A stretch of DNA of 37,959 bases from a virus (taxonomy: Duplodnaviria; Caudoviricetes), in the IMG/VR virus record IMGVR_UViG_3300032312_000921, positions 1-37,959 of that record, one strand, 5' to 3'. Position 1 is the stretch's first letter, and every line of letters starts with the position of its first letter. The notes beneath the pieces were generated by a model that saw only the letters and a program-made list of their open reading frames with translations, was not told the DNA's origin and searched no databases. A program made the position numbers and the translations under genes. Shown piece by piece: positions 1 through 37,959 of the stretch.

Positions 1-1
1 G

Positions 2-406
2 ATGGAGTTCCGTAGTGCGACCGGCACTATCCTGAAGGGCATCGGCATGGACATGGGACGCTTCAAGGATGAGCGAGAAGTCAACACCTTCTTGATCCGC
101 AACCGTGATCGCATGGTAAAGATGAAGAATGACTACAAGAACGCAGTGATGGCCAACTCGATGAGCAAGGCCAAGCAGATTGAGATGGCATACCAGAAGG
201 CGTTTGGTATGCCGCTCAAGGTGCAGCACAACGAGTGGGGCAATGCGATTGAGGCTCGTGAGAAGACCATGATGGCACGACAGATTGAGCGTCTGCCCAA
301 TCCGTTCGAGCCACAGTACCAGCAGTACCTACAGGGTTACTCGTCGCAGATGTCACCGCTGTCATCAGGGCTCACACCGCCTGATGAGGAGGCCCCCCCA
401 CAGTGA
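2..406 (+). CDS. C-terminal part of a protein entering from the left edge, probably the end of the structural arm (virion protein)
   Basis: Open from the window edge with strong codon bias; converges on and overlaps the 337-690 gene. Confidence 0.65.
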   Translation: MEFRSATGTILKGIGMDMGRFKDEREVNTFLIRNRDRMVKMKNDYKNAVMANSMSKAKQIEMAYQKAFGMPLKVQHNEWGNAIEAREKTMMARQIERLPNPFEPQYQQYLQGYSSQMSPLSSGLTPPDEEAPPQ

Positions 407-690
407 GATGAGTCGAGGCCGACCAAGATGGAGACAAGTACCTCCGCTGGTTGACTTTCGACCCACCTCACGAAGAGGGTGGACGGACCATCGCTACCCT
501 CGTGGTCCATCCATTCGCGGTGAAGTACCGCGAGCATTCCGATGAACAGACCGGTCTCCTCGACTCGAATGGTGTGCACTGCTTGGAAGGCGCGGATGCG
601 TTCTGCAAAGCGTGTCACCATTGCCTCCGAGAGGATGAGTCGTCTGCGTAGATCTTCTTTCGAGTTTGTTTCGACGCGTGGTCTAGCCAT
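337..690 (-). CDS. Hypothetical protein, last gene of the minus-strand arm
   Basis: 117 aa; AGGGAA upstream of ATG; directly follows the vWA gene. Confidence 0.6.
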   Translation of the reverse strand: MARPRVETNSKEDLRRRLILSEAMVTRFAERIRAFQAVHTIRVEETGLFIGMLAVLHREWMDHEGSDGPSTLFVRWVESQPAEVLVSILVGLDSSHCGGASSSGGVSPDDSGDICDE

Positions 691-714
691 TGTGTGGTTC
701 CCTGGCGAGGGCCA

Positions 715-2610
715 CTAGATGGTAGCGGACCTGAGGACTTCCGCGACAACCTTCACCGCATCTTGGGGCTGGTCAACCATGAAATACTTGTTGGTCCCAA
801 ACTGCTGGAACATCTGGTTCCGGTTAACCCCGCCAAAGCCCACGCCTACCACCGGGATAGGCAGACTCCTGATGACCTGAGCCGTGAAGGCTGGGTGGTC
901 ATTGGTGTGCGGCTTGCTGCCATCGGTGTCATTGACGCACCGACTGTGGGCACAGGCATCACCATCAGTCAGGACGATGATGCCCTTGGCTGCCGTGGGG
1001 TAGTGAGAGCACAGGTAGATGCAGGCCTCGTTGACTGACACGGCAATGGGGGTACCACCAGTGGCGATCAGCTTGTCAATGTGGTCCGCATTGTCGATGC
1101 GCAGCATGTTGCAGTTGCCCTCATTCATGAAGGCAAACTGCGTGAGCTTGACGTTGGGCCTGTTGCCGATGCCGTGCCAGATGGCATCCGCGAACTGCTT
1201 GGCCCCAGCCAGCTTGTCGCCGGTCATGCTGCCGGAGCAGTCAATGAGGATGGCAAGGGCAACCTCACCTGCGCCAGCCTCGGGGGGCTGGTCGAAGATG
1301 TTGCTGTCCCCCCACGCTGCGAATTTGTGCAGGGCTCCCTCGTCCAGAGAGCCTGACAGTTGGCCGTGCTCCGTGGCGGGGGGCAGGGCTACGTGCCATG
1401 CGGCTGTGGCTGCCTCCCGGCGAAGGTCCTCACTCTTCTGGTAGGTGTTCTTGTAATACCTATTCTTCAGATAGATGAGCCGACTGGGGTTGGCGTCCGT
1501 CAATTCGCTGGAGTTCTTGAGGTCGGCACGCACGATGACCTTGCCGTCAGTCATCCCTGCTTGGCTCTGGGGTGACACATGCTTGTCAGCCACGATGCGC
1601 TCCTCCGGTCGCTTCCTGTACTGCGGATTGACGAGAGGATCATCGCACGAGTCCAGGTTGTGCTTGCGATCCTTCTTGCTTGCGTCCTTATCCATCGAAA
1701 GGATGCGACGCAGCTCCGCAAACATGTCACTCATCTGGATGACACGGCTTGAGGGATCCTGTGTCTGAAGGATGTTGAGCCACACCGACTTGACATAGTC
1801 GGATGCCTGCTTGAAGTTGGGCTCGTTGGGCAAACGGACCTTGTCCTGCAGCATGTTGATGTTGTAGGCCATGGCAGTGCAGAACCGCTCGAACTCACTG
1901 GAGCTGTGCTCCTTGCCATTGACAAACTTCTGAACGGCCAACTTGCTGTCGGTGACTGCAGCATCCTTGTTCTCGAACATCTCACGCCAGCCGGGCCACG
2001 CCTTGAGGACGTTGGCGCGGATGACCTGCAACTCAATGGCACCCCACACCTTGGCAAACATGCGGGAGTTCAGGTCCTGCTTCTCTGCGTAGAGGCCGGA
2101 GAAGACGCCGCCCTGGTGGTGCATGTTCGCCCACAGATCCTTCAGGCAGATGAAGGTCAGCTTGTTGAAGACTGTAGTGTGGAGCTCCAGTGCCTCGATG
2201 CCCGCTGCTGCCACGCAGTCGGTGGCAATGGCATACTCCTCTGACTTAGTAGCAAAGTGATTGGGAATCAGAACGCGATGGTCCCACTGGTGGGGATCCA
2301 CAATGAGATGATTGGCGTTGGGGTGATGGGGGTTACGGCTGCACTGAACATAAGCCTGATTACTTTGGGAAGTGAGCAGGCCATTGCTCTCCATCATGTC
2401 TTCCAGACGATGGTTGGTGCTGAGGGAAATGTTACTGCCGTTCTCGTACAGGAAGGTGATGCGCTCCTTGACCCACATGGACCAGAGCTCCGCAGCCTGG
2501 TCCATGATGATCTGTGGGGTGGTCTGCTGAACGCGCTTTGACTTGACCGACTTGTCAAAGAAGTCGAAGTCGAAGCTGGTATCGAAGTGGGAGAAGATGC
2601 GGTCGAACAT
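715..2610 (-). CDS. vWA (MIDAS) domain protein, CobT-like partner of the AAA+ ATPase
   Basis: C-terminal LIDCSGSM, GGTP and LTDG MIDAS motifs; SGSLDEGAL pre-vWA motif; AGGAGG RBS before ATG at 2610 (MFDRIF). Confidence 0.85.
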   Translation of the reverse strand: MFDRIFSHFDTSFDFDFFDKSVKSKRVQQTTPQIIMDQAAELWSMWVKERITFLYENGSNISLSTNHRLEDMMESNGLLTSQSNQAYVQCSRNPHHPNANHLIVDPHQWDHRVLIPNHFATKSEEYAIATDCVAAAGIEALELHTTVFNKLTFICLKDLWANMHHQGGVFSGLYAEKQDLNSRMFAKVWGAIELQVIRANVLKAWPGWREMFENKDAAVTDSKLAVQKFVNGKEHSSSEFERFCTAMAYNINMLQDKVRLPNEPNFKQASDYVKSVWLNILQTQDPSSRVIQMSDMFAELRRILSMDKDASKKDRKHNLDSCDDPLVNPQYRKRPEERIVADKHVSPQSQAGMTDGKVIVRADLKNSSELTDANPSRLIYLKNRYYKNTYQKSEDLRREAATAAWHVALPPATEHGQLSGSLDEGALHKFAAWGDSNIFDQPPEAGAGEVALAILIDCSGSMTGDKLAGAKQFADAIWHGIGNRPNVKLTQFAFMNEGNCNMLRIDNADHIDKLIATGGTPIAVSVNEACIYLCSHYPTAAKGIIVLTDGDACAHSRCVNDTDGSKPHTNDHPAFTAQVIRSLPIPVVGVGFGGVNRNQMFQQFGTNKYFMVDQPQDAVKVVAEVLRSATI

Positions 2611-2635
2611 GGTAGGTCCTCCTGGGTGGTGGGGA

Positions 2636-3589
2636 TTAGAAGGGCATGACTGCAGACTGGGTGGCCGCGTTGTCACTGCCTGCGATGATGCCTGGGAACT
2701 TGCCCATCAACAGGGCAGCCAGAGCAGATCGCTCCTGCAGGTCGGTGCATGCAGTGAGCAGGGTGTACTCAAGCGACGACTCACCGTAGCGGCTTAGGTC
2801 AGCGGCAGCGCTGAGCAGACGGCGGGTGGAGATCGGCTTGACGGTTGAGGTGGACTGACGAGTCTTCTGTGCCACCTCACTGAGGGCCAGTGCATGGTCC
2901 TCCGTGATACCGGTGCGACGCTGCAGAAGGCTGGCCTCCTCCTTGTGCGAGAGGTAGGTCATCTCGATCATGCGACCGAACCGCTCGTCGAGTGCCGCGT
3001 CGATGGGGGATGCGCCCACGTAGCGAGAGCCGACGTTTGTGGTAGCGATGAACATGGTGTTGGGACCGACGACCACAGCCTTCTGGCGCTCCTCGATCCA
3101 TGCGCGGCGGCGATGGTCGGTGAGAGAGAACAGGCCGTTGAGAACGGAGGTGGAGGCGCGGTTCATCTCGTCGAGCAGGATGATGTAGTTGCCTGCCTCG
3201 ACGGCGCGGACGAACTCGGTGTCCTGCCAGCCGATCTTGCCGTCCTGCACCGTGCGGAAGCCGAACCAGTCGCGGGGCTCACGGACCACGGCGCAGTCCA
3301 TGATAAGCAGGGGGCGGCCCGTCTCTTGGGCCAGCCATTGGCCGACGCTGGTCTTGCCGCAGCCGGATGGGCCGGTGATGCGCAGGTTCTCGATCTGCCC
3401 GCTGGTGGCGAGTCCCCCCAGCAACTTGCTGAGTCGGGGGCTGATCTCCAGGTCGAGGTGCTGCTTGGTCTGGGTGGGGCTGAGCTCGGGGCTGGTGACG
3501 GCGACGGCGAGGTCGAACAGAGTCATGGTGGTCAGGTCCTTGGGTTGGGGTGGGGTAGAGATGGACGAGATGGGCGAGAAGACGGACAT
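2636..3589 (-). CDS. MoxR/CobS-like AAA+ ATPase
   Basis: Walker A GPSGCGKT, Walker B ILLDEMNR, IATTN, DAALDERF, ISTRRL; AGGAG RBS before ATG at 3589. Confidence 0.9.
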   Translation of the reverse strand: MSVFSPISSISTPPQPKDLTTMTLFDLAVAVTSPELSPTQTKQHLDLEISPRLSKLLGGLATSGQIENLRITGPSGCGKTSVGQWLAQETGRPLLIMDCAVVREPRDWFGFRTVQDGKIGWQDTEFVRAVEAGNYIILLDEMNRASTSVLNGLFSLTDHRRRAWIEERQKAVVVGPNTMFIATTNVGSRYVGASPIDAALDERFGRMIEMTYLSHKEEASLLQRRTGITEDHALALSEVAQKTRQSTSTVKPISTRRLLSAAADLSRYGESSLEYTLLTACTDLQERSALAALLMGKFPGIIAGSDNAATQSAVMPF

Positions 3590-3615
3590 GGGTAGTGACT
3601 CCTGGTATGGGGTAG

Positions 3616-4212
3616 CTAGAGGCCGACCCACAACTGGTAGGTGTGGGGGGCCACGATGCGAACGGCCCACGGCACGCGCCGGGGCTGGAGAAGGCGGTCA
3701 ATGAGTGGGCGACCGTAGAGCGCGTCCATGCGCTCCCGGTCATCCCGAGTGATCTGCATATTGAGGAACCGGAGGCGTCCCTTCTGGAAGGAAGCTACGA
3801 GGTCCAGTTCCCCTATGGGAACGATGTCCCAGGGCTTGGGCTCTGATGCCCTCACCCAGTGTGCCTGCGCAGCAGGGGACGGCGTAGGCTGTCCTACGGC
3901 CCATCCTATGAGCAGCCAGTGGTCGAGGCCTCCCTGCCATGGGCGGGACCACACGGCGAGGCCTACCCTACCTCGGTGCAGTTGGCTTAGGCGGGAGACC
4001 TCGACATCTGGCTGAGGCATATCCCAGTCCTTGGCTGGGATCCAGATGCGCATAGCACGTTGCTTGTGGGTAGGGAGGTCGGCCCGAACAGGCTTTAGAT
4101 GAGCCCATCCTGACGCGACCTCCCTGAACCAAAATGCCCCATGGGTACCGGGCAGGTGACCCATGGGGCTGTCGTGGGGGGACGTCTCGTTATCGTAGGG
4201 ACTGCTTCCCAC
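3616..4212 (-). CDS. Hypothetical Trp-rich protein
   Basis: 198-aa ORF filling the gap between the SSB-like and AAA+ genes on the operon strand; start uncertain. Confidence 0.6.
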   Translation of the reverse strand: MGSSPYDNETSPHDSPMGHLPGTHGAFWFREVASGWAHLKPVRADLPTHKQRAMRIWIPAKDWDMPQPDVEVSRLSQLHRGRVGLAVWSRPWQGGLDHWLLIGWAVGQPTPSPAAQAHWVRASEPKPWDIVPIGELDLVASFQKGRLRFLNMQITRDDRERMDALYGRPLIDRLLQPRRVPWAVRIVAPHTYQLWVGL

Positions 4213-4226
4213 AAAGCAAGCCCTAC

Positions 4227-4748
4227 TCAGCCCATGAGCTGACCGGTCAGGAACTCCGTGAAGTACAGAGTCTTGCCGTCACGGCTGGCGTCATACTTGG
4301 CGCGCAGCTTCACGGGGGTCGGCACGCCAGCAGCCAGCTTCTTGCTAGCGGCTTCCATGTCGGCGGCCAGGTTGTTGGTGCTGGTGCCGAGCACGGTGCG
4401 GAGGTGACCCTTCAGGCGCTCGATGTCGATGCGCATGCGGGTCTTCGCACCATCGTCAGTCAACTGAGCCGGGTTGGACGGCAGGTTGAAAGTCTTGCCC
4501 TTGAACGAACGGGGCTCAGCCGGGCTACCCGGATCCTCGATCATCTGGTAGGTGAAGTGGATCAGGTTGGACGGGAACAACTGGCCGTCCTTCTGCTTGA
4601 ACTCGCCGCTGTCAGCCACCATGCCAGTGACCAGCACCGCGTGGTCGCCAGCCTCGGGACGCCAGCCAGCAGCCGATCCCTCGGTGTTGGCTTCGGCGCT
4701 GCTGTAGATGTCGGCGAACGCGGTGAACATGCTGCTCTTGATACTCAT
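4227..4748 (-). CDS. Putative single-stranded DNA-binding protein (DUF669-like OB fold)
   Basis: GWRPEAGDHAVLV...IHFTYQM pattern; follows the AAA_24-type ATPase; AGGAG RBS; strong codon bias. Confidence 0.6.
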   Translation of the reverse strand: MSIKSSMFTAFADIYSSAEANTEGSAAGWRPEAGDHAVLVTGMVADSGEFKQKDGQLFPSNLIHFTYQMIEDPGSPAEPRSFKGKTFNLPSNPAQLTDDGAKTRMRIDIERLKGHLRTVLGTSTNNLAADMEAASKKLAAGVPTPVKLRAKYDASRDGKTLYFTEFLTGQLMG

Positions 4749-4779
4749 TGCGGTAGTACTCCTAAGTGTGAATGGGGTG

Positions 4780-4856
4780 AATGAAATGAAACGGAACGAA
4801 GATCGGGAGGCAGGGGGCGGGGCACCCAGAGGGGCCCGCCCCCAAGCCCTTCCGGG
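4780..4856 (-). terminator. GC-rich hairpin followed by a pyrimidine/U-rich tract, between the ATPase and SSB-like genes
   Basis: GGGGGCGGG...CCCGCCCCC inverted repeat; the minus strand continues CTTCGTTCCGTTTCATTTC. Confidence 0.45.
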
Positions 4857-4859
4857 GGA

Positions 4860-5759
4860 TTAGGCGGTGGCTTGGTCGAACGCCTGTTCGAACTGTTGCC
4901 ACGCGTCTGGTGCATTGGTGATGTCAATGTCTGGCAGAGGCTTGAGTGTGCGGGTGCGCACCAGCCTGACGTAGCGAGAGTCTGCGAACGCAAGCACTCG
5001 CTTGTTCTCACGCTTCACGACTGCATTGTTCTGCGTGATCTGCTTGCCACCGACCGTGATGGTGCGGGGCTCCATGACCGTGGACTCAACCATCTCGCAA
5101 CGCATGGGCGCGATGATCTCCACTGCCTTGGACAGTCGCTCCTTGAGGCCGGGAGGCAGGCTCAGGTAGTGCTCCTCTACCTTTGAGCCCTCTGCAATGT
5201 CTACCCACTCCCGGCCCAAGTGCGCGATCAGCCACACACCATAGCCGTGCTGACGCAGGCGATGGCACGTGTCGATGACTGTCTCGTAGAGCTTCTCCCA
5301 TGCGGCTGGGCCGTGGGCTTGCTCGAAGAGTTCCTTGCCCATCTGCTTGGCGACGTGGCCCTTCAACATGCGGATGGCTGGCGCAAGCGTGTCGATCACC
5401 ACAAAGGCTGGGCGATCCATTCCCTTGTCTGCCATCTCACACAGTTGCTTGACCTTGGCCTCAATCAGATCCCAGGTCAGAGTGATGGGCTTGCCACCCA
5501 CGTCAATCGGTCGGCCATCCGAACCGATGCCTGGCCACACGGTGGCACGGAGGTGGGGGGACACAGTTGCAGTCAGGTCGAGGTTGAGGATGAACGCATC
5601 GGAGCAACCCTGAAACAGATAGGACTTGCCGCTGTTCTGTTCACCGACGACCATGCCCCACATGTTCTTGAGGCTGTACTTCGCAGGCGTGTTGAAGCCG
5701 AGGGAGGGGAATCCCTTGCTGGGTGGTGCGCCTGCTGCCATCGTTTGGTAGGTGCTCAT
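4860..5759 (-). CDS. AAA_24 / Sak4-like P-loop ATPase (phage recombination/replication)
   Basis: Walker A GEQNSGKS, Walker B FVVIDT, WLIAH; lies between the exonuclease and SSB-like genes. Confidence 0.8.
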   Translation of the reverse strand: MSTYQTMAAGAPPSKGFPSLGFNTPAKYSLKNMWGMVVGEQNSGKSYLFQGCSDAFILNLDLTATVSPHLRATVWPGIGSDGRPIDVGGKPITLTWDLIEAKVKQLCEMADKGMDRPAFVVIDTLAPAIRMLKGHVAKQMGKELFEQAHGPAAWEKLYETVIDTCHRLRQHGYGVWLIAHLGREWVDIAEGSKVEEHYLSLPPGLKERLSKAVEIIAPMRCEMVESTVMEPRTITVGGKQITQNNAVVKRENKRVLAFADSRYVRLVRTRTLKPLPDIDITNAPDAWQQFEQAFDQATA

Positions 5760-5761
5760 GC

Positions 5762-6181
5762 TTAGATGCCTTTGTTGATTTCGCCAAACATATCTCCATA
5801 GCCACGCGGCCGCTGGAAATCATCTGGCCTTTCATTACTGAACGTCACTTCCTCACTCTGGTCCTCTGAGGGAGCCGGAGCGGGGCGGGCCGCAAGGCCG
5901 CCGCGCGCAGGCGACTCAAGACCAATCACCTTCACGGTGCGTTCGAACTTCACACCCAACTGATCCAGCCATTCGCTGAAGGTGCCCATCGAGATGGAGC
6001 AGTGATGCTCTTCGTTGAAGATGGCCAGCATATCTGAGCGTGAGTTGATCGTGTCAGAGAACTTGTGAAAGGTGTCGATGATCTTTGGCTTGATGACCTT
6101 CTGAAGGATCTCCTCATTGAAGTCCTTGAACTGGTTGCGAAGACGTTCACGTGCTGGCGGTGTGTCTGGATAGTCACCCAT
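5762..6181 (-). CDS. Hypothetical protein, possible winged-helix DNA-binding protein
   Basis: AGGAG RBS before ATG at 6181 (MGDYPD); ISMGTFSEWLDQLGV helix pattern. Confidence 0.7.
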   Translation of the reverse strand: MGDYPDTPPARERLRNQFKDFNEEILQKVIKPKIIDTFHKFSDTINSRSDMLAIFNEEHHCSISMGTFSEWLDQLGVKFERTVKVIGLESPARGGLAARPAPAPSEDQSEEVTFSNERPDDFQRPRGYGDMFGEINKGI

Positions 6182-7442
6182 CTGTTGACTCCTGTTCTTC
6201 TTCAGGTGTTTCAAGATCCCGTCGAACAATGGCAAAGCCGTTCTGCTTCACGATCTCTGGCCACTCACTGATGGGCCGAAGAACAAAGTCTGCGTAAGGA
6301 TCTCGTCGACCTGTCTTTCCCGAAACGCTCACTGGCCACGGAAACAATCCGGGGTCAGGCTTGAGTGCTCGCCAACGATTGACGGAGCGAAGGCGTGCAA
6401 GGTATTGACTGCGCCACATACTGTCAAGCAGTGCGTCGGCGCTTGTGAATGAAATGTTGACCGGCGGATTGAGCACACGCTCCGGCGAGAGATGGGCATA
6501 CTCGCCCTCTCCGTGGTACCACTCAAGGCAACGCTGGATGTAGTTCTCCAGACGGGGCTCACCTTGGTAGACCTTCTCGTTGCGGGGCATGCCCTTGCGT
6601 GGTCCACTCTTCAGGGGCGTGGTATCCAGGATGTAGTCCCGGTCCTTCATGCCGAACTCGATGGTCGGCTTCTGGATGATGACGTGCATCATGCCGCCCA
6701 CCCGCACATCGTCGGGCAGGTTGTACTGCTCACGGAACTTGGCGTTCTTCAGCTGGATCTCCAGCACATGCAGGTAGTGCTGGGTCTGCGGCTCGATGGA
6801 GCAGGAGGCTGCACGATCAGCAACTGGCAGGCTGGTGGTCTTGTAGTCCACAACCCACAGCGAGTTCTGCACCGTGTGGTACAGCAGCAAGTCGGGCTGC
6901 GCCACACAGGGTGTGGGGTTGTCAGTTGCACGCATCGGGTCCATGATGCTGGCACCCAGCAGGCACTCGGCGCAGATCACCCGATAGTGGGGGGACTGCA
7001 GGAACTGAGTGATGGTGCCGTACTCCTTGGAGATCTCGATGGTCGAGCATGCCTTGTACCACGCAAGGCTGGTCGCATGATCCTGCTCTTCGGTGGCAAG
7101 GATGGCACGACGCTTCTCGCCGTCGATGCCGTGTGTCTGACAGGTGGACATCAACTCATCAAGGCGCTTGCCAAGCAGGCTGGTGTACTGGGCGTCTGCT
7201 TCTGATTCGGGGAGGTGCATGAGTGCGAAGCGTTCGTGGAACCAAGTGCCACGGTTGAGTGCTTCGCTCCAGCGGAGGGATGGCACAAGACCCATGCGCC
7301 TGCAGAGCAGGTAGTGGAATGGGGAGTCAGTGCAGAGACGGAAGTCGGACGAGCGGACGGGAGGCTTGATGGCGACGAGGCCATGTGCTTCGAGGAATTC
7401 GACAGCATCCTCTCGTGAGAGAGACCGGAACTCAGGTGGCAT
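6174..7442 (-). CDS. PD-(D/E)xK nuclease (RecB-like phage exonuclease)
   Basis: RGTWFH, QPDLL...VVDYKT and QTQHY motifs; AGGAG RBS. Confidence 0.85.
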   Translation of the reverse strand: MPPEFRSLSREDAVEFLEAHGLVAIKPPVRSSDFRLCTDSPFHYLLCRRMGLVPSLRWSEALNRGTWFHERFALMHLPESEADAQYTSLLGKRLDELMSTCQTHGIDGEKRRAILATEEQDHATSLAWYKACSTIEISKEYGTITQFLQSPHYRVICAECLLGASIMDPMRATDNPTPCVAQPDLLLYHTVQNSLWVVDYKTTSLPVADRAASCSIEPQTQHYLHVLEIQLKNAKFREQYNLPDDVRVGGMMHVIIQKPTIEFGMKDRDYILDTTPLKSGPRKGMPRNEKVYQGEPRLENYIQRCLEWYHGEGEYAHLSPERVLNPPVNISFTSADALLDSMWRSQYLARLRSVNRWRALKPDPGLFPWPVSVSGKTGRRDPYADFVLRPISEWPEIVKQNGFAIVRRDLETPEEEQESTDG

Positions 7443-7462
7443 GTTGTTCTCCTGTTAGGTAG

Positions 7463-7750
7463 TTAAGCCCACACCCGCATGGGGTGGGATGGTGGTGGAT
7501 CAAGAATAGGTAGAGTATCAATCTGCTCTGGAGTCAGTTCCCCGACTACGCGAAGGTTCGCATGGAAGCGACTATCGGTTACGGCCTCGCCATCCACAAT
7601 GCGGGTCACAGGGCCGATCCAGCCGATGTCAATGCGCTGCCCGTCAAGTTCGTGGCACTCGCCATCAATGCGCTGGACTGTAACGCCGATGGCCGCGAAA
7701 GCCTCAACCATCCGCGCTTCCGTGTTCGTGCGTAGGTAGTAGTCGGTCAT
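7463..7750 (-). CDS. Small protein accompanying the spike/fibre gene (possible chaperone or cap)
   Basis: 95 aa; ATGA overlap with the fibre gene; DYYLR...FHANLR...P.RVWA pattern seen after phage spike genes. Confidence 0.75.
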   Translation of the reverse strand: MTDYYLRTNTEARMVEAFAAIGVTVQRIDGECHELDGQRIDIGWIGPVTRIVDGEAVTDSRFHANLRVVGELTPEQIDTLPILDPPPSHPMRVWA

Positions 7751-9588
7751 GTGGTAATAGTCCTAAGAGTTTCGTTTGGAAAAATGGTTGGCCAGTATTT
7801 CAATTGAGCAACCCATACAGATGCAAAATCTGTTGGGACAGTTTCTGTAGTATTATTAAACTTCAAAGAACCAATAGTTGTCATGTTTGCTGCTGTATCT
7901 GCGTTTACAACAGCCGACCCCCCGTTTACCACAATAGCCATTCTTGCAAGTGAGGTGTCAAGGGATGCCGCAAACTTGTACTGTCCACTTGGCCTACTTA
8001 TTCCACTTGAACTAATAAGTGTGGTTGGGTTTGGGCTAGCGGGCTTAAACGCAATACCAAACACTCGTCGTCCTGACGATACGCTGTTATTGAAGCGAGC
8101 AAATGCCCAACCTCTTCCAGACGGAGACTGTTCAAACGAAGCAAAGTATGGGAAGGTTTCAAAATCCCTTGGATTGTCTTCCACCTGCATAAATACAGTT
8201 CCGCCTCGTTGATTGAAAGCAAGGCCAGAAATGTTAGCCATCGTCATTTCATCCCTTGTTCGCGCCACGGTGCTTGCGCCAGTAGGGATATAAGAACTGG
8301 CTTGAACACCCACTTCAACTTGTGGCCGTGAAAATCTTGCGCTACCTGTGCAGTTGGCGTTTGCACCCGGGCCACAACGAAGGTTTGCGTTTCCGTTTCC
8401 AGTGCAAGCAACGGTTGTTTCAATGCGCCCAACCTGCGCAGTATCGCCAGCAAGGACAGTCGCCCCATTTCTTCGATAGGTCGGAGTACCAAGAGTTGCT
8501 GTGCTGGCATTCAGCAGTAATACATCTTGGTATGTAAGTCCGCCCGATACCGCCTCCAAGTACATTGAAATCGTGTAAGTGGTTCCGTTTGTCAATGCAA
8601 TTGCTGTGCTAGACAACATTGGACGATTGTTGCTTGCGGTTTGAGTCCACGCATTTGCCCCGTCAAGTGTTCCGTAGGATGATGTGGCTGCGGATCCCGG
8701 GCCGCCCGTAAAAGGGGAAGTCCACCCCGTTGGAGGGTTTGATCCTGTAAATGCAAATTGCGAATATGTAACAAGGTTAGTTGTGCCGCCTTCCATTAGA
8801 AGACCGCGAGGGGCTAGCGTGGTTGGGTTGTAATCGAAGCGCGGAGCGAAATAGGCAGTAGAAACTGTCTTGAAGTATCCGGGATTTGCAATCTGTCCAA
8901 TGTTGAATTGTGCGCCCCAAACATAAACAAATAGGCCGCGAGCCTGTGCGCCATCAGGGTAAAATGATACTAACTTACTTGAATTAGTGATTGTCGGCGT
9001 GATATAGATCCGAACCCTCGTCCACGCGCTGGTCAATCCAGTAATGCTGATTGAACTGGTTCCACTAATTGATCCGGGGCCACTCAAAATTGTTCCGGTT
9101 GCTGGGGCAAAGGCGCTTGTTTCAAAAAGCCCAACCAGAAGCGAACTTGCGTTTCCACCGCGAACATAGAAAGTGAGCGTGTATGTGAACCCGGCGATTA
9201 CGGATACTGGATTACTATTGATAGCAGAACTTCCATTGTCCGGGCTTGCAATCAATTGAGGAGCACCAAGATTTCCGTTTGGGTCGGCAACAGTTGGATC
9301 AAACGCTTGGGTTGCACCGTTCTGTGCGTTCCACTGATATAACCCCGGCTGAAGCAGTTCGCTGCCTGTAAACGCATTTGAATCTGCATACTGAACTTGA
9401 CCGCTGGCGTTGATAAAGGTGGCGTTGCTGGTTCGGCTAAAAGTAAAGCGAGAATCCAGCGAACTCATTGCGGTGAAGTCGAGGGATAGCGTGGAGCCAT
9501 CGCTTGCTTCAAGTGCGGGGTAGATGCGGTTACGCTGGTCTCGAAGACCAAAGGCGTCGAGAGAGGAAAGCCTGGTTCGGTTCAGCAT
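7747..9588 (-). CDS. Head spike / fibre protein with carbohydrate-binding-like beta domains
   Basis: SLDF...FTFSRTSNATF, PRFDYNPTTLAPRGLLMEG..TNL and SSYIPT....ART motifs typical of phage head-spike/fibre proteins; S/T/G/N-rich; visibly lower GC. Confidence 0.8.
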   Translation of the reverse strand: MLNRTRLSSLDAFGLRDQRNRIYPALEASDGSTLSLDFTAMSSLDSRFTFSRTSNATFINASGQVQYADSNAFTGSELLQPGLYQWNAQNGATQAFDPTVADPNGNLGAPQLIASPDNGSSAINSNPVSVIAGFTYTLTFYVRGGNASSLLVGLFETSAFAPATGTILSGPGSISGTSSISITGLTSAWTRVRIYITPTITNSSKLVSFYPDGAQARGLFVYVWGAQFNIGQIANPGYFKTVSTAYFAPRFDYNPTTLAPRGLLMEGGTTNLVTYSQFAFTGSNPPTGWTSPFTGGPGSAATSSYGTLDGANAWTQTASNNRPMLSSTAIALTNGTTYTISMYLEAVSGGLTYQDVLLLNASTATLGTPTYRRNGATVLAGDTAQVGRIETTVACTGNGNANLRCGPGANANCTGSARFSRPQVEVGVQASSYIPTGASTVARTRDEMTMANISGLAFNQRGGTVFMQVEDNPRDFETFPYFASFEQSPSGRGWAFARFNNSVSSGRRVFGIAFKPASPNPTTLISSSGISRPSGQYKFAASLDTSLARMAIVVNGGSAVVNADTAANMTTIGSLKFNNTTETVPTDFASVWVAQLKYWPTIFPNETLRTITT

Positions 9589-10097
9589 TAGATGTCGCCG
9601 AGGTGTGCGTTAGCGGTTGCTGATGTGGTAGTAGTGCGGAAGGCAAGTTCTACTAGGTCGAATCCAACCGTGTCCACAATGAAGAAGCCGGTGGTGCCAA
9701 GGCTGGTTGCGTTGAAGATCTTGCAGTCACCCGTTGCCTTGGTAAACGATGCACATCCCAGCATGCTTGCCGTGCCGTTGATTGTTGCACCGCTTGCAGT
9801 ATCAAGGGTGCAGGTCACATCGGTAATGAGGTTGGGGATCCACAATAGGGAGTCGCCACACCACACCCAACCAATCACTCGGATAGAAGGTGAGGTGCCC
9901 GCATTCGTAAAGCGAGGCGACACCTTCATGTAGTTCATTGAACCTGGGACAACAGCACTAGCACCAGAGCTCACTGGTTTGGTGGCAGTAGCGTACTTCA
10001 GGACGTAGGGGGAGACGGTGGTGGAGGTCGAGACGTTCGAACCCTTCAGCGCAAGGAAGTAGGGTCGGTCTGCGGTAACAAGTTGGACGTGTGACAT
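9588..10097 (-). CDS. Putative virion decoration / spike-base protein
   Basis: 169 aa, beta-strand and Thr-rich; TAATG overlap with the spike gene; GAGGA RBS. Confidence 0.6.
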   Translation of the reverse strand: MSHVQLVTADRPYFLALKGSNVSTSTTVSPYVLKYATATKPVSSGASAVVPGSMNYMKVSPRFTNAGTSPSIRVIGWVWCGDSLLWIPNLITDVTCTLDTASGATINGTASMLGCASFTKATGDCKIFNATSLGTTGFFIVDTVGFDLVELAFRTTTTSATANAHLGDI

Positions 10098-10633
10098 GGT
10101 GGTTCCTCAGAAGGGGTGGCTGGTAGTATAGGGGATAAAGCCGCGTTCACCAAGAGCCTGGCTACCCACTCGCCAATCAGTCGGCGCTGCACTGAGCCGT
10201 TGTTTGGCAGGAGGATCAGGCCGATGTTGCGCTCGAAGAGCAGGCGCTGCAAGGAGTCGAAGGCGTTCCACCAGTCGGGCACTCGCTTGTCGCTGGTCAT
10301 CTCCACGAGGCTGCCCTCCAGCATGACGTATGGGTAGAGGCATGCCTTGCGTAGACGATCCAGGCTGGCGATGAATCGCTTGCGGTCGGTTGCATTGAGA
10401 CAATTCTTGGTGATCTCTTGGATGCTGCCCTTCCGCTCGACCAGACAGACCTTCTCGTATCCGAGGAGGGCGTAGTCCCCAGTGTCCAGCTTGTGGGACT
10501 GGGTACTGAGCTTGATGGTCAGGGACACCCGGTTGCTTGGACACTTGTTCGGATCCAGGATAGGCATGTGTGCCGGGATCTGAAGTGGTGTCTGCTCACG
10601 GGTATCCACTAGGACTGTGTAGTCACGCTGCAT
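10046..10633 (-). CDS. ERCC4/XPF-family structure-specific nuclease (putative resolvase)
   Basis: VDTREQ, LDTGDY and VERKG motifs. Confidence 0.9.
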   Translation of the reverse strand: MQRDYTVLVDTREQTPLQIPAHMPILDPNKCPSNRVSLTIKLSTQSHKLDTGDYALLGYEKVCLVERKGSIQEITKNCLNATDRKRFIASLDRLRKACLYPYVMLEGSLVEMTSDKRVPDWWNAFDSLQRLLFERNIGLILLPNNGSVQRRLIGEWVARLLVNAALSPILPATPSEEPPCHTSNLLPQTDPTSLR

Positions 10634-10642
10634 TCCTATAGG

Positions 10643-13015
10643 CTAGTCGATGTCGTACTCAAGCGGGACCACATTCCCATAGTGAGATTGCAGTTTTCCC
10701 CAGTACCCATCGGGGCTGGCTACCTGGGCCACGGCTTCCTTGACCATCGTGCGTAGCGTGTCGCTCTGTCCTGGGGGGACATCGAAGTAGATGGCATCGT
10801 AGACCTGGAGGAACATCAGGATGCGTGGGCCCTGCTTGTTCAGGGTAGGCAGCATGCGGCGCAGGCTGGCTTGGATCTGGAGCAGGGTGTTGCTGGCCTG
10901 GGTCTGGATGGGGAAGTTGACCACCTCATTGAGGTGGGCTGCTGGTCCCCCCACAAAGGTGCGTGACTGGCCGAAGATGGGGAGGAGAAGGTAGCCATCC
11001 GTGGCTACCCGGCTGATGAGGGATTGCTGCCAGCGGTGGAGGCCGGGTCGGGCTGCGGGCCGGGAGTTGGCGACCTGCTCGAAGAAGGGCAGGGGCATCA
11101 GCTCGCCGGTCATCTCATGGACAGACATGCGCATTCGCTGGGGTGAGGCAAGGAAGAGGTCAGCGAAGTTCATGGTCTTGCCCACTTGGCGTTCCCGCTT
11201 CTTGAAGGTGGGGCGGTTGACCGAGTCGAGGCCGAACAACTGGATGGCCCGGTCGGTGTGAAGGTCGAGGCCAGAGGTAAAGGCAGCCATCAGTGAGGGG
11301 TCACCTGAGCAGAGGGCTGCGACACGGAGTTCTACCTGAGAGAGATCCATCGAGATGATCTCACCGGATGGCCAGCGGGACTGGATGCAAGCCTTGATCT
11401 CAGGGGGAAAGGTCTGAGCGGAAGGGTGCTTGCATGTGATCCGGCCTTGAATGGTGCCGCCATCCCCGCCTGATGCGTCCTTCTGGGCGGAAGGCACGGG
11501 GTACCAGACGGGGTAGGCAGCACCGGTTGCTCGGCGGTTAGCCGAATGTGTTGTGGTCCACGTCGTCGTCGAGGTCAATGGAGTCAGTGGTCTTGGCTTG
11601 GACTGTGACCTTGCAGTCACTGATGCCTTCGAGGATGAGCTTGGTGTGGTGCTGGAGTCGCTCGACTTCTGCGTCGACGACTGTGCTGATGCACCTGCGG
11701 TAGACCTTGTCTTCTGGGTACTTGGCAACTCGACGGAGGAGGACGTTGCCCATTGCGTCGAAGACTGCTTTGTTGTTGACGAGGTAGGGCTTGTGCATGT
11801 CGACCATGTCCTTGATGAACTCAAGGAGGTTGAACCTGCAGGTGAGTTGCTCGTCGATGCTGAAGGGATTGGGGAACGTGAAGATGACGTCGACTTGTTC
11901 TGGTTTGATTGATTCGAATCCGGCCATGGGATGACAGTGTCTCCTTTGTTCTCAGGCTGATTGCGCCTGCCATGTAAGAGGGGGTAGATGTAAGAAGAGA
12001 GTTGCTTCTGGGTACGAGCCTGCACGCCAGCGAGCCAGAGGCCACGCGCCTCGGGCGAGCTGGCAGGGAGGTGAGCGAGGATCAGTTGGCGGTTGCCATC
12101 TGACCACGAGATCTGCTTGGTCTTCTCGGTGTACTGAAGAAGGGGGTGAGACAGAATGTCTATTTCCTGGTCGGCCAATTTGCTAATGGTGGTATCGAGG
12201 AACTCGGTCTTGCTCTTGGTCGAGCCGGTGCCCTGCAACTGCAGGCCGCTGGATTGGGCCAGCTTGGTGGACAGTTGGTCCTTCAGGACGAGACGCTGCT
12301 CCATGTCGTGGAGCATGCGGGTGTCCATCGGGATACCGGCCTCGGCCATGCTGATGATGGTCCACAGCAAGTCGGAGTAATGGGTGACTGAGGGCTGGTC
12401 GATCTTGCCAGAGTCTGGCCAGTCCTGGTAGATGCGACGCCGCAGTTCACGAGCAGCAAGCATGGTGTTGTGTGTGTCCTGTGCTGCGTAGCTGATGAAC
12501 TCCGGATCGTGGGGGGACCTGAACTTGCCGTCCTTTATGGTACGCTTGTAGGCATGAGTACCAAGGACAGGACCGAGAGACTTGAGCGATCGTTCTGGGC
12601 GCAGCTCGGAGTGCAGGTAGTTCAGGATGGAGAGGTCGTGAAGGGTGTGACGACCGGAGAGGGCGAAGCGAAGGGCGGGGCTGTAGTGACGGAGGAACTG
12701 CAGGTCGAAGGGCAGGTTCATACCAAGGATGTCGGTAGCCCAGTTGATCCACGAGGTGATGTGATACGCATGCTTGTGTGGGTACATAACCATGGTGCAG
12801 CAGGGTGAGAACGCAGGCTGACCACGACGCTTGCCGCATGGACATGAGGAAGCTTCGGTCGTGACTGCGACCGAGAGGACCAGGTCCTTGGGGGGACACT
12901 GATCTGTGTGCAGTGCACGCGCTGGATGGAAGACCGTCTGTGTGGGGAGGGGTCGGCCATCATGGGTGTGCGTGCAAGCGCCGTAGGTTTCGATGTCAAG
13001 CGAAATGAGTCGCAT
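10643..13015 (-). CDS. polA: Family A DNA polymerase with 3'-5' exonuclease and a ~130-aa Ser/Thr-rich insert
   Basis: ExoI LDIET, ExoII NLPFD, ExoIII YAAQD; GTIQGR; motif A DLSQVELRV; motif B RQVGKTMNF; NFPIQ; motif C QVYD. Confidence 0.92.
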   Translation of the reverse strand: MRLISLDIETYGACTHTHDGRPLPTQTVFHPARALHTDQCPPKDLVLSVAVTTEASSCPCGKRRGQPAFSPCCTMVMYPHKHAYHITSWINWATDILGMNLPFDLQFLRHYSPALRFALSGRHTLHDLSILNYLHSELRPERSLKSLGPVLGTHAYKRTIKDGKFRSPHDPEFISYAAQDTHNTMLAARELRRRIYQDWPDSGKIDQPSVTHYSDLLWTIISMAEAGIPMDTRMLHDMEQRLVLKDQLSTKLAQSSGLQLQGTGSTKSKTEFLDTTISKLADQEIDILSHPLLQYTEKTKQISWSDGNRQLILAHLPASSPEARGLWLAGVQARTQKQLSSYIYPLLHGRRNQPENKGDTVIPWPDSNQSNQNKSTSSSRSPIPSASTSNSPAGSTSLSSSRTWSTCTSPTSSTTKQSSTQWATSSSVELPSTQKTRSTAGASAQSSTQKSSDSSTTPSSSSKASVTARSQSKPRPLTPLTSTTTWTTTHSANRRATGAAYPVWYPVPSAQKDASGGDGGTIQGRITCKHPSAQTFPPEIKACIQSRWPSGEIISMDLSQVELRVAALCSGDPSLMAAFTSGLDLHTDRAIQLFGLDSVNRPTFKKRERQVGKTMNFADLFLASPQRMRMSVHEMTGELMPLPFFEQVANSRPAARPGLHRWQQSLISRVATDGYLLLPIFGQSRTFVGGPAAHLNEVVNFPIQTQASNTLLQIQASLRRMLPTLNKQGPRILMFLQVYDAIYFDVPPGQSDTLRTMVKEAVAQVASPDGYWGKLQSHYGNVVPLEYDID
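11538..11927 (-). CDS. Nested 129-aa hypothetical protein encoded in a shifted frame inside polA
   Basis: Own AAAGGAGACAC RBS; C-ending codon periodicity follows this frame; globular composition with an acidic C-terminal tail. Confidence 0.8.
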   Translation of the reverse strand: MAGFESIKPEQVDVIFTFPNPFSIDEQLTCRFNLLEFIKDMVDMHKPYLVNNKAVFDAMGNVLLRRVAKYPEDKVYRRCISTVVDAEVERLQHHTKLILEGISDCKVTVQAKTTDSIDLDDDVDHNTFG

Positions 13016-13208
13016 GCTTTGTCAATTCCTTCTCTGCTTCACGTCGCAGTCCGTAGGTGGTGAAGTAGATGACGCCTTGATGAACGGAAGCATCACCCTT
13101 GCTGTACTTACGCATCTTGTAGCAGCGGGTGCCGTCGACCTTGGTGCTGCCCTCGTAGATCCAGCCTGCTTCCTTGAGTACGTCGATGCACAGTTGAACG
13201 GGGATCAT
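12996..13208 (-). CDS. Hypothetical protein
   Basis: 70 aa; ATGA overlap with the upstream gene; GGAG RBS. Confidence 0.7.
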   Translation of the reverse strand: MIPVQLCIDVLKEAGWIYEGSTKVDGTRCYKMRKYSKGDASVHQGVIYFTTYGLRREAEKELTKHATHFA

Positions 13209-13393
13209 GTCTCGTACTCCACTTCATCTAGGTATACGGTGCCGTTGAAGGAGAGCATCTGACCGAGCTGCTCGGTCAGTTCGTTGACTTCTTCGGCTTG
13301 GAACTCTGTGTCTTCGACGTCGTGTGCTTCGATGATGATGTAGTAGATGGCCTTCTTAGCGGTACTCGGTTTGTCTTCTTCTTTGTCTGACAT
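13205..13393 (-). CDS. Small acidic hypothetical protein
   Basis: 62 aa; AAGGGA upstream; codon bias. Confidence 0.7.
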   Translation of the reverse strand: MSDKEEDKPSTAKKAIYYIIIEAHDVEDTEFQAEEVNELTEQLGQMLSFNGTVYLDEVEYET

Positions 13394-13554
13394 TGGGTTG
13401 CTTCCCTTAGGTAGGTGTAGAGGATGGAGCGGGCACGGTCGATCAGGTCGAACGCGTATTCCCAGTTGGCAAACTCGTCGAGGGTGTAGTCAAGGAATGC
13501 ATCGTCGAGATCCTTGAGTAGCTCGGTTGCTTCCTTGATGAGGCTCTTCTTCAT
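13276..13554 (-). CDS. Hypothetical protein with run-on tail over the next gene
   Basis: ATGA overlap with the upstream gene; GGAGG RBS; helical N-terminal ~50 aa, then an S/T/K-rich tail. Confidence 0.65.
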   Translation of the reverse strand: MKKSLIKEATELLKDLDDAFLDYTLDEFANWEYAFDLIDRARSILYTYLREATQCQTKKKTNRVPLRRPSTTSSSKHTTSKTQSSKPKKSTN

Positions 13555-13802
13555 TGGTCGTCGGGCCTCCAGTCCCGTGCTTCGTGCTCTTGAATCTTCA
13601 AGAGGAGTTGGGTGTTGCGCTTGTTGAGTTCGCGGTTGCGTGCGTAGCCATGCTCGATCTGGCTGTGACAGTCCTTGACGATCTGCTCGATGCAGTACTC
13701 GATGGTGTTGTATGCACGGAGAGCGGCGTCTTCGTTGGAGTGTCGGTTGCGAAGGACACGCAGCGTGTCACGGATCTCGTCGAGGTTCGCATCTGCTTTC
13801 AT
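13551..13802 (-). CDS. Hypothetical coiled-coil protein (MKADANL...)
   Basis: AAAGGA RBS before ATG at 13802; helical composition. Confidence 0.65.
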   Translation of the reverse strand: MKADANLDEIRDTLRVLRNRHSNEDAALRAYNTIEYCIEQIVKDCHSQIEHGYARNRELNKRNTQLLLKIQEHEARDWRPDDQ

Positions 13803-14010
13803 CTGATTCCTTTGGGTGGATCTGGAGTGTGTCGTTGCGGACGACGGTGACTTGATGATCCATGAAGTGACGGATGCGTCCGTCCTCAAGGACCACTGCA
13901 TAGCAGGCATTGGTGTACATGCCTGGGTTGCATATGTAAAGGAGGTAACCCTCACCGAGTGGGGTGTTCACTGGGATGAGTTGCTGGAACTCGTGTACTT
14001 GGTTGTGCAT
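13768..14010 (-). CDS. Small phage hypothetical protein
   Basis: EF..IPV.TPLGEG...G.IRHF pattern recalled from environmental phages. Confidence 0.7.
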   Translation of the reverse strand: MHNQVHEFQQLIPVNTPLGEGYLLYICNPGMYTNACYAVVLEDGRIRHFMDHQVTVVRNDTLQIHPKESDESRCEPRRDP

Positions 14011-14164
14011 GGATCTTCTCTAGCTCAAATAGTTTTCGCATGGCATGACGAAGCTTCATGATCTCCATGAGTGCTGACTTGCACGATGGGCATAGCGAGG
14101 ACTGTAGCGTTTCGATCAACGTGTCAGTGGGGGGATCATCAGCTTCAGTCTTTGCATTGCGCAT
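13952..14164 (-). CDS. Hypothetical protein with CxxC
   Basis: 70 aa; LCPSCK; starts just after the 14168 stop. Confidence 0.55.
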   Translation of the reverse strand: MRNAKTEADDPPTDTLIETLQSSLCPSCKSALMEIMKLRHAMRKLFELEKIHAQPSTRVPATHPSEHPTR

Positions 14165-14167
14165 GGG

Positions 14168-14443
14168 TCAGTCCATCTTGGGGTTCTTGCGGAACATGCT
14201 GTTGTTCAGGTTGCCCTCTTCCCATGGGGATGGTGGTTCACCACAGATGTCAGTGGTGATGCCGTTGCAGAGGGCGACGAGAAAAGCAAGCTTGATGATC
14301 TCGTCGTTGCCCCAGTACTTCTTGATGTCAGGTCCGTTCTCCAACTTGCACCACTCCTCGCGCCTGTCTTGGAGACACGAGAGTTGCGAATCCAGATGTG
14401 AGCCAATCATGTTGAGTGCAGCGCGGATGGTTGCGTTCTTCAT
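14168..14443 (-). CDS. Hypothetical protein
   Basis: 91 aa; ATGA overlap with the UDG gene; GGAG RBS. Confidence 0.7.
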   Translation of the reverse strand: MKNATIRAALNMIGSHLDSQLSCLQDRREEWCKLENGPDIKKYWGNDEIIKLAFLVALCNGITTDICGEPPSPWEEGNLNNSMFRKNPKMD

Positions 14444-15129
14444 TGGGATACTCCGGTAGGTAGGAAGGGGGTGACGAGGTTGGGGCTGGATGCTACGGGC
14501 ATCTGACCCACGAGGGCTGAGTGGATGAGGGTCATGTGGTCGGACACTGGGTGGAGGAGGTTGCCATCACGGAGGACAGCGGCAGGGTGGAAGGTGGTGA
14601 AGAGTTGCCAGTCCCCCCACAGGTTGGTGGGTGTGCCCTGCCGGGTGAAGGCAGAGGTGAGGGACCATGCCTTGGATGAGGTGAACTTGGTGACGGTCGA
14701 GAGGGCGTGTGCACCACAGGCTAGGAGGATGCGAGGTGTGGTGGGTGAGAGAGCGGAGGCTAGGGATGTGAGGTCGAGCGTTGAGTAGGTGGAGAAGCAG
14801 GTGCGGAACTGCTTGGGCTTGGGTGGTGTGGCCGAGTGGGTATAGCAGCGGGCCGTGTTGAGCAGGACGATGTGTGCGAGGGGGGTGATGTGCTTGAGGT
14901 ATACCTCCTTGAGGAGGCGACCAGATGGACCAACGAATGGTTGGTTGACCTTGTCTTCCTGTAACCCTGGGTTCATTCCGAGCACGGCGACGAGAGGTGT
15001 GGTGCTACTGAAGGGCAGGGATGCTGGAAGATGGACCGATGGTACCCCTGGGTTCCTGGCCTGTGCATGCAACTCGCATGCGGTGCACGAAGGTTGTGCT
15101 GGTTGGAGGATAGGAAGTGGGGTAGTCAT
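14440..15129 (-). CDS. Uracil-DNA glycosylase, family-4-like scaffold
   Basis: CTAC plus two further Cys (NTARC, FRTC); GMNPG..ED...PFVGPSGRLL; FHPAAVLR. Confidence 0.88.
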   Translation of the reverse strand: MTTPLPILQPAQPSCTACELHAQARNPGVPSVHLPASLPFSSTTPLVAVLGMNPGLQEDKVNQPFVGPSGRLLKEVYLKHITPLAHIVLLNTARCYTHSATPPKPKQFRTCFSTYSTLDLTSLASALSPTTPRILLACGAHALSTVTKFTSSKAWSLTSAFTRQGTPTNLWGDWQLFTTFHPAAVLRDGNLLHPVSDHMTLIHSALVGQMPVASSPNLVTPFLPTGVSQ

Positions 15130-15132
15130 GGC

Positions 15133-15687
15133 TTAGTCCTGTTGGTCAAAGGTGTACTTGGGCAGAGTGGCATCACGGTCAGAGACGGAGGGTGCGTTAT
15201 CCCACATGGGGCCAGCAGTGGCGAGGAGGTCGATGTACTCGGCGACGCCTTCGCTGGGTGGGAGGAAGCGAACCTCATCCTTGAGTGGGCCTTCCCACAA
15301 CTTGGCGTAGAGCTGCTCGTCAGTGAGGTGGTTGGTGCGGGTGAGATAGACGTTGAGTGCAGCGAGCGAGTGGATCAGATGGTTGAGATGGAAGGTGAAT
15401 GATCCGCAGGTTTCAACGATGTCCTTCGGTGAAACGATGAGCACGCCAGCGGACTGGAGCATGTCATAGTTGGTGGTGAGTGGGGCTGACTCGAAGTCGT
15501 AGTGAAGAGTAGCCGTCATGTAACAATCGAACTTGCCCTCGTTGACCAGGGTCTCGATGGCTTCCTTGCGGGTAATCATCTGAGGCTTGAGATTGTGTGC
15601 CACCATCCTGCGGATGTCGGATGGTGATGCGCCGGGCAGGATGATTGCGTAGGGGATGGGGCCGAGTGTGTTGGTGAGGTTGGTCAT
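15133..15687 (-). CDS. Hypothetical protein
   Basis: 184 aa; AP.TT, T.HLTD.QLY.KLW and DRD..LP pattern reminiscent of a bacterial hypothetical family; ATGA overlap. Confidence 0.75.
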   Translation of the reverse strand: MTNLTNTLGPIPYAIILPGASPSDIRRMVAHNLKPQMITRKEAIETLVNEGKFDCYMTATLHYDFESAPLTTNYDMLQSAGVLIVSPKDIVETCGSFTFHLNHLIHSLAALNVYLTRTNHLTDEQLYAKLWEGPLKDEVRFLPPSEGVAEYIDLLATAGPMWDNAPSVSDRDATLPKYTFDQQD

Positions 15688-15807
15688 CGGTGTGTGGTGG
15701 GGTAGAGGTTGGTGAGCGGTGCGTCAGGATCTTCGATGGTGTCAGGTGGCATGATGAGTTCCTCACACTGGGGCATGAGGAACGGGCAGACGAAGTCACC
15801 CACTGCG

Positions 15808-16083
15808 TCATTGATCGTGAGCGGTGGGGGGACCTCTGAAGATGAGGGGCGAGAGGTGAGTGGGGTAGGTGAGGGACGAGAGGATCGGACGGGTGAGAGG
15901 CGATAGAGCCAGCGCGTAAGGTACGAGTACGGACTCGTCATTGTCTTCTCCTAGTATGCAGATGACTGGCGATGAGATGCCGCTGGGTGTGGTGGCATCA
16001 ACGAGTGAGATCCAAGGCTGGCCTTGCATGCGGGCTGCCTTGAGAAAGGTGCGGAACGAACGCTCGTGCTGCTTGCTGAGCAT
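15808..16083 (-). CDS. Hypothetical protein (possibly DUF6117-like)
   Basis: 91 aa; F.TFLKAA...VIC...PY pattern; family assignment tentative. Confidence 0.6.
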   Translation of the reverse strand: MLSKQHERSFRTFLKAARMQGQPWISLVDATTPSGISSPVICILGEDNDESVLVPYALALSPLTRPILSSLTYPTHLSPLIFRGPPTAHDQ

Positions 16084-16255
16084 GGGATGTGAATGCTGGG
16101 TAGCGCATTGCTCCTCCTGTAAGGGGTGCGATTGGAAGCCGAAGCCCGGCCCCGCAACAGGCGGGGGCCGGGCGAAGGGTGAGAATGAGATGTGTATTTG
16201 ATGACTTGATGGTTGTGTGTTTGCTGACTTGATGAGCGTGCGTAGTCCTGGCTGT

Positions 16256-16296
16256 AGAAAAGAAAGGCCACCCTCCCGGTTCGGGGAAGGTGGCCC
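16256..16296 (-). terminator. Intrinsic terminator
   Basis: Minus strand GGCCACCTTCCCC-GAACC-GGGAGGGTGGCC then TTTCTTTTCT, just after the 16314 stop. Confidence 0.7.
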
Positions 16297-16313
16297 AGAG
16301 ACACATGGTCTGG

Positions 16314-16637
16314 TCAGAAGGGTGTGTCACCTCGGTGAGGTGAGGGTTCTTCTGGGAAGATTGCTGCCCACTCGGATGGCGTGAAGCCGGAGATGAGGAA
16401 CTCCCGTTCGTCGGGGTTCAGGAATGACAAGCATGTCTGTATAGGCTTGCGCTTGATGCGCCAGTCGAGGATGCCGATGCAGAGATCACGAGTGGGGTGG
16501 TAGTTGGTCTTCCATTTGTGGTTGGAGATACAGGCTTGAGACTGATCGTCGATGTTGAACATGATCTCGTGGCCGGGGATCAGACAGGACTGTGCTGATC
16601 TGCGGAGCGTGAGAAGCATGGGATCAGTGGGCTTCAA
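16314..16637 (-). CDS. Small phage hypothetical protein
   Basis: IQ....L.PDEREFLISG.TP.EW..IF motif recalled from phages; AAGGAG before TTG at 16637 (alternative ATG at 16619). Confidence 0.7.
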   Translation of the reverse strand: MKPTDPMLLTLRRSAQSCLIPGHEIMFNIDDQSQACISNHKWKTNYHPTRDLCIGILDWRIKRKPIQTCLSFLNPDEREFLISGFTPSEWAAIFPEEPSPHRGDTPF

Positions 16638-17166
16638 GGATTTCTCCTTCTGTGTGGATGATTGAGACTGTCCAAGAGGAAGCGGGATCGCGTGTGACCT
16701 TGCGCCATGCCTTGCCACGAATGGCCTTGGCACGGGGCGGCAGGTCGTCGATCTCGGAGGGTTGCCTCTCCTCGCGGATGATCTTGCGGATCTTGGAACG
16801 TGGGATACCCAGAACGATGTAGGTGTCTGCGATGGTGCCGGTCGACCAGTCTATGAGATCGGCTTGGCCGCTGTCAATGAGGAGTTGGTCTGCTTGGGCA
16901 CGGAGGAACCGGGCATGACGACGGATGGCGAGGAGTCGCTCGTCATCGCAGGTGCGACGACCAAGGTTGGGAGTGTCGACCGAGTCACGGTCTACCATGG
17001 CGACGGGCGATGGGTCAGTGAATGCGTGGTCACGCATGTCGACTTGCCATGGCACGTTGGAACCGATGCCGAGTTCGCCGGCGAGGCGAGCGAGGTCGCC
17101 TGGTGAGACGCGTGATTGGCGGACGAGACGGATCTCGTCGTCGATGTACGGAATGCAGAGTGGCAT
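16624..17166 (-). CDS. Hypothetical early protein
   Basis: 180 aa; AGGAGACACACAC leader. Confidence 0.8.
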   Translation of the reverse strand: MPLCIPYIDDEIRLVRQSRVSPGDLARLAGELGIGSNVPWQVDMRDHAFTDPSPVAMVDRDSVDTPNLGRRTCDDERLLAIRRHARFLRAQADQLLIDSGQADLIDWSTGTIADTYIVLGIPRSKIRKIIREERQPSEIDDLPPRAKAIRGKAWRKVTRDPASSWTVSIIHTEGEILEAH

Positions 17167-17259
17167 GTGTGTGTCTCCTGGTTGTGTGTTGTGGGGGGTA
17201 GAAGTCGTGTCTCCCTACCGCCTAGGCGTAGACGGTAGGGAGACAGAGGACTGGGTTGG

Positions 17260-17706
17260 TTAGGCCGACGCCTTCTTGGCGCGTGCGGGCTTCACAGACG
17301 AAGCCTTCACGACCTTGAGGTTGCGAGGTGCCGGAGTGCTGAGGTCACGGACGACGACGCGTCCGTCTTCGATCTTGACCGTCTTCACTGCCATCTCGGT
17401 GCCGATCAGGTCCTCCATGATGGTGAGGACGTTGATCTCCTTGTCGCCGAGCGTCTCCAGGTCGATGCCAGCGAAGCGCAGGTACTTGTCGAAGCCGACG
17501 ATGCCCTTGTCGGTGAAGAGGACGGAGTCGGTGACCATCTGCGTGCCGTCACCCGAGATGAAGGTGGCGCGGATGCAAGGCGTGCCGGAGGTCGCGGTGT
17601 GCGTCTCCTTGCACGACTTGAGCGTCATGGTGTAAGTGCCTGCATCCTTGAGCCACGAGGCGGACTTGATGCTGGAAGCGCGGAACACGGTATTGAACTG
17701 AGTCAT
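17260..17706 (-). CDS. Second DUF669-like / OB-fold putative ssDNA-binding protein
   Basis: AGTYTMTL...SGTPCIRATF...DLIG.EMAV pattern; AAAGGA RBS; basic C-terminal tail. Confidence 0.6.
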   Translation of the reverse strand: MTQFNTVFRASSIKSASWLKDAGTYTMTLKSCKETHTATSGTPCIRATFISGDGTQMVTDSVLFTDKGIVGFDKYLRFAGIDLETLGDKEINVLTIMEDLIGTEMAVKTVKIEDGRVVVRDLSTPAPRNLKVVKASSVKPARAKKASA

Positions 17707-17839
17707 GGTATAGATCCTTTCTAGATCTTAGGTAGTAACCAAATCAGAACAGTTGCAGCAGCAACACGCTGCTGCCGGAGCCACTCGGCTCCACCAACGG
17801 GGGAGCCGAGTGGCGACGGACGAGAAGTGTCTTGAGGTA

Positions 17840-17944
17840 TCAAGGTCTTCGCTTCTTCTTGGTGGTGAAGAAGAGTGTGAAGAGCAGGGTGTTCATCCAG
17901 CATGTGAGACAGAACAAGAAGAACGCGAATGCGAATGCGATCAT
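17840..17944 (-). CDS. 34-aa membrane peptide (MIAFAFAFFLF...KKKRRP)
   Basis: ATGA overlap with the upstream gene; hydrophobic stretch followed by a basic tail. Confidence 0.5.
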   Translation of the reverse strand: MIAFAFAFFLFCLTCWMNTLLFTLFFTTKKKRRP

Positions 17945-18129
17945 GAGTTGGCCGCCTTCAAGCATGCCTTGACTGATGCGTTGCAGAGAGTGACGTTGAC
18001 GGTCATCTCTTCTGCAATCTGGGTGAGTGTCATGTCCTGCATCTCTGTCTTGAGTCGCATGAGGTTCATGTCGAGCTGTTCGATCAGAGTGAGGACGAAC
18101 TTGCGAGAGTCGAGGTTGGTGTTGGTCAT
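17941..18129 (-). CDS. Small helical early protein (MTNTNLD...)
   Basis: AAGGAGACACAC leader before ATG at 18129. Confidence 0.75.
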   Translation of the reverse strand: MTNTNLDSRKFVLTLIEQLDMNLMRLKTEMQDMTLTQIAEEMTVNVTLCNASVKACLKAANS

Positions 18130-18215
18130 GTGTGTCTCCTTGTTGATGAGTGTGTGAAGTCCTGGCGGGGGCAGTGGTGTAGCAACAAGCCACACCACCG
18201 CCACCCACCAACGGG

Positions 18216-18560
18216 TCAGCCCGCCTTCGTCTGTGAGTCTCGGTTGCAGAAGCAGGTGCCGTTGTCACCCTCGCCCTGGGTCAGCAGGCCGTCGAAGGCT
18301 GGGCAGTAGTGCCAGCCAGCGGCGAGCTGGTCAGGTGTGAGTGTGTCCCCGTAGAGTGGGTTACGGGGTTCCGTGGATGACGCAGGATGCCAGTCGGGTC
18401 GGATTACGAGTTCTTCGTTGTAGTCGCAAGGCTCTGGCAGGCAGTGAAGCGGAGCCGAGTCTGGTGCGACTGAGAAGTTCATAGCCGAGAGGCGTTCGCA
18501 GTGGATGACAGTCGTAACGCCATCGCCGAGCATTGATCCGCCACAAGTATTGCAGTGCAT
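18216..18560 (-). CDS. Cys/His-rich putative zinc-binding early protein (MHCNTCGG...)
   Basis: GGAGACACACAC leader; CNTC, HC, HYC and CFC motifs. Confidence 0.75.
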   Translation of the reverse strand: MHCNTCGGSMLGDGVTTVIHCERLSAMNFSVAPDSAPLHCLPEPCDYNEELVIRPDWHPASSTEPRNPLYGDTLTPDQLAAGWHYCPAFDGLLTQGEGDNGTCFCNRDSQTKAG

Positions 18561-18650
18561 GTGTGTGTCTCCATGTGTAGAGAGTGGATGGGGTGGGAAG
18601 GGCAACGCGCCCAACCCACCCGCACCCGAGGGGTACAGCCCGCCTTGGAT

Positions 18651-18842
18651 TCAGAACGTGTCTGCATCCAGGTCTGGCTTGGTGTAGCCGTTGTCCTCGT
18701 CCTTACCCAGGTCTTGGTCGCCTGGGAGTCGGACGCCCATCTCCTTGCGGGAGGATGGCTTGGCGATCGAGATGACGGTGAAGGTCATCAGAGCCGAGGC
18801 GGACGAGATTGCAACGACCATCAGAGTTTCCATGAGTGTCAT
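18651..18842 (-). CDS. Small protein with N-terminal membrane segment
   Basis: 63 aa; AAAGGAGACACAC leader. Confidence 0.7.
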   Translation of the reverse strand: MTLMETLMVVAISSASALMTFTVISIAKPSSRKEMGVRLPGDQDLGKDEDNGYTKPDLDADTF

Positions 18843-18950
18843 GTGTGTCTCCTTTCAGGAGATGGAGGTAGTGAGATAGTGACACGAAGTGAAAATGGCC
18901 ATACCTAGCGTTAGCCAGGTATGGCCCAGGTCTCCCGGTCGGGAGGTCTA

Positions 18951-19337
18951 TTAGCCGATGATGTCCTCGGCGGTGTCCATCGCCTCGGCAGGCGTCACGG
19001 TCGCCGCCTTACGGGGACGGCGGTAGAAGACGCCGCCCTGAGCGGTGCGGTGGAAGGTACCGGTCACGCTCTTGCCGATGGCGTCCGAGACGCGCATGTC
19101 GCCCAAGATGGCGAGGATGTCCTGCTCGCCGAAGATCGCCGAACGGTACTTCGTGCCCTTGTGGGTGACGGTGCCGTTCATGACGATGTCGCCCTTGCTG
19201 GTCTCCGAGAAGCCGTCGATCACGAAGACGAGTGGCTTCTTCAGAGCAGCCGCCGGGATCTCCGCGAGGGTCGGGAGCGCGAGGCGGGTCTGAGCAGCGG
19301 TCAGGCGAGCGAGAACGGTGTTGTTGGCGTTTGCCAT
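18951..19337 (-). CDS. First early gene; hypothetical, possibly OB-like beta protein
   Basis: 128 aa; very strong GC3 bias; AAAGG RBS. Confidence 0.85.
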   Translation of the reverse strand: MANANNTVLARLTAAQTRLALPTLAEIPAAALKKPLVFVIDGFSETSKGDIVMNGTVTHKGTKYRSAIFGEQDILAILGDMRVSDAIGKSVTGTFHRTAQGGVFYRRPRKAATVTPAEAMDTAEDIIG

Positions 19338-19432
19338 GGGTAGTAAGCCTTTCGTACTTAGTACGAGAGAGGTTGTGTGGGTCAGCAGCCGCCGGACGGA
19401 TGTCTAGCGGAACACTGCAAACCCACCATGTC

Positions 19433-19604
19433 CATTGGGGCTAGCCCGCCTTTTGCCGCGCAGGAGGGAACCGCGCAGTAGCCGGAGCAAGCAGCCGGAC
19501 TAGGCCCGGCGGGGCTCTGACTCCCCGTCTATCAGGTAGCGTGGAGTCGGCGCTTGCGTCACTGCGCAGGCTCGCTGGCTGCAGAAGGGGGCTGACCCCC
19601 AATG
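19433..19604 (+). other. Large nested stem-loop (single-strand origin-like element or structured ncRNA)
   Basis: CATTGGGG/CCCCAATG, AGCCC/GGGCT, CCTTTTGC/GCAGAAGG, GCGCAGT/ACTGCGC, GCAAGC/GCTTGC, GACT/AGTC and GGCGGGG/CCCCGTC pair in nested order. Confidence 0.6.
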
Positions 19605-19662
19605 CGAGCACAGCGTGAACTTATAAAGACCTCCCCGCTCTGGAAATTTCCTTCTCAAAACC

Positions 19663-19981
19663 CGACCATGTAGCGACCACCAAAAGCCCACCAGACGTGG
19701 TCTACCCAAATCCCCGTTTTCAGCCCACCACCGCCCATCCTGAGGGGGGTGACCAGGGTGACCACCTCCCGCCAATAAAGCTGCTCTATATACCCCCTTA
19801 CCCATAAGACTTTTTCTATTTAGGTGGTCATAGTGGTCAGGTAGTCAATCCGTCAACGATAACATTGGGTGGGACCTAGACCACCACTAGTGGTCAGAGG
19901 TGGTCAGGTGGTGGTCACTTTACCCGATAACACCTATTTAGGACCCTAACAGCCACCTACTATTGGGTCCAATAACAGCCA
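19663..19981. repeat. Iteron-like GTGGTCA/TGACCAC repeats around an AT-rich spacer; putative replication origin
   Basis: GTGGTCA at 19824, 19833, 19890, 19900, 19911; inverted TGACCA at 19750, 19759; variants at 19663, 19674, 19697, 19841, 19878; directly downstream of the helicase gene. Confidence 0.7.
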
Positions 19982-20003
19982 TTCGAGACCCCACCCAAAC
20001 CGG

Positions 20004-21467
20004 TTATTCGGACTTCATGGCCAGTCCCCTAAGACCCCTCAACCGCTCACCACCCAGTCTGCCCCTCGTCAGACCCCAACTGCTCTCCTCAACAATCCGG
20101 TGCAACAACTTAGCCTGGGTCATCTCATCCTTCGTACCACTCGTCTTCTTCCAGTCCAGCCACCTAGCCCACAGCACACTGGTAGCCACAAACCCACCGT
20201 CCTTCTGCTCGAAGTTCGCATCCAAGAACTCCTGCATCGGCGCATTCAACACACTGAACCGCTCCACTGCATCCTCTGCAGCCTTCGGCACAGGCCACCT
20301 AGCCCCTGAATCCTGCTCTGCAATCAGCCTCTGAGCACCCTTCATGGCCCAAACCGCAATGCCTGGCAGCTCAGCAGCCAGCCTCTGCCCCAGAGTCAGG
20401 TCTTCCTTGCCCAAGAAGCTCTTGGTAAACGGCAACACAAGCATCTTGCTCGCCAATCCCTGCCCCCTATTGGGCAACTTAGGAATCTCGTTGCTCTGAA
20501 CCACCGGGAACGCGTCAATTCTTACATCCCTTAGGGGCTCCATGTACTTCCGGTCAATGGTCACTGGGTCTCCACCCACGATGTTCTTCAGATTCGCGGC
20601 AGCAAGCTCTCCCTCCCTACTGTTTACCGCTCCGAACTCCGCAACATTGACCACCCTTGCGCTCTCCAAGCCCCACAACCCGAAGTTCTGGGCCAACTGG
20701 GCCACACTCGCACTCCTGACAGCCCCACCCAGCAGGCTCTTGACCACACCCATGATGGTTCCTTTGCCGCCTCTTACCTTGCCGTGCATCAACAGCCACC
20801 TTTGGAAGCCCCGGTTGGGCACCAGCATGTAGCCCATAGCCCTGCACAGCAGTTCCTTCCACGCTGGGTCCCCCTCACTCCACTCTTCCACGCATGCTTC
20901 CCACGTTGGGCACGCCGCCTCTGGCTCCCAAGCCACGCTCAGCACATGTGGCTCGAACCACTGCTCACTTCGCTCCATCGCCTCAAGCGTCCTTGCATCT
21001 ACCAGCGCATCACTGAAGGACACCATCCACTTTGCGTCAGGTCCATCCCCATTACCCAGCCACGCTGGTGCATCCTCGTGCCGCATACGGCACAACGCCC
21101 GCAACGCATGGCCCACATTCCTGATGGTCTCCATGGTCGGCGCAAGCCTCCGCATGTTCATGCCCTGGTTGGTCCTCACCGCGATGTGTGCATCTTCTAG
21201 CGCAAGCCACAGCGCCTCATCCAACCACTTGCCATCCCTGCGAACCCACTGACCGCCGTACCACTCCCATGGCTCACCACGCCACTCAAGCAATCCCAAC
21301 CGCCCAAGTGGCGTAGTCCAGCCAGCCCTCAGCACACTCCTCGCCACATGCATGGGCTCCGCACTGTTCAGCGGGTTCCGTTGCGTCAACACTTTCATCG
21401 CGTATCCTCTCGTCATGAACACGGCAACACCTCTTCGCACCTTGCGAACTTTCAATGGTGTTACCAA
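20004..21467 (-). CDS. SF3 / D5-like (P4-type) helicase without a recognisable primase domain
   Basis: Walker A GKVRGGKGT, Walker B VNVAE, GGDPVTIDRKY, motif C VVQSN, LPF; true start may be 21422 or 21416. Confidence 0.88.
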   Translation of the reverse strand: MVTPLKVRKVRRGVAVFMTRGYAMKVLTQRNPLNSAEPMHVARSVLRAGWTTPLGRLGLLEWRGEPWEWYGGQWVRRDGKWLDEALWLALEDAHIAVRTNQGMNMRRLAPTMETIRNVGHALRALCRMRHEDAPAWLGNGDGPDAKWMVSFSDALVDARTLEAMERSEQWFEPHVLSVAWEPEAACPTWEACVEEWSEGDPAWKELLCRAMGYMLVPNRGFQRWLLMHGKVRGGKGTIMGVVKSLLGGAVRSASVAQLAQNFGLWGLESARVVNVAEFGAVNSREGELAAANLKNIVGGDPVTIDRKYMEPLRDVRIDAFPVVQSNEIPKLPNRGQGLASKMLVLPFTKSFLGKEDLTLGQRLAAELPGIAVWAMKGAQRLIAEQDSGARWPVPKAAEDAVERFSVLNAPMQEFLDANFEQKDGGFVATSVLWARWLDWKKTSGTKDEMTQAKLLHRIVEESSWGLTRGRLGGERLRGLRGLAMKSE

Positions 21468-21561
21468 TCAACCCGGCTCGACTGTCATTTACATGCAGGA
21501 GCTGGGGCTAGACGCCGGGGGATCCGGACTTTAGCACCTAACCACGACTTGTCAAACCAAT

Positions 21562-24102
21562 ATGGCCGAAACCCCCAACATTCCAAAGGAGATTCAAGAT
21601 CTACTCAAGATCCTGAACGCTCTCGGTCCGGACCTCCAGATCCCATACCGCAAGGGAAAGACTCAACGCTTCATCACCGGCGATCAGTTGGTCCCCATCT
21701 ACACGCCAAACAATAAAGTCTTTGACATTGGCTTCAAGGTCACCAGCGGCAAGAAGGTTGAATACCAGAGAATCCCAGGAGCCAGCCTTCCGTTTGGCTC
21801 CTACGGAACAATGGCCGGAAAGCCCGCAGTCCTGAACATCAAGGGCACAGACAAGAAGACACTTGGTGGCGCATCAATCATCGACCGAGCAGTCGCCGCC
21901 CTTGAAGACCCAGAAGTATTCAAGCGAGTCCAAACGCTTACCGGCTACTCAGCATCGGAACTGCAGACCAAAAAGAACGAACTTCGACAGGACCTCTCTG
22001 CTCCAACCCGAGCATCCAGCAAACTGACAGAGCTCATCTACCCGTCTGGTCGCAACCCCAGCGCTAGTGAAACTCGGATTCTTGAAGTTCTTAAATTAGC
22101 TGGACTTGTCCAGAAGACAGAAGATGGCAGGTTTTTCAACCGCTCTCGTGCCCTCGATAAGGATGAAACGGCCAGAGCAAGCCGGATTATCAAATATCCC
22201 ATTGCGTTACGAGACAAGCTCAGAGCACTCAGGGCTGAATACGATCGAGTTGCTGGGCTCTTTGGCCCAGGCAAGGGAAAGGCTGGGGGGACACGCGAGG
22301 TAGCTCCTCACGAAGTCAAGCGATTTGCCGAGCTTCAGCGTGAGATCGTTAAGCTTCAAGAGCAGCTTGATGAACGCCTAAAGCCCAGTCAAGCCAAGAG
22401 CACTCCAGCACTCAAGCCAGTCAAACCACAAGAGCTGAGAAGGCTTGCTAAGGCTCTTGCATCCGCTGACCTTCCTGAGCTTCCTACCTCAATCGACAGA
22501 CGTGACACCCGTCAGGCTGAAGCAGAGGGACGTGCATACCAAAAGCAGCGTAATGCGGAGATGGGTACTGATTCGGATCAGATTCGAGGAAGCCAGTCGG
22601 CTAGTCCTGCTCAGAAAGAATTGATCTTGAAGTTGGCTGAGGATCTAAAGGAGAAAGATCCAAAGGCTTACTTGGAGTTCATCAAAAAGAATCCCGAGTT
22701 CCGTAACTACATCATCTCTAAGAGTGGCAGTCCTCCGGTTGGACCACAGACAGCTGAAGAAGCAGCCAAGATTGCGGCACCTCCAATGAGGGCCTTGTTG
22801 GGCACCAGTGGTGGAACTGTTCTGGTTGACCAGTCCAGTCGTGAAGCTGGCATTACAGCAATACCGAATAGGCCAGCTGGCGTCGGGCCACTGGATGGAC
22901 CAAGGCAATACGCAAGCAGCAACACAACCGGCGAACCAATTTACGGCCCCGGCACATATGTCACCAAGAAGAAGGCTGGTGCACTTCTCAACCTGCTCTT
23001 CGCTCTTGGACAGAGGATCCCCAAGAACCCACAGCTTGCCACGGGAGCAGAAGCTCTTGCCAGCCTGCCCCGCCTGCCCACCCGAGGCGTGGGGGGAGCA
23101 GACGTCTTGGCCGCCGAAGGAGCAGCTCGTTTTGCAGGAGCCCAGCCCGTAGTCATGACCCCCGAGCAGGCAGCCATGCCAATCAAGGCGAAGGCAGATG
23201 CACGCGATATTGTCGACGTCAGCCGCAAGATCCAGCAGGGTTTCACACGCGATCAAGAGACAAAGCTTATTGGCGAGATCGACAAGGCCATCAAGGCACT
23301 TGGCGAGGCCAGCCCCTCCAACGCTCTTGATAAGGCCAAGCTCGCCATCAGGCTTGCCAAGAAGCAGGTTGCATTTGGAAACACTGCAGACCTGAGCGCG
23401 GCACAAAAAGAGTTTGTTGACATGACGATTGCCCAGGTCAATCAGATCAAGTCAGACCTAGGAAGCCCTTGGAAGAAAATCGTCAAGCGGGCTGAGGGAC
23501 AGATTCGCATGCTTGAAGCAGCGGGTTTTAGTGAGCTTGATCCCAAGAGTGTTGCAGAGCAGGCCAAGTTCATCTGGACGCTCAACACGGCAGGAGCAGC
23601 AGTCAGGGCTCTTGACCTCAAGGGCCGAGAGCTGAAGCCACAGGAGCAGGACATTACCTCCAAGAGGATTGAGCCATTCATGAAGGACACCGGGGAGGTG
23701 GGTTCAAAGATCGGAACTCCCCCCACCCTCATTAGTCCGATGCAGCTCTCTGATTACGCCCGCAACCTCCAGCAGGCAGGCACAAGCAGGCAGGTTCAGG
23801 AATCTAATCGCCGCGCCGCACGCGGTGAATCACGCTCTATTCCCACGGGGGGACTTGCTCCAACTGAAGCTGAAAACTTCAAGCCTGGCCTTCGCAACCC
23901 CGGCGACATTCAGGGTTATCGACTGCAGCAGAATGCGGGATTTAACATGCGGTATGAGGAACTTGTGCGGTTGGCACAGCAGCGACGTGTGGCCAACATG
24001 CCTGAGCCTCCACCCGACCCAGCAGTCGTTGCACAAGGCAGAGTTGCAGGTAGGCCTCGACGCGTAGCTGAAAGTCTTCTTGTTAGGATGATGGGGCGCT
24101 AA
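21562..24102 (+). CDS. Large 846-aa Ala/Lys-rich protein of unknown function
   Basis: Long ORF; TAATG overlap with the next gene. Confidence 0.85.
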   Translation: MAETPNIPKEIQDLLKILNALGPDLQIPYRKGKTQRFITGDQLVPIYTPNNKVFDIGFKVTSGKKVEYQRIPGASLPFGSYGTMAGKPAVLNIKGTDKKTLGGASIIDRAVAALEDPEVFKRVQTLTGYSASELQTKKNELRQDLSAPTRASSKLTELIYPSGRNPSASETRILEVLKLAGLVQKTEDGRFFNRSRALDKDETARASRIIKYPIALRDKLRALRAEYDRVAGLFGPGKGKAGGTREVAPHEVKRFAELQREIVKLQEQLDERLKPSQAKSTPALKPVKPQELRRLAKALASADLPELPTSIDRRDTRQAEAEGRAYQKQRNAEMGTDSDQIRGSQSASPAQKELILKLAEDLKEKDPKAYLEFIKKNPEFRNYIISKSGSPPVGPQTAEEAAKIAAPPMRALLGTSGGTVLVDQSSREAGITAIPNRPAGVGPLDGPRQYASSNTTGEPIYGPGTYVTKKKAGALLNLLFALGQRIPKNPQLATGAEALASLPRLPTRGVGGADVLAAEGAARFAGAQPVVMTPEQAAMPIKAKADARDIVDVSRKIQQGFTRDQETKLIGEIDKAIKALGEASPSNALDKAKLAIRLAKKQVAFGNTADLSAAQKEFVDMTIAQVNQIKSDLGSPWKKIVKRAEGQIRMLEAAGFSELDPKSVAEQAKFIWTLNTAGAAVRALDLKGRELKPQEQDITSKRIEPFMKDTGEVGSKIGTPPTLISPMQLSDYARNLQQAGTSRQVQESNRRAARGESRSIPTGGLAPTEAENFKPGLRNPGDIQGYRLQQNAGFNMRYEELVRLAQQRRVANMPEPPPDPAVVAQGRVAGRPRRVAESLLVRMMGR

Positions 24103-24581
24103 TGAAGAAGATTCCCAACACCCACCTGGTCCCAGTCGTTTCAGGTATCCCCACTTTCTATAGGGCGGATACCGTAGCCAAGGCGTTGGAGAAGGCGCAG
24201 TTCACGGTCGAAGAGGAGATCGCCACACTAATTCGACACTTTCGTGACGTGGACCCCGGCGTATCGCTGAGGGCTCATGCTAGACTTCGCGCAGTGCTAC
24301 GCGAGACGGCGATGGCCTCGGGCCTTCTCGCACTCCAGGAAATCCGAGGCACACAAGAAAGCGACGGCAAAAAGGTAGAGGTCTCGCTGACCGCCTCCCG
24401 CATGCTGGATCGCATCCAAGAGGAACTCCCCGATGTCACGACAGAAGATTACCCCAGTCATGCAAGCACCTATCTCCCCTCGGGTGAAGGAAGCCGATCC
24501 TACGTTGATCCCGTGGAAGGAACAGCTGAAGACAATGGGTCCACTGGGGATGGCACGAGCGGGCGGACAGATCCTGTTTGA
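24102..24581 (+). CDS. Hypothetical protein, terminase small subunit candidate
   Basis: 159 aa, helical; just upstream of terL; function inferred from position only. Confidence 0.5.
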   Translation: MKKIPNTHLVPVVSGIPTFYRADTVAKALEKAQFTVEEEIATLIRHFRDVDPGVSLRAHARLRAVLRETAMASGLLALQEIRGTQESDGKKVEVSLTASRMLDRIQEELPDVTTEDYPSHASTYLPSGEGSRSYVDPVEGTAEDNGSTGDGTSGRTDPV

Positions 24582-24822
24582 CTTGGCATTCAAGGACCCA
24601 TACGAACTGGTGGGATCTCCTGAACAGCTTGGCCATGAGCTTGAGTCACGGCTACTGCCAGGTGGAGAGTTGTCACCATGGGCAACCGAATCTCTGAAGA
24701 CCATCCGTATTCACAGCATGGTTGGCAACGACCCAATGCTGAGCACTGCCGTCCTTTGCCGACTGGCAACCATCGACCTCGTCATGGGGGGACGATTCAA
24801 GAATGGATCTCAAGCGAATTGA
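24433..24822 (+). CDS. Hypothetical protein
   Basis: 129 aa; GAGGA RBS; overlaps both neighbours. Confidence 0.65.
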   Translation: MSRQKITPVMQAPISPRVKEADPTLIPWKEQLKTMGPLGMARAGGQILFDLAFKDPYELVGSPEQLGHELESRLLPGGELSPWATESLKTIRIHSMVGNDPMLSTAVLCRLATIDLVMGGRFKNGSQAN

Positions 24823-26734
24823 AGGCAGGCCCAAGAACCTGCTTCATCCGCTTCCTTCTGATTATGCTGATCTTACTCCAGAGGGCCAGCGACTTGCTCG
24901 TTTGAATGCCGCACGCCAATGGCTCCTTCCGACCGAGGACCTGAAGCAGAAGGCACTGGACTTCATTGCGTCGCTGAACTTTTTCGAGAAGTACTATCTA
25001 TGGCCGGACGAAGCGGCCGACTTCAATCCCTTGTTCTTCGACGACATGCCGGTGGCCACGCCACTCGGTCACTACTCGATCTACAAGGAATGGGCCACAA
25101 GCAAGTCCTCTCTAGTGGTGGCCCCACGCGGCTTTGCGAAGAGCAGTTGCATCCGCAAGTCAATGCTGATGCAGCTCCTGACCAGGCCAGCCAATTCGTT
25201 CATCTATGCAACGAGCTCGCACGACAACGCGCAGCAAACCGCACAGATCGTCAAGAGCCAGCTGACTGACAACAAGCGCATCTTCGACGACTTCTCGCCT
25301 GACTTCCCTGACGAGCGCATCGTCCCACGACGCGGCGAAGCCTCCTTCGGTCTTGAGATGATGTACCTCAAGAACGGATCGTGGCTCCGCGCCATCTCTG
25401 CATCCAGCAAGCAGCGCGGTGGTCGACCCCGCTGCTACATCCTGGATGACCCGGAGTACGACGCCAAGGCCTCCACCTCGATGAGCGTTCTGCGCGACTA
25501 CGTGGAGACCCTGCTCTTCAAGATCATTCTTCCAATGCTTATGCGACCGGACACCTCCGTCCGGTGGCTGGCCACCTTCGTGAGCCGACGCCACTACGCC
25601 TGGCATGCCATGCAGACCGAGCAGACCGCCTCCGGCCTCCGTGCTCAGGATCCCCGCTTCGAGTTCTGGAGCCGCATGCTCCTAGACGCCGAGTACGAGA
25701 AGAACGGCGTCATGTACTCCTGCTGGCCTGAGATGTGGCCCCTCAACCGGGAAGCCAAGCGCATCAACCCAAAGCTCAAGAACCAGCTTTCACTTGAGGA
25801 AATCAGGGAACGCCTCGGCTCATCCGTCTACCTAGCGGAGTACCGGGGTAGGCCGGGCGAGAGCGGCGAGAACTTCTTCCCCCTGATGACCCGCGACAAG
25901 CACGGGTGGTGGTTGGAAAACGTGGATGTGGACATGGCTTCCCAGCCATACAACTCCCAGACCACCATCTGTTGGGACTCGGCGGGAGTGCAGAAGAGCC
26001 GACCGATCCGCGAGTTCCTGCAGGAGTCGCGGCTGTTCATGTCCATTGACACATCCTTTACCCATGGCACGGACTCGGATTACAAGGTCTGCACCGTCAT
26101 GGCAGCCACCTCCGACAACTGCCTGTTTGTCCTGGACATGTGGGCAGGCAAGACCCCCGAGAATGAGCTGATCCGTCAGGTCTTCCGGCTGGCCGACAAG
26201 TGGCGTGTGCCCACCATCCACCCCGAGGTGATCCGCGAATCGGCCTCCCTCTACCAACAGTTGGAGTCGCTCGTCAGGCAGCGCGCCACCGAGATGACCG
26301 GCACCACCCACCTCCCCCGAGTGGTTCCCCTGCGTGTGGGCATGATGCAGAAGGAAGGCAAGATCAGCACCCTGATGTTCCGGTTCGAGCACGGCCTCAT
26401 CAAGATGCCCCTTTGGCAACGCATGGAAAAGCCTTGGCGGGACCTCTTCGACCAGATCGAGCAGTTCAACCCTGAAGCCAAGAACGGCGGCCTTTCGCAC
26501 GATGACCACATCGACACCGTCTCGATGAGCACCATCATCATGCGGTTCCGCATCCCCAAGGTGGGGGGACCAGACGAAGAACAAGAGTCAGCCATGGAGC
26601 TTTTGAGGAAAGGCACCCTGCTGGACCCCAACGGTATCCCAATTCTTGCTAGTCTTGATTTCAACCGCATAAGCGCAGATGATGTGCAACACCTTATGAG
26701 GCCAAAGGAAAACGATGGAAACTCCAAAGTCTGA
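24803..26734 (+). CDS. terL: Terminase large subunit
   Basis: Walker A APRGFAKS, QRGGRP, Walker B YILDDPE; RNase H-like MSIDTS...DSDY and HDDHID. Confidence 0.93.
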   Translation: MDLKRIEGRPKNLLHPLPSDYADLTPEGQRLARLNAARQWLLPTEDLKQKALDFIASLNFFEKYYLWPDEAADFNPLFFDDMPVATPLGHYSIYKEWATSKSSLVVAPRGFAKSSCIRKSMLMQLLTRPANSFIYATSSHDNAQQTAQIVKSQLTDNKRIFDDFSPDFPDERIVPRRGEASFGLEMMYLKNGSWLRAISASSKQRGGRPRCYILDDPEYDAKASTSMSVLRDYVETLLFKIILPMLMRPDTSVRWLATFVSRRHYAWHAMQTEQTASGLRAQDPRFEFWSRMLLDAEYEKNGVMYSCWPEMWPLNREAKRINPKLKNQLSLEEIRERLGSSVYLAEYRGRPGESGENFFPLMTRDKHGWWLENVDVDMASQPYNSQTTICWDSAGVQKSRPIREFLQESRLFMSIDTSFTHGTDSDYKVCTVMAATSDNCLFVLDMWAGKTPENELIRQVFRLADKWRVPTIHPEVIRESASLYQQLESLVRQRATEMTGTTHLPRVVPLRVGMMQKEGKISTLMFRFEHGLIKMPLWQRMEKPWRDLFDQIEQFNPEAKNGGLSHDDHIDTVSMSTIIMRFRIPKVGGPDEEQESAMELLRKGTLLDPNGIPILASLDFNRISADDVQHLMRPKENDGNSKV

Positions 26735-26990
26735 TGACCCACAAGGCAAGATGACCTACGTCACCATCCCGTACTTCCTGTACGAAGCGATGGCCCGCCT
26801 CTACTACACGCGGGGTCTTCAGCATCAAGACTTCGGTCCGCCGCCGGTTCGTCCGGTTGCATCTGAAGAACCCCGCACTGAATTTACCGGTGCCTTTGAT
26901 ATCTCAGACGATGAAATCCCAACCGAGTGGATCCCGCTCGGAGTAGCAAGGAAACCAGACAGTGCCCGCCCAAACGATCAGTCTTCCTAA
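26715..26990 (+). CDS. Hypothetical protein
   Basis: 91 aa; AAAGGA RBS; between terL and portal. Confidence 0.7.
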   Translation: METPKSDDPQGKMTYVTIPYFLYEAMARLYYTRGLQHQDFGPPPVRPVASEEPRTEFTGAFDISDDEIPTEWIPLGVARKPDSARPNDQSS

Positions 26991-28962
26991 GGATCCGCGC
27001 GATCTCGCCCGTCTGCTTCGCATGCACGCGGAGCGAGAGCGTTCACGTTACTCCTACCGTCGCGCCATCTGGATGCTGGCTTGGCACTACTTGAACGGTG
27101 CTCGTCGCTTTGACGTCTTCGATCCGTACAACGGTCGAGTGTCCCCCCACTACCTTGATAAGGACGGCAATGTGGAGTTCCAGTCGCAGGAGCTCCTCTC
27201 GATGATTGACCGGACTGTGGCGCGCATCGCGTCGATGGACCTGCGTCCCAAGGTGATGCGACAGGGCAGCAGTCTGCGCATGATCCGCGAGCGTTCGTCT
27301 GCTCAGGTGGTGGCTGATTCGCTGGTTGCCGAAAACCATCTGTCGCAGGTGGTCAGCGACTTTGCGCACAACTTTGTGACCCTGGGTTGCTGCGGCATTC
27401 AGGGCCATCTGGTGGATGTGCCTACCGTGGGTCTGACTGCAGACCTTGAAGTGGTGCACCCCCGCGAAGTGTTCCCGTTCCCCGCCCTGCATCAGGACTT
27501 TGCGAAGAAGCAGGGCATGCTGCGTCAACGCGTGATTCCGGTTGAGTTCCTTGAGGAGCGCTTCGGCAAGTCGTTCATCAAGAAGAACCTGGAAAAGATG
27601 GAGTACTGGTCTACCGACCCTGGAGACATTGTTCAGGACGCGGGTCTGGATGAACCTGGTGACGCTGTGCGCAACCCATTTGACGGTCGCGCAATCGCAA
27701 CCGGTATCTCTGCAGGTTCGAACATCATCAGCACCAAGGTGGCCCGTGTGCGTGAGCTGTGGCTCGATGGCCCGCGTGGTACCTGTGCTCGCTATGTGGT
27801 GACGTGCGGCGAGGTGGTTCTCTCTGACGAGGACTACTCGGATCGCACCGTCTACTGTCCGCTGGGTTGGGCACGCTTCATGGACACCGGCACCTTCTAT
27901 GGGGCTGGCATGTTCGACCTGCTGTTCGGCATCTCGCGCGAAGCCGAGAAGCTGATGAAGAGCCTGTTCAACAACATCCGTGACATCGACAAGTACGGCA
28001 TCCTCGTGCTTCCGGCTGGTGCGTTCAATGAGCGCACCACCCTGCGTGAAGTGGGCAAGGGCCTGCGAGTCGTGGCCTACCAGCCTGATCCGCTGAACGA
28101 GAAGTTCAACCCGATGACCATCTCTCCCCAGACGGCTGGCGATGTGCCGGGCAAGGTGGCTCAGTTTGCACGCGAGGTGATGCACGCAATCAGCCCCATC
28201 CAGGACCTCATCCAGGAGAAGGGTCGCGTCGACTCGGCGACCGGTCTGCAGTTCCTCGATGAGCAGATCACTCGTGCAATGACCAATCCTTCGATTGGCA
28301 TCCAGCGTGCCTTTGGTGACATGTACCGCTCCATCGTGAGCAGCGCAGTCAGCGATCTGGTCAAGTATCCGAAGCCCATTCCGGTCACCAGTCTGACCAT
28401 GGACTTGGCTGGCGCAGTCATTGACCTGGATCAGGGCAGCGTCTCCTTTGACAAGAACCCGATTCCGCACGTTGGACATCTGACGTTCGGCGTTCGACAG
28501 GTCAGTCCGCGCAGTGAGGTTGCTCGCAAGGAAGAGGCGATGGGCCTTCTGCGCGCCGGTCTTATGGACCCCGACTCGTTCAAGCTCTTCAGTCTGAAGG
28601 AGGGCTTGGACTTCGCTATGTGGATCGAGGAGGAACGATCGGCATACGAGACGGGCGTCCAGAATATCCTGATCCTCTACGGCAACGGATCTGACCCCGG
28701 TCAGGTCATCCTTACCCAGCACAACTCTCGACCCGACATCCAGCTCCGTCTGCTGTCGGCATTCATGTCGAGCCCAACCATGACGGTAGCGTCGCCCGAA
28801 GTGCAGAACGCCTTCGCTGACTACCGCCAGTCACTGATGCAGTTCATGGGAGCAACTTTGCCCCCGCAGGTCCCCTCGCCCGAGATGGCCATGGGAGCCA
28901 TGGGACCTCAAGCGCAAGCAGGACAAGGCATGCCGGGCATGCCCCCAATGCCAGGAAGGTAA
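26962..28962 (+). CDS. Portal protein
   Basis: 666 aa after terL and before scaffold/capsid; P22-like layout; Met/Pro/Gly-rich tail. Confidence 0.8.
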   Translation: MPAQTISLPKDPRDLARLLRMHAERERSRYSYRRAIWMLAWHYLNGARRFDVFDPYNGRVSPHYLDKDGNVEFQSQELLSMIDRTVARIASMDLRPKVMRQGSSLRMIRERSSAQVVADSLVAENHLSQVVSDFAHNFVTLGCCGIQGHLVDVPTVGLTADLEVVHPREVFPFPALHQDFAKKQGMLRQRVIPVEFLEERFGKSFIKKNLEKMEYWSTDPGDIVQDAGLDEPGDAVRNPFDGRAIATGISAGSNIISTKVARVRELWLDGPRGTCARYVVTCGEVVLSDEDYSDRTVYCPLGWARFMDTGTFYGAGMFDLLFGISREAEKLMKSLFNNIRDIDKYGILVLPAGAFNERTTLREVGKGLRVVAYQPDPLNEKFNPMTISPQTAGDVPGKVAQFAREVMHAISPIQDLIQEKGRVDSATGLQFLDEQITRAMTNPSIGIQRAFGDMYRSIVSSAVSDLVKYPKPIPVTSLTMDLAGAVIDLDQGSVSFDKNPIPHVGHLTFGVRQVSPRSEVARKEEAMGLLRAGLMDPDSFKLFSLKEGLDFAMWIEEERSAYETGVQNILILYGNGSDPGQVILTQHNSRPDIQLRLLSAFMSSPTMTVASPEVQNAFADYRQSLMQFMGATLPPQVPSPEMAMGAMGPQAQAGQGMPGMPPMPGR

Positions 28963-28965
28963 GAC

Positions 28966-29889
28966 ATGTCTGACGAACAGAACCAGCAGCAGGCCCCCAA
29001 CAACACGATTGACCTCGATGCGAAGGTCCTTCTTGGGGGGACCGAAGTGAATGTGCGAGATCTCGCCAACGCGCGCGAGGAACTTGAAAAGGCCCGCGAG
29101 GAGATGGAGCAGCTGTCTAAGTTCCGCGAGGCTGCACTGACCGTGATGCGGCAGGACGTTCCTGCTGACATGAAGACGGAGGCTGCTCGCCAGCTCCTCC
29201 GTGACTCCGGTTTCCCGGAGGACGAGATTGATCGACAGGTTGGCGCTTGGGCCCAAGGCGGCCAGGAGGAATACGAGATGGTTGACGAGAACGAAGACCC
29301 CGAAGTGGAAGCACAGTCCGAAGAGGATGATGATGCTGATGTGGATCTGGTTGCGCAGTCCATCTTGGATGCGCAGAACCGTGCGGCCGTTGCTGAAGAA
29401 GAGGTTCGCCGCATCAAGGCGGAACGTCTCGGCACCCACATGAATGACCAGATCACCGGTGCCATTGACTCGGTCGACGATGGTCGTACACTGTTAGGTA
29501 AGCTCCGCGAACTGAACGGCGATGAAGCCGCCAAAAACGCTCGGGCTGCGATTGAGCGTGACATTCGTCAGACGACGCTTGACATGCTCCGTTCGCGGCG
29601 AGATGCGGCTGGCACCTTCAACGAAGCTTGGGTAGCGGAAGAGGCAAGGCGGGCTACTGAGTCCGTTATTGCCAAGTATCGCTCGGTAATCGGCGACCCC
29701 AACAAGCTTGGGCGCGCGCCGGAAACAGCAAGCGGTTCTGATTACTTCGCTTCCCGTAAGCCTGTGCCAGCTCCAAAGTGGAAGCCCGGCATGAGAACAG
29801 GTGACGTCGATGGTCTGCTGCAGGACTACAACACTGATGTGTTGAGCCGCCTGGCTTCAGGCCTGGACAATGGGAAAGATCGAGTTTGA
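28966..29889 (+). CDS. Capsid scaffolding protein
   Basis: Acidic, helical, 307 aa; between portal and capsid. Confidence 0.75.
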   Translation: MSDEQNQQQAPNNTIDLDAKVLLGGTEVNVRDLANAREELEKAREEMEQLSKFREAALTVMRQDVPADMKTEAARQLLRDSGFPEDEIDRQVGAWAQGGQEEYEMVDENEDPEVEAQSEEDDDADVDLVAQSILDAQNRAAVAEEEVRRIKAERLGTHMNDQITGAIDSVDDGRTLLGKLRELNGDEAAKNARAAIERDIRQTTLDMLRSRRDAAGTFNEAWVAEEARRATESVIAKYRSVIGDPNKLGRAPETASGSDYFASRKPVPAPKWKPGMRTGDVDGLLQDYNTDVLSRLASGLDNGKDRV

Positions 29890-29915
29890 GAACCCCGTAA
29901 CTAGGAACAAATAAA

Positions 29916-31556
29916 ATGCCTAATGGAGTGACTGGAACTCTCTTCGATACGCACAGTACGCAGATCGAAGAGATCATCAACAAGAACGTCGACACGATTC
30001 TGCCGACCCTTGATCCGGCTTGGCGCGACACCGTCGTGACCTCGCAGGGCGTGGGCCCGGCTAGTGCAATCGGTCGTGACCTGAAGATTCTGAAGATCTA
30101 CCGTGGCGGTCTGACCGGCGTGGTGGAGCAGGCTCGTCCCCGCAATGACTTCGTGCTGTACGGTGATGCGACCACGACCCTTGGTCTTGGTGCCAAGATG
30201 TACACCCAGAGCGCGAGTCAGGTGTGGCCGAACGCGATGGACGGCCCGGTGAATCGTCCGTACCGTCTGGGAGTCAACATGCGCGCCATGCTGACCAACC
30301 TGGCCATTACGATGGGTGAGCTCACGGCTGAGGCAACCCCGGCTTTCATCGGCGACGTGATTGCGCCGAAGCTGAAGGGCTTTGCTCAGAACATGGCTCA
30401 CACGCTGTGCAACTACTGGTACGTCAGCCAGAACGATGGTTACTGCCTTGCTTACACCACCAGCTACGTTGGCTTCGATGGAAATGCCTCCAACGGCATT
30501 CCTACCGGCGAAGGCCGCTTGGTGCTGACGGTCGGCAACGGCGCAGTGGATCGTTTCTACGTTGGCCAGCGCGTTGACCTGTACACCGATAGCAGTGGCG
30601 CGGCAATCCGCATTAACGACGGTCAGGGTGCAGCTGCAAACCAGACCCTTAGTACGCGTTCTAATCTGTTTGTGGGTGCTGTGGATGAACTGAAGGGCCA
30701 GGTCACGATCGTTGGTGCAACTGCTGCGTTTTCAAACGGCACTGCATCCGTGATCCTTGGCAACGACTCCGATGGCACCGCTGGTACCACGAAGCTCTGG
30801 ATCACCTATGCCAACAGCCGCACCAACGCTAGCACCACTCTGGCTGGTTTTACCGGTATCGCCGGTATCAACAGCTGGATGAAGTTCGGTGATGCCAACG
30901 GTGCAACTTCCAACAGTGATAACACGCTGCTTGGTTCAGAGGCAGATTCCAGCAATGCCATCAACGTGAACGTGCATCCTGAGTTCAAGTCCTTCCTGCA
31001 GAACAGCGTCGGTACGCTGACCGAGCACAAGCTTCGTCAGTACATCCGCCGCTTCCATGCTGCGAAGAACAAGTACGGCCAGTCGATCGACTGCCTCATC
31101 GCAGCCGATGGCGTGTGGCTGAACTACGAGGCTCAGAAGATTGGTCAGTACCAGCTGCAGCGTGCTGGCGCTCTGTCCAGCCTGAGCAGCGAAGGTTCGG
31201 AAGACGGCTTCAAGTTCACCTTCGAAGGTCGCACCTACAACGGCTACACCTCGACTTACATCGAGGACGGCGTTGTGTACGGCATCAAGAAGGGCGGTTC
31301 CAACTGGAAGCGCTACGTCCCGCCCGCCCCGCAGGGCGTGCAGGCGATGGCTGAGGCCGAGTCGTTCATCCCATTCAACTTCGTGGTTCCGGCTCTGACC
31401 GGCACCTCGTCGACGAAGTGGCCTGTTCTGACTTCGACTGGTCAGCTGACCGAAGCGATGCAGATGCCTGGCATGATCCGTATGCAGCTGGTCCCTGACC
31501 AGGCTGCTGGTCTCAAGCTGAGCGGCTGCAGTTACGACAAGGTGTACTCGGCCTAA
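29916..31556 (+). CDS. Major capsid protein
   Basis: 546 aa after the scaffold; strong codon bias; DCLIAADGVWLNY and GFKFTFEG-type P-domain pattern; AGGA RBS. Confidence 0.85.
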   Translation: MPNGVTGTLFDTHSTQIEEIINKNVDTILPTLDPAWRDTVVTSQGVGPASAIGRDLKILKIYRGGLTGVVEQARPRNDFVLYGDATTTLGLGAKMYTQSASQVWPNAMDGPVNRPYRLGVNMRAMLTNLAITMGELTAEATPAFIGDVIAPKLKGFAQNMAHTLCNYWYVSQNDGYCLAYTTSYVGFDGNASNGIPTGEGRLVLTVGNGAVDRFYVGQRVDLYTDSSGAAIRINDGQGAAANQTLSTRSNLFVGAVDELKGQVTIVGATAAFSNGTASVILGNDSDGTAGTTKLWITYANSRTNASTTLAGFTGIAGINSWMKFGDANGATSNSDNTLLGSEADSSNAINVNVHPEFKSFLQNSVGTLTEHKLRQYIRRFHAAKNKYGQSIDCLIAADGVWLNYEAQKIGQYQLQRAGALSSLSSEGSEDGFKFTFEGRTYNGYTSTYIEDGVVYGIKKGGSNWKRYVPPAPQGVQAMAEAESFIPFNFVVPALTGTSSTKWPVLTSTGQLTEAMQMPGMIRMQLVPDQAAGLKLSGCSYDKVYSA

Positions 31557-31584
31557 TTGAAAACTTCCTGGAGGGTCCACAACA

Positions 31585-32436
31585 GTGGCCCGAAAGCGCA
31601 AGGGGTGGCAGGTCAGGCGAGGGCCTGCCACCCCACTTACGAAGAGGCGTGCAGGAGAGGCGGCATCTGCAAAGATCGCTGTCCTCTCCTGCACGCATTC
31701 TCCGTTTACTCCTCCGGCCACTCACAAGTGGCTGCTTGACACCCTCAGCAATCTGAAGGGCGTCACCCATCTGGTTCACTTGGGCGACATCTTCGAGGCC
31801 TCTGCTGCCTCGGTGCACCCAGACGAATCAGACCACGATCTATTCGAAGAGTACGAGCATGCTGCGGCCTTCTTGGGTTCGCTGCGCGGTGCTCTTCCCC
31901 CCACGGTTCGGTGTCATGCGCTGATGGGGAACCACGATGACAACATCCTGGTATCTGATCCCCGCCGGATTCCGGCTGCGCTGCGGGGTGTCACTAACTT
32001 CATGCAGGCTGCGCCGTTTGCGCCGGAGGCCAAAAACTGGCACTGGACGCCTTACCGCAAGGACAGGCGCGGCTGCTTGGAGATTGGGCCCGTGATCCTG
32101 ACCCACGGCTTTGATGCTGGCCGGGCGTCAGATGAGATGGAGGCCATTCAGTTCGCAAACTTCTGCGGCGGTCACGCCCATCGGCTTGTTGTACGCGGCC
32201 ACACCCATAGGCCCGTGCCCCCGACACAGTGCCGCCGCACTTCATCTGTTCCGCTCCCGTGGTGGTACATGAATGTGGGCACCTGTGGCCCGCTCCAGCC
32301 CAAGTGGATGTTCAGGAAGGACACCTCTCAGTGGGGTGCTGCTTTGGGAATAATTGAGTGTAAGATGAATGCGTTGCCACCCTTCATTGCGAAGGAGTGG
32401 AACGCCGAACTGCTGAGGATGCCAGATGCCTTCTGA
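31585..32436 (+). CDS. Calcineurin-like metallophosphoesterase
   Basis: SCTH (normally SDxH), HLGDIFE, GNHD, THG, GHTH. Confidence 0.88.
   Translation: MARKRKGWQVRRGPATPLTKRRAGEAASAKIAVLSCTHSPFTPPATHKWLLDTLSNLKGVTHLVHLGDIFEASAASVHPDESDHDLFEEYEHAAAFLGSLRGALPPTVRCHALMGNHDDNILVSDPRRIPAALRGVTNFMQAAPFAPEAKNWHWTPYRKDRRGCLEIGPVILTHGFDAGRASDEMEAIQFANFCGGHAHRLVVRGHTHRPVPPTQCRRTSSVPLPWWYMNVGTCGPLQPKWMFRKDTSQWGAALGIIECKMNALPPFIAKEWNAELLRMPDAF
31602..31634 (+). terminator. Strong hairpin just after the capsid stop, embedded in the next CDS
   Basis: GGGGTGGCAGG/CCTGCCACCCC 11-bp perfect stem; no long U tract. Confidence 0.45.
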
Positions 32437-32725
32437 CGGAATCATCATTCGGAGTTGTGGACGGATCATCGACCTGCGCTTTGTAGCACCAGGCGAACTG
32501 TCGAGATCCACGTTGGGCGATTGCGACGCGGGGCGTTCCCGTCGTCGCTACGTGATCCGAGTGAAGCGTTCCCTCAAGGACCGCACGCGACTCGACACGG
32601 TCATCCATGAGCTGCTGCATGCACTGCATCCAGAGCTCTCGGAAGAAGTGGTGACTGACAGTGCGGCTGCACTGGCAAAGGTACTTTGGAAATTGGGCTA
32701 CAGGCCCCAGGAGAAGAAACAATGA
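32426..32725 (+). CDS. Small zincin-like (HExxH) metallopeptidase-fold protein
   Basis: LGDCD...IRV...DTVIHELLHA. Confidence 0.75.
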   Translation: MPSDGIIIRSCGRIIDLRFVAPGELSRSTLGDCDAGRSRRRYVIRVKRSLKDRTRLDTVIHELLHALHPELSEEVVTDSAAALAKVLWKLGYRPQEKKQ

Positions 32726-33033
32726 GCATGTTCGGACGAGCATTGGGCAAGGGCGCTTCCGCATTCGTGAGTGGCGCTGGCAAGGTTGGCAAGGCCGCCA
32801 TGAAGGGCATCAAGCAGGACATCCCCGCTGGCTACAAGGCCGCGAAGGCTGGTATCAACAAGGCCATGGATACGACCCCCCGTAAGGCTGGTCGCACTCT
32901 CAAGGCTGCCATGAAGAACGTCTCCCGTAGTCCGGACAAGATGAAGAAGCTGGGCAAGAGGGTTGCCAAGTACGGCGCTGCTGGCGCTGCTGGCTACGGT
33001 CTCGCCAAGATGATGAACAAGCGCGAAGATTGA
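32722..33033 (+). CDS. Basic Lys/Ala/Gly-rich protein
   Basis: AGGAG RBS; ATGA overlap; codon bias. Confidence 0.8.
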   Translation: MSMFGRALGKGASAFVSGAGKVGKAAMKGIKQDIPAGYKAAKAGINKAMDTTPRKAGRTLKAAMKNVSRSPDKMKKLGKRVAKYGAAGAAGYGLAKMMNKRED

Positions 33034-33073
33034 CACATGTCAGAATGCGAAACAAAAAAACTTGGGAAGACTG

Positions 33074-33238
33074 ATGGCTAAAAAGAATTGGATTCAGGGA
33101 GTAGCCAAGAGGATCAAGGAGCGCGGCACTGAAGGCGTTTGCACCGGACCAAAGTTCGGTGGACCCACGTGCCCATCCGGATCCAAGCGCTACAACCTGG
33201 CCAAGACCTTCAAGCGCATGGCAAAGAAGAAAGGCTAA
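33074..33238 (+). CDS. 54-aa basic protein (MAKKNWIQG...RYNLAKTFKRMAKKKG), absent from the ORF track
   Basis: Translated by hand; KxWIQ...LAxTF pattern of small basic phage proteins. Confidence 0.75.
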   Translation: MAKKNWIQGVAKRIKERGTEGVCTGPKFGGPTCPSGSKRYNLAKTFKRMAKKKG

Positions 33239-33241
33239 GCA

Positions 33242-33520
33242 ATGGACGTATCACCAGAAGAACTGAAGCAGCTAAGGAACATTCTTGACAAGCTGAAGTT
33301 TGACAGCTCAAATCTTCCAAAGAAGGCTAGAGGTGGAGGACTTAGAGGGTCTGGTCAAGAGTTGAGTTACAACCAGATAGTTAGGGGAATTCGAGACAAT
33401 CGAAACATGAGAAGGGGTGCTCTTGAATCGCTTCAAGAGGAGATAGCCGAAACACCTCTCAAGGGTTCCGATAGGCTCAAGAATTTCATGCCTGGCAAGG
33501 CACCTCGACGAAGGGGCTAA
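33242..33520 (+). CDS. Hypothetical basic protein
   Basis: 92 aa, tightly packed in the operon. Confidence 0.65.
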   Translation: MDVSPEELKQLRNILDKLKFDSSNLPKKARGGGLRGSGQELSYNQIVRGIRDNRNMRRGALESLQEEIAETPLKGSDRLKNFMPGKAPRRRG

Positions 33521-33522
33521 GC

Positions 33523-33774
33523 GTGTCTGATCGGCCCAAGTTCCAGTTCAAGGCGAAGCACAAGAATCCGCTGGGGGGACTCTCTGAGTTGGGTCGCAGG
33601 GCTTACAACAAGTCCACTGGCGGCAACCTCAAGCGTCCCCAGCCAGAGGGTGGCTCACGCCGTGACTCTTTCTGTGCCCGCATGAAGGGCATGAAGAAGA
33701 AGCTGACGAGCGCCAAGACTGCTAACGATCCCAACTCCCGCATCAACAAGAGCCTTCGGGCGTGGAAGTGCTGA
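33523..33774 (+). CDS. Basic phage protein (DUF6321-like)
   Basis: GGL...GR..Y, RRDSFCARMKGM and DPNSRINKSLRAWKC. Confidence 0.8.
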   Translation: MSDRPKFQFKAKHKNPLGGLSELGRRAYNKSTGGNLKRPQPEGGSRRDSFCARMKGMKKKLTSAKTANDPNSRINKSLRAWKC

Positions 33775-34167
33775 GTGGCAAAGGATGCCTGTTACAACAA
33801 GGTGATGGCGTCCTATGGCAAGTGGTCTGCCCGTGCAGCACAGGCTACTGCTAAGTGTCGCAAGTCCAAGGGCCAGGTCCGCAAGACCCAGGCTGGCGCG
33901 AACCTGAAGCGATGGGGTGCTGAGAAGTGGGTGGACACCAAGAGCGGCAAGGCTTGTGGTGCGGGCGGTAGCAATGAGTATTGCCGCCCCTCCAAGCGTG
34001 TGAGCAGCAAGACTCCGGTGACAAAGGGTGAGATGAGCAGCTCCAAGCTGGCAGCCAAGAAGGCTGAGAAGTCTCGTGTTGGTATGCAGGGCGCGTTTGG
34101 CCGAAAGGTCAAGCCGGTTAGGCGCAATGCGCTGAGCTCGCTTTCATCACTCAGGAGTTCCAAGTGA
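33775..34167 (+). CDS. Basic phage protein (DUF5872-like)
   Basis: KWSAR.AQ, LKRW..EKWVD and YCRPSKRVSSKTP. Confidence 0.75.
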   Translation: MAKDACYNKVMASYGKWSARAAQATAKCRKSKGQVRKTQAGANLKRWGAEKWVDTKSGKACGAGGSNEYCRPSKRVSSKTPVTKGEMSSSKLAAKKAEKSRVGMQGAFGRKVKPVRRNALSSLSSLRSSK

Positions 34168-34427
34168 AGAAGAAGACAATGAAGTCGCCATGGGGCAAAG
34201 TTAAGTCAAGGCTGGCTGGCAACTTGAGGCCAAAGCCTTTGATGGGCAGGCCTACTACAAAGACTCCAATCTTCAGTAGTGGCCGAGGTAAGAACCTCAA
34301 TCCTGTTTCCTATGCTACGCTTCAGCGTGTGTTTAGTGCTGGCTCTCGGTCTGCAAAGCCGTTTGCCAGAAAGCTTCCCCGCCTCAGGAAAAAGGTAAGG
34401 TCATATGGAACAGCAGCCCGTCGATGA
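34164..34427 (+). CDS. Highly basic hypothetical protein
   Basis: AGGAG RBS; GTGA overlap. Confidence 0.6.
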   Translation: MKKKTMKSPWGKVKSRLAGNLRPKPLMGRPTTKTPIFSSGRGKNLNPVSYATLQRVFSAGSRSAKPFARKLPRLRKKVRSYGTAARR

Positions 34428-34974
34428 GACTCAGGTAGAGCAAGTCAAGTTCGAAATCGTTTACGACCCCATTGCGGAGGCCTGTTTCAATGGACTGCAA
34501 CTGGATGGTGAGCGTCATCGGATCCTGCCCGACAACGACTTCATTCTTTGGATGCGACGACACTACGGTCGCAAGTACCTGTTTGAATACGAGCACCTGG
34601 AAACCGGCAACCTCGTGCTTGCTGAATGGATCTATCCACCCGTGTACGCACAGGAGCTCGAATCCTACCACCCAGACAGTCGACCAGGACGAGTCTACTT
34701 AGACTCCAGAATGGTCACGGTTGACAAGATGGTTGATCGTGCGAAGAAGAATCTTCGTAAGGCCGCCGACCTGAAGCGAGAAATTTCAGAGGCGCGTGAC
34801 GATGTCCGCAAGCGCGCCAGTGCTCGCTTTAGGAAGTTGGGCATGGACCTTCAGGCGGTCAACATGGAAATGGGCATGACGCCTGTTCAGGCTGAGATGG
34901 AAGACCCAGAGGGCTTTGGTCAGGTGACCGAAGACCTCCAACGCATGGCACGAGGAAGGAAGATCTATGGATGA
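34405..34974 (+). CDS. Hypothetical protein
   Basis: 189 aa; AAGGT RBS. Confidence 0.8.
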   Translation: MEQQPVDETQVEQVKFEIVYDPIAEACFNGLQLDGERHRILPDNDFILWMRRHYGRKYLFEYEHLETGNLVLAEWIYPPVYAQELESYHPDSRPGRVYLDSRMVTVDKMVDRAKKNLRKAADLKREISEARDDVRKRASARFRKLGMDLQAVNMEMGMTPVQAEMEDPEGFGQVTEDLQRMARGRKIYG

Positions 34975-35242
34975 AGAACGCAAGACCAATGAGACACTCC
35001 TCGCAGATGGATTTGAGGATGCTTTCTTGGGCTATGCGTGGGCAGCCAATCGGCCGCCTCTTGCCATCTATGATCGGAAGAAGGCACAAAAGATTCTGGT
35101 AAGCGTGGCAGGCATGACCGCTGATGAAGCGGACGAATACCTGCAGTTCAACGTGGAATCTGACTGGCAGGGTGAGGGGACTCCACTCTTCCTAAACCGG
35201 TGTACCATGGAACAATTCATTAAGTGGAGCCAATCGGACTAA
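34967..35242 (+). CDS. Conserved small phage protein
   Basis: LADGFEDAFLG...AIYD...EADEY..FNV....G..TP.F pattern. Confidence 0.8.
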   Translation: MDEERKTNETLLADGFEDAFLGYAWAANRPPLAIYDRKKAQKILVSVAGMTADEADEYLQFNVESDWQGEGTPLFLNRCTMEQFIKWSQSD

Positions 35243-35245
35243 CCC

Positions 35246-36151
35246 ATGGATAGCAGCGAATCATTCCTGAAGACAACCGTTGAACGCGTTCGTGCCTACT
35301 TGGACGACTCGGACTTCGATGCCAAGTACAACGACGCCTACCTGGTGTCGCATGTCATCATGCCATCTATGGTGGATGTGCAGTCCCGCCTGGCACTGAA
35401 CGCATCAAATAATGTGCTCCTTCGGTTCAACCTGTCTCTCGTTGCCAATCAGGAGTCCTACGTTCTTCCACCCTGTGTAGGCGAGATCCTACGCGTGGTG
35501 AAGTACAACGATCCCAATGATGGAACGGTGGCCACTGAGTGGCGTCCTCGTAACCACTTCTCGCTGGGGGGACCGGTTTGGATCCTTGAAGGCAGCATGA
35601 TTTCCTTCAGGCCATTCCCGACACAGAATGAAGACATCGTCATTGAGTATTCCTCCAATGGCGACATGCGTCCACACTACCTCCTCTGGCCAGGTGGAAC
35701 TGACGCAAATAACAACAGGCTGGTCACAACAAGTACTTTCAAGTTTGCAGAAACACCGACACTTGGATTACGAGATAAGCGTCCGCACGCCTATGCAGGT
35801 CAGACCCTTCGTCTTTATGGCTCGGTCTACCAGGAAGAACGCATCATCTCTTCTTACGATGTTGCCACCAGAACCGCGACCGTGAGTCGACCTTTTACTC
35901 TAGCTGCTTCTACCAACTACAGCTACGAGGTGTGTCCCCCCAACAGCCAGGCTTACGTCGAGGCGGTGACCCTCGCGTCGGCCATCAAGCTGGGTACGTG
36001 GCGCAAGGTCTCCCAGTCTCATCACGCTCTGCTGGTTGAGCAGTACCGCATGGCCATCAAGACCATCACTGACAACCTGTCCAACATGCAGGCACGCACC
36101 GGAAAGAGTTGGACAAAGGACACGCCGGACAACCCCGACTGGCGTCCATGA
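35246..36151 (+). CDS. Putative head-tail adaptor / connector
   Basis: RVRAYLDD, LVANQESYVLP, I.FRPFP and C-terminal helices typical of adaptor proteins. Confidence 0.65.
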   Translation: MDSSESFLKTTVERVRAYLDDSDFDAKYNDAYLVSHVIMPSMVDVQSRLALNASNNVLLRFNLSLVANQESYVLPPCVGEILRVVKYNDPNDGTVATEWRPRNHFSLGGPVWILEGSMISFRPFPTQNEDIVIEYSSNGDMRPHYLLWPGGTDANNNRLVTTSTFKFAETPTLGLRDKRPHAYAGQTLRLYGSVYQEERIISSYDVATRTATVSRPFTLAASTNYSYEVCPPNSQAYVEAVTLASAIKLGTWRKVSQSHHALLVEQYRMAIKTITDNLSNMQARTGKSWTKDTPDNPDWRP

Positions 36152-36639
36152 GTTTCACCGACCCCACTACAAGCGCTACGCTGGGCCAGCGTCGCATGAA
36201 TGGCTGGGGTCAAGCCATGGCATTCCCTGGACCTCCTCCAATGACCATCGAGGATCCAGGCGATATCGCGCGAGAGTCAAGCATCAACGTGCAGGGCGCA
36301 AACATTCGCACCCCTGACATGTTGAATGCTTTCAACATGAGCTACAGCCCGTCGCTCAACTCACCAGTCTTTACTTACCAAAACAATCCCTCCAACACTT
36401 TCTATGGTCTGCAGACCGCCATGTATGACATGGGCTTGCAGAGCACCACCAATCAGGTGGGCACCATCCAGCAGGTCATTGACCAGGGCATCGACTCCAC
36501 GGTGACCGTCATCACCGGCGCATCCCTTGTTACTGGCTACTTGCGATTCACTACTACTACCCTGACGTTTACCAACGGCATCCTGTCTGCAAGCGCGGCT
36601 GGCAGCAACATCGACATCGCCACGGCAACCTGTACCTAA
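36148..36639 (+). CDS. Putative virion structural protein
   Basis: ATGA overlap; Thr-rich beta C-terminus (TLTFTNGIL). Confidence 0.7.
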   Translation: MSFTDPTTSATLGQRRMNGWGQAMAFPGPPPMTIEDPGDIARESSINVQGANIRTPDMLNAFNMSYSPSLNSPVFTYQNNPSNTFYGLQTAMYDMGLQSTTNQVGTIQQVIDQGIDSTVTVITGASLVTGYLRFTTTTLTFTNGILSASAAGSNIDIATATCT

Positions 36640-36642
36640 GTC

Positions 36643-37362
36643 ATGCCCCTCTACCTCAAGGCAGGAACATCCTCCCTCCTTCGAGTAGGAAGCACCCTTG
36701 CGGCCAACTCTGCTTGCTGCTGCGCGACTGGATGCGTTTGCACATGTCAGCCATCAACAGTTAGCTTTACTGCTAGTGCAGTTAGCTTCTACATACGCTG
36801 TTGTAATTGTGTCGATGGTGTCGCTACTGATTGGGCTTACCTTACCATACCTGCAATGAGTGGCGTTACGGCTTACAAGTGCTGTGACGTGTCGAGTTCA
36901 GGTGGAGAGGGTATCTTTTACGCTTCAAACCCGGTTCTCCTTGGTACTTTTAATTTGCTTGATAGTAGTGAAATATTCTGCTCCAATGCAAAGTTGACAA
37001 CCATTTACGCCTTTATTGGTATTCAAACTCTTGGCTGTGAAAGCGGTTATTGGCAGGCTCAAGTACGTCTTTTTGGATACTACGGCACAGGTGAGTGTAG
37101 TTCAGTTCTGATCGACCTTGATAGGTCTATTGACCCATGTAGCCTTACGGGCATCAATAGTTGTTTGTTAGCCTGCTATAGCGGTGTGGGTGGAGCTGGC
37201 AGCGGCATATCAATAAGTGATAGCCGATCAGGAAACTTTTGCTCGCCAACAGGAACATACGAATTCAATGAAGTTGGTCCATTGGCACCCCCTATAGTCG
37301 CAAGTGCACTTGATTGTGGTACGTCGCATGACGAAGTCTATTGGACTTTGACTGTCTCATGA
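36643..37362 (+). CDS. Cys-rich low-GC protein, putative tail/adhesion component
   Basis: 239 aa, about 19 Cys including CCC..CVCTC; T-ending codons. Confidence 0.75.
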   Translation: MPLYLKAGTSSLLRVGSTLAANSACCCATGCVCTCQPSTVSFTASAVSFYIRCCNCVDGVATDWAYLTIPAMSGVTAYKCCDVSSSGGEGIFYASNPVLLGTFNLLDSSEIFCSNAKLTTIYAFIGIQTLGCESGYWQAQVRLFGYYGTGECSSVLIDLDRSIDPCSLTGINSCLLACYSGVGGAGSGISISDSRSGNFCSPTGTYEFNEVGPLAPPIVASALDCGTSHDEVYWTLTVS

Positions 37363-37706
37363 TTGACTGCAATCAATGGTCTGACTGCGGAGTAACTAGT
37401 GGCGGGTGCTGCGCTGCAGGCCACTATGGGGGCCAACCTAGCCTCGGCGTGTGCGGCCAGTGTCTCCACAAGAACATGGTGGGACAAGTGGTTCCCCTAA
37501 TGCACAAGGGCATTGCGCACTACGCGGCTGGCGCGGTCAAGGCTGTACAGGCCATGACATACCCTGAGAGTGATGTGTCAAAGGCGAGGCTGGTGGTGTG
37601 CTCGATGTGTGACCAGTGGACCGGCCGTAGCTGCAAGCAGTGCGGGTGTTTTACGGCTTTGAAGGTCAGACTTCCGGAAGAGAAGTGCCCACTAGGGAAG
37701 TGGTGA
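37359..37706 (+). CDS. Cys-rich metal-binding protein (DUF6171-like C-terminus)
   Basis: RL..CSMC...CKQCGCF...K......CPLGKW; ATGA overlap. Confidence 0.8.
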   Translation: MIDCNQWSDCGVTSGGCCAAGHYGGQPSLGVCGQCLHKNMVGQVVPLMHKGIAHYAAGAVKAVQAMTYPESDVSKARLVVCSMCDQWTGRSCKQCGCFTALKVRLPEEKCPLGKW

Positions 37707-37750
37707 TATACTTTGCGGGTCCCCCCACGTCGGGGGGTTAGGAGAAACAA

Positions 37751-37870
37751 ATGGACGCATTCATCGGTAGCATCTGGTTTGGTGTCATGCTCTTTGCCTT
37801 TGGTTACATCGGTGGCAACATCCTGCCCCTTGGCAAGATCTCGTCGTGGATCTCCGACAAGCTTGGCTGA
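37751..37870 (+). CDS. 39-aa membrane peptide (holin-like candidate), absent from the ORF track
   Basis: AGGAG RBS; MDAFIGSIWFGVMLFAFGYIGGNILPLGKISSWISDKLG. Confidence 0.7.
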   Translation: MDAFIGSIWFGVMLFAFGYIGGNILPLGKISSWISDKLG

Positions 37871-37959
37871 TCCTTTCGGTCACTCTGGTTCTAGGGTGTT
37901 CGGCCTCCCAGCACATCGCTGAGGAGGCCAACACCATTTCGGCGAGTGCTGAAAACATC
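37846..37959 (+). CDS. Partial putative lipoprotein (spanin-like), runs off the window
   Basis: GTG start; DLRQAWLILSVTLVLG-CSASQ contains a hydrophobic stretch and a lipobox-like VLGC. Confidence 0.55.
   Translation, partial: MDLRQAWLILSVTLVLGCSASQHIAEEANTISASAENI

Follow-up and report, generated by a model that had tools for sequence, protein, structure and literature searches.

The ShiLan domain is an HNH endonuclease read out of frame and inserted in the DNA methylase genes of actinophages. In the parts of that report drawn on here, the passenger is a homing nuclease without a detectable RBS and its host is a dispensable methylase (PMC11855218). Overlapping alternate-frame insertion (OAFI) was engineered in tetA, where both genes were functional (bioRxiv 10.1101/2024.11.07.622342). 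In hepatitis B virus, the polymerase spacer overlaps preS in a single fixed arrangement between reverse transcriptase domains, and this has been described as modular overprinting (PMC9093120). Out-of-frame nucleases inside inteins have also been published (10.1101/2025.01.02.630785; 10.64898/2026.09.14.751524). Among family A DNA polymerases, phage polA genes in two parts with a small ORF between them have been published (PMC10580990; PMC12695635), and the inserts of human Pol theta (insert 2; PMC9962433) and of phages YerA41 and phiLo (bioRxiv 10.1101/2025.03.26.645540) have in common that such enzymes accommodate large insertions in their exonuclease domain, thumb and palm. Our comparisons draw on parts of these sources. 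A literature search of incomplete coverage, limited to main texts, gave no report of a gene other than a nuclease gene nested in a loop of phage polA.

We analyzed a virus record of 37,959 bases (hereafter the window), which is 73% complete and represents a fragment of a tailed phage with matches to terminase large subunit, primase and tail. The runs that contain it were mostly freshwater metagenomes. No close cultured phage was found, the best matches showing 23-28% identity. A single 2-kb fragment was present in a Gemmatimonadota MAG, which is too weak for host assignment. In the polA gene of the window, a complete 129-codon gene, hereafter the passenger, lies out of frame within the thumb-palm loop, and the polymerase frame is open throughout.

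This locus shares with ShiLan, as the cited account presents it, an inserted ORF in a third frame, a stop-free host frame, the lack of intron or intein signals and a predicted retention of the loop (PMC11855218). Unlike in ShiLan as described there, many unrelated passengers without nuclease matches are found here, the host is a replicative polymerase, four loops are used and the gene is split at two of them. As in the OAFI design outlined in the preprint, the inner gene has its own RBS, the outer gene offers a flexible loop, the phase is the same and stops of the outer frame are removed (bioRxiv 10.1101/2024.11.07.622342); unlike that synthetic construct, the polA case would be a natural and repeatedly evolved version. 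The likeness to the hepatitis B spacer, on the portion of the review used, lies in a disordered, indel-tolerant polymerase linker from whose bases a second frame yields a protein under stronger constraint (PMC9093120). The polA case differs from it in the lineage-specific gain of different genes in family A polymerase loops. The published split polA genes correspond in layout to the state of six of our relatives (L091, L093, L099, L144, L148 and L134). Unlike those genes as far as they are described, the window has no stop or restart, and the halves are joined through the shadow frame of the passenger. Whereas the Pol theta, YerA41 and phiLo inserts are reported in the passages used here to be conserved and functional in the polymerase frame, the window insert is unconstrained there.

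The family A DNA polymerase gene (polA; 10643..13015, minus strand) is one open frame of 790 codons in the ORF list, as given in the preliminary description. It encodes an exonuclease-like N-terminal domain, thumb, palm and fingers. The assignment was made with PF00476 (E 8e-24, above the curated cut-off), and the palm motifs were located. The top Foldseek matches of its AlphaFold2 model (mean pLDDT 82.5) were Pol I large fragments (prob 1.0). Alignment with Taq placed the insert between the end-of-thumb motif KQLSSYI (11987..12007, minus) and the strand before TGR, the first palm strand. Conserved polymerase sequence resumes with ATGAAYPVW (11504..11530, minus), upstream of which there is no in-frame restart carrying an SD. 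The loop is presumably the one that insert 2 of Pol theta occupies. Misassembly, a possibility raised in the preliminary description, was ruled out by independent single contigs from runs X2, X11, X19 and X20, which belong to four studies and do not include the possible source run; these contigs crossed both junctions. A joint skipping the insert was absent in all eight runs examined.

The passenger ORF (11538..11927, minus) lies in the -1 (= +2) frame of polA, wholly inside the polA ORF and on the same strand. It was called from its ATG-initiated frame, third-position variation and homologues. Read in the polymerase frame, the same bases (11531..11923, minus) encode an S/T/P-rich segment of about 130 residues that is predicted to be disordered and is missing from sister polymerases. 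S, T and P make up 61% of polymerase residues 365-493, and residues 368-491 had pLDDT below 50 in the AlphaFold2 model, with both halves folding at high confidence around them. The insert of about 130 residues next to KQLSSYI and the 129-aa ORF in another frame on the same strand, both reported initially, were thus borne out. Codon and residue counts also agree with what was first noticed about the composition of the ORF: 81 of 130 codons end in C, CTG does not occur, none of the five ATG/GTG codons is followed by A, and the last 25 residues hold six D/E against two K/R.

An SD-like leader, AAGGAGACAC (11937..11947, minus), is located 13 nt before the nested ATG and also encodes the polymerase residues K-G-D-T, at which uninterrupted relatives read K-S-S. 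The same decamer leader was found at 18854 and 18141, before two early genes. The RBS of early-gene type proposed for the nested ORF is therefore present as a leader, but its AAGGAG stands 13 nt from the ATG versus 6 nt in the early genes, and no SD match precedes the nested ORF of the homologue L026. For the C-terminal half of the polymerase, the window offers just a TTG (-22 codons) and a CTG (-25 codons), each with a 3-nt SD match, which accords with the earlier statement that this half lacks a start or RBS. Near the insert, searches for a sigma-70 promoter-like site and, on the coding strand, for a terminator-like site were negative. One fold showed a hairpin covering the SD, which was discarded because local folding did not support it.

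Purifying selection acts on the inner protein and not on the S/T-rich polymerase reading. This was seen when differences were pooled over eight runs and sorted into the core of the insert, the flanks and the acidic tail. In the core, 12 of 17 alleles fell at the third position of the inner frame, and in the flanks 12 of 13 fell at the third position of the polymerase frame (Fisher p 8e-4). Codon changes in the core were synonymous or replacing at 8:4 in the inner frame versus 1:10 in the polymerase frame (p 0.009) with a 3-nt indel hotspot excluded, and at 9:5 and 2:12 with the hotspot included. In two close pairs of assembled relatives the inner-frame pN/pS was 0.26; pairs below about 45% identity were saturated and were excluded. 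The acidic tail was under little constraint, with six synonymous and eight replacing variants in the inner frame, and the window differed from L024 by six replacing and no synonymous changes in this frame. Selection, which had been suggested for examination in both frames, was thus found in the core of the inner frame, but not in the tail or in the L024 pair. No variant introduced a stop in either frame in the eight runs, though with a sample of this size the absence is not significant. Likewise, none of the 15 inner synonymous changes seen created a polymerase stop, against 27 of 243 possible ones, a difference that is not significant.

Given the inner protein, the polymerase frame of the window was open with P = 0.008-0.045 under codon-usage nulls, and single-gene values were 0.008 for the window, 0.028 for L026 and 0.003 for L001. 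A fully open shadow was present in none of 22 other minus-strand ORFs of the window and in 7 of 247 free-standing ORFs of 85-150 aa in the loci of relatives. When 125-codon sliding windows were used, which are pseudo-replicated, 6.6% overall and 17% among the closest relatives were open, and shadow ORFs of 279-396 codons exist in these C-rich genomes. The codon-usage P values overstate the rarity of open shadows, because such frames are common in these genomes. Openness in a single genome is modestly beyond chance and suggestive only, in agreement with the caveat given in the preliminary description, and the case rests on the homologues.

Nested homologues of the passenger were found in L026 (37% identity) and L001 (20%), and the polymerase frame is open and in register in both. 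The register is kept because, after the inner stop, the window and L026 each have a 7-nt spacer and L001 has one of 1 nt. The L001 passenger was considered as an unrelated gene, which was rejected; it is a distant homologue. The ATG, the stop, the length (121-131 aa) and the hydrophobic pattern are kept at 20-37% identity. A profile search of 1.84 billion protein representatives yielded five proteins of the passenger family. Every known member appears to be nested, because all five are co-encodable with the S/T-rich insert of an independently found full-length polymerase (e.g. at 126/126 and 125/126 positions). No free-standing copies were found in viral contigs or in the flanks of relatives' loci by searches that were insensitive.

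The HMM and structure searches proposed for the 129-aa protein gave no family or fold. No match was found in Pfam or PHROGs, including to HNH or other nucleases, and the family alignment contained no conserved HNH or zinc-finger Cys pattern. The best ESM Atlas score was 0.80, to unnamed clusters. The model of the passenger, of low confidence (pLDDT 58.9), consists of a beta-hairpin, three helices and a loose acidic tail; fold searches with this low-confidence model reached a best Z of 4.9, and Foldseek gave nothing under E 0.001. When the profile of the passenger was compared with that of the family nested at the exonuclease-thumb junction, no relationship emerged (probability 0.2%).

The wider comparison used 85 distinct polymerase loci, drawn from 179 locus records by requiring a match of at least 1.1 kb and removing exact duplicates. 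A -1-frame ORF at or near an insert edge was found by hand curation at one of four loops in 30 of the 85 loci (37 instances), a share that is enriched and is no prevalence, since the queries were built from insert-bearing polymerases and near-identical strains were counted separately. The phase was always -1, and the polymerase was wholly open in 28 of the 30. Twenty-nine nested ORFs fell into 16 groups at E 0.01, several singletons among them being backed by start, position and openness alone. The alignment of related genes, a check proposed in the preliminary description, showed the insert to be absent from sister polymerases and different small genes to be present at polymerase loops. Inner-frame pN/pS was 0-0.19 for the close pairs L027-L029 and L034 with L039 and L042. 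In nine long inserts, the -1 shadow contained 55% S/T/P and zero stops, and the other shadow 21% Arg and 3.4% stops; this may explain why only the -1 phase was seen.

Some nested ORFs at other loops had features of their own. Those at the exonuclease loop (L027-L030, L033-L042, L046 and L049) run 25-50 codons past the insert into conserved polymerase, and this is a true overlap with the folded domain. At the thumb-tip loop, those in L045 (5879-6007), L054 (5858-5989), L049 (6059-6178) and L134 (2841-3035) encode putative short hydrophobic, membrane-helix-like peptides.

Split genes, with stops or frame changes between the polymerase parts and one to about six small genes in between, were present in 6 of the 85 loci. 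Five of them (L091, L093, L099, L144 and L148) are split at the same loop as the window insert, each with a stop followed by an ATG or GTG restart for the C-terminal half, placed exactly 11 codons before a conserved P-x-W in four and at 6 in one. The SD matches at these restarts were 4-6 nt in three and only 3 nt in two. No ATG, GTG or TTG was found within 14 codons of the resumption in the seven open loci checked at this loop, two further open loci there being missed by the search pattern. At a different loop, the open locus L031 has an ATG with AGGA at 7 nt that is plausible as a restart. Between the halves in L148 (530-2190), about 1.6 kb holds five or six small genes, with one leader repeated before two of them. 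Just past the restart in L099, an intein-like insert with an HNH-like region was noticed by eye (6790-7500).

Ten loci carry an extra 44-53 residues at the thumb-palm loop without a -1 ORF at the edge and were left out of the nested count; eight of these were shown to carry in-frame inserts of an ordinary kind, about 45 aa long. Such inserts, of 44-53 residues and ordinary composition, were seen in L084-L098, L140 and L168; several start with Met, and they are possibly passengers fused in frame. The split forms and the in-frame inserts show that the thumb-palm loop tolerates a cut or extra residues.

In a tree of the contiguous C-terminal domain (26 rows), the window and L001 grouped with uninterrupted polymerases (100/99), and the split genes formed a separate clade; a quick tree of 68 rows was also made. 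Joining the window clade to the split clade was rejected on the 26 rows (p-AU 0.0007). The statement that the polymerase frame is always open at this site therefore holds for the window's clade, but not for the five distant relatives that are split with a restart, and a simple split gene describes those relatives but not the window's clade. The passenger follows one polymerase clade and is not scattered, and its distribution in the family is patchy.

Other parts of the window were also inspected. A scan for nested genes in its other genes gave polA alone, the flank matches being shadow ORFs. In the exonuclease domain of polA, a Cys-flanked loop of about 15-20 residues (12797-12853, minus) is missing from L020 and L022 and occupies the site where other relatives carry nested ORFs; it is possibly the shrunken remnant of an earlier passenger. 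A uracil-DNA-glycosylase-like domain is fused to polA in two relatives, L020 (3156-5870) and P0105. In the window this domain (14440-15129) is separated from polA by six small ORFs, and the separation may mark a further site of insertion and splitting. At 10046-10097, the gene for an ERCC4-like nuclease extends 17 codons past the point where the following gene starts, in a -1 arrangement with an SD-like site inside.

We consider it probable that the nested gene exists together with read-through of the insert as a disordered linker, about 130 residues long and rich in Ser and Thr. The nested gene is real, selected and part of a recurrent, family-wide pattern. A complete 129-codon gene was likely inserted into the thumb-palm loop of polA, which would be a tolerated insertion site. 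The gene is likely translated from its own start, and polymerase ribosomes likely read the same bases straight through as a disordered linker, so that both proteins would be made; the loop would stay in the mature enzyme or be trimmed harmlessly. Read-through is likely because the split loci have a new start codon and the seven open copies checked do not. Owing to the C-ending codon bias, the -1 shadow of an ordinary gene would be low in stops and rich in S, T and P, and with such shadows enough insertions would be viable for them to recur.

The simplest history would be that the passenger entered an intact gene directly, because the window clade groups with uninterrupted polymerases, apart from the split clade. 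This origin is suggested by the tree alone, since no free-standing homologue of the passenger was found. The first of the two readings in the preliminary description, a polymerase tolerating a disordered loop that carries a second gene, is thereby supported, but its term "overprinted" is wrong for the origin; insertion is most likely, because the insert is absent from the sisters and the inner frame is constrained. Any benefit from tying the passenger to an essential gene would be conjectural.

The second of those readings is that the insert is skipped in expression, by RNA splicing or ribosomal bypassing, to leave a polymerase of about 660 residues. We regard it as very unlikely; no signal for an intron, an intein or a bypass was found. 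From ATG to stop the insert spans a whole number of codons and its exact removal would restore a short loop, as would hold for any gene; it also folds slightly better than shuffles (z -1.7), and RNAalifold proposes a helix of nine pairs linking both flanks. This helix, however, shows no compensatory change and sits in protein-constrained codons. No intron family was matched in Rfam down to E 5 (four matches, none an intron), and there were no shared junction repeats and no conserved structure or convincing consensus fold. Bypass of the T4 gene 60 type involves an in-frame stop and a hairpin right after the take-off site. Here, there is no in-frame stop, the 5' junction folds no better than shuffles, exactly matched take-off and landing codons are absent in the window and L026, and no pair is conserved across eight inserts. 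Skipping would also let the insert gain stops or frame changes without a restart, yet a restart is present in all six closed-frame loci.

That only the polymerase is made, the inner ORF being a decaying relic or no longer translated in this phage, has little probability in our judgment. The long SD spacing (13 nt), the missing SD in L026, a language-model recognition score of the passenger below the usual threshold and the weakly constrained acidic tail would fit such a relic. However, most of the recent changes that separate near-identical strains are synonymous in the inner frame, and start, stop, length and hydrophobic pattern persist among the distant homologues.

It is most unlikely that the gene is cryptically split, with the C-terminal half starting at a non-canonical or weak codon in or just past the passenger and the open frame being incidental. 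Five relatives are split at this very loop, L001 has GGAG just before the resumed sequence, and shadow frames are often open in these genomes. Nevertheless, ribosomes would continue beyond the N-terminal half in any case, as no stop codon ends it; the window lacks an in-frame ATG/GTG and an SD near the resumption point; the register is kept by the spacers in the window, L001 and L026; and the tree places the window clade with the uninterrupted polymerases and not with the split ones.

A selfish homing element of the ShiLan type or an intein is scarcely credible: the architecture and the patchy distribution resemble such an element, but neither the passenger, searched in Pfam and PHROGs, nor 17 other nested ORFs match HNH or other nucleases, the weak model of the passenger has no fold match, and the passenger follows one polymerase clade; and whereas an intein has a folded splicing domain in the host frame with Cys, Ser or Thr at its start and His-Asn at its end, the polymerase-frame reading here is of low complexity, predicted to be disordered, without a Pfam intein match and with termini that are not conserved.

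Returning to the nested gene with a read-through linker, we lean towards a broader interpretation, in which the replicative polymerase gene of this phage family is a general landing pad where accessory genes settle. Any small gene with a stop-free, S/T-rich -1 shadow could be lodged, with its own start, in one of four surface loops, and large deletions or frameshifts that take it out would put the polymerase at risk too. One natural process would then pass through insertion, long-term dual coding, shrinkage and splitting as its successive states.

The layout marks out four loops at which a family A polymerase takes 30-130 additional residues, and a "low-complexity insert" in a predicted phage enzyme can be the shadow of a gene that was not called. 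A route to split polymerase genes is suggested by the natural series of intact, in-frame insert, nested and split forms. Should both frames be expressed, the gene of an essential enzyme can take in whole folded genes without splicing machinery, many times in one phage family, by a nested-gene route distinct from overprinting through point mutation. If the polymerase gene does serve as a landing pad, it would be a natural parallel to engineered alternate-frame insertion that has evolved again and again, and would reveal a class of genes hidden by standard annotation.
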